A DNA stretch of 63,716 nt, the filler included, from Licmophora abbreviata (taxonomy: Eukaryota): assembly GCA_900291995.1 (NCBI GenBank). It is 9 parts of 9 records of this genome, joined end to end, with 100 filler letters (N's around TTAATTAATTAA, not from the genome) between each part and the next. Parts side by side here need not be neighbours in the genome. Positions count along the whole stretch, not along the records: positions 19,589 to 27,979 come from OLMU01001680.1; 8 more parts are not named here. The stretch is one strand, 5' to 3'. This document shows, piece by piece, positions 1 to 63,716 of the stretch. The notes beneath the pieces were generated by a model, which did no database searches, was not told where the DNA came from, and was given only the letters and a program-made list of their open reading frames with translations. Positions within the stretch are counted from its first letter, which is position 1; each line of letters opens with the position of its first letter. Made by a program: the position numbers and the translations under genes.

Positions 1-251
1 GGTACAAAATAAGTCGTGTTCTAGCTCTAAAAGATGTAGCAGTAGCTCCCGTACTGCATGGGATAGTAGAAACGCATTGGATAAGCTTTTTCGACGAGTT
101 GTTATACTCATAGTACTGCTTGAGGTGCTGCTACTTCTGGAGTGACACAAGATTCATGGCACACCTGCCAAGGTCTTCCCACCTAGTCTACCAGCTAGAT
201 AACTGCAAAAGAAACATAGGCTGACTATGGTCGAGACTTACGGACTTCAAC

Positions 252-1352
252 TTACTCGGCATACAATTTAGTGGTAGACGCAATGTGCCGTTTGGCAAAG
301 TACGCGAGGCGGGGCTTCTTGGGCGCAGATCCACCGCCCTCTTTGGAGCCAGAAACGAAGGCGTTCATCTGTAACTGCTGACGTTTCACTCCATCCGAAT
401 CAAAACCATTACTATCATCGTCTTCGTCGGCTTCCCATTCGACGAGGACTCCATTTTTTTGGACAGCGTCTTTTGCAGGCCCCCAGCTAAACCGGACGAG
501 AGAAGGATAACAAAAGACTCGATCCGACAGGTTATTTTCCATCCATACCTTGCACTTTGGATCGCCGGGGTAACCAGATCCAAATTCGAGACCACCTTCT
601 GCTTCGTATTGAGCTTCAGACCATCGCCAAGATTCAATGATGCGATCTCTTGCCACCTTGGCGACGACGGACGCAACAGAGCATTGGACATACTTGGCGT
701 CGGCCTTCTTTTCAACTACAAAACGAACTCCGTGCCCCGCAAAGACCCGCTCCAAGAGCGTCTGATAGCTCGAAGCAATTCCAACAGTGTCAATGTAGCA
801 CGTGTCAATCTTGATTCCAGCGTCCAAGACAGCCCGGATCATTTGCATTGCCGCATCGTGTGACATGGCGTTCAAATTGTACGGTTCGCTGCGAAGCATA
901 TTCCGCGAAATCTCAGAAGCATTCAGCACACGCAAGACGAAGCCAATCTGTGGTGTCTCAAGTGTCTTCTCAAAAAGAGCAGACCGAGTTTCGGCAGTGA
1001 GAACTTTGGAATCATTGAATCCCTTTGGGATGTGCTCTTCGTCCTTGGGGCTCCAAAACGCAGCGCCGTACGTCATTGGTCCAAGGACAGGCCCTCTGCC
1101 CGCCTCATCGATTCCCATTATGACTCCCGAATTACGAGCGTTGGCGGGAACATCCGACATGAGCAGAGGACCGCCACCGTGGACGTCGGATGGAGCCGGT
1201 CGTTGCCCGTTAATCAATGCTTGCATGACTTTGACGGTATCATCACGAGAAGACTGGGGTTTGTCGGTAGTGATCGTCGCGAGAAGTAGCTCCTTCATTT
1301 GTTCCTCTTCCTCTGCCTGCGCGGTGTTGTCGTCGGAAGCCTCGACTGACAT
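252..1352 (-). CDS. RNASEH2A: Ribonuclease H2 catalytic subunit A
   Basis: Motifs GIDEAGRGPVLGPM, DSK, YIDTVG, KADAKY..SVASVVAKVARD and FGSGYPGDP. Intronless; probable ATG at 1352 (MSVEAS). Confidence 0.95.
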   Translation of the reverse strand: MSVEASDDNTAQAEEEEQMKELLLATITTDKPQSSRDDTVKVMQALINGQRPAPSDVHGGGPLLMSDVPANARNSGVIMGIDEAGRGPVLGPMTYGAAFWSPKDEEHIPKGFNDSKVLTAETRSALFEKTLETPQIGFVLRVLNASEISRNMLRSEPYNLNAMSHDAAMQMIRAVLDAGIKIDTCYIDTVGIASSYQTLLERVFAGHGVRFVVEKKADAKYVQCSVASVVAKVARDRIIESWRWSEAQYEAEGGLEFGSGYPGDPKCKVWMENNLSDRVFCYPSLVRFSWGPAKDAVQKNGVLVEWEADEDDDSNGFDSDGVKRQQLQMNAFVSGSKEGGGSAPKKPRLAYFAKRHIASTTKLYAE

Positions 1353-1810
1353 TGTGTCAAGAGGAAGCCGAGGTCGATGAACAGCGACGATGCAATCGCG
1401 CAATGACAAAGTGCTCACATCGCATCAAATCCAAAGAGTTTGGAATGTGGGAGCAGATTTTTTGGCGCGGCATGCAAGGTTTCGACCTCTTCGACTTTTT
1501 CAAAACTTCAACATCGCCATCGGACAAAATTGGCGGATCCAAATTTTGTGCTTCGCGCATTCGCTATCCTTTCATCAATACAGTTTGATGTAGTTCTAAC
1601 ATCCCTGCCATATACCATATATCGATATACAACACCCAAAGTGATTGCCCACACCAGCGATTGTGAACATTTCGATCGCTGCAACGCGACTCACATCACC
1701 ATATGTCTCCTAAACAACGCAGATATCCAAAGAGCTGCACTTGTTGACAAAGCAAGAGTAACAGTGAGTGCTGGGGACCCCGCATGGCTTGATATAGATA
1801 CGCAGAAATC

Positions 1811-3037
1811 ATGGAGCGACCAGAATCAATGGGAGAAGACGATAGGTCATCAGAAGGCCCACTTGCGAAAGTCACCATTCAGGAGATCAAGGGCATTAGT
1901 GTGGTGGCAAAGACAGAATCTCCTACTGAGTCGCCGTTTCTGCCATCTTCGTGTCGGGGCGAGGTGCACGAGAATCCAATTCCCCGAGTTCAGTGCTTGA
2001 CTGCTGCTGTGGCTTTCAGCGGGTCTGCGAAGGATATGCAGGTTGCATCGAATTGCGTCTGTTCGAAAACGGGTAATGTGGTTGTCGAGTCGCAGCCTGC
2101 GACACTACCGCGTTCCTTTCGACACGACAAGCACACGGGTAGCGCATATCCTATTGTTGCAGAATGGAGCGAATCAGATGGGTCTGTAGTGCCTCCCGAC
2201 GGATCGTCGCGGTCTTTTTCATCTCGGGGCTCCCTAAATCCTCACGTGACGATTCGTCTACCGTCGAAAGATCCGAATGTGCCAGCTGTGGCGCTTGCCA
2301 AACTAAACCGTGATTGCAACGTCATTCACGAAGAAGACGAACCCCCTTCACTAGGGGCGTCTGATGAAAGTAGTACTGCATCGGACTTTGCGCACGAACT
2401 CGACCAAATTCAAGAGGATAGCAGTATGGTGTGGTCCGCAGCCTCCGACGTCATGCCAGAGATCATGGAGCTGAATGTTTCGCTAATTGTTCAGCCAGAA
2501 GAGGCTGGTGCTTATAGCTCCCCAGAGACAATACAAGTCGGTATCGCATATGTCTGCTTCTTTGGGAACGACGCGGGGAGCACTATTTTGGATCTTCCGA
2601 TCAAGAAGCATCCGAAGGCCTTGCAAGCTACATCGGTGACTCCTCTGGTCTTGCTAGAGGAAGATGCATTACTCCGTGTGCGAGTCGATATTGTCAACTC
2701 AGAACATGGGCCGAAACCAGTCTTGGGTGAGGACCTTCACGCGGAGTTTCTTCTGCCGAATGATGGAGGTCTGGATCCAATTCTCCAAAAGCTTTGCGAA
2801 GCACAGGACAACCACCGAACCTTGCGTCGGAAATCAGCAGAATTGCGTGCCAATGAGAGGTCCGGTCCTCGTGTGGTGCCTCCTCGGAAGTCATTTTCGT
2901 GTCTGACTGTTGGACTTGTGGAAGCATGGAGCTCGCTATCAGATGCAGTTACAAAATGCGAAGACGGGACTCGGGGGCTGTACCATGCTAACTCAATGAC
3001 TTCGACCATAATGACCGCTGATTCGCTTGATATATGA
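1811..3037 (+). CDS. Hypothetical protein, possible C2-like beta-sandwich; paralog-like to 7618-9153
   Basis: 408-aa ATG-initiated ORF; spaced beta-strand blocks (KVTIQEIKGI, TAAVAFS, IVAEW, IMELNVSL, VGIAYV, LLRVRVDI) occur in the same order as in the 7618 ORF. Confidence 0.6.
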   Translation: MERPESMGEDDRSSEGPLAKVTIQEIKGISVVAKTESPTESPFLPSSCRGEVHENPIPRVQCLTAAVAFSGSAKDMQVASNCVCSKTGNVVVESQPATLPRSFRHDKHTGSAYPIVAEWSESDGSVVPPDGSSRSFSSRGSLNPHVTIRLPSKDPNVPAVALAKLNRDCNVIHEEDEPPSLGASDESSTASDFAHELDQIQEDSSMVWSAASDVMPEIMELNVSLIVQPEEAGAYSSPETIQVGIAYVCFFGNDAGSTILDLPIKKHPKALQATSVTPLVLLEEDALLRVRVDIVNSEHGPKPVLGEDLHAEFLLPNDGGLDPILQKLCEAQDNHRTLRRKSAELRANERSGPRVVPPRKSFSCLTVGLVEAWSSLSDAVTKCEDGTRGLYHANSMTSTIMTADSLDI

Positions 3038-3155
3038 CGCAATTATTCCAAGCGAGGGAAAGTCAGTCTATTCTTATTCCATAACAAAATCACCACGTAC
3101 TAAACGTTATTCGAAACTGTGATAGAAAGGGCGTAGCCTCGAATTGTTCTTTCGA

Positions 3156-4638
3156 TCAGTTACATCGAACCTGAAAGCGTCCGCTCTTGGTAATGTTCCG
3201 CACGCCCTTGTAAGGCCGAAAGCTTTCGCCAGTAAGACTCAATCCGCTGACACTCAGTCCACTAACCGAGGCCAGTGGGATCTTCCAATGAAGACTCAGA
3301 TTCTGATTTTCTTCCGGACGACGACTTCCCTCCAGTACCATTGTTCCTTGTAGCTGAGGTTTCTTTTGTGTATCGACCTTTCCAACCGTCCACTTGGCGA
3401 CTTTACGCGCTTCGTCGTATATGACATGCCCCATGGTGACACTCAAGTCAGCCGTCCGAACTGTCTTTGGAAATGGAATAATGACCGCGACCTCTTCCAC
3501 CAACATTGGTCCTTTGCGTGATGCCGATAAGATGAGAGAGCTGACGGACCGCACACCCAACGTCAACGCGATGCGTCCTGAAAGTGTCGAAGTCCCTCCG
3601 GTCGTGCTGGTGTCCCCGTAGCTCCATTGCGGATGGCAGTAAATCGGCGGATGAAACATGCGAGCCTTCGAATTCCGAACTCGATATCGCATCAGCTCAA
3701 AATTTCCATCCGGGGGTACGAAGGAAACCACTCTATCATTTTCGTATCGACCGTACCGGACACAGGGGTGGAACGAGCAGTCGTCAATGACTTCAGGGTC
3801 TTTGAATGTCAATAGCAAGTCGGGCACTCCGCTAAGATGCGACTGCGCTTGGATCGATCCAGAAACATCAGAGGAAATGACGTTGCCCATGACATCCAAC
3901 AGAACATCGACTTCTTCAACAATATCGATATAAATTTCGTTCTGCGTGTACTTGACACCCGCCGCACGCCATGGCATGTTGGAAATCGTTCCACTGGGAA
4001 GTGCATCTGACACGATCGCATTCGAGCCTCCTGTTACTACCGATTGGATCTGTATATATTGAATTCAAGAGTAGGACATACGACGTGAGCACTGATGTCG
4101 ATTGTAATTCAATGCAATCCTGAACCCTCATAGTATTCACCTTTCCCATGACGGTCGGTGGTCGAATCATGGCCTTCAAGGCATTGGGTTCTGTTGTGAG
4201 CGGCCATCCATAGTCGACCATTTCTTCGAGAAGCTGATAGACAGTACTGAAATTATCTTTAACAGCACTCTCGTCGGCAGGACTTCCAAAGTAATCGACA
4301 AAGATATCAGCGACGCGATGTAGAAATTCCAAAATCAAGAGCGGACTGACTTCGGCTGGGCAGATTGCCAAGTAGCTGAGGCCATCGCGCAGTATCGAAA
4401 GGAGGTAGAGGGTCCCGTGATTCTGTTCTGGGACTTCCATCACAGGCGGAACGCTCGTTTCGTAAAAGTCATCTGAGCACAGCACTGTCGAAGTGGTTGA
4501 GACGCCTCCGTGGTGGGGACGAGAGGCGCTGGCTCGTTCCCAGTAGTAGTCGCAAACGGAGCGGGACGTGACTCCACGAAAATGGCGTTCAATCAGCACT
4601 TCGCCGATAGGGGACATAATGAATATAGATTGAATCAT
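3156..4638 (-). CDS. AP3M: AP-3 adaptor complex mu subunit (2 exons; intron 4050-4140)
   Basis: MIQSIFI..GEVLIERHFR, KDNFSTVYQLLEEMVDYGWPLTTEPN, PWRAAGVKYTQNEIYID, DDCSFHPCVR, SFVPPDGNFELM, PYKGVR. The GT-AG intron joins MGK|IQSVV in frame. Confidence 0.93.
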
Positions 4639-5001
4639 TGTCCGCGTTCTCTGTCGGAGAAAGTCGGTTCGACAAGTAAAATGAGGGATAGGAACGAGAA
4701 GGGCAACAGCGGCAGTCGTCAAGTCATCAAGCTCAAAGCGCCATGGTCGTGGGGGAGATGCGTCTTGATGCCGTGATGAGAGAGCAGACCATGAGCTTGG
4801 ACGACAGACAGACAAAAATTGAAGATGTGTCTCTTACTTCGCGCGGTTTCTGATGGATCGTTTTCGCGCGAAAGCACATTCTCTCTGATCTCAACATTGC
4901 ACATTGAACATTACACCGTCACCTTCTTCTGTCTCTCGTCGTCAAATAGTCACACCATTCTTGCCAACGAAGAAAGAATCCCCTCATTAGCTTGTTCTAC
5001 C

Positions 5002-7090
5002 ATGCCGTCTCCCAGAAAAGCAACCGATGTGGCAGATGTAGAAAATGGTCGACCGGAAGGACCAGAGGAATTGCGCTCGACTAGACGAACTCGGTCCCAG
5101 ATAGCATTCGTAAGATCCCCCAGCGTGGTGGACGGTGGGAACGGAACATCGGTCTCGATCTGTTATACGAATTATGTTCTCATCAGCTATGTCTCTCGTT
5201 TCTATTTTTCTCTTTTCTATAGCTCCGTCATTCTAGTGATNNNNNNNNNNNNNNNNNNNNNNNNNNNNNNNNNNNNNNNNNNNNTTAATTAATTAANNNN
5301 NNNNNNNNNNNNNNNNNNNNNNNNNNNNNNNNNNNNNNNNTTTTCTATAGCTCCGTCATTCTAGTGATTGTGGTGCCATGGGTGCGGGGCGGCGATTTCG
5401 AACCAAGGCCCAACACACGTTCCGAAAGGTCTGCTGTCCGGCACATGCGAAGAAGGCCTCAGAGTCGGAGGACCAGGAAGGTCAAGAGGAAAAGCGACTG
5501 CAATATCGCTTGGAAGCGACGAGACATGTGAGTTACAGGTGATATCGTTTCGAGTGGAAGGGGATCCACAACTGGCTTGATGACTCATTTGGTCCTCTAA
5601 TTTCCCAAATTAATTTCTCCAGACGAAAAAGAAATGGTATCAAATGTTCTGCTGTGGTATGGGTGCCAAAAGGGAAAGGAACGTCTCTCTGATCGGAGTA
5701 TCGTCGAACCAGAAGCTCGCTCAATACTTGCATTGGCTCTTCCGCATCAACTTCTTCTTTCTCTTCTCCATCTGTTGTGTCCTTTTCTTCGCCTTGACAT
5801 TTCTCTTTGCGGCACTCATTTTGATTGCGGGCGGAGTGGACGCAACGTGTGTTCTCATTGGGGGCGAGCCTTTTAACTCGCATGGGACCCCTTTTGCGGA
5901 CGCATTTGCGCTAAGTTGGACGACCTTTAGTACAGTGGTAAGCTTGAAAGAGTGTCGGCCTATCGGTTATTGTGTCCTTGTCAGTTGTCTGACCTCACTC
6001 TTGTCCATTGCTCTGGAATCTATTCACTGCCTCATAGGGGTACGGGAGCACGTATCCCGCATTGAGTCCCGAGACGAACAGTAAGAGCAATTGTCTTTTC
6101 ATTACGGCAATCTGCTCCCTTGAGTCATTCATCGGGGTGCTGTACTCTGGTTTCTGCGGAGCCATTCTGTTTGGAAAGGTACTCCGTATCCAGAGCCACG
6201 CCCAAGTCATCTTCAGTGACCCAGTCGTGATTCGATACGGAAGTGGAGTGGAAAACTCTGTGGACGACGGTATCGACGAGGGCGAACACGATGACGAGCC
6301 GAAACACATTCCTTGTCCCATCCTTGAGTTTCGTATCATCAATCGACTCTACAACGAAGTGGGGGGAGAAATCATGGACGCATCGTTGAATGTTGTAGGT
6401 GCTGTCGACGCGAATGACGTTGACCCGACTGTCCGTGATGCAATGGACCCCGAACGCGTGCGGTATCTCCGCGCCCACCACGGAGTCAGTCTTGCCGGAA
6501 GCTCGGACAGGAGCTCGGGCACTACCAGCGACGCGAGCTCCGAGTCGGGGCTCGAAGGACCGTCATCTCACTCGAGTAGATATAGCAAGATGATGGATCC
6601 GCTCGCATCAATTCTTCATGGCGGACACAAAGATCACCGGCTCGTAGATGAGGAGCCATCATCCCGCCTTACTAGCAAGCGAGTCTTCTCCAAGCTGCTT
6701 ATCGAAGCGAGCGAGCACCCATTCTTCAAGCGTGTCTGGGTAGCTCGTCACATCCTGGATGACCACTCACCAATTCTTACTCCGCGCGCCCGAAAAGCGA
6801 TTCGCAAGAATCATGGGTACTGGCCCGACAATCTCGACAGCTACGAGGGCGTCAAAGATAGCTTGCAGTTTCACCAAATTCTCGTTAGTCTGAGCGGCGT
6901 CTCCAACGTGAGCGCCTCGGATGTCTATGCGCAAAAGATCTACGATGCTGTGGATGTCAATGTTGGATATCAGTTTGTTAACCTCCTATACCGAGATGTC
7001 GACGGAAGTCTGAAAATCGATACAGACCTCATCAACGATGTTAGGGAACAGAATGGCGGCGGCGGTGAGCCACTCTTGTTCGATGTTTAA
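5002..7090 (+). CDS. Inward-rectifier (Kir)-like potassium channel, 4 exons, spanning the first assembly gap
   Basis: Introns 5110-5222, 5528-5622 and 5938-6037 restore a continuous frame (once the 28-bp duplication across the gap is collapsed). Two TM segments flank DAFALSWTTFSTV|GYG (K+ filter TVGYG). The cytoplasmic Kir-type region includes VIFSDPVVI, ILEFRIIN, RHILDDHSPI, AQKIY and GYQFVNL. Confidence 0.8.
5241..5340. other. Artificial scaffold spacer N44-TTAATTAATTAA-N44
   Basis: 100-nt spacer with a six-frame stop linker; bases 5213-5240 are repeated at 5341-5368. Confidence 0.98.
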
Positions 7091-7400
7091 ACAGCGACTT
7101 GCTTTCCGCTAGCTTTGACTGTACCTCCACTTGGACGCACGACAAGAATGAATGCGCATCTACGTGCGATAAATCCATAACAAGAACTTGGACGTAGTAG
7201 ATCAACGCCAGGAGCACTGTAATCTCTGAAAGATGTGATAAGGGTAGAAGTAGCAGGGTAACTGGTAAGGACGGGCCCGCGGTTATCGCAAATTGTTCAG
7301 TACTCGAAATTTAGGCGTAGCAGCTATCCTTCGTCCCAATCACCCCTCTTAATTGATGAATTGCTAATACATTACACGCAGATAGACGGGACGGCACACC

Positions 7401-7530
7401 GTCAGGCTAGAAACAATTAGTCAGGCCTCATCAGTCAGGCATCACACAGTCAGTCGAATCAATGTATTTGACTGATTCGACTCAAAGCTTCCCTTCTCTT
7501 TGAAGGAGGAGGCAACGTATTCTATATAAA
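7401..7530. promoter_or_regulatory. Putative promoter region: GTCAGGC/CAGTCA repeats, 10-bp inverted repeat and TATA-like box
   Basis: GTCAGGC at 7401, 7420 and 7434; AGTCGAATCA (7452-7461) pairs with TGATTCGACT (7473-7482); TATATAAA near 7523, upstream of the 7618 ORF. Confidence 0.3.
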
Positions 7531-7617
7531 ACATCATGATACGGTTCACCTTTAATTGTTTTTCGATACACGGTACTCGGATGATACGTCCGATCTGGAG
7601 ATCCGCTCACAAAAAAA

Positions 7618-9153
7618 TTGGCGAGTGATGGCAGCTACGAGGTACCTGTCATCGGTATCGGCGAGCCTTCTTTGTTTTCTTCTGCCCCAATCAACAAGCA
7701 CAAGACGATCGGACCTATCTCACATCACCGCTGGGGACGAAGAACAGCCAAATCTTCACCAATGTCGACCACAAATCCAGATCGCCGTCCGCCGCTGGTA
7801 CCTCTGGACACTACTGCTGAGATGGCACCCACAATTCGCCTTGGGGCGCAAGACGACGTCTCGGCACTTCATCACGACGCCTTATTCGACTTTGGGGGGG
7901 ACAATGAATTTGAGCTTATGCATGTTACCATAACTCTACATGGACTGACAGGAATTACTGCCGAAAAATCATTGAAAAAGAAGAAAGGGTTTGCTCGCCG
8001 ATCGTCGTTCGCACATAGGTCAAGAAACAGCACGAAAACTGATGCAACAAACCCCGACATATCCGTCACGTCCGTCGCATCGTCTGTGACGAGCACAGAT
8101 GTATCATCATCATTGGAGAGTGCAAATAAAAAAGCTCCCACTACAGCTATTGTCTCCTTCAGCCGAAATGTGTCCAACAGTGACACCAAGATATACACTC
8201 ACTTGCCGAGCATTCCGATTGGATTCCCATCCTCTTCATACGGCAAGGCCAGTCGTTACCTAGCGAGTTGGCCAGAAGCGCCATCACCACTTCTCAATCC
8301 GATGCAAGAAGAGTACGCTACGGCATCGTCATTCACTTTCCTCCGCGTCATGATGAGGGAGCCAATCGTTCCAGGTGGTCGTCGCGACTACTCTACCATG
8401 TCGACTTATGTCCATCAAACTATCGACATGCGTGTCAATCTCGCCAGAGGAAAGGAATTGATCGCTCTTGGCACTGCCTCCATTGCCATCAGCGGCGACG
8501 AGGAATCTGCTGTTATGACGAGTGTACCTGTGAAGCCTGTCAAAACGCGGGAGAGAAATCTCGCATCAACACCTGATAGTTTGAGCAAGCATTTCTTCAA
8601 AAGGAATGGCAAAAAGAGATCATCTTTTCCAAGTGAGCCGTTGGTGCGGTACAACATCGATGACAACTCAACTCTTCGTGTAACTGTGCAGGTCATGCCT
8701 CACCAAGCTCTCATGGATGCAGAAGAACGCAAGAAGGCGAAAGAGATTCACTTCCGGAGGCTGCAGGAAAGGGCAAAGGAAGAGTCGTTGATTGCCCAGA
8801 GGCTTGCTACATGCTCACCAAGATTTGTTTTGAAGAAAGGGCCCAAAGAAGAGATAGATCAAGATGAAAACAACCCACGGACAAGTTTCTTTCAGATATT
8901 TGCATGTGGTCATGCATGCAGCATGTCCAACGAAGAGAAGGAATTTGCACCATCAAAACATCTGACGCCGTCTCTTGCAGACGACGCGTCGTCCTTTGAT
9001 GAGAGCGAAATTCTCGACAGCGACTCTGAGTCACATCATTCGTCTATGGTTAGCTCAGTGTCCGAGTCGGAATCGGATTCTGAAAGCGAAGATGGGTCGA
9101 GAGGCGATAGATTTCTCTACAAAAAGATTGTGATTCGAAAGAAGGTCTTGTAG
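7618..9153 (+). CDS. Hypothetical protein, possible C2-like domain with Ser/acidic C-terminal tail (start uncertain)
   Basis: 511-codon open frame (listed start is TTG; true ATG probably downstream or in an upstream exon); blocks VTITLHGLTGI, TAIVSFSR, YLASW, TIDMRVNL, LGTASIAI, TLRVTVQV. Confidence 0.6.
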   Translation: MASDGSYEVPVIGIGEPSLFSSAPINKHKTIGPISHHRWGRRTAKSSPMSTTNPDRRPPLVPLDTTAEMAPTIRLGAQDDVSALHHDALFDFGGDNEFELMHVTITLHGLTGITAEKSLKKKKGFARRSSFAHRSRNSTKTDATNPDISVTSVASSVTSTDVSSSLESANKKAPTTAIVSFSRNVSNSDTKIYTHLPSIPIGFPSSSYGKASRYLASWPEAPSPLLNPMQEEYATASSFTFLRVMMREPIVPGGRRDYSTMSTYVHQTIDMRVNLARGKELIALGTASIAISGDEESAVMTSVPVKPVKTRERNLASTPDSLSKHFFKRNGKKRSSFPSEPLVRYNIDDNSTLRVTVQVMPHQALMDAEERKKAKEIHFRRLQERAKEESLIAQRLATCSPRFVLKKGPKEEIDQDENNPRTSFFQIFACGHACSMSNEEKEFAPSKHLTPSLADDASSFDESEILDSDSESHHSSMVSSVSESESDSESEDGSRGDRFLYKKIVIRKKVL

Positions 9154-9585
9154 AATCGTCAGCGGGTATAGGTATAAAAAATTGTGACTGAAGTAAATGT
9201 ATTGCAACCGATTTCCATATGCACGAGCCTCTAGCCACCGCTCTCATAGCGTTCTCTTCGTTGGGTTATTTGTAGAGCACTGCTGTGTTGCCGTTGACTT
9301 TCCGTCGGTGCTGTCTGTCCTCACCTTCCGAGATGCTCATCTCATTTTTAAGAAAAATATCTCTCCGCATGATCACACGGATGCTCCATCGTGGGTAGTG
9401 CAGCCGGTTCACCGAGTGCTACAGAATAATTTGAAGATTTAGAAAAGCTGTTGCGATCAGCTGCGTCGGACAACGTGCGGGATATACATTGGGATGAAGC
9501 ACCAGATCATATCTAGCTCAGCCCCGGACTTGACCAGCGTGCTCGTCCCCGATAGAGGTGAAGTCCCATATTTCTCTTTCGAGCT

Positions 9586-10270
9586 TCATTTGATCACTCG
9601 TGAGATGCTGCTATTCAAAAGCTCACTCTGATCTTGAAGGTCAGGCGAAACTCGAACTTCAATTGCCTTTCGGCAAATGTTAACGATCTCGTCTTCTTGC
9701 TTGTCGGTCATGATTGCGATTGTGGGAACGAAAGGCTCCAGTACACAGGGTGCGACGATCGTTGTCGGCTTCTTCGAAGTTGCACATATTGTAGTTCCGG
9801 AAGGATCGGCTAGCACCTCGAGTGTCGCTCGCTCCTCTTCCACATCTTTACCACAACCATGGAGAATATGTAGAAGCATATCCGTTCCCATCTTCTGATT
9901 GAAGTTATCGCCGTTGTCGTCGATGTCTCCCCACAGCGACGGTCCGCTATCGCTGTAGACGGCAGTCTTCATGTCAAGGCGCAGGTGGACGGTAGCATTC
10001 GACTCCAACGCATAGGCATACCTGTCATTCTCGAAAGAATGCTTCGGCTTGTCAGGACGTTTTCCGTACCAGCTGCCTTTTACAGGGCTTTCGATTGGAT
10101 GAACTGCCAGCTCTACGTTTTGTCAATCTTTGGGTCAACGAACACTGTCCAATCCTTAATATGGCCGCAATATCACAAGGGAGGTGCAACTTACTTTGAT
10201 CGGAGAGGCGCGATGTATCTCCTCAAAAGTCCTCTCCAATCGCTTTCCTTGAACACATCATGGGTTTGTG
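9586..10270 (-). CDS. Hypothetical protein, exon structure uncertain
   Basis: The 9586-10008 frame extends upstream (LAVHPIESPVKGSWYGK) to an AG acceptor near 10112, with a GTAAGT donor near 10194; no family recognised. Confidence 0.35.
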
Positions 10271-10603
10271 GGGCTAATTTCGTATGCCGGCGCGCGCAAT
10301 TACAGTCAAGATGCGTTGAGTCTAAATAATGCAGTACCGCGGTACTTTCTTTGTATAAAAGATGAAATAATTGTTTATTTAAGCATATTTAAGCGCGTCG
10401 GGCTCGCAAAAAGTACAGCGGCGCCGAAATAGAGATTGATGTGTTGTGATGGTCATTGTGGGTCTATTTGTCATGCCCAGGGTGGGGACCTTATCATTGT
10501 GAGCCCATATTGCCTTTGCATTCTGTCGTCGTGGGCCCTGATATCTCACTGAAAGCAGTGCAATCGCCCTTAAAAGCTATATTATTTATCCACAAACAAC
10601 ACA

Positions 10604-11542
10604 ATGATCCAGTCTCGATCTGACAAAAAGATCGTCTATCAACCTGGAGCGTCGTTGCGTCGTACCCGTACCGACATTTTGAGATGTCGACGTATTACCC
10701 TCATGCTCTCGATCGTTCTTCTCGTGGGATTTCTGTTTTGGATCACCAGCGACAGTGCTATCATGCTTGACTCGTTAGCGAAATTTGATCAGAGTACCGC
10801 ATTTAACATGGAGGCTTGTCTAACGGATGTGTTGCATCACTTGCCCATCGGTCAAGGGCGGGTAAGGTTGCGAACAAAAGGCAAGACGGGAGTCTTTGCA
10901 CATCACTACGATGCTCAAACTGGTTTCTGGAATCAAGACATTCGTTTTGATCCGCTACCACAGCTTCAGGGGAAGACATGTTCTGTATGGGAGGTCGGTG
11001 CTCATGAGAAGGCAGAGGATAGCGCTCAGCTGTTGAAGAGTTATCCAGCGTGCACATTTCATGCATACGAACCGATACCAGTCTTTTATGAGAGATTAAG
11101 TAAGACTTGGGCGAAAGATAATCGCGTTGTGACACATAACTATGGCATCGCGGAGAAAGATGGATTCTTTATGGTATCTCAGGAAGAATTGAAAGGCCAG
11201 TCGACATACATTGCAGACTCGGCGGCATCCTCGGACAACTCGATCAAAGCGACCGTCAAGAGTTTCGAGGTCGCTGTTAGAGAGGCAGGTGGACGTGTCC
11301 CAGATTTACTGCATGTAAACTGTGAGGGGTGCGAATGGACCATGATACCTCAGGCCAAGAAGGCCGGCCTGCTTGACCGAATCCCCGTCATCAATCTTGG
11401 AACACACAACTATCCGCACGATCGATTAGGAGAAAGATCACTACAGTTGTGCCAAATGAGATCGATGCTGAGCGAGACACACGATATGGTCAAAGGAATC
11501 CCATTCGGATGGGAAAGATGGGTGCTTAAGGAGGGCAGCTAA
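10604..11542 (+). CDS. FkbM-family SAM-dependent methyltransferase, type II membrane protein
   Basis: N-terminal TM anchor; VWEVGAH, FHAYEP, HNYGI, DLLHVNCEGCEW motifs. Confidence 0.75.
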   Translation: MIQSRSDKKIVYQPGASLRRTRTDILRCRRITLMLSIVLLVGFLFWITSDSAIMLDSLAKFDQSTAFNMEACLTDVLHHLPIGQGRVRLRTKGKTGVFAHHYDAQTGFWNQDIRFDPLPQLQGKTCSVWEVGAHEKAEDSAQLLKSYPACTFHAYEPIPVFYERLSKTWAKDNRVVTHNYGIAEKDGFFMVSQEELKGQSTYIADSAASSDNSIKATVKSFEVAVREAGGRVPDLLHVNCEGCEWTMIPQAKKAGLLDRIPVINLGTHNYPHDRLGERSLQLCQMRSMLSETHDMVKGIPFGWERWVLKEGS

Positions 11543-11708
11543 TGACAAATAGCTCATAATTCTTGCCACAAGTTTCATCGTCGCCTCTCACAGCCAATTC
11601 CCATCGCCATCGATTATGATGATAAAGTGCATCAAAAAGGTAGAAGACGACAATGCGCACACCCAACCTCATTGTCAATACGCGTACATAGCTAGCCATT
11701 TATATGGT

Positions 11709-13326
11709 TTAGTCGAAAAGCTCACGAAGTCCGATAGCGCTTCCGAACATTGCAGTAGCGTTATGGCCGACTCCTGGAATGACATGTAAGACGTGCGTCT
11801 TTCGCCCATAGAACTCTTCCAGATACTTCATATACTGCATGCCTCTCGCACGCCTGTACGGACCCTCCAGCATTGCAGGGCAGCGTGTGTCCATGTGGTT
11901 GCGAAAGCATGGCCACTCTTCAGGAAGAAAATCTTCTCGTTTCCAGCAAGATGCACTACAAGTTGGCAATCCGTCGTTGCACGTGTCGTTCTGTCCAACC
12001 ATGTACACCACATTACGGTCACGGTACGCTTGAGCAGCGCGTTTCGGTCCCGATTTTAAGGGGTAGGGCAGCCAGTGCTTGTGGTCCGAAAAAGAGGAGA
12101 GACCATACGGCCAGTTATTGTACGCCTTGTCATGGCATACAAAATCGGAACTGGGGCCCTTTTCTCCAGGCACCATCAGACTGCCATTCTCAGGGTCACT
12201 ACAAGCAGCGTCGCACGTGCAATTCTCGTCGTTGCACTCGCAATCACCACACGAGTAAGTCCAGCGGCGCTCGTCAAGATACGAGTAGGAGGATGGGTTC
12301 GCGACCACAAACTCGACGTCGACTCGACTGCCGTCTTTATCCCACTTGGCCGCCAGCTCACTCATAATTGCATAGCGCTGTACCATCTGACCTCCCGCGC
12401 TGTGGCCAACGTAGGAAATCTTCTTCATGTTGGGATAGAGACTCTTGTCGGTCAAGATCTCCAGCATCTGGTCGAAAATGGAAACGACCGTCATGTGTGC
12501 CGTATCCGTTACCGCAACACTCAGGATCTGACTCTGCTCCGGCTCTCCAATCACCCCACGGCTTGGTGGCATTCCAAAAGGCGTCCGTGGGAAGTACGCC
12601 GGGATCGTTGCGATAGTTGAAGTCAGGGGCGATCACCATGATATCTTCAAATGGCACATACGTCTGTTCCAGCATCAGGGAACGGAATGAGCAAAAGTAG
12701 GCATCAGCGTTGCGCATAGCACCGTGCTGAATGAAAAGCGTCATGGTCTGATTTCCACCGGCACGAAGCAAATTGGAGGAATGATAGGGGAATGTCGTGT
12801 TCTTGAAGAGATCCAAACGGTACACCCGAAGGCAATTTTCGTCGTATGTAACGGACGGATCGTCGGAATCCATCAAGTAGTTTTCCATTTCAGAGAATTC
12901 TTCCCACATGTCTTCCTCAAGGGAACGAAGATTACGTCGTGCACCCGCTGCCGAGATGCGGTCGCACGCTTGTTTCCAGTCGACACCGCGGCACTCTTCG
13001 GCGCGATCTTTGGCTTCCTCTACGGCCTCTTCGATAACAGAAGCGGGTGTTTTCTCTGGATGAAGAGGTTTCGCCAACAAAGCCTCGGAGGAAGACGACG
13101 AGACTCGTCCTCCTTTCTCCGAGGCCTCGTTTTCTGTGGATTCCATTGTCGACATTAGAACAGCGACACAAGCAATGATCACGAGAAACGCGACGACTGC
13201 ATAGATCGCGAGGACTCGCAAGTGTCTAATTCTCGACGCCGATGCCGACGTTCGGTTGTCAACATCCTCAATCTCACTGTACCCCTGCGCGGATGCCCGC
13301 TGTCTACTTCTAAAGGGAAGCGTCAT
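11709..13326 (-). CDS. Membrane-anchored alpha/beta hydrolase, Cys-rich; frameshift near 12490
   Basis: 5' frame: TM anchor, FIQHGAMRN, VIAPDF, WGDWRAG. 3' frame: GHSAGGQ nucleophile elbow, VANPSSY, GQND, GVGHNA. The frames overlap without a frame-correcting intron. Confidence 0.75.
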
Positions 13327-13689
13327 GTTGACTCTGCCAGGTTTGACAAGATACCGCCGGTACTGGCACAACCAACTCACATCACTGATGATGATGATGC
13401 GATGTGATCTCAAATCCGGATCGAGACGCATCACATCATCGATACGGCGCAAAGATGAAAAGATTCGGTCGCACAAGCCCGGCGCGATAAAAGATTCATA
13501 TCTCCGGGTTCTATGTTCTTGATAAAAATCGATCGCATTCTTCCATTTTTGTTTCAAAACTAGCACATTCGAACCTGACACGCAACAACGCGCCGCCGCC
13601 GGCGAGCAGGTTGCGATACCGGCACCGTCATTCAAGCATAAGATGGCGTCATGAGCCACCACCCACCACAGTAGGCCCTTGGATGTACC

Positions 13690-15855
13690 ATGTCCGCCAA
13701 CAGAGGATTCTGGAAGCCTGCTCCGGCTTCCTCTGTTCTCAAGGAAGAGCGTCAGTCGTCCGAAGTGATTTCAGTTCCATTCAACTTCACCTCGGCTCCC
13801 CTTGCCCAGCAGCGACTGCTCCTTCCCATTTACAAGCACAAGCGCCAGATTCTCTACACGCTCGAGACGCATCACGTGGTGGTTCTTGTTGGAGAAACTG
13901 GATCTGGAAAAAGCACACAGATCCCGCAGTACTTGTTGGAAAATGGATGGGCTGATCAAGGCTTCCAGATTGTCTGTACACAGCCTCGTCGAATAGCTGC
14001 GCAGAGTCTCGCCCAGCGAGTCGCCAAAGAAGTGGGATGCCCTCTGGGACAGCAAGTGGGATATACGGTACGCTTCGATGACGCATCGTCTCCTTCGACC
14101 CGAATTAAGTACGTGACGGATGGTATGCTGCTGAGAGAGGCGACACTGTCGGATCCGCTCTTGTCGCAATACTCGGTCGTCATGGTCGATGAAGCCCATG
14201 AACGGAGCCTAAACTCGGATGCTCTCTTGGGGATTCTCAAAAAGATTCGTAGAAAAAGACCCAGTCTACGAATCATTGTTTGTAGTGCCACCATTGATGC
14301 ACAGGCATTTTTAGACTTCTTCGTTCCACCCAAGAGCGACGGAAATACGAATACCGTGCCACCCGCAACGAAACGACGGCGGCGATGGGGGCGGGTAGAA
14401 GACGAAGTAGTAGAAGAGTCAAAACAACTATCAGAATCATCAGTGGACGCCGGAGCAGTTATCTCAGTGGATGGGAGGCAGTACTCGGTAGATGCGCTGT
14501 ATCTGCCACAGCCCTCGTCGGACTATATTCGGAGTACTGTCGAAACAGTGTTGCAGATTCTCCAAAATGAAAATGGTGACGACATCCTGTGCTTCCTTCC
14601 ATCGGGAGAGGACATCGACCATGCTATCCGCCTAGCAGAAGACCATCTTGGAACGATGGAACTGCCCAAGTCGAAGCAGAATATTGCCTTTCTTCCGCTG
14701 TATGGTACACTGCCTTATCAGATGCAAGCACGAGTCTTCCAGCCAAAAGCACCTTCGGAACGCAGCATTCGTCGTATTATCTTTGCCACCAATATAGCAG
14801 AGACATCCGTGACGGTACCCGACATTACGCATGTCATTGACTGCGGTTTTGCAAAGCTTCCATACTTTGATCCTAGAACAGGATTTGATCGACTGATTGT
14901 ATCGCCGATAAGTCAAGCCAGCGCCAGACAGCGAATGGGACGGGCTGGACGAGTGCAATCCGGCAAGTGCTATCGTCTGTACACAGAAAAGCATATGGCG
15001 GAAAAGATGATAGACTCGACCGCTCCCGAGGTACTACGGTCGAATCTGACGGGCTTTGTTCTCACGTTGAAAGCGCTTGGTATCCACAACGTACTTGCGT
15101 TTGATTTGCTGGACTTACCCAGCGTGGAAGCGCTCTCGCACGGGTTGGAGTGCTTGTATGCACTTGGTGCATTAGACGATGACACGCAGCTCACTTCCAG
15201 AGGACTGGATATGTCGGCCTTTCCGACGGAACCTCGTGTATCGCGTATGCTGCTGGAGTCTCTCGACATGGGGTGCGCTTGGGAAGTATTGGCCGTCGCC
15301 AGTGCCCTGCAAGTGCGGGCCTTGTTCTTTCAACCTCGCACCCAGCGGCAGAGACTGGACTACGATGCCGCCATGCCAGATCTTGCCGATCCCAGTGGGG
15401 ATCATGTCACGTTTGCAAACCTGATTGCCGAAATGGACGATCGGGAAATGGACCAAGAGGAATGCAAGGAGAAGTTCATCAATTACGTCGCGCTCAAACG
15501 GGCCATGGAGGTGCGGAACCAGTTGTCTCGGTTTCTGAAACGATATGGTCGAGTCCAGGCAATGGGTCTGTCGGAAGACGATCAAGAACGCAGCAGAGCA
15601 ATTCGCAAATGTGTTGCATCGGGATTCTTCTTCAATGTGGCCAAGCTTGCGAACGACGGCCGATACTACACACTCCGAGGCAAGCATATGGTTGCCCCGA
15701 GTCAAGCAAGTGTGTTGCACTCGCATGGAGAGACGAGCGAGTACATTGTGTTTGGGGAAACGCACGACGGTGCTCGTGGTGGTATTGAGATACGGGCGTG
15801 CAGCATCATTGAAGCGAAGTGGCTCCGAGAACTTGCTCCACACTATTGGGCGTAA
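13690..15855 (+). CDS. DHX35: DEAH-box ATP-dependent RNA helicase (DHX35-like)
   Basis: GETGSGKST, TQPRR, DEAH, SAT, ATNIAETSVT, QRMGRAGR; short N-terminus FWKP...QQRLLLPIYKHK typical of DHX35. Confidence 0.85.
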   Translation: MSANRGFWKPAPASSVLKEERQSSEVISVPFNFTSAPLAQQRLLLPIYKHKRQILYTLETHHVVVLVGETGSGKSTQIPQYLLENGWADQGFQIVCTQPRRIAAQSLAQRVAKEVGCPLGQQVGYTVRFDDASSPSTRIKYVTDGMLLREATLSDPLLSQYSVVMVDEAHERSLNSDALLGILKKIRRKRPSLRIIVCSATIDAQAFLDFFVPPKSDGNTNTVPPATKRRRRWGRVEDEVVEESKQLSESSVDAGAVISVDGRQYSVDALYLPQPSSDYIRSTVETVLQILQNENGDDILCFLPSGEDIDHAIRLAEDHLGTMELPKSKQNIAFLPLYGTLPYQMQARVFQPKAPSERSIRRIIFATNIAETSVTVPDITHVIDCGFAKLPYFDPRTGFDRLIVSPISQASARQRMGRAGRVQSGKCYRLYTEKHMAEKMIDSTAPEVLRSNLTGFVLTLKALGIHNVLAFDLLDLPSVEALSHGLECLYALGALDDDTQLTSRGLDMSAFPTEPRVSRMLLESLDMGCAWEVLAVASALQVRALFFQPRTQRQRLDYDAAMPDLADPSGDHVTFANLIAEMDDREMDQEECKEKFINYVALKRAMEVRNQLSRFLKRYGRVQAMGLSEDDQERSRAIRKCVASGFFFNVAKLANDGRYYTLRGKHMVAPSQASVLHSHGETSEYIVFGETHDGARGGIEIRACSIIEAKWLRELAPHYWA

Positions 15856-15948
15856 TGTGGGCTTCTCGCGTGTACGTAGACTCAATAAGAAGTAACATGC
15901 TATAGCTATACTCATAATATTCCATGCAACTTTCAGGAAGGTTAGAGC

Positions 15949-16728
15949 TCACATTTTAGCCGAATCCACACTCTTAATTGCATCTCGAAAGTTCTCGAGA
16001 GTCGTGTGTAGCATTTTGTTTTGTACAAAGGCTGCCATCTTGCTCGAGCGACGAAACAGCGACGCAACAACGCGTGGCGCGACAAACGTCATCGTCATAG
16101 TCATGTTGGTCTTGCCATCTTCCAGTGAGCGAAAGTCAACTCGGCCAAAGTTCTTCAAGCCAGACGTGCTCTCCCACTCAATCAAGTGCGGCCGTTCGAG
16201 ACGAGTAGCAATCGAAGTCCATGAGAAGCGAGCGCCCATGAACTTCATGGTCCACTTGGTCTCTCCAAGATTCTCTCCGATGCGATCGGCGCCATCCTCG
16301 GGCGGAGTTAAGTACTCGACGGAGTGCAACCACGGGGAGAAGGTTGATTGTCTGGGAAGATCTGAGAAGGCGTCGAATGCTTCATGCGCCGAGAATGGCA
16401 TATCCAGAGATGTCGAAACGACAATCTGTTTGCCCGCCTGACGCTGGTGTTTTCGTGCAGGCTCGCCATCACAGTGTCGATCTGAGGTGTCTTGCGCGTC
16501 CAAAGTCTCTTGAGTAGTGCACTGAGCCACTGTTGATCGGGTCGTTTCACTGATCAAGCTCCATCGACGTGAACGGCCAGGGAGGGAAGTCAACCCTGTC
16601 GAGATTCGGGGGCCAGGTGAAGCTATGATGGTTCCATGGAGCGGCTTACGGGTATTCTGTATCGAGAAAGCCGAGGAAGACGGCCACAGCAGCACCAAAA
16701 GAGCGACGCAGAGCAAACTCCGATCCAT
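15949..16728 (-). CDS. SRPBCC/START (polyketide cyclase-like) domain protein, probably plastid-targeted
   Basis: Signal peptide ending SSA-F; AFDAFSDL...SPWLHSV...KWTM...IEWESTSGLKNFGRVDF...LENFRD pattern. Confidence 0.75.
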   Translation of the reverse strand: MDRSLLCVALLVLLWPSSSAFSIQNTRKPLHGTIIASPGPRISTGLTSLPGRSRRWSLISETTRSTVAQCTTQETLDAQDTSDRHCDGEPARKHQRQAGKQIVVSTSLDMPFSAHEAFDAFSDLPRQSTFSPWLHSVEYLTPPEDGADRIGENLGETKWTMKFMGARFSWTSIATRLERPHLIEWESTSGLKNFGRVDFRSLEDGKTNMTMTMTFVAPRVVASLFRRSSKMAAFVQNKMLHTTLENFRDAIKSVDSAKM

Positions 16729-17099
16729 CCTTCTTAATCTAGACTCCACTGATTGCGAGATGAATGTGAAAAGCCTGTCAGCCAACAGCGACGCTGTTAT
16801 CATCATCAGAGCATCGTCGTCGCGTCTGATGATGTGTTAGTCATGATGTTGTGCAACAGCGCTGCGAAAAAACATCATCACGCGTCAGCGCCGTCTGTCG
16901 TCTGTCATCACGTGCATGCTGTCGCTTGCCTTAGTTAAGAGGAAAGAAGTAGCATGTGAAAATCAATGTTATATCGGTACTAAATTATAGGTCATTCTAA
17001 CCATGGCTCTCGTCGTATTGCTGCCATCAGACGCTTCATCAAGCAAGCTCAAGTATGCAGTACCGCGGTACAGTCTACTGGCACACGCCAGGACGCCCC

Positions 17100-19488
17100 T
17101 CAGGCGTCGTAGGCGAATCCGTCGTCGCTGGTCTCGTCCTCGAAATCGTGCTCCTCATGCTGCGAATCTTCCAACTTGCTCATGCTCGCGCCCACGCCAG
17201 TCTCCTTGGCCCAAACGTCCTCGTCCTCATCGGTAGAGTCCGACCAAAACTCTTTGGCCTTTGCCCGAGCAACGTCTTCATGCGTTTCATACGCCGATGC
17301 CCGTTTCGTCTCGAGATTCATCGCCGACTTCGTTTCGTCCATCAACAAAGGATTGAATGAGTTGCTTTCGACAAAGTCCAAAGAATTTTCCACGCACTCA
17401 GCAAGCTGCTTCATGGTTTCAACGTCATCGTTCGCATTTACAGAAAAGGCCTCGTTGCTTCCTGCGTCGAGAAGCTGATCGGACGATGCATAGCGAAAGA
17501 GAACTCCCGACGATGGAATCGGCTTTCGAGAAAGCGTATCAGTATCAGGCTGCGACATGGTGGTAGAGTATTGTGCCCCACTTCGCCCTAAGTCTCGACA
17601 CGGCAGCTCTTCCGCCATGAGAAGGAACATTTGGCCGTCCATGTGATGCAAAGCGGGACCAAAATCTTCCGAAATGCGTTTGCCACTGCCCGAGGAGCGC
17701 AACAGTAGAGCAGCTTCCTTTTCACACAAGTAACGAAGAAACAAACTCACGAGCGACTTCATGGTCTTGTATTGATCAAGGTCGGCTTCCAGTCCGGCTC
17801 GGACTTCCATTGGAACTCCGAAGAGGAGCGAGGCGTCCACGCACGACACAGGAATGACCTGCAGAACCTCAAAACTGGAATCGACAAGCAGCTGAAGATC
17901 GGCTAGCATACCCGTGGCAGCCATGGAGTCTGCACGGTACGGCATGATCTTGTAGTCGACATTCAAGGACAACGAACATTGCATGCCATCGACAGTCTCA
18001 GGAAGATCGAATGATAGCGTTCCAACGCTGCCACTGCGAGGGCGCATGACTTGGCGCATCCACTTGCGACCCAAAGCTCTAAAGTCTAGCGAGGTGCAGT
18101 CAATCGACGAGATACTGATGTTGGGTGGACTCGTCGTTTCGTTGTATCCACGCATTGTCTTGAAGTCTTCCTGGGCACGTTTGGCAATCTGCTGAGTGAT
18201 GCAGTCGATAATCTTGGTCGCATGCTGGAGTTTCGGATTCGGCCCGTCGTTTTCCATGTCGGACGACGTGTCCATCACATCGCCCTCCGCTTCATGCGAG
18301 TTGTTGGATAGCAGTTCGATAGATCCCGTGTCCACAACGACGATTTCGATCGCTCCAACAATGGTATCACGGAAGGCCGGACCAACACGCTCCCAGAAAC
18401 GATTCAAGGCGAGCTTGTGTGAATGCTCTTTCGTGTCGCAAAGCAAGGCCACATCGTGTGTCAAAATGGTCACGTGTAGAGGAGCGACGTGTGCCGCAGT
18501 CGAAGGTTCGGAAGCTTGATGCAGTTTTCCATTCTCTTGCACAACCTTGTCCACTATGGAACGAAAGAGCGTGCCAGCTCACATGTAAGCATCGTAGAGA
18601 AGAACGCACTACATCGCACTCGACAGCATCTACATCCACATTTGTATTCAACGTACCCAAGTCCCCAAAGAGCTTCCACGAGTCATGCGCAAGCAGTCTC
18701 TTGGGCACGTGAACGGCCGTCGTATGTTCCACATTTTTGGCATTTGCCGGCGGACGGACCGGCACGACGTTCCACACATCGACCGACAGGTCCTCCAGAA
18801 ACAAGGCCAGCTCCTCGTCCACATATTCCGCCTGTACACCAATCGCCTTGCGCGATGAGGACGTCAGAACGGCTACACGTTTCTTCGTACGGCTGTTGTT
18901 GTTGTTGTTGTCCAAAAAGGACGATCCCAAGAAGGAGGGAGCAATGCCTTTCTGTGCCAGAGTACGGAGAAGAGATTGAGTGTGTTGGAGGAATTCTTTG
19001 CTGACACTCCGACCTTGATCGGTGTCGAGTGCACGGGTGTCGACGAGCAGAGCATGTCGGACACGCGTCGAAGGCATCGCCCGTGGTGGGTCTCGATGCT
19101 GCTGCTGCTGCTGAGAGAAGGCGTGATTGTGATCCGAGCGAGACGAGGGAGAAGCCTGCAGAGGGGAATCGAGAGAATCTACGGGGCTCGTGGAGGCCGC
19201 AGAAGACTTCCTAGTAGTCAGCGGTCCCGCACGACGCATGTTCTTCTTGGTCTTGCTTGTCGCGTTCTTGCTACTCGATGGTCGTGAATCTTTCGTCGAC
19301 CTGTCATCGTCTCCGTCGTCATACTTGAAAGCGAGCAAGTTCTCTCCGATATAGTGCTCGTTGCGGGTGGCGTTGCTCGTGGTGGTGGAAGTGACATTGT
19401 CCGTCGCAGGAGCATTGGTCGTCGTCGTCGTCTTCTTCTTCTTCTTGTCGAGGAAGACGACGCCGCGTGCCGGTCGGAGGAGCCAAAG
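17100..19488 (-). CDS. M1AP (meiosis 1 arrest protein)-like protein, 5' truncated by gap; intron 18554-18656
   Basis: The GT-AG intron joins KLFGDL|VDKVVQ. Ordered motifs resemble M1AP: LHVTILT, IEIVVV, SIDCTSLDFRALGRKW, VLQVIPVSCVDASLLFGVPM, FLRYLCEKEAALLL, YASSDQLL, VENSLDFVESNSFNPL. Confidence 0.65.
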
Positions 19489-19588
19489 NNNNNNNNNNNN
19501 NNNNNNNNNNNNNNNNNNNNNNNNNNNNNNNNTTAATTAATTAANNNNNNNNNNNNNNNNNNNNNNNNNNNNNNNNNNNNNNNNNNNN
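19489..19588. other. Artificial scaffold spacer
   Basis: N44-TTAATTAATTAA-N44; truncates the 5' ends of both flanking divergent genes. Confidence 0.98.
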
Positions 19589-21779
19589 TGCCGACAAGAA
19601 ACGACGAACATTATCCTCACCAACTTCCGCAGGCATCCATCCAAGTCGCCTTAGAGACTCTGGAGGAGCACGGATTCTTTCAGACGGACGTGACACAGCC
19701 TTTTGGACTGGGTACCAAGTGTGCCAAGACCTATGTGACGCGTTGCCTCTTGGGCAATTCTGGGTCTACCTACCGATATTTAGGAATGCGTATGTTTGCC
19801 TACCAATGGGATGACAACAGGAAGTCGTCGGCCGACTCTGATGGTGGCACGACGGCACTTACGTCTGCAATATCAACCATGTTTCGACTTAATACACAGC
19901 TAATGGAACGTACAGAGTATCACCTGCGAGAGTTGGACACGAAGCGAAGGAGTCGTGGAGCCGAGCAAACGAGAGGGCGGGCGGTCTTTGATATTGCACT
20001 CATCAACCGCATGGAATATAGTACCAACCTCAAGAAAGAGCCCATGATGGGAGATGCAAGGTGTTCTGTTTCGTGGCATGCTGACTCGAGTCTGGAACAC
20101 TATTCGTCCATTGCTGTCCATCACACGATTCGGAACCACAGTGCCGACGATGCTGCAGGATCGTGGTCGGTCGCTCTTCGCGTCGCCCATCACGCAGAAG
20201 GACCGACTGCGTCTCATCGCGACACGGGCGGTGGTGAGTCCTCCCTGGTCACTGCGACCCCACCAATTTCTGTTTCTCTTCCCTCGGGAGCTGTCTACTA
20301 CCTGTTGGACGACTTCAATCACCATCACCAGCACACTGTGCTTGCGTCAGGGGGCGGCGCCGGAGTCCGTTTCTCGTCAACGCACCGCTTGTTACGCGAA
20401 AGTCACAATGTGAGCTCATTGTTGGAGAGGTGCCGAACTGTCTGTGCTACCTTTCATAAGAAAGGACCCAAAGTCTGGCGTTCTGAGCAACTCCTCATCA
20501 CTGACATGGAATCGGAGTGGCTGAGGCAATTTTTCATCCAAGGTCAACAGCACTACGATCTACTCTGGGAGGTGAGTCGTCTCATGCGGGGGACTGTTAC
20601 GCACATATCATTTTATGCATTCTAGTAGGACACTGAGCACTGCTATCCTCTTCTGCACAGGCATGGGGTGAGCCGATGAACCGACTTCTTGGCTACTGGA
20701 GTCAGTTGGAATCTCGAACGAAACAGGTCGTCGATTTTCTTCGAGCTGCCGCAGAGGGGCGATGCATGTCAAATGATAGCGCACCGTTAAGGTCGGATCC
20801 TTCTCCTTCTCGTCGAGAACGCAAGCTGCGGGAAAGAAGAAAAAAGGCCGCTTCGTCTATTGAAGAAATTATGGGCAGGCGAGTCAATCCATCGGAAATG
20901 GAGAGGTCAAGTGCATCGGAGTATATCTATGAGCCTCTGGCTACGCTGCTTCATGAACGGGCGTCAATGAGGGAGAAATGGTTAGAGCGCGAGACAGACG
21001 CTGCTTTTTGGAGCTGGATCCTCGGAATCGCCCGTTGCCCGTCCCGTTCCAGTTCGATGCGACTGGTGACGTCAAGACAACGAACGAGTGCGGCATCTCC
21101 CCACTACAAGGGTCGCCAGACGCTCTTCGCGACTTGGCATGTGCGCTGCGATCATGCGGTTGCGCCTTTGACTCGAAAGATGCAGCAGAGCTTCCCGAAC
21201 TTATAAACTCCCAGAGTAATGCATCTGACAAGGATAGTTGTCATATAGGGGTGGACGAGCACAATGTGGCGATGGATTGGGAAGGCTGGAGCAGCCGTAC
21301 ATTCGGTCTCGAAATGCAGCGACCATGGGCAGAGCTTCTGCTGGGTGGCAACAAGAAGGTCGAGACGCGAGCATATGACTTGCCTCCACAATTGTTGGGG
21401 CGCCGAATCGATATTCTGGAGTCATGCAAGGGAATGCCCGGGAAGTCATCCTTGCAAAACGTTGTCTCAATTGATCGGTCGACGGAGGAGGAGCCTGTGG
21501 TGAAAAGGGTTGGTTGGTGCACGTTCAAGCGCACTATGCGTTACCAAGACAGACAGGCGTTCGAAGCGGATGAAGACGCTCACTTGGTAACGCGTGAGAA
21601 CGGCTTCGGATGGAAGGATGACTCAAAGTGTGGTCATATACGGATGGGCCGTAGGCGAGCGAGGACACTACGCCCCGTCATCAGCTGATCAACTAACTGC
21701 GATCGTTCGGCGGAAGCGCTCTTTGTTCGAACTCTTCTGTGTCGACACCAATACATCGATTACAATTACGACGGCCTGA
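19589..21779 (+). CDS. FTO: FTO 2OG-Fe(II) nucleic-acid demethylase with C-terminal ASCH domain; 5' truncated, intron 20572-20660, frameshifts near 21007 and 21625
   Basis: VTRCLLG..GSTYRYLGMRMFAYQW, ALINRM, VSWHADSSL (HxD), YYLLDDFNHHHQHTVLA, RFSSTHR, MESEWLRQFFIQG; then GLEMQRPWAELLLGGNKKVETR (ASCH GxKxxExR) and YGWAV. Confidence 0.85.
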
Positions 21780-21908
21780 CAACACGGCAAGCCATATAAA
21801 TGCTGCATCGTTTCTTTGTCTCCAAGTCGCTCGCAGATGAAACATTTAACGTATTGTGTGATGACGCTCGAAACTCCATTGATTATCTAGCGATCGCCTG
21901 AATGAAAT

Positions 21909-24900
21909 CTACCTTGATCTTGAGACCCGTACCTCAACAGAGATGACATCGCGGTCTATGGCAAGTTCCCATTCACCACCTCTTACGTCTCGGCACCCAA
22001 GCTCTGCTGTCACAACATACACTCCTTCGTCGATTAAACCAGGTAGATCGAGTTGAAAGAAAAATCTTCCCCCGTGTAGAAGTGGCCCGTCGTCGGATGA
22101 AAGTACGGGGGCGAACGATCGACCAGGCATCATGCTCACCATTTTGTCCTCTCCGTCGTCTCCGCCTCCATCGTCTTCAACGTGCAGGGGGCGATGAAAG
22201 GCTATCTTTGACCAGACTACGACTCGCTGAAAAGAGAGAGTGGCTGACTGGGATATTCCCATCGGCAGAATCCCACGAGCGTTTAGCTCCAATGGTACAC
22301 CGGGATAGACGACAAGCGACTCCCCCCTGTCGAGTTTCTCGTCCGTCGCTTGGTCACTTCCCGGAGAAAGCCGAAGCTGCGACGGCTGGCGACGCGACCT
22401 GAGGGCAAAGTCGACAGGTATAGGTGGTGGCGTCCGAAGAACGGCATCGAGAATGTCGGCCATTGCCGCCGCTCGATCTGAACGATTCATTGATGGCTCA
22501 AGCTCCTTCAAGACAAGATCTTGCAGTTTGTTGAGCAGCATCATCGACGGGAGCAATTGATCGCCTCTCGGCTCAAGCCCTTGTACCGCGTCATCGATGT
22601 TTCTCTTCGCCCCAGATTTCTCTAATAGCAACTTGTGGGATGTTCTTCCTATCCAGCCGCAAATGGAATGGCATGTTCGCAGCGAACTGCGCGACTGCTG
22701 GCGAAGAAATAGCCCGTGGCGCTTGTAGACGGCGTGAAAGCGAGAAGCAAGAATGTAAAAGCACTTCTGAACCTTTCGGAGATGGAGACCAGTGCGTGTA
22801 TTCAGCTTCGGCGTTGCATTCATCAACCGAATCTCCCTGCTTATGTAGCGCAGCGCCAGACAAAGTTCAAGAAAATCAACACGGAGCCTCAAGAAATCCA
22901 CTTGAAAGGAAAATCCATCGCCAAAAGAACTGAGAGATCTGATGGCTTCCAATCGCGACAGGGCAGATGCGAGTTGAGTCAAGCCAAATGTGAGCCCATC
23001 GGGGCCACGGAGCACAGATCCCTCGCCTGCTGCGAATGTCGAAAGTGTGCTCAGCCACGAGTATGACTCTTCGCTTGATGCCGACGTGGCAGCACTACCA
23101 TATAATCCACAAGCTGCGTCAAAGTTCCCGGTCACCAAAGCGAAGCGTGCCAGTTTGTAGCGGTCCCAGGGGCTCGTGATGCGTTTTTTTGTCAACTCTA
23201 TAACGGCGACCTGCGCGTCCTCGTGGACATCGCATGCCACTAGATACGCTTGTCGACATGCACAAAGAGCTCTCGCGATTTCCATAATGCAAGCTGTGTC
23301 TTCTTCGTCATTCGCAATACTTAATAACACCTTCTGCTTCCATTGCGCGACCAGCGGTTGTGAATTGGCAATCATACTTATCAGTTTACACGCCCTCCGC
23401 TTTTCTTTTGCTTGAGGTTTCTTCTGCAGCACCGATAGAAGTAGATTCATCATGGATATTGCAAATGGTTGCGAGAGTCGAGATAAAGTGGAAACGACTT
23501 CTCGCGTGTCTTTGAGCCGTGTGGCTCCGTGTTCATTCTCCGTGACGAATTCGATACTTTGTCGGACTGCGCTCGCATAGCTTGGCAATTTCTCATTGGG
23601 ACAATACGCACAGGCAACGACAAGCAGCAACGAAGCCGCTTGAACAATGCATTCGTCCGGGCACTGTAGTAGATGTATCGCACACCGAATAACCGACTCT
23701 TGCTCTCGACTGCGTTCTGTCCGCGACTCTTTCACGTCACATTTTATTTCATTGCCTTGATACAGAAGGAAATAGAACAGAGATCGAGCAGAAACAAGGA
23801 GCGAAGCAACGAGGCACCGAGAGGTCGGAATAACATCGTTCTTCGAATCTTTCTCTAGGCCGTTGACATAGTCTTCCAGCGGTCTGACTAGAGATGCGAT
23901 TGATCTTAATGTGAAAGAATCATCAGAGTAGTGCCGAGACTCATTGTACCGGAGAATGAACTGATGAATCAGGGTTCCTCTAGCATTGAGACAACAGACG
24001 TTGTTCGACGACCCAAGCCCATCGGTGCACGTGCACGTAGACCGATCTTCGACAGTGCGCTTGATGAGAAGATCCCAGTCTTCAAAGCTACTGCGCTCTT
24101 CCTTCCGCTGTACTGCTACATTCACTAGAGCACGGTCCGCCCAGCACCCGTCGGCGGGTCTCATCGCCAAAACGCCGAAAGCATAAAGCGCCGCACGCAG
24201 ATGTGGAATAGCGCCCTCAACGAGCTTCGTGTCACCTCGTGGCCAGTCATTCGTGGTATCATATTCGGGAACGACAAGGTGTTCAGCGACTAGTTTCACA
24301 AGCGTCACCCGATGCGCATAGTTTAGTTCAAAGTAGCGGGAAAGTTGCAAGTCGAGAAACTTCTTGGCATGTGCCCACGATATGCTGTCCTTTTCTTCCA
24401 AAACACGAGCCGTAGCCGGAATTGCCTCTGCGGACGCAACGGGTGCAACACACATACTTATGACATGAAGTAAGTCGACTTCGTGTGGGTGTGCCGGTCG
24501 TACGGAGAGGAACGCGCTCAACCCGTTCTGCACAAACGATTGGAACGCACGCTCGCGAGGACCGAACGTAACCGACCCAATCTCGCCAAATGCACCAGCA
24601 TCATAGAATTGAATAGAGTTTTGCAACCTTTCTTCGAGTTCCATTTCGAAGAACAGTTGAAATCGGCTTGCCTGAAGAGATTCGGAGGAGCCCCCGTTGA
24701 CCGCTGGATCCATCAGTGACAGAGAATTCCGCAACACGAAGAACTCGTTTCCAGTCGAAGAAGGAAGTAGAAAAGCAAGAAGGAAAATTGATGAAGCCCT
24801 CCAAACCGTTCCAAGTTCTTCTTCTGTCATGAAAGGAAGAAGCTCCGCTGATTCAGTAAGAAGCTAGTATAAGTCATACCATGATTTCAGGATGCAGACG

Positions 24901-25308
24901 TGATGAGTGCAAGATTACATCGCGAAGTTCAGACGACAACCGTGGAGTCTCAAGAGAAGACTTACGCTTTCCCAGCTTTTTGAACATCCGCCATTATGTG
25001 TAGTGTACTTTACGCGTTTCGAAAAGGCCCCGTCTGTATTGCCCCCATCCCGCCATGGACTTCTATCTGATTGCGCATCGGCAGTGAGAAAGATCTCTTC
25101 ATACAGAGTCCGCCGACACGCCTGCTTCAGTTCGTCCAAAAGTATCCTGATTTCGTTCTTCATCATTCTGATGTTCGAAGCATACAGTGGGGCTTATTTC
25201 ATTGACAAAAGAGACGAGTGAGGCTCCAAAAATCCCAATCCCCAAATCATCATGGTCAGAAGAGCTTTTGGTGAGTTCCAGCGTCGTCACAAAGTCGTCT
25301 CCGCGCAT
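21909..25308 (-). CDS. INTS7: Integrator complex subunit 7-like; intron 24864-24965, probable frameshift near 25190
   Basis: HEAT/ARM-like helical protein with WDRYKLARFALVTGNFDAACGLY, SEESYSWLSTLSTFAAGE and FSFQVDFLRLRVDFL, followed by a C-terminal beta-sandwich. The 5' end is uncertain. Confidence 0.7.
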
Positions 25309-25686
25309 ATGCGCGCTCTAATATCCGATATCATCGTTTGGAGCTCGCTCATCGCGCGTGCACGCCTCGATTCAAATCACAAATCCCGCCTCTTGTTTAG
25401 AAGGTCGCTATTTCCAATGTTCAAATGATCGACTCGTTACTTACGGCTGCGAGGAAACTGCTGCGAGCCAGTAGGAGACAGCATGCTCACCTGCTCCTTC
25501 GCCTTCATCGACGTTCGCTTTTTACACGACATAGGTTTTGTGGAATCAGGAACTTCAAGTGTCTCGCCTGTTGTGTCAAGTCCTCTACCAAACGCCGCGC
25601 ATCGCCGTCCATTTTTTTCTTTTGTCAAGACGCCCGATCAACCCATCACGACATCACGTCACACACCAGCGCCTTGTAGTGCGACG

Positions 25687-27765
25687 ATGACGATGATAGT
25701 ACCGCGACAACCGTGTCTACTCTTTCTGGGTTTCCTGGTCTGCACATCTGCGTTTGGATTTGTTACCCGGAATAGAGAATCATTGTCCTTTGTGGCTCAA
25801 TCTCGTTCTCGGGGCATTCTGTCGCTTTCGGCCAAGAGACGACCGAATGCCGATGGCGAGGTTGGCAGCGGTGACAACTGGATTGAACGGGCATTTCCAG
25901 TCGAGACGGGGGACGGTGACGACGCCGCTGAACTAAAAAAAGTCGAGGATTATAATCTTGGGATATCCGGTGAATCGTTTGGCACGGGGCCTCTCAGTCG
26001 AAGAATGTACGATGCCATCATGCAAGCCAATGGAGGTGAAGAGAACATGAGCCCTGAGCTCAGGAAGGGATTCACTTTGTACGCCATGGACTTCACTGCT
26101 AAGGAGGCGACTCGTGCCGCATTGAAAGCGAATGGACTTAACATGACCATCGAACAGAACATGGAAGATGAAGGCATGTGGGGGGAGGTGGACTCCGTTC
26201 AACTGCTTGACCCTGCAACGAATGAACCAATCGGTCCACTGTACGACTCGACCGAGGAATCCATTGAGCAATGGACTCCTGGTCAAGCGTTCAACTTTAT
26301 TGTACGGCAGGTCCCGGCCAAGATACGGGAACTCAGCTTGGAAGAACTTCTAAATTCACTTGACCCGAGTGGCGAGCTCCGACAACAAGCAGAGGAGGCA
26401 AACTGGACTCTGCCCGATGAGGATATCAATTCACTGCAGGATCTAGCAAACGAATCTATTCGAAGAACAAACAGCTCTCCTAAAGAAGCCACCGATGAAT
26501 CACACGCATTTGGAGGCCTCAACAAGAGAGGCTATCAGATTATCAAACGCGGCGAGCTCTCGCGGGATAGTGTAAACGCAGATGGCAGTGAAGGTCACAA
26601 GACCCTTATGCACGTCATGGATGCTCTTGTGTCACATGGAGCTTTAGTTGTTGACCTAACAGATGGAGGGACGACCTACAAAGATGCTTTAAAGATGATG
26701 GCCATGTGGAAGACAGTGGGCGAATTTTTCGAATCAATGGACGGCGACTCATGTCCATCTCTCCCTGGTATGATTTCCGCAATCGATTCGTGCCCATCCG
26801 CTAAAGTGGGATACGCTGACTATGACAGCGGATCGATGCAGTTCCTCGAAACTCGATTCGAGCGAGAGGGTGGAATACTTCCCGCGGAAGCGAAATCGGT
26901 TCTGGGAGAAGGCAACATTCATGTTCTGCGAAATGCATTTGACACAGTTTGTGACGTTGGAAAGGATGTCGCCCGGATAGCCACAGCTGCTGCCAGCACG
27001 GAAGCTGGTGCGTTCGAGGGCCTTGGGAGCAACCAGGATGAAGGCGAGCCCACGCTTTCTGGATTTTCACTGGTGGACTCTGGTGAATCTGGTGCTCGAG
27101 CATCATATTCAGCGGCCCTCATGGTGGATGAAGTGATTGATGACGGAAAGCGACTGGTATCCAAAGAAATCGAGCACTCGGAAGGCCCAGTCAGTATGAC
27201 TCCTCTCCGTCTCTGTCGCTACGCTGACAAATCGAAGCCCGACAGCGAGGACGAGACCGCGACTCCTTTCCGCGAAGTCTTTGGGGCACACACTGATTCG
27301 ACCTTCATCACCGCTATTCCCGTGGCGAACGTCAGCGGGCTAGAGGTGTTCGACGAAGCCGAGAGTAAGTGGTATCGCCCTGAACTCGCTGCCCGTGGCC
27401 ACTGGGAACGAGAACAGGAGAAACGAGGACATGATCCCCGTATGATGAGCGAAACCCTGCCGGGAACCGACGATGGAGAAAAAGCCGTTGAGCTTCCTTG
27501 GCATTGTCGTTACGTAGTTCTTCTGCCGGGCGAGTTTTTGCAGATCGTCACTCGCAACGAAATTTCAGCAGCGGTTCACCGCGTTGTTGCGGTACGAGAT
27601 GCGCCACCTCGACTGAGCGCGCCAATACTGTTGAGAGGTCGCCCAGGCACAAAGCTGAATGTAGAACGATACCTAGGGGAGTTAGACGTTGCTTTGCTCC
27701 AGGAATGCGATGGCATGACAATGGACGAGATCCATGAAGCAAGCCAACCGTCTTCATTTCAATAA
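25687..27765 (+). CDS. Plastid-targeted 2OG-Fe(II) oxygenase (IPNS-like C-terminal domain) with long unknown N-terminal region
   Basis: Signal peptide ending TSA-F; LRLCRY, FGAHTD (HxD), VSGLEV, PGEFLQ, AVHRVV (H), RLS (RxS). Confidence 0.75.
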   Translation: MTMIVPRQPCLLFLGFLVCTSAFGFVTRNRESLSFVAQSRSRGILSLSAKRRPNADGEVGSGDNWIERAFPVETGDGDDAAELKKVEDYNLGISGESFGTGPLSRRMYDAIMQANGGEENMSPELRKGFTLYAMDFTAKEATRAALKANGLNMTIEQNMEDEGMWGEVDSVQLLDPATNEPIGPLYDSTEESIEQWTPGQAFNFIVRQVPAKIRELSLEELLNSLDPSGELRQQAEEANWTLPDEDINSLQDLANESIRRTNSSPKEATDESHAFGGLNKRGYQIIKRGELSRDSVNADGSEGHKTLMHVMDALVSHGALVVDLTDGGTTYKDALKMMAMWKTVGEFFESMDGDSCPSLPGMISAIDSCPSAKVGYADYDSGSMQFLETRFEREGGILPAEAKSVLGEGNIHVLRNAFDTVCDVGKDVARIATAAASTEAGAFEGLGSNQDEGEPTLSGFSLVDSGESGARASYSAALMVDEVIDDGKRLVSKEIEHSEGPVSMTPLRLCRYADKSKPDSEDETATPFREVFGAHTDSTFITAIPVANVSGLEVFDEAESKWYRPELAARGHWEREQEKRGHDPRMMSETLPGTDDGEKAVELPWHCRYVVLLPGEFLQIVTRNEISAAVHRVVAVRDAPPRLSAPILLRGRPGTKLNVERYLGELDVALLQECDGMTMDEIHEASQPSSFQ

Positions 27766-27979
27766 CAAGGACGTCCCGTTCTATGTAGCTAGAGTTACAA
27801 CAGCTTCCTGGTCCCTCGTTTTGAAAGATAGCAATCTTGTCACTAGTTTAAATGCTGCCTTCTCCTAAAATGGCGAAAAGCCTCTTTTCCTTAGTTCGAT
27901 CAGGATCCGTCACATCATTAGAGAGCTCAGAGCTCGCAAGGGTTGAAGTGGATCCAAAAATTCTCTGCGACGGACAGAC

Positions 27980-28079
27980 NNNNNNNNNNNNNNNNNNNNN
28001 NNNNNNNNNNNNNNNNNNNNNNNTTAATTAATTAANNNNNNNNNNNNNNNNNNNNNNNNNNNNNNNNNNNNNNNNNNNN
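27980..28079. other. Artificial scaffold spacer
   Basis: N44-TTAATTAATTAA-N44. Confidence 0.98.
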
Positions 28080-28177
28080 GTTGACGCTGAAGCCGCGGCG
28101 ACGATCTTTCTTCTCTACATTTCGTTTCGCCATCGTGCATCGCGTTGCTCATGTTGATCAGACCAGAATTGACCCTG

Positions 28178-28972
28178 ATGAGGTATGCGGCAGTATCCCT
28201 GCTCTTGGTTGTGTCGACTTTCGACCGATTCTGTTGGAGTTTGACGCTTCCGGCGCGTGGGAATGTTCTTGAAGCAAGCACGAGCACGCCATCGCCTCGG
28301 TCGTCCCGCCTGGATCAAGAGGTGGCAACTTTGTCAAATGCTTCGTTAGAATCATTAGAAGATGGATCTGAACGAAAGCGAAGGAAATGTCAAGTGTGTC
28401 CTCAGACAGAGCGAGAGGATTTTGAATTGGATCGTCGCGAAGCAGCTTTCGCAATGCTGGGAAGTCTGTGGGCGATTGCAGGGTCAGCTCTCGTGCCGGA
28501 CGCGGCGAACGCTGCGTATGGAGCAGATGCCAAAATCGAAATACCCAACCCCATCGAAACCATGTCACAACGAGTCTCGGGTCAGTGCTTGGTAGAGACG
28601 TTGGGAAACCGAGAGTGTCTCGTCTATCTGGACCCAGCCAACAAGCTATACCAAGGGGCCGACAACACTGTACTGCTGGAGCGAATCGAGCAGGCTTCGG
28701 AGGCACTAGCTACAATTCCAGGCCTGGTTTCATCCAAGAAATGGTCCCAGGTTATTGGTGTACTCACTGGGCCCTTGGGAACGCTGGTACTTACCATGAA
28801 TCAGCTGGGAAAGTTGTCCGAGAACGAAGCGAAGGCGTTGGCCTGTGCTAAGAAGGTCAAAGCCGACATTGTTGCAATTTCGGTAGCGGCAGATCGAAAG
28901 CAAGGCGATGCTGCACTGAAGTCACACAAGGATGCGACAGAGAGTCTAGTTGCTTTTGTAAAATCACTGTAA
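28178..28972 (+). CDS. Thylakoid-lumen PsbQ-like four-helix protein (tripartite presequence)
   Basis: Signal peptide, then twin-Arg Tat signal DRREAAF..hydrophobic..ANA|AYG; C-terminal LATIPGLVSSKKWSQVIGVLTGP helical bundle. Confidence 0.55.
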   Translation: MRYAAVSLLLVVSTFDRFCWSLTLPARGNVLEASTSTPSPRSSRLDQEVATLSNASLESLEDGSERKRRKCQVCPQTEREDFELDRREAAFAMLGSLWAIAGSALVPDAANAAYGADAKIEIPNPIETMSQRVSGQCLVETLGNRECLVYLDPANKLYQGADNTVLLERIEQASEALATIPGLVSSKKWSQVIGVLTGPLGTLVLTMNQLGKLSENEAKALACAKKVKADIVAISVAADRKQGDAALKSHKDATESLVAFVKSL

Positions 28973-28978
28973 ACCGTA

Positions 28979-31728
28979 CTACCTACTAGAAGACCCTCGT
29001 TGTTTCTTTCGTCGTTTCTTTGCGGTTCGTTGATCATTCGATACAGCTGCCGGCCTCCGACCTTGGATGTTCTCCTTGGAGTTGTCCACAACGCAATTCC
29101 TCTCGAACGCATCTATTGCTAGTGCTTGAAGCGTTGGTGCGCTGGTGAGCTGTCGCAGACCCTCCGCGTTCCCGACGCAGATGAGCTGATATTTGGCTCT
29201 CGTCAACGCGACGTTCAAGCGGCGGTCGTCCGTCAAGAAGCCAGCAGCCTGCCTACCGGTACCATCTCCTCGATGGACACTCCGGACAAATGATACAATG
29301 ACAATATCGGCTTCGCAACCCTGGCTTGAATCCACAGTAGCAACGGCCGCCCGTCCAAGTCCAGCCTGTTTGAGTAGCCCTTGAATCAACGAGACTTGCG
29401 CTTGGTAGAATGTAATAACGCGAATCCGATCGATCGAGAACCAATCGCTCCTGTTAGCGCTAGTCGATCGGAGAGATCCTACTAGGTCAATCACTTGATG
29501 CGCTTCGGCAGTGTTGTAGTATGAGCCGGTGCTCCCCTTCTTCTCGGTGCCATCGATGTGTAGATACGTGTACGGACTACCGGACAACAACGCGACGTCG
29601 TTTCGAAAAAGAGGACTAAGAGAATGACACGACGACAAAGAGGTATGAGCGTTGTGGCACAAACTTGGCGACACCGAGAAGACACTCACATACCAATTGA
29701 CGTTTTCCCCATTGGCGAGCTTTCCATTGTAAAACTGCCGACATGGAAACGAACTGATGTCTGGCTTCATTCGGTATTGAATATCCAACATAATGTGATC
29801 CTTTTCAAGGTCATACATGAGTCGTTCATGTAGACTCTTGCTGAGACCCATCCGATCAGCCAGTCGGCTAAACACAGTCGCAGGTAGCTGCATTGGGTCA
29901 CCGACCGCAAGAAGTCGATTCGGCATGAGGTGAAAAGGGATGTACATTTCAGGCTCAGTTGATGCAGCAGCTTCGTCCACAATCAAGTCCTGAACTGGTG
30001 CGGTTGTTTTCATCAATGAGTTTCCAGCACTCGCCAACGTGCAAAAGATAATGTCTGCCGACCGCAAAACTTCGCGAGTCACATCCAACGGGATCAGAGA
30101 GGATATTTGTTTCTCAATACTAACAAGCGCCTCGCGCAAGCCCTGACGAGCTTCGGCGCTAGTACTCTCCGAGCTTGAGAGGGAATCAACAGCCTCGCTC
30201 AGTCTGGCTGTCAGCTCGACGATACGATAATTGGTAGGGGGTCGCAGCAGGCTCTTCACCAACTTCGCACTGAGCCAGCTTACGCGTATCAGAAGTTGTG
30301 CTGATACATTGTTGCCCTCATCGAGTCGACGGCGTATTTCTTTTGACTCCTGAACAAGAGTCTGCCCCCAAGTGTAGGCAAATATCTCGCAAGATGTTCG
30401 AGCAACGTGTGTGTCGTTTTGTCCGTCGTCCAAGAGCTTGTCTTGATCTCCAATCATAACGGCGTTAAATGTGTACGGCGCCTCGCGTCTTATGGACGCC
30501 AAAAAGCGACTGGAAATAACTGAAACTGCTTTGTTGGTTGGTGCACATACCAACAGACGCCGCTTCCCACCGGATGCAAGCGACTCAGCCAAGTATCGAC
30601 ATATTATCGTTATCAGGTTTGTCGTCTTGCCCGTACCGGGAGGCCTGCGAAAACAAAAACTTGTACAGTGAGCCGCGCCTATTGTATCAGGTAACCAAGC
30701 AATTTAGCAGATTGAACGACTTACCCTTGGACAAGCGAGACAGTGTTGGGGGGTGAATTCAAATATGTTCGACAGGCCCGCTCCTGTGTAGGGTTCAGAG
30801 TCGGCAAGCAAAACAATGCAGCCGTGTCGATACTGGGTGATTCATCTTCCTCTTTTTTCTCCTCGTCTAATACCGCAGGACAGTCCTCCTGATCAAAGCG
30901 AATATGAGTTGCTCCCTTCCCTCCCATGAGATGGAGAAGAAATGGTACGTTTCCCGCGTAGTGCAGACATGCCTCAAATTGCCGCATCATGGATATCAGA
31001 GCTGTTACGGGGGTAACCTGCCAGTCCCCGTCGTCACCACTGGCTTCCAAGGGGTCGTAGATCATCAGTGTCAGTGTCGCAGCTGACTCCTCATCGTCGT
31101 ACCGTCTGCCGTCACTCCAACTATCCTTCCGACTGGAAACAACATTTCCCAGTATGACGCGGTCGATGGATCTAGGCCCTGGAGGTATGATCTCATAACA
31201 GGTCCCTGCGCGAATGTGATATTGTTCAGAGAGAGAGAATGCCTTGTCACGCCTGAAAACCAAAATCAGATGCCCACTTTTCTTCTTGGCTTGCATCGAC
31301 TCGAGACGAAGTTGCATTGCATCGCGCGTCGAACTCCCGTCACGCCTAGCCCAACGCCTCGCGAGTGCTTCCGATAAAGCATGTCGAGATTCTTCCATGA
31401 CCAAGGCTGCACGAGACTCAAAATGTGCGTTTTTATTTCTATACAAAGCTTCCAAGCCACCACGAGGCATCGAGAGTCCGAGTCGCCGGCAAATCAATGA
31501 AACCAATCGATCTTGAGCGTCTCTCGATTTGTACGCTTGGGCGAAGTCGCTCGCAGGCGACTTCAAAAGGGAGGCGAAAAATCGTTCCATGGGAGGCATC
31601 TTACGAGGCAGAAAATGGCGATCAGTTTGAGAGGACTCGCCTGGACGCAGTATCCGAGTCCCTGCCTTCTTTCGTGCATTGCGTCGAGCCTGCTCGGCGC
31701 CTCCCACGAATTTTGCACCAGACGACAT
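28979..31728 (-). CDS. Upf1/Sen1-like superfamily 1 helicase; introns 30645-30724 and 29616-29693
   Basis: LNPTQ, spliced Walker A QG|PPGTGKT, CAPTNKAV, DEAA, VGDPMQL, SLHERL, QYRM, TFYQAQ, TVDSSQGCEAD, RRLNVALTRAK. Confidence 0.9.
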
Positions 31729-32121
31729 GGCGGGAACGGAATAATCGAACCCTCTTTCGTCCTTGTACTTCTACCGCTAGTTGTCTCCACCGCTTGAAAC
31801 TCCTATCCTTAAGCCTGCCGCTCTGGCGAAGATAAGCTGCCCATTCACTTCTCAATTCTGCATCGGAGTCATCAGGGTGCCGCGCTGTGGCGTCGCGTGT
31901 TTGTTCGTCAGATTCTTCACAGCGTTGGGGCTTCGCGCCCAGCGAACTCCTCATGGGTCGAGCACAGACACGTTGAACGTCAGAAAGAGTGCTTCCAAGT
32001 TGCACGATCTTTCTTCGATGAACTGAGGCAAGAATATCTTACCTCTGTGTTACTATCCTCATTAGTTATAATCTACAACACTTTCTAATTACATAGCTTC
32101 TTTACTCGGTAGGCAAAAGGC

Positions 32122-33168
32122 TCAACATAAGGAGTGAACGACTCGGTGTATGTATGCGGTCGAATCACCACCCGTCAGCCAACAATATCCATCCACTCGT
32201 TCTACCAGCTCTAACCTGTATTTTCCCGAAGGAATAGCTGGATCTCCCTCGATCGGTTCAATATATCCCTCGAGGGGCAACATGTAGTCTGTCGTTATCA
32301 CGATCGCGCCTGGGCGGAGCTGCCGCCCGATAGCTTTTGCAAGCCGTTCCATAAGATCCGTAGAAAAACAACTCGAAAAGACGAACGCGCAATCGGTATC
32401 GCCTATGAGCTCATATGGGTCGTCGAATGACCCACACCGAAGCTCCACTGGTGCCATCGTCAGCCGCTGTCCGGGAACTGATACACCTGCCGACGAAGTG
32501 TCCGTAGACGGTAATGTTAACGTATCCGTCGCAGCCTCTCCACCACTATGAGGGTAACATGGTTGTAACTTTTCCACAGCAAGCTCATGGATCCCTTCTA
32601 GTAGTTCGATTCCTCGACAAACTTTCCATCCTGGATGGAGAGCTGCCGCCCCTAGCACAAGTCTCCCTGTACCACTTCCCAAATCACAAAAGACGCAGCC
32701 GTCCCAGTTCGATGGAGCGTGAGGCTGATTCTCGTAGAAATACCAATGCGCCTTATCCAGTAATTGCGCGAAAAAGTGAAAGTCAAACTCGCCATATGTG
32801 AGATCCATGGGTGGTTCCTCGCCCTTGGACACGTATGCCCAGTAGCCGTCCGTTCGACTCTTGGCGTTGCGAATGTGCAGCTCTTGCGACGGATAGATTC
32901 GATCCAGTCTTGTTAAGACGGATTCATACGAGACTCCTGAGAGCGAAAACGCATTGGGATCGACGTGAGGATTGACTTGGGGGACTGCGTCTTGAGAAGA
33001 GGCCTGCAGCAGCATGTCGACGGTGCCGTCAGTAAAAGCTCCATGCTGTGCTCGACCCCCGACAAACGAGGATCGCAATGCATCAGAAACCGCGAGCATA
33101 AAGACAAACAAGAGCACATTCAAGGGAATCATTCTGTTTATCATTAAAGCTGCAGCGTATATCCACAT
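32122..33168 (-). CDS. DOT1-like class I SAM-dependent methyltransferase with N-terminal signal peptide (start uncertain)
   Basis: LTYGEF, FCDLGSGTGRLV, RGIELL, GSF, LRPGAIVITTD; hydrophobic N-terminus. Confidence 0.7.
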   Translation of the reverse strand: MWIYAAALMINRMIPLNVLLFVFMLAVSDALRSSFVGGRAQHGAFTDGTVDMLLQASSQDAVPQVNPHVDPNAFSLSGVSYESVLTRLDRIYPSQELHIRNAKSRTDGYWAYVSKGEEPPMDLTYGEFDFHFFAQLLDKAHWYFYENQPHAPSNWDGCVFCDLGSGTGRLVLGAAALHPGWKVCRGIELLEGIHELAVEKLQPCYPHSGGEAATDTLTLPSTDTSSAGVSVPGQRLTMAPVELRCGSFDDPYELIGDTDCAFVFSSCFSTDLMERLAKAIGRQLRPGAIVITTDYMLPLEGYIEPIEGDPAIPSGKYRLELVERVDGYCWLTGGDSTAYIHRVVHSLC

Positions 33169-33625
33169 GACGAGAATGACGATGGATAGGAACACAAAGT
33201 GACCAGCACATCACCACACAGTGGGATGTGATGATGAGATGTGTCTGCACCGCGTCCGGCGTCCGCGCCATTTTCCCGTACATCAGTATTGTGCGGCACT
33301 GGTATCATAGACCGGCGGCATGAAACATATTACCTCGAACAGGTAGATAAGACCTTCTGCATTGCGTTGATAGAGTAATTGAGCAGTCGTGGCGTTAGTC
33401 TGCTCACAGAAACCCAGAGTTGATGCGCTTTCAATAAGAGTTAACCAATATCATATTGAATATTGGTTAGCTAGCTAGCTTACTGTCGGGGTTGTCTGAG
33501 CGAACAACGCTCTATCTCTCGTCTACTTCTTACTTGATTTTTTCTATATCTTTCTCATGAACATCTTCTGACTCAAGAGCGCGGGAGCCAATTCACATAG
33601 CAACAACAAATCAACTCTTACAAAT

Positions 33626-35572
33626 CTAAGCAGCGCCGCCGTCATCGTCGATTGCGCCTTCTTCGCCCGGCATGTTCTCAATTTCACCATCTGTCGTTCC
33701 GCCATTCGCACCAGCGACAATACCTGCGCCACCTGCCATGATTAAAGCCCCTGTGAGATTGATTCCACCACCGCCAATCTGCGTACCCTTACCAGCTGCC
33801 AGATCATTCAGCTGAGCATGAGCATCGTCGATGATAGCCTGAGCCTGGGCGGACAGCATTACATCGGCCATTGCGTCCGTACCCGTAGATTCTTCCTTTT
33901 CAGGAACGGAATTATCTTCTGTTTCGTTGGCATTCGTCTTTTCGACAACTGTCAACGTGTAGCCAGGCGTGTCGTCAAGGTCAACGAGATACAGCATGCC
34001 GACTGCTCGAAATACGACACCCGTCAAGGAGCTCTGCGTGGCGACTTGAATGGGAAGTGCGTGAACCAAGATGTGAAAGCCCACGCCGTTGATTAAGAAA
34101 CTCATGAGAAACCGAAACCAAACTCGCCAGTCGTCAGGAGAAAGCTGCTGGGTGCACACCTCATCCTTGACGGGATCATACCAAGTAACACTCGAACCAG
34201 TCCTCTTAGCCGAGATAAGGAGTTGAATCCAGAACGACGGGTTCTGCTCAGACTGTCCGAAAGACGTTTTGGGACCCTGAAGAGAAAGACACATTTGGTG
34301 AGGTTTAAGGAGGTGTTGATACTCTCAAATATCGCTTGAAGCTTACCAATAGAAAGACTGTGGGGCAAGAAAATGACAGACGCATGCAAAAAAGAGTCGG
34401 AAAAATGTATCTAGATGTCTCATGCAAGCACCCTAAAGCCTCCGTTCTACCCTGCCTCACTCGTTCGGTCGTCATTCACACACTTGTTGGTCACACGCAC
34501 CTGATGCCATAAATATTCCCAAGCAATAGAAACACCAACTGCCCAGCGTGCCAACGACAGGGCAACCTGNNNNNNNNNNNNNNNNNNNNNNNNNNNNNNN
34601 NNNNNNNNNNNNNTTAATTAATTAANNNNNNNNNNNNNNNNNNNNNNNNNNNNNNNNNNNNNNNNNNNNCGTAAAGATCGACGACCTGACGTCCCTTTGA
34701 TGAGAATACGATCCAATGGTTACACTCGCACCTTCTATCTACAAGAACCTACCACAAAAGCAATCAAAAGGATCTGGGTGACGAAAACCATAGTTACAAT
34801 GATTTTCCCCCGACTGACGTCTTCGTACACATTTGTGGGTCTGAGCTGAGTGGTCGGGTTACGAAGCTTGGATCTGATGTTTGACGATGCCAACATTAAA
34901 TGCTTGATCGAATCAGTCTCACCAAAGGCAGTGAGAACACGGAGACTGTCGCAGCTGGACTCGATGGCGAACCAACCAAGCATGACACTGAAAGTGAGTT
35001 CGTAGTTGTACTGAAGGCCACCCAGAAACAAGAAAGACTGGGACGCTAGCTTCGTGATGGTATAAAATGCATCATCGTTGTCGATGAAGGCAGAAATCAC
35101 TGCTCGGAAACGGACAGCGCGAGTAACTGCTCCCTTGCTGGTGTCGAGAGCTTTCGTGATCTTCCGGTATCTGGAGGGGAAGAGAAAGCAAAACAAGGAA
35201 TGAACCACCAGACAACAGACAAACGATGCACTATTAACTGGAACGAACAATGATACACGAGCAGAGCAGATGAAAGACGACAAAGCGATTACAGTGAGGG
35301 AAAAATGAAAATACGGACCTGAAAACATAGAGTACAAATCCAATGGCGGAGAATATACCACCAATCAAGAAGGCGATCCACTCGTCTGGGGCGGGCTCGT
35401 TGTAAATCCCATCAGTCTTGAACTCGATGCTCTCATAAACATGCGAAGCTCGCTCCGTCAAGTATCGGGCGGCGTCAACAATGGAATGGGGATTCGCCAT
35501 GATCGTGTCACGGACGGGCCAAGGGGTCGAATGAAAGCTTTGACCGAGAATGTCTGGATCTTGGTGAAACAT
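33626..35572 (-). CDS. Multi-pass membrane protein of unknown function, multi-exon, spanning gap 34570-34669
   Basis: Exons at about 35364-35572, 34750-35170, 34501-34569 and 33626-34278 with GT/AG boundaries; several TM segments; C-terminal motif VFRAVGMLYLVDLDD. Confidence 0.6.
34570..34669. other. Artificial scaffold spacer
   Basis: N44-TTAATTAATTAA-N44. Confidence 0.98.
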
Positions 35573-35957
35573 GAGATATCTTCCGGGACAAAGGCGGGCG
35601 TTCCAACCGGCGCACTCGCTTCTTCAATACATAAGTAAACACGTCACAAAACGGCTCTTGCGGGACTGACGAAGCAATCCCTACGCATCATCCAAGACTA
35701 AAAACGAGTGACAGACTGACTGACCTTCCAGTCAAATTCGAAAAAGAGCGCGTAGTGTATCGGTAAAATCATCCGCAACAGCATAACCTCGATGAACAGA
35801 GTTTCGTAGTCTGGTGACACTATAATGTGACGGCCGAACAAGCAACTGGATCTTTAACTGGATCAAATCGACAGTAGAACTCTATAGATTTTGAAAACTG
35901 AAACGACGACGTACCCACAGATTTGCAAAGCAAGAGAGTTTGGGACATCCTTTCCGG

Positions 35958-37037
35958 TCATCTCTTCTCCTTACAATGGTACTGATACCGAGGGAAGGGA
36001 CGCTGCTCCATGTCTGGACCCGGATACTTGTCGAGCAGCGCAAACGCTTCAGCGTTCGATCGTTCATACAGTGGGGCAAGCTTGTCCTGAATGGCGCATG
36101 ACGGTATCACTTCTTTCCACCAGTCGCCATGTTGACTATTCGTAGTTGGTAGAGTCATCCTACGCTCCATAGGTAGATCTAGAAACAGATGGATTCGTTC
36201 AAGAAAAGCCGTTTGGTTCGTGAGTAGCTCATCGAAGGAAAGTACGAGGATCTGCTTCCGATTGAACAACTCGAACCATCCCTTCAGGTACTTTCCGTAC
36301 AACCCGTGGTCGCCAGTGTAATTGAGAATCCGTGGGATAGACTTTCGTTCCGCATATTCTTCAAACGTATAGAAACTTCCGTCTTCCTTAACGATATCCT
36401 CTCGGTAAATTGTGTTCTTCGGTTTCATCATATTTCGCACGCGCATGTTATATTCTGACAACTCTCGACTCACGGGTTCCCTCAAGACAATCAAGACTCT
36501 CAAATCTCCTAGGGTTCCGTGATCTCTGTAAGTTTCGTACACTCGATCAGGATGCTCCACTGTTTTCGGCGACCCATCAACAACGATGGCATATTCCTCA
36601 CTGCAGTGACGAAATCGATCTCTGTAGTATTCTATGCCTTGTTCATAATTACTGCCGCCGTCAAAGAAATGAACTTCTTTGATTTTTCGATTAGACTGAC
36701 CTGGATGGGCACGGCGAGATATACACACATCACTGCGGCCTTCCAGGTAGGCAAAAATCGATGTAGTTCCTGCCTTTTGGGCTCCGGCCACTAACAGATT
36801 CGGAATTCTCGCTCTTCTTGATGACGGAGAACCCAAGTTCCCCACAAGAAGCGTCTTCACGGAAAATATTACTAGTCCAAAGACAACGCAAACGTAAACT
36901 ATTCTCGCTTGTTGTGATCGCGACCTCATCGTCAGTGGTCGCATCCTTCTTCGCCAGGTTGCTGTGCTTGAATGTGCGTGAGTTGGGCCTCCGCTCCCCG
37001 TTGATGCTTTCGGAATATCTCTTCTTCGTATCATCAT
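35958..37037 (-). CDS. Golgi-type sulfotransferase (heparan sulfate 3-O/N-sulfotransferase-like)
   Basis: TM anchor; 5'-PSB GAQKAGTTS, KEVHFFD, 3'-PB LREPVSRELS, GLYGKYLKGW. Confidence 0.85.
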   Translation of the reverse strand: MMIRRRDIPKASTGSGGPTHAHSSTATWRRRMRPLTMRSRSQQARIVYVCVVFGLVIFSVKTLLVGNLGSPSSRRARIPNLLVAGAQKAGTTSIFAYLEGRSDVCISRRAHPGQSNRKIKEVHFFDGGSNYEQGIEYYRDRFRHCSEEYAIVVDGSPKTVEHPDRVYETYRDHGTLGDLRVLIVLREPVSRELSEYNMRVRNMMKPKNTIYREDIVKEDGSFYTFEEYAERKSIPRILNYTGDHGLYGKYLKGWFELFNRKQILVLSFDELLTNQTAFLERIHLFLDLPMERRMTLPTTNSQHGDWWKEVIPSCAIQDKLAPLYERSNAEAFALLDKYPGPDMEQRPFPRYQYHCKEKR

Positions 37038-37534
37038 TCATCAATCAATGACGTTTCCCTTAACCAAGGGAAAAGCACAACGGAACAGCGCCCACGTCGG
37101 GTCAAATTGAGATAACAATCCGCAGCACAACTCCACAGGCCCAGTATTTGGTTTGTGGTCGCCGACGCTACAGCGCCGTATGATAGGACGCTGATGCTTC
37201 TTGTGTGTGAGTACTATAAAAAAATGCTGCGCGTCGTGAGACGAGTGCTGACGAGCGAGCGCGTCTTGATCTTGATGCGCGACGGCCAGAGGACTGTCCC
37301 TCGTCCGACAATCAATGAGGATGATGTGAAAGGCTCCACACATCAGATGACAGCCATCCGTTTTCATGGAACATTTCCGGTATTGTGCATCGCGCCCTTT
37401 TCAATCCTACGGAGTAGTATCCATCACACCGCGCTATCCTATCATACGCCGGGATACCGCTGACGATGAGAACATTCGACTCTCCTGAGAGCTGCCATTT
37501 CATCGCAGTCTTACCGCATCGACAGTCCTCCGCG

Positions 37535-38478
37535 ATGAGACTTGTTTTCTATTTCCTAATTGTCACCGCATCTAGGGTTTCCTCTTTTGTCGAGTTTCCT
37601 CGGAGACATCAACTGTCTCTCCACGGCCATGGCGGCAGTAAGCATCTACCGACACCGAGAACCGAGTTTCTGCTTCGATCGCAAAGCAGATTATGCGGCA
37701 AAAAGAGTCCTGGGAATATAGAACGAATCCCGAATGAGTTTTCTCGCACCTACCGCGCGGAGCGTGTCTTGGGAAACAGCCCGCGCCAAAGGGACTACGC
37801 CATTTCGATTGAAGCGACACAAGGGGAGAGAATAGCACTGGCAGAACGGTTCGGCTTGTCCAGTGTTGATAGCCTCGAAGCAGACGTTGGTTTGAGACGA
37901 GAATTACAAGGCAAAGGATCATCCAATCGAGGTAAGAACGGACAAAACTGTTTCGTTGTGAGATTATCAGCGCTCCTGTTCTTCGTCTTACGCGTGACAC
38001 GTTGTCGGTGTGATCGATAGTTCCTGGCGTTCAGGTGGAGGGAAAAGTGAGAGCAAAGGTGACACAGACGTGTGTCAGAACAAATGAGGACTTCGACGTC
38101 GATGTTGAGTTTGCTTTGTTTGCGGTCGTGAGGCCAGTGGCATCGATTTTTGACTCAGCTGTACGAGACGACGCCGACGATGACGACTTATCCGAGCTGG
38201 ATAATTACTTTGCAAATGAACGAAAACACGGGAGCAAGCGAAAGCAAAAATCCGTTCGCGCCCCAGAGCGCAATATTGACGAGATGGACATGTCTGAGCT
38301 GCAGCAGATATTGCAGGACTTTGACGTCGAGGACGATGTAATCGAAGACGAATCGATCTACTCTATGGACGGGGTGATAGACGTTGGGGAGCTCGTCAGC
38401 CAACTGTTTTGGTTGAATCTTGATCCTTACCCGAAGAAGCCAGGGACTGGTCCCATACAGGCGTCCATAACCGGCTAG
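37535..38478 (+). CDS. YceD/DUF177 family protein, plastid-targeted; intron 37932-38020
   Basis: Signal ending SS-F; NEFSR, IEAT..ERIALAERFGL, VEGKVRAKVTQTCVRT, IDVGELVSQLFWLNLDPYPKKPG. Confidence 0.8.
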
Positions 38479-38553
38479 TATTACTAGAGTGTAAGATTCA
38501 CAACGACTCGATACCGCAGTCTTATTTTTTAATCGAAGCGGCGTTGGTTCTGC

Positions 38554-41500
38554 TTAGCGTCGCCTGCGTTTGTTGCCTCCCCCAGAGCTTCCTCGACGAT
38601 TTCCCCGACGATCGTCATCGCCGACGTCGTCCGACTGCCGCTTGCGTCTATCATCTGCCATGGCCTCTCGTTCCATGTCTTCCCAATCCATGCCTTGCTC
38701 CTCAAGATCTTCGTCAGCATCAAAGTCTGACTCGTCCTCCGACTCAGAATCGAAGTCTTCCGATTCTTCCGATTCTTCCTCCTCCTGAGATATTGACGGG
38801 GTAGTCGCGCGTGAGAAATGTCCCTTACGCAAAGCACCAACGAGTCAAACCATGACGACACTTACCGATTGACCTCCAGCCTTCTCCTCGTCGAATTCCG
38901 AATCATCGTCTTCGTCCTCCTCTTCCTCTTCGTCGTCCTTGCCGAAAAGCCGGAGGAATTCCCATCCTGCCTCCTTCTCGGTGACCTCATCATCCTCTGT
39001 ATTCATGTAGAAACGATCGTCGCCCTGCACTGTTCCCATGATCTGTTTCCAGTTGAGGTTCATGGGGCCTTGCGTGTACGTGATCTCCATATCCGTGAGC
39101 CAATCCTGGGGGCAAACACAACACAAAAAATGTAAGAAGAGATACCGTCCAAAAGAAATTTCAAGCGCAGAATCCTCACCTGAATGCTGTCCTTGTCGCC
39201 ATTTGGGATCATGTCGATTCGCCACGTTGGCTTGGAGAAGTCCTTGTTGATTAGAACAATGTCAAACGCTTTGCTCATATACGTCACGCGCTCAAAGTGG
39301 ACATGATCGACGTCCGCAAGATCTACGACGAAGAATGGCGTTTCTGTAAGATTCACCAAACAGTTCAAGGTCGGCTGAATGAAAACCATTTCCTTGTGCG
39401 GAGTCCCATTGAAGCCAAGATCCCTGTACGGGACATCGAATTCGACAGTGTAGTTGTTCTTCTTCGCCACGGCGTCGACCTTCTTACAAAACTCCTTGAA
39501 CGCTTGGTTGAGTCTTTTTCGGAGCTGCCGCTCTCGTTGCTCGTCGTCCATCTCGTCAGGGTCGTACATGCTGCGTCGTCCCACGTCAACAGTCTGGCTG
39601 GCATCGACGACCTCTGTGAAGAACTGGATGTCCTTTTGCTTCTTCTTGCCGACCATGATTGGATTCTTTAAGTGAAAGTGAATAAGCACCATGATTTCGC
39701 TTTCGCATGGCTGATAGACGGCGTACTTGATATTGTTGTACATAATATCGACGATTTCGGATCGAGTTGAGATGAAGCGCAAGCCATTCGTGTGCGCTTC
39801 GAGGTTCCCTTGGGTCTTTCGTCCCGCAAAGACGGGACGCATCGTCAGGTCGGAAAGGCGAGGAACTCGTTCATTCCTCGTGCGAACGAGTTTTTCCTGT
39901 TCGACGAGGTTAGCCTCTTCTTGCTCACGTAGTTCCCTCGTGCGGGCGCGCTTCCGGAGCTCGGATATCTGGCGATACGCCTGCCACAATCCGAATAAGA
40001 AAAACAAAACGATTTGAGAAAAAGCGGAATCAAACACCCAGATTGAGCCAAGGATAAGCGTACCTGCGTCAAATTGTGACTATCGAGACTCCTGAACGTA
40101 AGCTCCCGAATGAAACAGGCGTAAGGGGCGTATTTCTGCACGAGTTTGGCGGTGTTTGCAGGCGCATCCTTCCCCACCGCCAATCCAGCAGTGTAGAAAT
40201 TAATGCGGAGGTACGTAGCAGCATCTGGATCGGGTAGCACCACATTTTTGATTGTACTAATGTGGAAAGGCACAGGGTTTCCGTTGATAGGAAGAATCAC
40301 CGCTTGATTTGCCATGTCAACCTTGACTTGATTTGGTTGCACATTGTCAGGGTAGTTCTTCGTTCGAGGGTACGTGTCGAGCTCTTCTGCCTTTTCCGAC
40401 TCGCCATCTTTGCCACGATTTCGCGCGTTGACTCTCGCCAATTCGCGAAGACGCTCCTCATTCCGTCGTGTCATCAGATCAATCTGGCGGTGCTCCCGCT
40501 CGACCACGCCTTCTTGTGCCTCGACTGCAGCGTCGGCGTCCTTCGCCAAACGAGCCGAGGTGCGCTGTCGCGTAGTCTCCTTGGACACCTTGCGCGCAAA
40601 TTCCTCGTCTCCGTCGGGAGCATCCGGAAGATCCTCCGGTTCATCATCATCTTCTTCGTCGTCTTCGTCATCGTTAATTGTGTACGAGATATCAGTGAGG
40701 TTCTTGTTAAGCTTCGTCATGACTTCGGCACCGTCCTTCGTCACCACTACCGTATCAGACAGCAGAAGCGCGTAGCTCGACAGCGATTTGACCTGGAAAT
40801 TGTAGTGGGTAGAGAGAGGTAAGATACATGTGCGTCAATTGCAGTCCCTCGATTCTGAACCCGATCGTCACTTACCGCACTCTTACTGCTGACGCTAGAC
40901 TTGGCGCTCTCGGGCAGGTCGACGTCATGAAAGCCCAAAATCAACGAGAAAACCATCCCCTTTCGAATCGTCGCTGGATTTTTGGACGATAGCAGTAGAT
41001 TACCATCGCGAAAGTCAAGGCCCATCGATCCCCCCAAGGTCTTTGGTAGCTTTCCCACCAAATGCTCGTTCCCCGACGAGTTCAGATAGTTGACGGCCGC
41101 CTTGTAGACTCCCTTGATTGGTCTTCCAGGCGTCATGGCTTTGAGGCATTCGTCCTGCAGAGCGAGTAGCGTCTCGTAGTTCTCATTCACGTGCTTGGGA
41201 GGATCGACAAGAAAGGTCCGAGCAATGTTGCTACAATACATTTTGTAGCGAGCTCCAAGCGACACCGTAATGATATCGTACTGCAGGTTTTCCTTCGTCG
41301 ACTGGGCAGACACCTTGATATCGTACTGGCCACCCGATTGAACAATTGGAAAGTAGCACGAGCTTACGTCTTCGGTAGGTATCTTCAACTTGATCGTTGA
41401 TGGATTTTCGATCATGGCGTCAATCTCAGTGGAGAGAGCTTCGTGGGTAATCTTGACTTCGGAGTCAATGATTTCTTCGACTCTGGGAATGCATCCATGT

Positions 41501-42228
41501 TTCATAATCTTGTTGCTCAGCACGGATGATTTCTTTAGTGTGTCAAGTTCGCCTTCATCTTTGACGGCCATGACGAGACTTATGCCAGTCAACGCGTCGA
41601 CGACTTCGACATTGTCAGCCGAATCCAGTTTCGCTTCCCACCCAGCCAAGAGACCTCCCCCTCCCTTGTTCGATTCACGCTCCTTCATGAGCACCCCAAC
41701 GCGGTGTGTATTTTCTTGTCCCGAAGACGTGGCCTCCTGGAGAAGCCGGTTGTAGTTTTCCGCATTGCCGTCGGTCTTATTGCGTAAGAGCAGGTTTATA
41801 CCCTTGATGGACGACGTCGTGGGGGCTTTGTCTACAGCCGACCGGAAAAAATCAATCTTCTTCTTGGTTCCCAAAATAAAGCAGTTTCCTTCCAGTGTGA
41901 GGAGTAGCACCGTATCAGGAAGCTCGTATCCAAAAAGATAGTGGTGCAACACGACGCTCTTGAGGTAGAGGTCGTCCTCGTTGAGCTTGCCGCGGTGCAA
42001 GCAAAGACACGTCGCATTGCCCCATACAGCCTCGGAACTTCTGTAAAATCAAAAACAGTTTGTTGTTTCGTAAACAGGACGGAGGGTTTGGTGAGGTGCG
42101 TGCCACTAGAAAGAAAGGAAAGTAAGTGAAATACAACGACAGTATCCTTCGTACCTGTGCTTGACAAAATGAGCATGGATCTTTCCGAGGCGGTCGTAGA
42201 ACCGATCCACGTTCAGTTCTGCTTCCAT
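38554..42228 (-). CDS. SPT16: FACT complex subunit SPT16, multi-exon
   Basis: YLFGYELPDT, YFPIVQSGG, GARYKMYCSNIARTFLVDP, PVPFHISTIKNV, LEAHTNGLRF, LIHFHLKNPIMVGKKK, HVHFERV, acidic tail GMDWEDMEREA. Confidence 0.96.
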
Positions 42229-42542
42229 TTTTTTCACTCGTTTGGACGATAATTCGATCCGACGGCTTCGAAGCAGCAGGAAACGGTGTAGGGGAATAGA
42301 CGAACGCAGAAACTACAGCTTGTTTCGACACCAACGATCACGGAGAAGAGAGAGGCATTCGTAGTGGCTGAACTCACGACGCAGCAATGCGCCTCTCATC
42401 GCGACATGTTTGGCGTGCTCGCGCGGCGCGCCAAATTTTTTGAAGGGCGACGGCAGGACCGAACTGCTGAGAGCCCTTCATTCTCCTGCGCGCGAAAAAG
42501 AACAAAACGACACATCACATTGCGCACACACGGATGCCGACC

Positions 42543-45500
42543 ATGGCGGCCGCTGGTAAGAAGGCCGCGGCAAGGTCAGATTTCAAGCATATCAAAGCCA
42601 AAGTCGGACGGAGAGCACCGAAACCTGCCAATGTCACAGACACTGCATTCAAGGCTGCATCGCTGGCAGTTCGGGCTCAGTCGATCCAGGCCCAAAATGA
42701 TGGCAATGCATCCGCTGCGACTACTCGAGCCGACAGTCGACTATCTTCGCTCCAATTGTTTTCTTCTCGAGGATTATCGCTGAATCAGCTTACAACGCAG
42801 CTGCAGCATCCTGCTGCTGCTGTACGGCTTTCGGCAGTGCGGGGTCTTGCCGACGTTGTGAGAAATTCGGATGTGCTTTTTCTCGAAGCGCACCTTTCTG
42901 CCTTGATTCCGGCAGTGGCCAAGTCTGTGGTGGACGAGGACGACAGTGTTAGACCGCTGGGTCTAAGCGTTCTAAACGATTTGCTCCGATCATGCAGGGA
43001 AAGTGTAACTGGGCCGTTTGTTCCGCTCATGACCGCCTACGTTACGTCGGCACTCCATAGTCTGGATAGAGCCACACGATTTGATGGAGGACGAGCCGTC
43101 GACATTATCAGCACTGCAATCCCATCCGCGATCGCACCACATGCTTCCAAAATTTTCCCTGCATATGTCAATCTACTCTCCGATCACGCCTCGACTCGGG
43201 GCCGGCGATCCGTCACCGACACAGGCGTTTCCAAGGAACGAAAGAAACGACGGAAAACGGGACGTGAGTCAAGTGACAGCCCCAACTGTGTCCTCCGGTC
43301 CCTATCATCGCTGCTGCAGGCAATTCCTGGTGATCTAGATGAAACAGATATGATACCGAGCGGTCGCGAGATGGATGGGGCGCTTGATCTCGTCTTTGAT
43401 GTGACAGGGCGGAAAAACAACGGATTGTTCGTTTCTGGTTTGGGCGACTCACAGCACGTTGCTGTGCCAGCTGGATTAGAAGCAATCGCTGCAGTCTACC
43501 GAAATGAGCAAAGCTCACCAACCGCAGCAGCCAATAGAGGATCGGCAACAGCGCTTGAGATAGAGGTTACTCGCGATCTCCTGTCAAAACTTCGGGACAG
43601 TTTGGTCGAAGTGTCGCAGCGAGGGCACAACAATGAATCGCGCGGACTCATGGTATCGTCGGTTAGCGAAGAGGATGAATTTGCGCTGATCATTGCCTGC
43701 ATCGAAGGTGTCTGGCGATGCTACACCTCTAATTCTCAATTCTCTACACTTCAATGCCCAGGACAAAAGACATTACAGTTGCGAAAGATCGCTTTGAACG
43801 TGATGTCCCTCTTGCTTGAATCTTTCCCTGTTCAACGAAAAGTTGTAACATCCGACAGTGCACCAGCAATTGATACTCTGAATGCCAAGCTTTGTGTTAT
43901 CATCATGAAAATGGGAGGCTCAACGCTTCTTGCTTCCGACTCCTTGACCTGGATAGATCAGATATTAGAATATGCCACTCCTCGACTGCAGGACGATACC
44001 GCTCGAAAATCTGCTATCGGCACGGGCGTGGCGACTTCGGATATCACCCGCATCGCATCAAGAGGAACCTCTGGAAGTATTGTAGATGTCATATCCCAAC
44101 TTCTGCTGCTACAACGCGAACCCAACGAATTTACATTGAGCAAGAATCGTCGGCGATCGATACTCAAGAGAGTGCGTGATGCTTACTTCTCCTTCGAGAG
44201 TTTGGATGAGGGTAGAGAGGTTGCGAGATCGATGGCGGGCAGAAAGGCTGTGTGGCTACTTGCCAACCTGCTTTTTTACAACGAGTACAGCATCTTCTCG
44301 GATGACAAGGAGTCTCTAGCGCCAAGTCTCCGTCGTATGGTGAAAAATTTGCCGATCTACCTACGTGCATGGGGGCATGACTTTCCGACTGACACCTCCA
44401 TGGTGATTTCCGTTCTCAACGAGGTTGTACGTCGGTGGAGCGTCGAGAGATCGGCAACTCTTGACCTTGCTAATCACATCCGAGACTCCATGAGCCCGCT
44501 CTTTCTTTCGCAAATTCAATTAAAGAAAGGAAAACGTACCAAGAATGGAACTGGTGCATCCTTCCCGTATTCAATCTTTGAGCGGTACCCTGAACTCTCT
44601 CAGCGGAAGCTAGTCGGTCTCATGACCCTGTTGCCAGCACCTGCAGTCGACACAGTCAACGGTCTGAGTGCGACTTGTGCTAATAAGGCGACACCGCAGA
44701 GCCTAGTGAATTACATATTGCAGTCAATACACTCAGTGCGAAGAACACTGTCAATGCAGACTTACTTGGGGTTTGTTATCAACAGCGTCGTGCTTGAAGA
44801 CGGCATCGACCATGACGATGTCGATCGAATAGCGACTCCGCGCCATGTTACCTCTATCCAAAGTGCAACCAGGTATCTGATTCTCTGTGGTAGCCAGAAG
44901 GTCCTTCCCATGGTTGGGCCGGTGCTGGAGCAATGGATGGATTGGGGCAGCGACAACTGGTCAGCTCCTGTATCAGCGAAACAAGTTATGCGCATTCGCG
45001 CAGGATCGTGCATCAGCGTAGCTATGATTCGCGATGTTCAGACGTCGTATAGTGACGAAGGGGCACTGATGCCTTCAAGCTATGAGGTCGCGCCCAGCAT
45101 TACGGCGAAACTCACTCTGCTTGCCACAAGCATATTCGCGACTCGCAGAGCCTGGGACGCGAAAGACGGAGACGACGAGTCGTCCAAGACTTACGAAGAG
45201 ATCTTGCACCCCGTCATGGTACGCAAGATTTCGTTTCCATCGCCTTATTTTTTTTGACTGATCACGCTGACTATGAACTGTTTTTTCTTTCATGTCCACT
45301 CTTAGGTCTTGATGCGAAGCGATCAGACTCTGGCGATTGCTGTGATCAAACAGGCAACGCACCGCATCTGCGACCCGTCGGAAGATTCTTCCCGAAGGTC
45401 AAACATTCTGACGGCTCTGCAGCACTTGATTCATGATGATCGAGTGAGGAATGTCTTGAGGAAGTGCACGAAGGAAATATCCGCATGCTGTGACTCCATG

Positions 45501-45623
45501 GATAGGTCAGCTAGCGAAGATTCGGTTCGACATCAGGTGTCCGAGCTGCGAGCCAGTTCGCGGCTTCTGTTTGGGAACGGAATGTCTCAAGGAGACGAGA
45601 GGGTATCCCTATCAATCCCTTAG
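42543..45623 (+). CDS. TEX10: TEX10/Ipi1 rixosome subunit; intron 45219-45305
   Basis: N-terminal DFKHIKAKVGRRAPKPANVTDTAFKA, LQHPAAAVRLSAVRGL, PFVPLMTAYVTSALHSL (Ipi1_N). Confidence 0.8.
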
Positions 45624-45845
45624 ATGCGAGTTTGTTCGAGGCCATTAGACAAGAAGCAACTATTACCCCGAACAATGCAGCCTTAGTGCCTATGATGTCT
45701 ATCATATTAGATATGCACCGTCAACGTCTGCGTATTTTAGTTCAGAGCTGTCGTAGTGACATTTCTACTTATGGTACGATATTGATCCCCAAACCCGCGA
45801 CAGAAAACCTGATGACTGCATCAGTGTGATGACGATCAACCGACC

Positions 45846-46778
45846 ATGAGTAGCGGTGCCGGTCCCAGCGCTACAGGGACCTCGGTCGAGGCCGAAACGC
45901 CAGGAGAAGCTGCCCTATTAGTATCGGAATTTCCGCCCCCTCCATTCTATTACCGGAAAGTCTCATCATTGACACCGCCGAAGATTCCGGACGACGCACT
46001 AGAACGGGGGACCGAACGCGCAGCCGCTGCGACAAGGAAAGCAAAGGCTGAGGCGGAACGTCTTCGTTTGCAATCAGACGACGCGGATAAGACAGATGAA
46101 ATTTTGGGAGGTGAACCAATACAAGACGAGGCAGAGGGTGATGTAGTCGCCGTATTTGGCGAAGTCGTCGAGGTGCGCGCATTCTCGTTTCGCGGGTGTC
46201 CTCATCACGGAAGGGTTTGTATGTCCATTATCTCACTCGCTAATTCTGTTTGAACACAACAGGATCCGTTGTTGTTCAAGATAGATGATCCATGCAATGA
46301 CCCGACACTGATCCGAGACGAAATTAAACGGTACGTTGCCGCTAGGGGGACTCATGCTTACGATCTTCTTTGTACATTGCTGACGAGATTCGTGTGACTG
46401 CTGGAAAAGACTGAATAGAGAGTCGTTGGCGAGGTTTGTCAAGCTAGTGGAAGAGCTTGTTCACAGACCTTTGGAAAACAAGTAAGTAGAAAGCGATGGA
46501 TATTTTGCTATGATTCTCTGCTTGGTAACAAATTCGCCCCGCCCTTCGCTGTGCTAAATCAATGCCTTTATTGCACCTACAGGAAGAAGCGAGATGAGCT
46601 GGCGCATAACGTGTTTCTTATGTTACAAGAAAGCAACAAATTTAGGGAACACCAAGCGCGGGAGGTGCTCATTTCATTGTTAGAAAAGCAGCTAGAGGAG
46701 CGAAGGTGCATATTGGCGGGTCTCCAGCACCAAACATCGGAGGCCGCCGAACTACTGGAAACTTCCAGAAACCTTTAG
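45846..46778 (+). CDS. MED7: Mediator subunit 7, multi-exon
   Basis: SEFPPPPFYY, VFGE, NKFREHQAREVLISLLEKQLEER; GT-AG introns near 46173-46262, 46332-46410 and 46482-46582. Confidence 0.85.
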
Positions 46779-47090
46779 TCATGACATGACATAAGCCAGC
46801 GCAAGTAGACAAGTAGAAATACAAGCTATCTGCTACCATTGGATCTCCAACGAACCATGAGCTTCACCTGTTTCATATTCCTCGCGTCGCGTCTCATTTT
46901 GATCGAGTTCCATCCTTCTCATCATGTCGCATTGAAAACGAAGAAGTTTGAAATTCCAGATTCCTGATATCTTTCAAGTTGAAGTTTGGCCATCGGCACA
47001 TCAAACTTTGCCTCCGCGTGTCGCATCACCGTAGCAAGGTCTTTCTTCTTTTCTCATCACTGTGTTCTCGTTTGTGCGTTTGGGTCCACG

Positions 47091-48478
<1,388 letters not shown>

Positions 48479-48599
48479 GTCGACAAGTACCGGGTAGAAC
48501 GAGAATGGGCGCGATCATATTTGCAGCAGTGCAGAAGAATAAGCCTTGGTTTACATGTCATGTTGCTTTTTTAAAGAAGTTCCTACATATGATTAAAGA

Positions 48600-48699
48600 N
48601 NNNNNNNNNNNNNNNNNNNNNNNNNNNNNNNNNNNNNNNNNNNTTAATTAATTAANNNNNNNNNNNNNNNNNNNNNNNNNNNNNNNNNNNNNNNNNNNN
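48600..48699. other. Artificial scaffold spacer
   Basis: N44-TTAATTAATTAA-N44. Confidence 0.98.
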
Positions 48700-50169
48700 G
48701 TCCGAGTGGTAGTCCCCAGAGATATTCTTAGGCGATGCATGAGAGTGGCGAGAGGTCAGTGCAATTCCTTTGGAAGACATCAAAATCCATTGACGGTCAC
48801 ATCACGCGTCGAGAAAGCGCTCTCAACTCACCAGGCCATGGCCACGCATCGTCACTACCAGTAACTCGGGAGCGTTTGTCAACTTGCGGTGGTGCAGGAA
48901 CTTTGAAGTGGAATGGGACATCAAGGTTTCGGTCGTTCATCTGTGAATAGATGGCTGCTGCATGGACAACTTCTAGCCACCCCAGAGAAGCGTTACCACC
49001 CGAGTAGAATCCTAGCTCGCTCAGTGCTTTCTGCCGTGCTGGACTGCGTTTCACGTAAAGTCCCTTTTGCCTAACAGCATTACACTTTGCACCAAGCGGA
49101 TAGTTGTAGAGCTCACATGGCCACCCAGACTCTCCGTCTGCTGGAACAACAAAGTTCGTGGGCACGCGGATTGGCCGCTTGCCGGCCACGCCATCGTGCA
49201 ACGTCCTCGGCGCCAACGTGGCATAGCAGCGCAGCGCCGTGTAAAACTTGTGAAAGCGGTACTCATTGAGGTCCCACACAAATCCGATGGCGTCCAGTTG
49301 TCGACGGCGAGAAACGGAATTGTTTCCTCGAAGGAAGTCATGCCTTGACCGAATTCTAACCACGCAGCTTCCCAATGGTATTCCCCATGTCGCCTTGGCG
49401 AAATCATCGTTATCGCGAGGGACCACATATGTTGTGGGAACCAATACGTCGCCATTCAACGATTTGTACGTAACAAGCGCTTCCAGGACTAAATTCCACT
49501 CGGGCTGTAGACGCTCCCATATGAATCCCAGCTTGTTCAATTCTGCCACGCGGTTTGGGCTCTGTCGTATGTAGCGCTGCCACCATTTCATATTGTACAC
49601 ACAGCTCGAAACGTCGACGCCATGCCAATCAGATGGGTAATCTGCAGTTCATCGATAGTCGTGAGACCCCTACAATATAAAGAATACTCAACCAGCAGCA
49701 GCGCTCAGGTCTTACCTTCTTCTTTCGGTACAACAAATCGTCTCGGCATGACCAAGTCCCCATGGTGCGAGTAGTAAGTTCGCAATGTTTCAAGTGCCGA
49801 CTCGTACGGCAGATCCATGCCTGACACGCTCCTTTTGGATTCTCGCGGAGTGTTTCCCAAAGCCTCGTTCGTTAAAGCTTGGGTCTTTCTTGCAGTCGGT
49901 TCTTCTATTCTTTCCAGCTTTTGCTCCCGCCCGCGGTTCGCTCTTTGTTTTCGGATCGTCCTTGCCATTCCGGCCGACTGGAGAGCGCCTTCCGCATACG
50001 GCGGAAACGCCACATTGATTTCATCAGGTTCAGCTCGAAGTTTTGTCCCAGCTCGTGGCAGAGTGACAGGCGGCAGAAAGGGGAACGCGTTCGTGCGGCG
50101 CAGCGTTGACTGAACAAGACAAAGAATGGGTAGCAGCAATCCTGTGGAAACAGCGCCGCTCGACATCAT
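48700..50169 (-). CDS. Helicase-associated (HA) domain repeat protein with signal peptide; 3' truncated; intron 49642-49715
   Basis: Repeats of AL..Y...(H/N)GD..VP..(F/Y)VVP...WP....G..LG...R...L..LGF.W, at least four copies; N-terminal hydrophobic segment ending NA-F. Confidence 0.75.
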
Positions 50170-50782
50170 GTTCCTCTGATGAGCTTTCTTCGGAATCACG
50201 TTGCGACTTTCATCGTCTCTCTTGACTGAAGTTTCGACAGGAAGTTGACGGCCTTGCAGGCACCACATTCAACATCGTCAAACATGTAGCGCAGAAGACA
50301 TCATTATGATTGCAATGGACGAGCTGAGATGACGTTTGACGTTTTCTCTCTCTTCAGAAGACTCAATGTTGATATTATTGTAGTGTTTTTATAGTATTTT
50401 CATTGGACATCACGCAAGCAATTGACAACGTGTCCGAGCGGTCAAAGGAGATAGATTGCTAATCTATTGTGCTATGCACACGTGAGTTCAAATCTCACCG
50501 TTGTCGTTTCTTTTGCACTTTTTTATAAGCCTCTAAAAGCATCGTAGGCTAGCTCCCTTCTATTCAGGTGTCCACTCAGGCTACGAAAAGGCAATGAGTT
50601 TAGCAAGCGACGGTAAGTCCATCGTATCGTGTGCAGTAGTAGCAAAAACACAGCGCTTTCTCTAAATAGTTTCAGTGGAGGCACAACTCTTTGTGTTAGG
50701 CGTCTAAACCCAAAGGCCAGCTTTAAAAAGGCCTAAGTTTATTCGTGGCACTAGTTAGCGAGTCACTGTGAGAGACCTCTTG

Positions 50783-51924
50783 TCAGGGGTCCTCTTTCGA
50801 ATCATTTCCGTTGGAAGTCTTCCCCCGCCGGCTGAATCGTTTTATGAAATATCCAATGTCGGCGGCTCTTCCTGCCCAAATCGGATTCCATCTCCTCTCT
50901 GCATCCTTGTAGCCTTCATTCTGATATAGTTTCAGTGCCGCTTTGTTGTCTAGGTCGACATGCAAGTAGAGCTTGGAGTAACCCCAACACGTCGTTGCAA
51001 TGTCCTCGACGCACCGAACAAGAGCAGTGCCGATTTTGCGCCCGCGAAACGTTTCGTCCACGCAGAGGTTGCTTAGATACGGTTGAAGCTTACCGGTACC
51101 ACTTTCACGATTCAGTCCAACTATTCTGGCGAAAGTTCGCTCGAAACGGTCAAGCCAGGGAAAACTAAACGGGATCTTGGCATCACATGGCTGCAAAATC
51201 ACAAAGTCCAATTCAGTCATAGTATTCAAATATTAGCAACTCAGATTCGCGCCTTTTCCTTTTTCGCCAAGCTTTGAACTCACCTGAAGACGGAGCTGAA
51301 CAGATGCAACCACGTCAATACGCCAGTCGCTTCCTCGACTTCTCCTTCCGACGGCAAGTACAACGGAGGATCGAGCAGCTTTCAGCAACCTTTCCTCTTC
51401 TGTAAGCTGCTTAGTTTCGGGGGAGATACATCGGGACTAACTGAGCGATCCTTTATTCGACTCTGTAGACCTGACAAGACCTCGGCATATGTCATAAGAC
51501 CAGAGTAGGCATTCAGGAACCCGACAGTCGGCTCAATCAAGGCTCGCTCGAGACGGTTCAGATCAGTAGAGAGGCTGATGGCCTCTGCTCCAAATGCGTC
51601 GATAATGAAACGCGACACATCGGGCAGATCCTCTTCCTGAATGATGCAGAGCTCGTAGGTAGCGTTGTCCTCGCTTCCAATGAGACGACCCTTGTTGTCA
51701 AAGCAAATTCTATAGGATTCGTCTTTGTCGAAGAAGGATAAGTCGGAGCGAAAATTTGCTACCGGCACCAAATTCAGACAGCTCGTCGATTTAGTATCGT
51801 GGAGGCATTGGCGGTAATTTCGGGAAGAGAGTGAGTTCACGAATCCTTCATTGAAAGCTAGGGTACCCAGCAGCACCGTAAGGAATAGAGTGATGGCATT
51901 GACACCAACAGAACAACGAGACAT
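50783..51924 (-). CDS. GNAT acetyltransferase with signal peptide; frameshift near 51403; intron about 51197-51283
   Basis: PYLSNLCVDETFRGRKIGTALV, LYLHVD..NKAALKLY..EGY; upstream LRLQ|PCDAKIPFSFPWLD splice. Confidence 0.75.
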
Positions 51925-52405
51925 ATCTTTCTCTTCTGTTTCACCTGGCTATGTTGAACCCAAAACCATCAGGAGCGACACCTTAGCCCTCAACCACAGT
52001 CTATTGTAACCGCCGATTGGTCGACTGCTATGTGGGGTCGAGTGGTCTGCACCGCCGGTTGCGGCTCCTCCTTGCAGTTGTGTTTCGAAAGATCTTTTGC
52101 GTTTTTGCTTCTTCATCGTCGCCGGCCGGAGGTCAGTCACGAGTCGAAAGAGCGCAGGTACATATCCCGTCCTTAATTCTGTAGTAATTAATGTTGAGGT
52201 TTTCACCACATCGGCAAAGCTGTCGTGGATGACGTCACACGGTTTGGCGCGAGCATCTTTTCTTCTCATTTCACAACGGAACTTGATGTCAATGAGATCC
52301 ATGAGCATCAAGCAATACCACTTCGTTGCTCAGCCTTCTCCCCACGAGGAGCTCACTCTTTGCATTAGAACCCGTTTGACGTGTGTCGAATACTCTGAAA
52401 TAACC

Positions 52406-53940
52406 ATGGCTAGTCTCGGTCGGTCCATTGCAGGAGCGCTGGATCGCTACTTTTGCATCACCGAGCGTGGGTCGACTTTCGGAACCGAGATCCGCGCAGG
52501 AACCGCTTCGTTCCTGACGATGTCATATCTGCTGCTTGTCAACCCCCAAATCATGACTCAAGGTGGCGTCAGCCATGAAAATGCAGTTTTGGCGACCGCT
52601 CTGTCGTCCGCTGTATCTAGCATAATTGTTGGAATCGGGGGTAACCTGCCGTTCGGACTTGCTCCAGGTGTTGGCCTCTCGGCCTACCTGTGCTACGGGC
52701 TCGTTCTTGCTGGTATTGCGACTCTACCGGAAGCACTGGCGGCTTGTTGGATGTCCGGAGTTCTACTGGCCATCTTCTCGCTTTCCGGTTTGTCTCACTT
52801 GATCATGCGCCTTGTACCAAGGGGAATTAAACTTGCCATTGTCGTCGGAATGGGCATCTTGCTATCAATGATTGGTATGGTCTCTGTCAACCTCATTGTT
52901 GCCAGCGACAAGACTCTCGTTGAGCTAGGAGACTTGTCGTCATGGACGCTACAAGTATCGCTTTTTGGAGTGATTCTAGTTGGGTCGCTCATCTACCATG
53001 ACGTGAAAGGGGGTATTCTGATTGGTATTGCGGTACTGACCCTCATATTTTGGGTTACATTGGACGGGTTCCCCGATAAGATCTGGGAGCTCCCAAAAAC
53101 AGACGGCGAACAATACTTGGACCTTCCTGTTCTTTGGAATCTTGAGAAAGCCAGTGTTATTTATACTGCCGTTGGAGCCTTCTTACTAATTGCACTTTTC
53201 GATGTGTCTGGCGTCATGTTTGGTCTTGCTTCGGTAAGTATTCCAAGACAAGCGAATACAGCTGTTCACATGGGAACTCACACCAAGCATACCGGCTCTT
53301 CCTCCATTAGCTGTCAGGCCTCATGCAGGAGGATGGTTCGATTCCGAAATCGCTGTGGGGCTTTCTGGGCTCATCAGCTGGGACAGTTATTGCCGCGTTC
53401 CTTGGCAGCACACCCATCATTGTGACTGTCGAGAGCGCATCGGGGGTGAAAGAAGGCGGGAAGACAGGCTTGACAGCCGTGGTGATCGGCATATACTTTC
53501 TCATATCGCTGTTCCTTTCTCCACTCTTTGGCGCCGTGCCGGAAGAGGCGACTGCACCAGTGTTGATTTTGATTGGTGCGCTCATGATGGGCGAATCGAG
53601 CAAGATCGATTGGGAGAGTATGGACAATGCGCTGCCCGCTTTTCTAACGATCGTTATGATGCCGCTCACATATTCAATCACCAACGGCATGGTGTTCGGT
53701 ATGGTGATGGCATTTGCATTCTACATTACAACCGGCTCTGCCTTCCGAGACATCTTTAAAGTCATTACCGGGACGACGGATTCGGCCGGGGCTCGTAGCG
53801 AGACTGAGAACTGGAACAATCGAGAGTCGGAAGAAGCAGTCTTTCTGTCTGTTCGCAAAACGACACGCCGGGCAGTTGAACAGGTCGCAGGGAACGAGAC
53901 GGACCCACTCCGCCAAACTGAAAATTATGGAGCTGTCTAA
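52406..53940 (+). CDS. AzgA-like NCS2 purine (adenine/guanine/hypoxanthine) permease; intron 53234-53310
   Basis: ERGSTFGTEIRAGTASFLTMSYLLLVNP, NLPFGLAPGVGL, FDVSG, VESASGVKEGGKTGLTAV, PAFLTIVMMPLTYSITNG. Confidence 0.92.
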
Positions 53941-53990
53941 TGTTGTGTTTGTAGAGGAAGACATCGTCACAGTGTTCCATCGTCGTTATT

Positions 53991-54090
53991 NNNNNNNNNN
54001 NNNNNNNNNNNNNNNNNNNNNNNNNNNNNNNNNNTTAATTAATTAANNNNNNNNNNNNNNNNNNNNNNNNNNNNNNNNNNNNNNNNNNNN
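53991..54090. other. Artificial scaffold spacer
   Basis: N44-TTAATTAATTAA-N44. Confidence 0.98.
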
Positions 54091-54108
54091 CATCGATTTC
54101 ACTTCTGT

Positions 54109-55470
54109 TCATTCCTCATTATTCTTCCAGTTTGACGACGCGCCGCCCCAACCAAGGCTGTCGAGATACTGGAGAGCAGCACGGTTCCCCACTACTCCTT
54201 TCGTGCCGTCTTTCCGTCTAGATTGTCGGTCGATCACTGACTGCTGTAATTCCCTTCTGTACTCTTCAGGTGTCATTTCGTCCATACCGTCAATCACGTA
54301 CGTATTTCGCGTACCTCGCGCCAATCCGAATCCGGAACGACCATCATAATCTGGCGTGTCATCATTTGATGTGTCTGTCGATACACTGGAAGCTGCAGGT
54401 ACTTGTTGAGGCGTTTGCTGCTTCGTTCCCCAAGGAGGAGGGTTCAGTGGAGCTGGTGAGGCGGGTGGTGCCCAACTGGGCGGGCCTGCGTTACTAGCAG
54501 TTGCTGCTGAAGTCGAGGCCGCTTGCCACGCAGGTGTAGCCGGAGTCGGACTAGGAGCCTGGGTGGTTTGCCAGGCAGGTGAAACATTAGGTGGAGTAGA
54601 TGCAGCGGGAGAAGCTGGGGCTGGCGCTGCTGGTCCCATACTGTCCAGATAGCCAGCGCCCCCAGCCGCCGCCATCGGTTTACCTAACGGGGCCTTCTTC
54701 GTTACAGGGCTACCACCTAGTGCGCTAAGGTAGTCCCCACCCACCGGAGTGCCTGACGCAGCTGATGGTGTCGCTGAAGCAACAGCGGTGTTGCTGCTGA
54801 GTGCGCTGAGGTAATCGGAGCCTGCAGGAGTGCTCGGCATGGTAGCTGGTGGCGGCGACCAGGCGGGAGTCGCTGGCGCAGCCGCAGGACCGTTGAGCGC
54901 GTTGAGGTAGCCTGAGCTTACAGGAGTGCTTGGAACAGTCGCTGGTGCGGAGGACCAGGCTGGTGTAGCAGGAGGAGTGTACGGCGCCGGCGCCACTGGT
55001 CCGCCACCGACAGCAGGAACTGTTGACACAGCGGGTGCTGTTGCGCGTGGTTGAATGGTAGGTGTCCCGGTAGCCGCTAGCTGTGCATCTTTCGCCAATT
55101 GTTCCTTCATTTCTGCCAAGATTCGCGATGTTGCAGATTGGAAGTCTTCCACCTCCAACAAACTCAACGAGCCGGGCCCATCCTTGACTCGCTTCTCCAG
55201 CTTCAACAGTGATTCTTGCATATCGACAAGCAGAACATCGTCAAACAAAATAGGAGCATCTGGCTCTTCTTCATCGGTAGGCATACCCGCTGCCTTTCGA
55301 GCCCTCGCAAGAATATCTTTGGCAGTCAACGGCGCCTTACTCTCTGTATCACCAGCTGTGGATCGGAACATGGCAGGCGTTCGGTATCCCGACGAGGTGG
55401 CAAAGGGCAGGGCGAATCCCCGCACTCGTTCGATCGCTAGAGCTACGACCGCAATCCAGATCACCTTCAT
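54109..55470 (-). CDS. Plastid-targeted Pro/Ala-rich repeat protein with helical N- and C-terminal domains
   Basis: Signal ending VRG-F; central low-complexity region with six Trp motifs (PAW/PSW/PPW) and four YL(N/S/D)(A/S)(L/M) motifs, plus a fifth near the C-terminus. Confidence 0.75.
   Translation of the reverse strand: MKVIWIAVVALAIERVRGFALPFATSSGYRTPAMFRSTAGDTESKAPLTAKDILARARKAAGMPTDEEEPDAPILFDDVLLVDMQESLLKLEKRVKDGPGSLSLLEVEDFQSATSRILAEMKEQLAKDAQLAATGTPTIQPRATAPAVSTVPAVGGGPVAPAPYTPPATPAWSSAPATVPSTPVSSGYLNALNGPAAAPATPAWSPPPATMPSTPAGSDYLSALSSNTAVASATPSAASGTPVGGDYLSALGGSPVTKKAPLGKPMAAAGGAGYLDSMGPAAPAPASPAASTPPNVSPAWQTTQAPSPTPATPAWQAASTSAATASNAGPPSWAPPASPAPLNPPPWGTKQQTPQQVPAASSVSTDTSNDDTPDYDGRSGFGLARGTRNTYVIDGMDEMTPEEYRRELQQSVIDRQSRRKDGTKGVVGNRAALQYLDSLGWGGASSNWKNNEE
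54800..54975 (-). repeat. Imperfect ~96-bp (32-aa) coding tandem repeat
   Basis: PATPAWSSAPATVPSTPVSSGYLNAL versus PATPAWSPPPATMPSTPAGSDYLSAL. Confidence 0.8.
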
Positions 55471-55870
55471 GGTTCGACTTTGTTGCACAGTGTATGATGA
55501 TGACACAAAACGGGGTGGAAGTGATGATGCGATTGCTACAACAGAACAACAGAATACATCAAGCTGTGTGTGTCTTTGACGCGTTGGCCCGCGCGCCTCA
55601 CGTCATCAGCAGATGGACGGCCGTGAGGAAGTGTGTGGCAAATCAATTTTCAACATGTAAAACTCCTGATTCCATTCCTCATCTTCCAAGTCACTCGAAA
55701 AAGAAACTCTTCGAAGGTGGTCTGTCTGTCAGACGAACAGAATCGTGCTTCCCGCAATTTTTTCTTGGCTCACGAAAAAAACACGGCGAGATGAACTCAC
55801 GAAGAGCGTGTGGTCGTTAACACCAACACCTTGACACAGTAGTGATACGATAAAATCTCACCAAAGAACC

Positions 55871-56995
55871 ATGCCGCAACCAAACTTACGTTCAGATGAT
55901 TATTATGAGATTCTGGGGTGTCCCAGAGGGGCGAATGATGCAGCGCTGAAGAAAGCATATCGAAAACTTGCCGTAAAATGGCATCCGGACAAGAATCCCG
56001 ACAATGAGGAGGCGACCGAGAACTTTCAGAAGATTTCCGAGGCCTATGCCACTCTTTCGGACCCAAAGAAGAGAGAAATTTACGATAGGTATGGTGCGGA
56101 AGGTGTGAATGCTGCAGAGCAGGGCGGTGCTCCTCCGCCTGGAGCCGGAGGATTCCACGGTGGCGGTGGTGGTATGCACCCACACCACATGAGCCCCGAG
56201 GACGCGCAAGCCTTTTTTGGGTCGATCTTTGGAGGATCTGATCCATTTGGCGGTATGGGCGGGTTTGGTGGCATGGGAGGCCCTGGTGTTCAATTTTCAA
56301 GCTCTGGAGGAGGAAGGCCGTCTTCATTTAGAGGCAGCGGCGACCCCATGAGCATGTTGTTTGGCGGTATGGGTGGGCCCGGTATGAGTACCCGGAGTAT
56401 GGGTGGCATGCCAGCAGGAATGGGAGGAAGTATGAGGGGAATGCCGGGGGCAATGGGTGGGATGCCCATGGGTGGGTCGTTTAGACCTCCGCCACCGAAG
56501 CGATACGATGCCATTCCTCCGGGGACAGTCGTGTCTCTCAAGGGTCTCGTAAGGAAGCCTGAGCACAATGGCGACCGAGGTGTAGTAAAACAGTACGATC
56601 CGCAGACTAGTCGTTTTATTGTTGAACTGGAAGATGGCGATGAACAAATGAGCGTGAAAGCTGCGAATCTTCTGCAGCATGTGCATGTTCGTGTCCAAGG
56701 TATTGAAAGCAAACCTGAACTCAATGGAAAGACTGGCACAGTCATTGCCTGGAATTCGCACACTGACCGATACAGCATCTACGTCATGGATCTAAGGAAA
56801 GTTGTGAGCTTAAAACCTTCGAACGTAATTTTGGAGCAAGGCTGCGTTGGACAGCTCGTCGGTCTTACTGCGAAGCCTGAGCTGAACGGTAGATGGGGAA
56901 CTATCAAGGCGTGGAACCGAGAAACCAACAAGTACGACCTTCAGCTGTCCCCCGACAAGATAATTCGAGTCAAGGCGGAGACTCTACGAGTATAA
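55871..56995 (+). CDS. DnaJ/Hsp40 J-domain protein with G/F-G/M linker and three C-terminal SH3-like repeats
   Basis: [23 protein letters not shown] (HPD); three repeats of V...G(L/I)..KPE.NG..G.(V/I)... Confidence 0.9.
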
Positions 56996-57111
56996 ATAGA
57001 GGAGAAGTAAAAGGGAAACGACGCGAGTTTTCTTGGCGTACGCGCGTCCTCAAGTAATTGAAAAATAGGAGCCCCTCATGACAAATGTTATTGCTACTAA
57101 TACTGAATCGC

Positions 57112-58944
57112 CTACACAGGATGCCCGGGCAAGCTACCGATGGCACAACTCTCCCATTGATCACAAAGCTCCCAAGTTTTGCAATGCGGCGAACCACGTG
57201 ATTCACTTTCGTCGGTCGGAGTGTTAAAAGATGACCGTTTCGTTTCTTTCTCGATTGTGCTTCCACTCGTCAGCAAGGATTCAATTTCGTCGAGCGAAAG
57301 AGATTGCTCAGTTCCCTCCTGAGCTTCATGTATACTGTCAGATTCTTTCAAACCCTGCTCTATAGCGGCCTGGAAAAGGCATGCAATCTGTTGACCTCTG
57401 TGTCCTGCATTGGAGCATCGCTCAAACAACGACCTCAGCGGGAAACCGGCTCTCTCCAAAGCGCCTGTTGGTGCTGGCTCTTGCAAAAACAATCGAGCCT
57501 CCAAACGTCGGGCAACGGGGCTCCTCAAGCGCTCCTCCCTGTCGTCTTGCGCGAGCGAATTATCGTAAAAGGCATGAAATTCACGGCTAAGGAGAAAGCG
57601 GATCCATGACGCAACAAAAAAGAACTTTCGCTTCGCTCCGTCGTCCAACGTCGAGCTATCGACATTCGATACGTTGACAGACAAGACATAATCTACCAGA
57701 TGAATCAGCAATGCGGTAGCAAACCCCGGCCAGGACAAACAGATGGTCCGAATAAAAGGCGTGTAGCGACTTCGAATCTTGTCAACGCCGTCGGGAGTCT
57801 CAGGAAAAGAGACCACAGACCCAGGTACGAGGACGCCACGCCCTTCCGGGGTATCACCAACTCCGCCCCAAACGAGAAACGTGAGAGCGATCTGATAGCC
57901 CATATCTATCGGGGTATCTTTGACGTACGCCGATGCAAAGTGACGAGGCGGTAATGCCGTTGGTCGCCTCGACGTGTTGGTCTTGTCTTCTGGCGGGGCC
58001 TTACGCTTTCTCATTCGGACAGCAGGAGGTTTGGGCTGATTAGGTTTGGCAGTCTCGAATAAAGCCGCAAAGCGATTCCGATTTGTCCCTAACGTAGAGT
58101 TATCGAATAGCCCAAAAGCGTCCTCGGGCTCCTCGTCGTCGCTGCTGCTACTGCTGCTACAACTACTTGCGCTAATTGTCTCACTTTTTGCATCCCGTGA
58201 TGGTGAAACCGCTTCCTTCGTGCCACTCTTGCCTCCCACCTCACCTGAATCGTCCACAAAAAGATTTCCTTTGGATGCCGCCTTGTACTTCACCAGAAGC
58301 TTAATGGCCCTGTTTCGCTGCTCGCAACGCGCATTCGCCAATGGCGTCCAATAGCGATCCTCCAAGTACGCCAAGAATGTCTTCGCTGCCAGGCGCAACG
58401 TCGGAAGCGAAGGTAAATCGTTGTGTGCCGCGTCGTGACGCAAATCTACCAACCATCCGGGAAGGCCCATTTGTTCACACAACGAAGCCACACTGGCAGC
58501 TACGGCACGTTGTTGTTGCATCACGTCGGCCAGTCCATTGACACCACGCACAAGCGCGGCCGCGTAGGCCAATCTCAATTCTGTCGTAGTGGACGATCGC
58601 TGATCACCAGTCGGATGGGATAAGGATTGAGCATCACGCCACAGCAATTGTGCAAAGGCGAATGTCGTTTCGATCGAATGTGGTATCCTTCCTTGCTCCG
58701 ACCTGACTTTCCACACCGACACGGTACTGAGAGCATTCACCAGTCGGGCCTGTGCTTCGGGGTCGATATTGTGCGCTGTCAGCTCTCCGTCCACACTCAA
58801 GAGTAACGTAGCAGATATGAGTGATCTCCCCGCGTCTTGCAGTTCCCAACTGTCCCCCCAAGGTTGCACTCTCGATCGAATCCGCATCCGTTTGCGTCGC
58901 CGCTCCGAGAAGGTGGATAGAAGCCGATTGTTCGGTGAAGGCAT
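57112..58944 (-). CDS. LAS1: LAS1 HEPN endoribonuclease (pre-rRNA ITS2 processing)
   Basis: VQPW..SWEL, IPHSIETT, LRLAYAAALVRGVNGLAD, LPGWLVDLRHDAAHNDLPSL (RHxxxH HEPN motif), YW. Confidence 0.9.
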   Translation of the reverse strand: MPSPNNRLLSTFSERRRKRMRIRSRVQPWGDSWELQDAGRSLISATLLLSVDGELTAHNIDPEAQARLVNALSTVSVWKVRSEQGRIPHSIETTFAFAQLLWRDAQSLSHPTGDQRSSTTTELRLAYAAALVRGVNGLADVMQQQRAVAASVASLCEQMGLPGWLVDLRHDAAHNDLPSLPTLRLAAKTFLAYLEDRYWTPLANARCEQRNRAIKLLVKYKAASKGNLFVDDSGEVGGKSGTKEAVSPSRDAKSETISASSCSSSSSSDDEEPEDAFGLFDNSTLGTNRNRFAALFETAKPNQPKPPAVRMRKRKAPPEDKTNTSRRPTALPPRHFASAYVKDTPIDMGYQIALTFLVWGGVGDTPEGRGVLVPGSVVSFPETPDGVDKIRSRYTPFIRTICLSWPGFATALLIHLVDYVLSVNVSNVDSSTLDDGAKRKFFFVASWIRFLLSREFHAFYDNSLAQDDREERLRSPVARRLEARLFLQEPAPTGALERAGFPLRSLFERCSNAGHRGQQIACLFQAAIEQGLKESDSIHEAQEGTEQSLSLDEIESLLTSGSTIEKETKRSSFNTPTDESESRGSPHCKTWELCDQWESCAIGSLPGHPV

Positions 58945-59053
58945 TCTTGCGATTCTGAAGGGCTAGTCCGCACTATGCATAGGGTGACCGTAGATTGTAA
59001 ACAATAAAATTCGATGGGTTACCGTCGCCCCCACAGTTGCTGCCTCTGTAATG

Positions 59054-59153
59054 NNNNNNNNNNNNNNNNNNNNNNNNNNNNNNNNNNNNNNNNNNNNTTA
59101 ATTAATTAANNNNNNNNNNNNNNNNNNNNNNNNNNNNNNNNNNNNNNNNNNNN
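59054..59153. other. Artificial scaffold spacer
   Basis: N44-TTAATTAATTAA-N44. Confidence 0.98.
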
Positions 59154-59640
59154 TGTGCTGTAGTCGCTGTTGCCATCTTGGTGAATGCTTATTCTGTGTT
59201 GTGTGTAATGGCGCCGTCGTGGTGGCGTCTCGCTGTACTATAGTCCCGCGCCGTCCCGCGCTTCTCGTTTCCCCTGCTGATGCGCGTGAATATGGTCTCC
59301 TAGAACACCGCCGCGTAAACGTTGAAAGATCTATATAGTCACACGCCACATCTTTATACTAACGACGGCGCTAACTCATCGCAGGAGCATAGGTACATGA
59401 ATCAACTCAAGATTGCACATATCGTCGATAGATACACGACGAATATGCTACAACCCGCCTACATATCGAGTGCTATATTGTCCGATGCCAGTGGGGTATT
59501 GACTAACACAGCAATAGCCACAGTTCGATTGCAGGTGGCACAGAAATGAAACCGATCACACTATTCGATGAAGTTCAGCTAGTGAAGCGCCTTACGTGCT
59601 ATGGCAACTCGTTCCGCTTGTCATTCTCTATGCAACTATA

Positions 59641-60182
59641 CTAACGATTGAAACCAGAAGCAAATCCGTCGTCGGGTGGATTTGTCGAGGCATGGGGGTG
59701 AGAGACGGTCGACGCAGTCGGGTAGGATGTACTGGCCACAGCCGAGCTTTCTGTCGGAGCAAAGGCAGCAGGGACGTACGGACCAGTACTACCACCACCT
59801 GTAGCCGCAGTTGCTGTTGGGGTCGGTGTTGCCGCGGCAAAGGGGGCGGGGACGTAGGGACCGGAGGAGGGCGCCGTGCTGGTCGCTGTCGTTGGAGGTG
59901 GACCGCCTGCGAATTCCACGGTAAAGGTGGAGCCGGCTCCCATTCCAGGAGGTACCACAATAGCATTCAACCGCCCATCTGGGGCTTTCACATGAATCGT
60001 ATCTCCAGCTGTGACACCAGCGGGCAATGTGACTATAAGCGACGGGGCAGTGTGAGACACATTCGGAATGAGCAAAGTCGATCAGCGACGTCCTCAAAGA
60101 AAAAGAAGAGCTTCATACCTGAAATATACTCTTTCGCAGGAGCCCCAGATACAGGCTGAGGAGGAGCATTTGTTTGGTCCAT
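59641..60182 (-). CDS. Small Pro/Thr-rich hypothetical protein; intron 60033-60118
   Basis: Spliced MDQTNAPPQPVSGAPAKEYIS|VTLPAGVTAGDTIHVKAPDGRLNAIVVPPGMGAGSTFTV; repeated GPYVPA.FA. Confidence 0.6.
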
Positions 60183-60570
60183 CAAGACGAGAGCGTTTCC
60201 GCCGCCGTACGCGACAAAATGGGCTGTCGCCGTACTCGTGCTGCCATCAACCTTGCCGAATTCCGAAGCCGGTGGCGTGTACGGCTGATTCTGTGGTCTG
60301 CGATTTCCAGGATAGGCCCCACCAAACTTCTTCTTTTGTTTTGACTGACCGGTGACTGGGTCGGTCGTGACCTGCGAATGAAAAAAGGCGAAGCCACAGT
60401 GGATTGAGCGACAAGATCAGCTTCTTGACACGACCACTCCTGTCATTCAATCGAATTGCTCTCGCCCCACAATCGGATTTAAACTCACTTCCGTCGATGA
60501 TGTGCATCCCATGATGAAAATACGATACAAGCCGTTAGGCGGGAGACCAGCAAGAGTTGTTTAGAACAAG

Positions 60571-60670
60571 NNNNNNNNNNNNNNNNNNNNNNNNNNNNNN
60601 NNNNNNNNNNNNNNTTAATTAATTAANNNNNNNNNNNNNNNNNNNNNNNNNNNNNNNNNNNNNNNNNNNN
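60571..60670. other. Artificial scaffold spacer
   Basis: N44-TTAATTAATTAA-N44. Confidence 0.98.
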
Positions 60671-61022
60671 CTTCCGTATCGTTTGCTGTTTTGTAACCCA
60701 ACGGAGAATGAATCAAATCTATTGAGTCCCATATGACGTCATGTGTCGGGACACAGATTGTGTGCGGCTTGATGCCGCCCGACAAACAAAAAGTCGACGC
60801 TTGGCACTTTCAGATTTGAGGTCGCGACGACGCCGATCGCGACTCGTTTCATGTGTCAGGAGCAGGTATAGCAATCGGACGCAAGCCCATTCAATATAAT
60901 CTTTGGCCCTGCCTTCCAAAGCTTTTTTGGGAAACGTCGAAGATCTAGAGATTCGGGACTATTTTGACGAGGAAATCATGCCCCGAACACGAGGTGATGG
61001 CGACGCGCCGACAAAGTTCGTC

Positions 61023-62172
61023 ATGCGACTGAAGGTGTCAAGGTTCTCTGTATTGCTCCTATTTTTGTTGCCTTCCACCGTATTTTGCTCGTCTCATGCC
61101 TCCTGGGGAAGTCGAGTGACAGCCAGGCGGCGAGGCGTAGTCCGAGGAAACGCCAGACGGGCTAGCCACGTCCTGCCCGTGTCATACCGGTCGCAGGGTC
61201 TCAATTTCGACCAACGCGTCGACACCGAGGAAGTTCCTTGGCACCGAGATAAACGGTACCGACGTTGGAAAGTTGATTTTACACCTCAGTCGCCAGGAAG
61301 GTATTCGCTGACTTCCCAGTTGGTCATTGCAAATGTACTTGTTTACGCCCTGCAAGTGTTCTTTCCGTCCATCACCAATATGGGAATTAAGCTCTCCGAC
61401 CGCGTTCTTGCGGGGGAGGAGTTGTATCGGCTAGTGACCCCCATGTTCCTGCATGGTGGACTGACGCATCTGTTGACCAATACATACTCGCTGCAAGCAG
61501 TAGGCCACGATGTGGAGCGGTATTTTGGGGGTGGTCGGTTCTTGGCAACTTATCTTGTTTCGGGCGTCGCTGCGAACCTTGTCAGTGCAATCAAGACACC
61601 CAACCCGTCATTGGGAGCAAGCGGGGCCGTGTTTGGGATTGTGGGGTCCTATCTGGTTTTTCTCAATCGTAATGCGGTAAGAGCACGTTGAAAAGAGCAA
61701 TGTATTTGAGATTATGCCTGTATCTGAACTCATGAACATGCGCCATGCCTACTTTAAACATATTTAGGATATCTTCGGAAAGCGCGGTGAATATATGCAA
61801 GGTGCTGTCTCACGAACCATCATGATGAATCTTATTCTTGGTGCGATGAGTCCCATGGTTGACAATTGGAGTCATGTGGGTGGTGCGGTGGCAGGTGGTG
61901 TCATGGCGTTCTATTTTGGGCCTCGACTCTTTGTCGGTGAGTTACCAAGTGGTGACCGAACCATTGTCGACAGACCCATCTTGCGATTGCCGAGGAGCCT
62001 TGAGGCAATCCCAGAAAAGATCGGAACGCGGCTTCATGACATGAAGACGAGACTGACTATCGAGACATTTAAGTCTGAAAGGCCCAACAACAGACCCTGG
62101 AGAAAAACTCGCAGTATGGACTATCGTCGCCGACGTTCAACTCCCGACAAGTCTGTTCGCCCACGTTTCTAA
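61023..62172 (+). CDS. Rhomboid intramembrane serine protease; intron 61677-61767
   Basis: ELYRLVTPMFLHGGLTHLLTN, GASGAVFG (catalytic Ser), DNWSHVGG (catalytic His). Confidence 0.92.
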
Positions 62173-62298
62173 AAGAACAGACACTTTTGATCACTGTCGT
62201 TGAACACCGCGAGTGCGGATTTCGTTTATGATAGCTAGATTTCTACAAGTTTATTTTACTGAGTGCATCGCCTATCAAACAAACTCTGACATGGTCAC

Positions 62299-63716
62299 TC
62301 AGTGTCTATCAAACTCTGACATCGAAAAGGTTGGGGCTTGCTTTCCCGTTATCCCCTCGTATGCTAGTCGTCGCAGAGGATCTAAGTATGGATCATTCTC
62401 TCTTGCTCGCAACACATCGTCGAAACCTTTGTTTAGCTCATTTTGAACGTCACCGTAAAACTTCTCGCAGCCTTGAATGTCTTTATGATCAAGTTTGGCT
62501 GTGCTCATGGGCTTTCCAAAGACAAAGTAGTGACGCGCTGGTTTCGAAGGCACAACAAAGGGCGGCGTAAAGAGCTCTTGTTCGTCCTCGACATTGAAGC
62601 GTGCAGATGTGACGTTTGCTGAGGACTGTATCACACGCTCGCCAAGCCCAAACGGAAGTTTCGCCAAGTCGGGAGCGTCGACCAAAACGTTCAAACTGTC
62701 AGCGGCACCAACGGCACTGATGGGGATCACAGTCGCATCAAATCGAGCCGCCGTTCGGACAAAGTCTGTCCGATTGGGCCAAAAGAGCTGATATGCTTCA
62801 TCTTTTCCATGAAAGACTTCACGCACGCCACCCGGAAAAAGAAGCGCATTCTGGCCAGTCTGAAGCAGACGATAATAGTTTCTCGGTGTTACCATGACAG
62901 CTCCGAACTGCCGATACAGCTGGCTGTCGAAAGGTGAAGTGCCGCCCTCCTCAGTTCCTTGAATGCCGGGTGTTGACTTCCCGAACGATCGCGGTTGGTC
63001 GTGTGCCTCGCTAGATTGGAAGAGAACGGGATGGGCCAGCCCACGTGCGACAATGCCTCGCTCCGTGAGAAGTTCGGCCACGATCATTCCAAGATCAAGA
63101 CCAACTGGGTATGAAGTAGGAGGGGAAAATAGAGACGATGAGTACATGGAAAGCAAACTCTGGAAAATGAATTCTATGCACTATTGTGTACTCACGTAAT
63201 TGGTGGTTTGCAACAAATACAAGCGGTCCCTTGGACGGAACCTTTGACAGCCCTTTCCAGCGCTTGCCATTCTCATCGGTACTGAAGAACGCAGGGCTCG
63301 CAAAGCGTCGAATTGGGTCTACACACGTTTCGATAGCATGCTCAATCTCTCTCTGCGACGGTAATGTCCAGTCCGTAATGGGGTCGTACTTGACGCCTTG
63401 TCGTGCGCTCCAATATAGTGGATCAATGTCTGAATATAGAATTGCTTCCGTAAGATTGACTCGATCGTCCAAGACGAAGTGCCCTGATCCTTTGACCAGC
63501 AATTTCTTGCATGACGGAATCTCACGCTCGAGGCGTTCAGCCTCTTTCTTGGATGGTAGAAACGCGTCGTCTTCGCCTGCCACAACGAGCGTGGGAATGT
63601 CCAAGGAGGCAAGGCGTAGATTCACTACATCGCTTGCCACGGGCAGCCACTGCTCGATACGATGCTGCACCGCTTCTGCCGGCAGTCGTTTCTCCAATAT
63701 TTCGAAACCTTTGATT
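62299..63716 (-). CDS. Esterase/lipase-acyltransferase (phytyl ester synthase/ELT-like), 5' part outside window; intron 63105-63195
   Basis: Hydrolase tail PTLVVAGEDDAFLPS..GSGH; acyltransferase motifs FVANHQL|LGLD, RGLAHP, LLFPGGVRE, ARHYFVFGKP. Confidence 0.88.

What the first reader, a model, noticed from the sequence alone, without database searches (positions are those of the whole stretch)
17100..19488. Divergent M1AP (meiosis 1 arrest protein)-like gene in a diatom
Seen: splicing 18554-18656 produces one protein of more than 750 aa. About ten motifs match, in order, my recollection of mammalian M1AP: LHVTILT~LEITILT; SIDCTSLDFRALGRKW~TIDNDIVSMEIFFKAW; VDASLLFGVPMEVR~LCESLTYGLPFILR; YLCEKEAALLL~SLLKREWLLL; YASSDQLL~VATRELML; VENSLDFVESNSFNPL~VESMLDSLELEPTYNPL. 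Known: M1AP acts with the SHOC1-TEX11-SPO16 (ZZS) crossover complex in mammals. Inference: an overlooked class I crossover factor in the diatom meiotic toolkit and a possible marker of sexual reproduction.
Basis: partly seen in the sequence, partly recalled or inferred. Interest (0 to 1): 0.7.

Follow-up and report, generated by a model that had tools for sequence, protein, structure and literature searches.

The report
Diatom M1AP-like, ring-less Ku-family gene
This is a real, single-copy diatom gene conserved across diatoms, predicted to fold like the Ku DNA-repair proteins but without their DNA ring, and likely related to the mammalian fertility protein M1AP, which would make a supposedly vertebrate-only meiosis helper far older.

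Summary
The gene is real. Two minus-strand exons joined across a GT-AG intron (18656-18554) give 761 open codons; 30 of 37 long homologues run straight through the junction. The 'gap' at 19489 is a contig end, so the start codon is missing. At least 256 relatives exist; all five named ones are diatoms, pennate and centric. Models show vWA + Ku-type beta-barrel + helix (Ku Z 13.3-13.8, INTS14/13 about 10). It is not Ku itself: no DNA-encircling arm, and the genome has separate Ku70 and Ku80. M1AP orthology about 65%. A meiotic role is inferred only: no expression data were found, and no TEX11/SHOC1/SPO16 gene was detected (weak searches; also reported absent from diatoms). New member of a known kind; it would overturn 'M1AP is conserved only down to fish'.

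The parts
18657..19488 (-). Exon 1, open to the contig end; start codon lies beyond 19488
   Evidence: 45% identity to P0003 residues 24-282
18554..18656 (-). 103-nt GT-AG intron at a position shared by other diatoms
17100..18553 (-). Exon 2 to the TGA stop
   Evidence: 61-63% identity to P0003
19063..19488 (-). N-terminal low-complexity arm with a basic run (possible nuclear localisation signal, inferred)
   Evidence: pLDDT under 50 for residues 1-142 of homologue P0003; basic run of 4 or more in 15 of 34 rows
18048..19062 (-). vWA (Rossmann-type) domain, split by the intron; strand 1 ends in D-[TS]-R, not the DxSxS metal site
   Evidence: model of P0003 residues 157-455 matches vWA domains at Z 9-11.4; columns
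17469..18020 (-). Ku/SPOC-type beta-barrel with a short 23-33 residue link where Ku has its DNA-encircling arm; most conserved part of the family
   Evidence: (bacterial Ku core Z 11.4-11.8, SPOC 7.9-9.0)
17346..17423 (-). C-terminal helix ending in N-P-L (Ku C-arm equivalent); the block that best favours M1AP over Ku
17103..17345 (-). Acidic, largely disordered tail with a W-x-D-x-x-G-V-G-like motif and aromatic end
   Evidence: pLDDT under 50; motif in 96 of 185 rows, aromatic tail in 95 of 185
19489..19588 (.). Artificial spacer between contigs, not a scaffold gap

Best explanation
The gene encodes a conserved diatom protein predicted to have a vWA domain and a ring-less Ku-type barrel, likely the diatom member of the M1AP family, which would act in meiotic prophase as a non-catalytic adaptor that stabilises strand-invasion intermediates and favours crossovers. 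Shown: gene structure, single copy, conservation in pennate and centric diatoms, distinctness from the genome's own Ku70 and Ku80. Predicted: the fold, and the loss of the DNA-threading arm and of the vWA metal site. Inferred from the Atlas ranking and a by-eye motif count: M1AP orthology (about 65%). Inferred from mammalian M1AP only: meiotic timing and action on recombination intermediates, by protein-protein contacts through the vWA domain, barrel and conserved tail motif, with either highly diverged ZZS proteins or directly with the MSH4-MSH5/MER3 machinery that diatoms keep.
For: (C. closterium homologue P0090): features rank chordate M1AP 0.93 (182 of 256 shared), plant hypothetical 0.93, M1AP 0.92, then INTS13 0.91, INTS14 0.90, Treslin 0.79; structure, with Ku included, ranks M1AP first (score 1043; next 651 for a plant cluster with 21% M1AP_N; Ku 467 or less; no INTS13/14 row listed). 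Fold = vWA + Ku barrel + helix, the architecture published for M1AP. Not Ku: link of 23-33 residues in 180 of 180 rows with both anchors, own Ku70 and Ku80 elsewhere, no profile match to them. No INTS14-type DxSxS site. By-eye count of residues seen in at least 10% of a family column over 64 columns: human M1AP 25, Ku70 19 (22 with register shifts), Ku80 19; last helix 8 vs 4 vs 5 of 14. S. robusta homologue is a core gene with piN/piS 0.28. The genome keeps MND1.
Against: In one search Ku clusters were skipped in the feature search, TM is under 0.5, the Atlas model is poor (pTM 0.35), the aligned-part score is 'under the bar', and only 5 of the 10 best hits share a family, which the tool flags as 'probably wrong'. 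With exon 2 alone Ku clusters ranked first (0.83) and an M1AP_N-bearing cluster 15th (0.76). The 29-column helix block does not discriminate (M1AP 10, Ku70 11, Ku80 8). The by-eye count has no statistics. No named M1AP was retrieved by three homologue searches or among the 150 of 256 listed representatives. ZIP2, ZIP3, ZIP4 and MLH3 are reported not found in diatoms, so the known partners may be absent. The family is not among the published diatom sex markers searched. A published statement limits M1AP to vertebrates down to fish.
Confidence: 0.5

Rival explanations
1. An M1AP-related or independently Ku-derived ring-less paralogue that works in vegetative (mitotic) DNA repair or homologous recombination rather than in meiosis.
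For: Ku is the best solved fold (Z 13.3-13.8) and first by features for exon 2; ZZS partners are reported missing in diatoms; the gene is conserved and under purifying selection, which does not need sex.
Against: M1AP outranks Ku in the Atlas structure list; the only characterised M1AP proteins are meiotic.
Confidence: 0.22
2. A divergent Integrator arm subunit (INTS13 or INTS14), acting in snRNA 3' processing and transcription termination.
For: INTS13 0.91 (176 shared) and INTS14 0.90 are close behind M1AP; same architecture, Z 10.1-10.4; the genome has an INTS7-like gene and no other INTS13/14 was found (none among 16 vWA hits by eye).
Against: No DxSxS metal site, which INTS14 uses to bind INTS10; no Mat89Bb or IntS14 Pfam hit in 23 family proteins scanned; no INTS13/14 row in the Atlas structure list; INTS13-14 is an obligate pair but only one copy is seen.
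Confidence: 0.13
3. An MTBP/Sld7- or Treslin-type replication-origin firing factor, which shares the vWA + Ku-barrel front end.
For: Treslin, MTBP and Ku share this architecture; Sld7 N-domain matches the barrel at Z 8.9-9.2.
Against: Treslin_N only 0.79 and no MTBP cluster among the listed rows; no folded Sld3-Treslin domain follows the barrel.
Confidence: 0.1

Closest known systems
M1AP (meiosis 1 arrest/associated protein; Pfam 38.1 PF28287 M1AP_N)
   Same: vWA + Ku-core + C-arm architecture; first in both Atlas lists for a full-length homologue; best by-eye fit of the last helix
   Different: Long disordered basic N-arm and acidic tail; no sequence-level hit obtained; ZZS partners not found; meiotic expression unknown
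Ku70/Ku80 (XRCC6/XRCC5)
   Same: Best solved fold over residues 157-695 of P0003, Z 13.3-13.8, 10-12% identity; shared helix and barrel motifs
   Different: Short link in place of the DNA-encircling arm; no Pfam Ku hit; genome has its own Ku70 (with SAP) and Ku80
INTS13/INTS14 (Integrator arm)
   Same: vWA + barrel, Z about 10; Atlas 0.90-0.91
   Different: No DxSxS site; single copy; no Pfam hit
Treslin/TICRR and MTBP/Sld7
   Same: vWA + Ku-like barrel front end
   Different: No Sld3-Treslin domain; low Atlas score

Membership tests
M1AP | vWA + Ku-core barrel + C-arm architecture (PMC11377751) | tested here: met
M1AP | M1AP is the nearest family among Ku-like proteins | tested here: inconclusive
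   first by features (Ku skipped) and structure for P0090, but thin margins, TM under 0.5, and Ku first for exon 2 alone; by-eye count 25 vs 19-22 of 64
M1AP | Significant profile or reciprocal hit to M1AP / PF28287 | not testable with these tools
   PF28287 is not in the library; no M1AP protein came into the session; none in PDB sequence searches
M1AP | ZZS partners (SHOC1, TEX11, SPO16) present and bound | tested here: inconclusive
   0 hits for PF08631, PF17825, PF15162 with no positive control ringing; the 4 ERCC4 genes found look like active nucleases, not SHOC1, by eye; binding not testable
M1AP | Expression and function restricted to meiotic prophase | not testable with these tools
   no RNA holder listed; homologue id absent from supplements searched
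Ku70/Ku80 | Long bridge/pillar arm in the barrel that encircles DNA (about 70 residues, recalled) | tested here: not met
   23-33 residues between the flanking strands in 180 of 180 rows with both anchors, of 185 (strands)
Ku70/Ku80 | Pfam Ku (PF02735) match | tested here: not met
   0 of 23 family proteins, while the genome's two Ku genes pass the cut-off
INTS14 | DxSxS metal-ion site on the vWA domain | tested here: not met
   D-[TSCMN]-R in 33 of 34 rows at strand 1, the other row misaligned; definition
INTS13/INTS14 | Paired paralogue forming an interlinked heterodimer | tested here: inconclusive
   only one locus matches P0003; a remote partner would be missed
Treslin/TICRR | Sld3-Treslin helical domain after the barrel | tested here: not met
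   only two helices then disorder after the barrel; definition
MTBP/Sld7 | C-terminal S7MC domain and Treslin binding | not tested
   no search run for MTBP families

The most novel reading that the evidence does not exclude
Probability: 0.3. Interest if true: 0.75.

Novelty: new member of a known kind. Interest (0 to 1): 0.52.

Why it matters
[quoted passage not shown] A diatom-wide M1AP family, beside plant clusters that carry M1AP_N in 21% of members, would push it back to early eukaryotes. The published diatom meiotic toolkit lacks ZIP2/3/4 and leaves open whether they are lost or unrecognisable (PMC4647503); this protein is a direct bait for that question. Public sex transcriptomes of S. 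robusta and C. closterium make the test a table look-up with the ids given here. Only one of four data-driven diatom sex markers spans centric and pennate species; this family does.

Tried and rejected
Pfam scans: no relevant family for 23 proteins (2 window pieces, 21 of about 185 homologues). PDB sequence searches: 0 hits for P0001, noise for A1, weak vWA hit Ssl1 at E 0.17 for A3. Third homologue search with the 150-row alignment returned only 2 proteins, so stepping stones to non-diatom relatives were not reached; 106 of the 256 representatives (all weaker than E 3e-53) were not listed. Two metagenome locus scans found nothing. Own-genome family searches for SPO22, SHOC1, SPO16, INTS13, INTS14 barrel and Treslin_N gave 0 with no control ringing: no evidence of absence. 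zf-RING_5 gave 62 generic RING hits; the two loci whose frames I printed (L005, L008) were not HEI10-like by eye, the rest not examined. No RNA holder listed; one guessed-RNA run had two short contigs inside the exons, none across the intron. Homodimer prediction: no answer, score 0.00. Earlier findings of the scan: none. Rejected: the FTO gene as a neighbour (other contig); the first in-frame ATG at 19239 as start (homology extends upstream). Literature searches for a diatom or plant M1AP found nothing relevant in the listings; the mouse M1AP-ZZS paper was not held, bioRxiv supplements are closed, and the Zenodo expression tables of PMC12618581 could not be seen and may bear on expression.

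Full report
Observation. The region holds two long minus-strand frames. Removing 18656-18554 (103 nt, GTACGT...TAG) gives 761 codons and one stop. Many other GT-AG pairs would also open the frame, so I tested the junction on homologues: of 37 that cover both halves, 30 run through with 25-40 residues between anchors, 6 have a read-through insert at exactly this point (a shared intron position) and 1 has an insert elsewhere. The N-run at 19489 is an artificial spacer, one of eight; 19488 is the end of contig C1679. Homology to P0003 reaches residue 15 of exon 1, so the start is off the contig. The gene is single-copy in the assembly by a search with P0003.

Family. 36 relatives came from a single-sequence search and 256 representatives at E up to 0.001 from the profile, 150 of them listed. 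Of 28 clusters looked up, 5 carried an organism name, all diatoms: Seminavis robusta, Cylindrotheca fusiformis, C. closterium, Nitzschia inconspicua, Thalassiosira exigua; all are annotated as unknown or hypothetical. The S. robusta gene Sro1095_g240650 is a core gene without InterPro description, piN/piS 0.28 (PMC7335047 supplement row). No Pfam family of relevance hit 23 family proteins.

Anatomy. AlphaFold2 on the full-length homologue P0003 (61% identical; 150-row alignment; mean pLDDT 74, pTM 0.71) and on the window's exon 2 gives a disordered N-arm, a vWA domain, a Ku/SPOC beta-barrel, a C-terminal helix and a disordered acidic tail. Foldseek and VIA put Ku70/80 first (E 1.2e-10; Z 13.8, rmsd 6.1, 316 aligned). 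The wide searches give Ku80 Z 13.3, bacterial Ku 11.4-12.2, INTS14 10.4 and 10.1, INTS13 vWA 10.1, Sld7 8.9-9.2, SPOC domains 7.9-9.2. M1AP did not appear among solved structures. Between the second and third barrel strands the family has 23-33 residues in 180 of 180 rows, where Ku carries an arm of about 70 residues that encircles DNA (recalled), so the protein is predicted not to thread onto DNA ends. The genome has its own Ku70 (with SAP) and Ku80, and the family profile does not match them. The vWA strand 1 ends in D-x-R, not the DxSxS site INTS14 needs to bind INTS10 (PMC7347597 passages). No Sld3-Treslin domain follows the barrel (PMC8807876 passages).

Which Ku-like family. For the C. 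closterium homologue P0090 the ESM Atlas ranks chordate M1AP 0.93 (182 of 256 features), a plant hypothetical cluster 0.93, M1AP 0.92, INTS13 0.91, INTS14 0.90, Treslin 0.79, with Ku clusters skipped; by structure, Ku included, M1AP is first (TM 0.37/0.48, score 1043), plant clusters next (651, 515), Ku after (467 or less). Against: the Atlas model is poor, TM is under 0.5, the score is under the tool's naming bar, only 5 of 10 best hits share a family, and exon 2 alone ranked Ku first at 0.83 with an M1AP_N-bearing plant cluster at 0.76. That M1AP is a vWA + Ku-core protein is published (PMC11377751 passages and supplements). Comparing it by eye with the family's column frequencies (a match = residue in at least 10% of a column; 64 columns), human M1AP scores 25, Ku70 19 (22 with register shifts), Ku80 19: the long helix does not discriminate (10, 11, 8 of 29), the last helix does (8, 4, 5 of 14). 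This is modest and has no statistics. I put Ku-superfamily membership above 95% and M1AP orthology at about 65%.

Mechanism. In mammals M1AP binds SHOC1, TEX11 and SPO16 and raises class I crossover numbers without being essential (PMC12162868 passages). By inference the diatom protein would be a non-catalytic adaptor on meiotic recombination intermediates. The partner is the weak link. Searches for SPO22/TEX11, SHOC1 and SPO16 found nothing but had no working control; MND1 was found; the four ERCC4 genes are XPF-like, MUS81-like and two with active-site-like motifs by eye. [quoted passage not shown] Expression could not be tested: no RNA holder, and the S. robusta id is absent from the held supplements of PMC12618581, PMC8027222 and PMC6688387; a single-cell preprint does not mention M1AP or ZZS in its main text. 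Rivals: vegetative repair paralogue 0.22, Integrator arm subunit 0.13, origin-firing factor 0.10.

Novelty. Listings showed no paper on a diatom or plant M1AP; passages of PMC11936186 and bioRxiv 2022.03.02.482557 had nothing on it. PMC12162868 states M1AP is conserved only down to fish, although Atlas plant clusters already carry the Pfam M1AP_N label in 21% of members, so wider distribution is implicit in databases. Verdict: a real gene, a probable new member of a known family, function inferred. Interest 0.52; 0.75 if it proves to be a meiotic crossover factor working without a recognisable ZZS.

Noticed in passing
window 19440-19488: Near the contig end a second frame reads a Ser-rich stretch then an Arg run that resembles the homologues' basic N-terminal patch as well as the main frame does; a one-base assembly error in the AAG/ACG repeat is possible.
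   Followed up: partly
window 19591-20571 (+): FTO-like RNA demethylase gene (FTO_NTD E 1.6e-59); it lies on a different contig from the finding.
   Followed up: partly
window 21909-24863 (-): INTS7-like gene (INTS7_HB E 1.2e-6): the diatom has at least part of Integrator.
   Followed up: partly
window 13675-15855 (+) and 15949-16731 (-): True neighbours: a DEAH-box RNA helicase (DHX35-like label recalled) and a polyketide-cyclase/START-fold protein; no functional link evident.
   Followed up: partly
L012:1109-3352 (-), L013:1-2919 (+): Two ERCC4-family nucleases beyond XPF and MUS81, with intact-looking catalytic motifs by eye; L013 has UIM-like repeats and a C-terminal part that may be a second nuclease-like domain.
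   Followed up: no
L017, L018, L021, L029: vWA genes that look bacterial by eye: the assembly G000 probably includes bacterial contigs.
   Followed up: no
window 17190-17230 and family tails: A W-x-D-x-x-G-V-G-like motif and an aromatic C-terminal end recur in about half of 185 rows inside a disordered tail, repeated in some members; a likely short docking motif for an unknown partner.
   Followed up: partly

Follow-up and report, generated by a model that had tools for sequence, protein, structure and literature searches.

A probable FTO-ASCH fusion gene, interrupted by two single-nucleotide frame breaks, in an assembly of Licmophora abbreviata

FTO proteins with a C-terminal ASCH domain have been described in several algae (Tung et al. 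2015, Mol Metab, PMC4354923; in its section 3.6 and in the Supplemental Figure 8A legend), and the parts of that article dealing with this architecture use it as a lead to the FTO-TRIP4 interaction, reporting that mammalian FTO binds TRIP4, an ASCH protein, as a separate polypeptide. Neither ASCH nor algae are mentioned in its supplementary text files. The preliminary description of the locus studied here had left it undecided whether such a fusion was already on record; these parts of the article indicate that it is, in algae. As for the ASCH domain itself, groups of GK-type octapeptide motifs have been defined, and the GKER-type proteins TthASCH, EOLA1 and TRIP4_ASCH are reported to remove ac4C from tRNA by means of the octapeptide's Lys and Glu (bioRxiv 10.64898/2026.02.27.708502). 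Our literature searches found no published assay of any algal FTO-ASCH protein.

The window, i.e. the whole 63,716-nt stretch of L. abbreviata DNA that was analysed (assembly GCA_900291995.1), contains at positions 19590-21779 of the plus strand what we read, with a probability of about 0.85, as one nuclear gene of a diatom-like stramenopile encoding an FTO-family dioxygenase that bears an ASCH domain at its C-terminus. An FTO-type Fe(II)/2-oxoglutarate dioxygenase comes first in it, then the FTO C-terminal domain, and a variable linker leads on to the ASCH domain. The 5' end is missing at a contig joint (19490..19589, an N run followed by TTAATTAATTAA and a second N run) and, since the gene begins there, about 85 N-terminal residues are absent with respect to P0001, its best relative in the databases (69% identity over the catalytic part). 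Linkers of this contig-joint type number eight in the whole window.

The 5'-truncated exon 1 (19590..20571) holds the FTO catalytic domain and the beginning of the FTO C-terminal domain. It scores 201.9 bits (1.6e-59) against the FTO_NTD profile PF12933, for a cut-off of 27, over positions 22-273 of the 275 in the profile; the initial 21 are unmatched because they fall in the missing 5' end. Human FTO structures match it with an E value of 3.4e-30, and the alignment to them puts the iron ligands at 20077-20085 (HxD) and 20332-20334 (the second His) and the 2-oxoglutarate motif R..R at 20368-20388. The corresponding residues H230, D232, H314, R326 and R332 (P0001 numbering) are invariant in 77 fused homologues, and the window retains all of them; none of the catalytic residues of the HxD...H iron triad and the R..R motif is lacking from the FTO part. 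Exon 1 is followed by an 89-nt GT-AG intron (GTGAGT...CACAG, 20572..20660), removal of which gives a reading colinear with P0001, and then by the first part of exon 2 (20661..21008, frame 0), which probably encodes the FTO C-terminal helical domain. The pieces of this domain score 21.5 bits and, for the exon 2 piece alone, 22.7 bits against FTO_CTD (PF12934), each under the cut-off of 27, because the intron and the first frame break cut the domain in three; ten intact fused homologues, with which the window is colinear, reach 64-85 bits with the same profile.

The gene is distributed over four open reading frame pieces, a split that results from the intron plus two 1-nt frame breaks, one at a T5 run and the other at 21628. 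The preliminary description had noticed the four pieces and both breaks, which stand, whereas the first of the splits is the intron and not a frameshift. Upstream of the T5 run (21005..21009) frame 0 carries the FTO C-terminal domain and the homologous reading downstream lies in frame 2; as had been proposed, one T added to the run restores the frame. According to the reading frame and the alignment of homologues, what is left of the FTO C-terminal domain then follows in frame 2, together with the variable linker (21011..21271), leading into the N-terminal two thirds of the ASCH domain (21272..21625) with the octapeptide GxKxxExR, here G-N-K-K-V-E-T-R, at 21347-21370. The frame-2 open reading frame (20957-21688, a 243-aa piece) has no stop before the ASCH-like start, in agreement with the continuous reading first suggested. 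The second shift, expected near 21625, could be placed at 21626..21629, where one base is in excess with respect to an environmental contig and homologues are colinear. It passes the reading to the frame-0 open reading frame 21591-21779, in which the C-terminal third of the ASCH domain (21630..21779) keeps the invariant R..RS motif and ends at the stop codon 21777-21779. Break 2 does not lie within a homopolymer.

Relatives of the gene argue strongly for a single polypeptide, as had been envisaged. The same C-terminal domain is found, in one uninterrupted protein, in 90 of 120 long FTO homologues, which align across break 2, are colinear across both breaks and read through them with exactly one residue at each. 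Gene models bearing the domain come from Cylindrotheca closterium, C. fusiformis, Nitzschia sp. Nitz4, N. inconspicua, Pseudo-nitzschia multistriata and Ectocarpus, and three fused open reading frames (P0035, P0066 and P0071) are derived from MMETSP transcripts. The survey of orthologues that had been called for thus confirms the extension in most of them and not in all, the remaining 30 of the 120, some diatom FTO proteins among them, being devoid of ASCH; 11 of these end directly in a conserved basic tail. In the tree the window gene adjoins P0001 within an ASCH-bearing clade and the brown-algal outgroup bears ASCH too, and on this phylogenetic evidence the fusion appears to be ancestral to diatoms and brown algae. 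We regard the window gene as a new orthologue of a known architecture. An arrangement of two separate genes, in which FTO would stop in frame 0 at 21204-21206 and a stand-alone ASCH protein would start from the Met codon at 21272, is very improbable, even though this ATG lies just ahead of the ASCH core and stand-alone proteins of the same ASCH subtype, about 150-190 aa long, occur in databases (e.g. in Cyclotella): the end of the FTO C-terminal domain is encoded in frame 2 past the T run, colinear with the homologues, the Met at 21272 is not conserved in them, and the break at 21628 would persist in the putative ASCH gene. The prevalence of fused homologues, transcript-derived ones included, likewise speaks against it. 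Of the findings that the preliminary description had named as overturning the fusion, only the lack of the extension in some diatom orthologues came up.

Reading through both breaks, the single fused gene keeps 85 of 86 columns that are invariant, and 95 of 110 that are nearly so, among the 77 fused homologues. One invariant and seven near-invariant columns are missed in the cut N-terminus; the eight further near-invariant columns that differ were judged to be conservative changes. The coding potential of the window gene is intact.

What the two breaks are can be approached through near-identical marine metagenome contigs, which carry the frame-restoring state at both positions and for which no other indels were reported in the covered parts. 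The six matching sequencing runs listed are all of marine metagenome DNA, with small shares and with no RNA run among them, and the support amounts to one contig per break at a contig depth of 2-3. The contig over break 1 (run X1, 262 nt, 20975-21235) has one extra T behind 21003 and is otherwise identical, while that over break 2 (run X4, 217 nt, 21486-21703) has one base fewer at 21628 and four other differences, and must therefore come from a close relative (~98% identical) and not from the same strain. An exact 30-base stretch beside break 1 gave 0 matches in metagenome contigs. These data bear on the idea that programmed ribosomal frameshifting, or a correction at the RNA level, makes the fused protein out of the DNA sequence as it stands. 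The T run at break 1 could serve as a slippery site, but the environmental contigs differ already at the DNA level, relatives encode the protein in a single frame and two shifts of different sense, +1 and -1, would be needed, so that this mechanism is the least probable of all those considered. Introns were rejected as the source of both breaks, since homologues have exactly one residue at each; every GT-AG candidate that would mend the frame either removes conserved residues or yields a peptide that is not homologous.

It is more likely that the two 1-nt breaks are sequence or assembly errors, or mark a broken allele, than that they belong to the biology of the gene, and between an error and a real lesion the balance leans towards the error. 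A true inactivation, by which the gene would be a pseudogene or one broken allele of a diploid diatom and the intact metagenome form the other allele or that of sister strains, is a minority reading that we hold unlikely but take seriously. Two independent frameshifts in a single gene, which is not one open frame in the window, are pseudogene-like; break 2 is no homopolymer slip, and the contig that mends it derives from a relative. The rest of the window bears on this reading as well. A limited Pfam scan of 126 other open reading frames of at least 110 aa, made without homologue alignments, revealed no second frameshifted gene, so that the assembly is not visibly indel-prone; canonical introns of 83-91 nt account for the splits of ALAD, rhomboid and SPT16 (two splits), and a generally indel-prone assembly was accordingly rejected as an explanation. 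The junction of a xanthine/uracil permease reading frame in the same set gave no clear reading. Against inactivation, no further damage is seen, the homologous reading is free of in-frame stops, the single invariant column missed belongs to the cut N-terminus, and the contig over break 1 departs from the window by nothing else in its 262 nt. Sequence or assembly error stays our favoured account of the breaks.

The C-terminal domain is an ASCH domain and belongs to the GxKxxExR (GKER) group, of which it retains Lys, Glu and Arg. Its identity, already proposed from the motif, now rests on the fold and on the solved structures that its profiles match. Pfam ASCH (PF04266) gives the broken window piece 15.4 bits for a cut-off of 21.2 (residues 118-161 of the 243-aa piece), and the closest relatives P0121 (24.8 bits) and P0134 (25.3 bits), as well as P0042 (26.3 bits) and P0135 (25.4 bits), exceed that cut-off. 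Among the 36 proteins scanned, five were above it, seven were listed below it and 24 were not listed; nine of ten full-length fused homologues failed (eight not listed, one below cut-off). That the model misses the domain in most of the fused homologues scanned would explain why public databases annotate these proteins simply as FTO. When profiles of the domain family were compared with the PDB, all 15 matches with E up to 1 were ASCH proteins, the best of them ASC-1/TRIP4 with a modest E of 2.2e-4, and by sequence comparison TRIP4/ASC-1 is the closest solved relative of the algal domain. The fold was assessed on a family member standing in for the broken domain of the window, P0163, which shares 47% identity with the window piece; its predicted model (pLDDT 91.6) retrieved in Foldseek only ASCH proteins among the best 19 matches listed (best E 7e-6, TM about 0.5), including ZmASCH, TTHA0113, EOLA1/CXorf40A and TRIP4. 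The GxKxxExR octapeptide itself is found in 86 of the 90 fused homologues.

Two more specific affiliations were considered and set aside. Neither the Pfam scans nor the PDB profile searches gave any YTH/EVE match for the window or its homologues, and in the fold search YTHDF2 appeared only at rank 29 (E 0.16), which does not place the domain among YTH/EVE-type readers. Nor is it of the YqfB type of ac4C amidohydrolase, characterized by GK[T/S]R, as the sixth octapeptide position is Glu in the window and in the same 86 of 90 relatives.

As to function, the FTO domain would oxidatively strip N-methyl groups (m6A/m6Am-type marks) from single-stranded RNA, and the ASCH beta-barrel, borne on a variable linker of about 75 residues, may work in cis on the same nucleic acid. 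The most likely role of the latter, at odds a little short of even, would be that of a module for binding or for recognizing modified bases, by which the substrate is recruited or positioned. Its having an eraser activity of its own, e.g. as an ac4C amidohydrolase acting through a Lys-Glu dyad, comes second and is somewhat less likely. It is tempting to speculate further on stramenopile FTO-ASCH as a two-headed RNA eraser combining FTO oxidative N-demethylation with hydrolytic N4-deacetylation of cytidine, be it in tRNA or in another RNA, via the GKER Lys-Glu dyad, although we consider this full combination unlikely. As GKER ASCH domains, that of TRIP4 included, are reported to remove ac4C from tRNA (bioRxiv 10.64898/2026.02.27.708502), the natural fusion is a convenient single protein in which a possible coupling of RNA demethylation and deacetylation can be tested.

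Set beside known systems, the locus is closest to the algal FTO of Tung et al. (2015), which in the parts of that paper concerned shows the same succession of FTO catalytic, FTO C-terminal and C-terminal ASCH domains, in marine algae and absent from vertebrates. There the architecture is given only as a bioinformatic lead, and the copy in the window is 5'-truncated with two frame breaks; because the architecture has been published, and was used there as a Rosetta-stone clue to mammalian FTO-TRIP4, the window contributes just one further orthologue, and a damaged one, while illustrating how draft assemblies like GCA_900291995.1 split an FTO-ASCH gene into pieces. Vertebrate FTO (e.g. 3LFM, 6AEJ) shares with the window the double-stranded beta-helix with HxD...H and R..R and, in all probability, the helical C-terminal domain, but has no ASCH domain. 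YqfB, the ac4C amidohydrolase of E. coli (9KYF, 9KYH), has the same PUA-like ASCH beta-barrel but differs in having Thr instead of Glu in its octapeptide, and its fold match is weak (rank 26, E 0.13). Fold matches are better for TthASCH/TTHA0113 (2DP9), ZmASCH (5GUQ) and EOLA1 (5Y7D, 9KYI), with Foldseek E values of 7e-6 to 5.5e-4, and the profile of the algal family aligns with TTHA0113 in both domain halves. The octapeptide Lys, Glu and Arg, reported to be essential for ac4C removal from tRNA (bioRxiv 10.64898/2026.02.27.708502), are conserved in the algal family; in our reading of the profile alignment Trp stands opposite the two Tyr that were probed in TthASCH, and additional invariant residues are proper to the family, among them a His, two Ser and a Tyr. 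Unlike the window gene product, these proteins are small, stand-alone and prokaryotic or animal. The ASCH domain of TRIP4/ASC-1 (8ALZ, 9KYK, 8YEW, 2E5O) is the best solved profile match (E 2.2e-4 to 2.9e-4) and shares with the algal family the QPWA..L..G.K..E.R start, the GKER octapeptide and the fold, with an identity of about 14% in the fold alignment and a profile match confined to the first 60-67 positions. TRIP4 differs from FTO-ASCH in its zinc-finger and other N-terminal context, and the titles of its structure entries refer to binding of dsDNA. Should the two-headed eraser hold true, FTO-ASCH would correspond, in fused form, to the pair of FTO and TRIP4 in mammals, and the mammalian complex would then be expected to couple the same two activities.

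The FTO-ASCH gene occupies positions 19590-21779 on the plus strand, directly downstream of a run of N's (19490-19589) carrying the motif TTAATTAATTAA. Eight such joints occur in the window (motif starts at 5285, 19533, 28024, 34614, 48644, 54035, 59098 and 60615); short contigs have thus been joined in series to make up the window, and the gene, lying at the start of one of them, lacks its 5' end. Genes at contig ends are truncated, the FTO gene being an example, and order and orientation across the joints are meaningless. The preliminary description had reported four open frames, all of which were recovered on the plus strand as stop-to-stop pieces: 19537-20625 (Pfam FTO_NTD, 201.9 bits, E 1.6e-59, and FTO_CTD, 21.5 bits; cut-off 27 for both), 20637-21206 (FTO_CTD, 22.7 bits, cut-off 27), 20957-21688 (ASCH, 15.4 bits, E 0.031, cut-off 21.2) and 21591-21779 (no Pfam family). 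Two of the splits are single-base frame changes, one in the T5 run at 21005-21009, exactly where it had been placed, and the other at 21626-21629; the first split is an 89-nt intron that opens with GTGAGT at 20572 and closes with CACAG, its last base being 20660; once it is removed, the reading is colinear with that of the closest homologue, P0001. The catalytic core is intact: human FTO structures match the FTO part (E 3.4e-30), with the HxD, second His and R..R motifs aligned, and these residues, invariant across the fused family, are kept in the window.

Introns do not account for the two frame changes, as every frame-restoring GT-AG candidate deletes conserved residues and, in the homologues, exactly one residue stands at each break. 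Short near-identical contigs from four marine metagenome runs of two studies cover parts of the gene, and the only two indels reported in them, beside 10 substitution sites, are exactly the changes that restore one reading frame. One contig of run X1 (262 nt, 20975-21235) has an extra T behind 21003 and is otherwise identical to the window, and another of run X4 (217 nt, 21486-21703) has one base fewer at 21628 and 4 other differences; support is a single contig per break, at a depth of only 2-3, and an exact-match scan of metagenome_contigs with the 30 bases adjoining the first break gave no match. This restoration at both sites, together with a coding sequence otherwise undamaged, argues for assembly or sequence errors, which we regard as the probable cause. 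A real lesion or broken allele is a possible but less probable explanation, suggested by the occurrence of two breaks in one gene, by the position of the second outside any homopolymer and by the finding of no further frameshift in a limited Pfam scan of 126 other ORFs, where the splits in the genes for delta-aminolevulinic acid dehydratase (47417-48475, plus strand), a rhomboid protease (60900-62169, plus strand) and SPT16 (39063-42048, minus strand) fit canonical GT-AG introns of 84, 91, 83 and 83 nt, close in size to the FTO intron.

The catalytic piece retrieved 146 long relatives (574-2000 aa), the best being P0001 (752 aa, 69% identical). With the window gene read through by script, an X standing at each break, its ASCH part was searched against the best 120 of these 146, and a homologous C-terminal domain was found in 90, in alignments running across the second break. 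Among these 90 are gene models of Cylindrotheca closterium, C. fusiformis, Nitzschia sp. Nitz4, N. inconspicua, Pseudo-nitzschia multistriata, Ectocarpus and Phaeothamnion as well as three MMETSP transcript-derived ORFs, which supports the proposal of a single polypeptide; a precomputed Pfam ASCH match existed for only one of the best 120, P0042. Compared with 77 fused homologues, the read-through agrees at 85 of their 86 invariant columns and at 95 of the 110 near-invariant ones; the missing N-terminus accounts for the one invariant and 7 near-invariant columns, and at the remaining 8 the changes were judged conservative. A basic tail (several K/R, then a final F or Y) closes 64 of the 90 fused proteins and several stand-alone ASCH proteins, is seen for instance in P0002, P0004, P0035, P0036, P0042, P0061, P0087 and P0107, and may serve nuclear targeting or RNA binding; the window gene and P0001 are without it.

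The extension is absent from 30 of the best 120 relatives. In eleven of these the conserved basic tail directly follows the FTO C-terminal domain; the other 19 end elsewhere, about a dozen of them, on inspection of the last 40 residues, in the linker, and the latter may be truncated models. In a FastTree phylogeny of the FTO parts the window adjoins P0001 with support 99, within a large clade that bears ASCH. Because the brown-algal and Phaeothamnion outgroup rows also bear the domain and its presence or absence needs at least 5 changes on the tree, the fusion seems to be an old feature of ochrophytes that has been lost several times. A clade of 16 proteins without ASCH (support 100), many stopping in the linker region, may represent a paralogue or systematically truncated gene models; its members include P0037, P0050, P0053, P0058, P0059, P0067, P0073, P0076, P0083, P0086, P0094, P0097 (Seminavis robusta), P0100 and P0104.

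Profile and fold comparisons and the octapeptide identify the C-terminal domain as a divergent ASCH domain of the GKER type. With the third piece as query, exhaustive HMMER searching yielded 355 proteins at E <= 1e-3, many of them stand-alone proteins of 150-190 aa, and profiles from two alignments of such proteins (A1, A2) matched only ASCH proteins among solved structures (15 of 15 at E <= 1), namely ASC-1/TRIP4 (best, 2.2e-4), TTHA0113, a Zymomonas ASCH protein and EOLA1/CXorf40. The model of P0163, a homologue 47% identical to the window ASCH piece, has a pLDDT of 91.6, and its leading Foldseek matches were ZmASCH (7e-6), TTHA0113, CXorf40A/EOLA1 and TRIP4. The octapeptide GxKxxExR lies at 21347-21370 and recurs in 86 of 90 fused relatives, its Lys, Glu and Arg being strongly conserved along with further family-specific residues. 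The ASCH assignment of the preliminary description is thus borne out by profile, fold and motif, although the window piece itself falls below the Pfam cut-off. That cut-off is passed by P0042 and by P0121, P0134 and P0135, the relatives closest to the window, but the Pfam model misses most others: in a scan of 36 proteins, 5 pass, 7 score below the cut-off and 24 are not listed. A YqfB-type identity was rejected on the octapeptide and on the rank of YqfB among the fold matches (only 26), and a YTH-type one on that of YTHDF2 (only 29). The same subtype occurs in other fusions (P0158, P0261, P0264-P0266, P0268 of Thalassiosira sp., P0183 and P0214): in diatoms it precedes an RmlD/NAD-dependent epimerase-type domain, in P0183 it follows a C5 cytosine DNA methylase domain, and in P0214 it precedes a DIOX_N/2OG-FeII_Oxy oxygenase.

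A 984-aa open frame (21909-24863, minus strand) converges on the 3' end of the FTO gene, 130 nt away, and matches the Integrator complex subunit 7 helical bundle (29.1 bits). About 3.6 kb downstream of the FTO gene on the same contig, a 778-aa frame (25429-27762, plus strand) weakly matches 2OG-Fe(II) oxygenases (25.1 bits, cut-off 23, no single stretch passing). Elsewhere, a xanthine/uracil permease gene (52010-53937, plus strand) is divided between two ORFs that overlap but differ in frame, one matching profile positions 4-260 and the other 271-385. No one intron candidate stood out clearly at their junction, and the split may reflect either an intron or a further frame break.

In the relatives a conserved ASCH barrel stands on the same polypeptide as FTO. 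The FTO domain would demethylate N-methylated bases in single-stranded RNA, and the ASCH domain, tethered by a variable linker, may work on the same RNA. We favour a binding or recognition module (about 45%); that the domain is a hydrolytic eraser of its own is a slightly less probable alternative. Iyer et al. (2016, PMC4738411), who also cite the TRIP4-FTO link, predict a role for ASCH domains in discriminating modified bases, m6A for instance, and a 2026 preprint, which distinguishes the octapeptide groups GKER, GK[T/S]R and GKE-not-R, reports ac4C removal from tRNA by all 19 ASCH proteins tested, including TthASCH, EOLA1 and TRIP4_ASCH, with the octapeptide Lys and Glu being essential (10.64898/2026.02.27.708502). 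The presence of FTO in diatoms and Ostreococcus was described by Sanchez-Pulido and Andrade-Navarro (2007, PMC2241624), who reported no homology for the C-terminal part of the protein. Our full-text searches returned no paper characterising an algal FTO-ASCH protein and, among the three papers retrieved that treat FTO, ASCH and algae together, only Tung et al. (2015, PMC4354923) describe the fusion, which they used as a domain-fusion clue to test ASCH proteins; in their co-immunoprecipitation and yeast two-hybrid experiments mammalian FTO bound TRIP4. The analysis confirms the initial observation and supports the fusion reading. The architecture has been published before, the window adds a further orthologue that is either damaged or mis-assembled, and what is left of interest is the role that the ASCH domain may play beside FTO.
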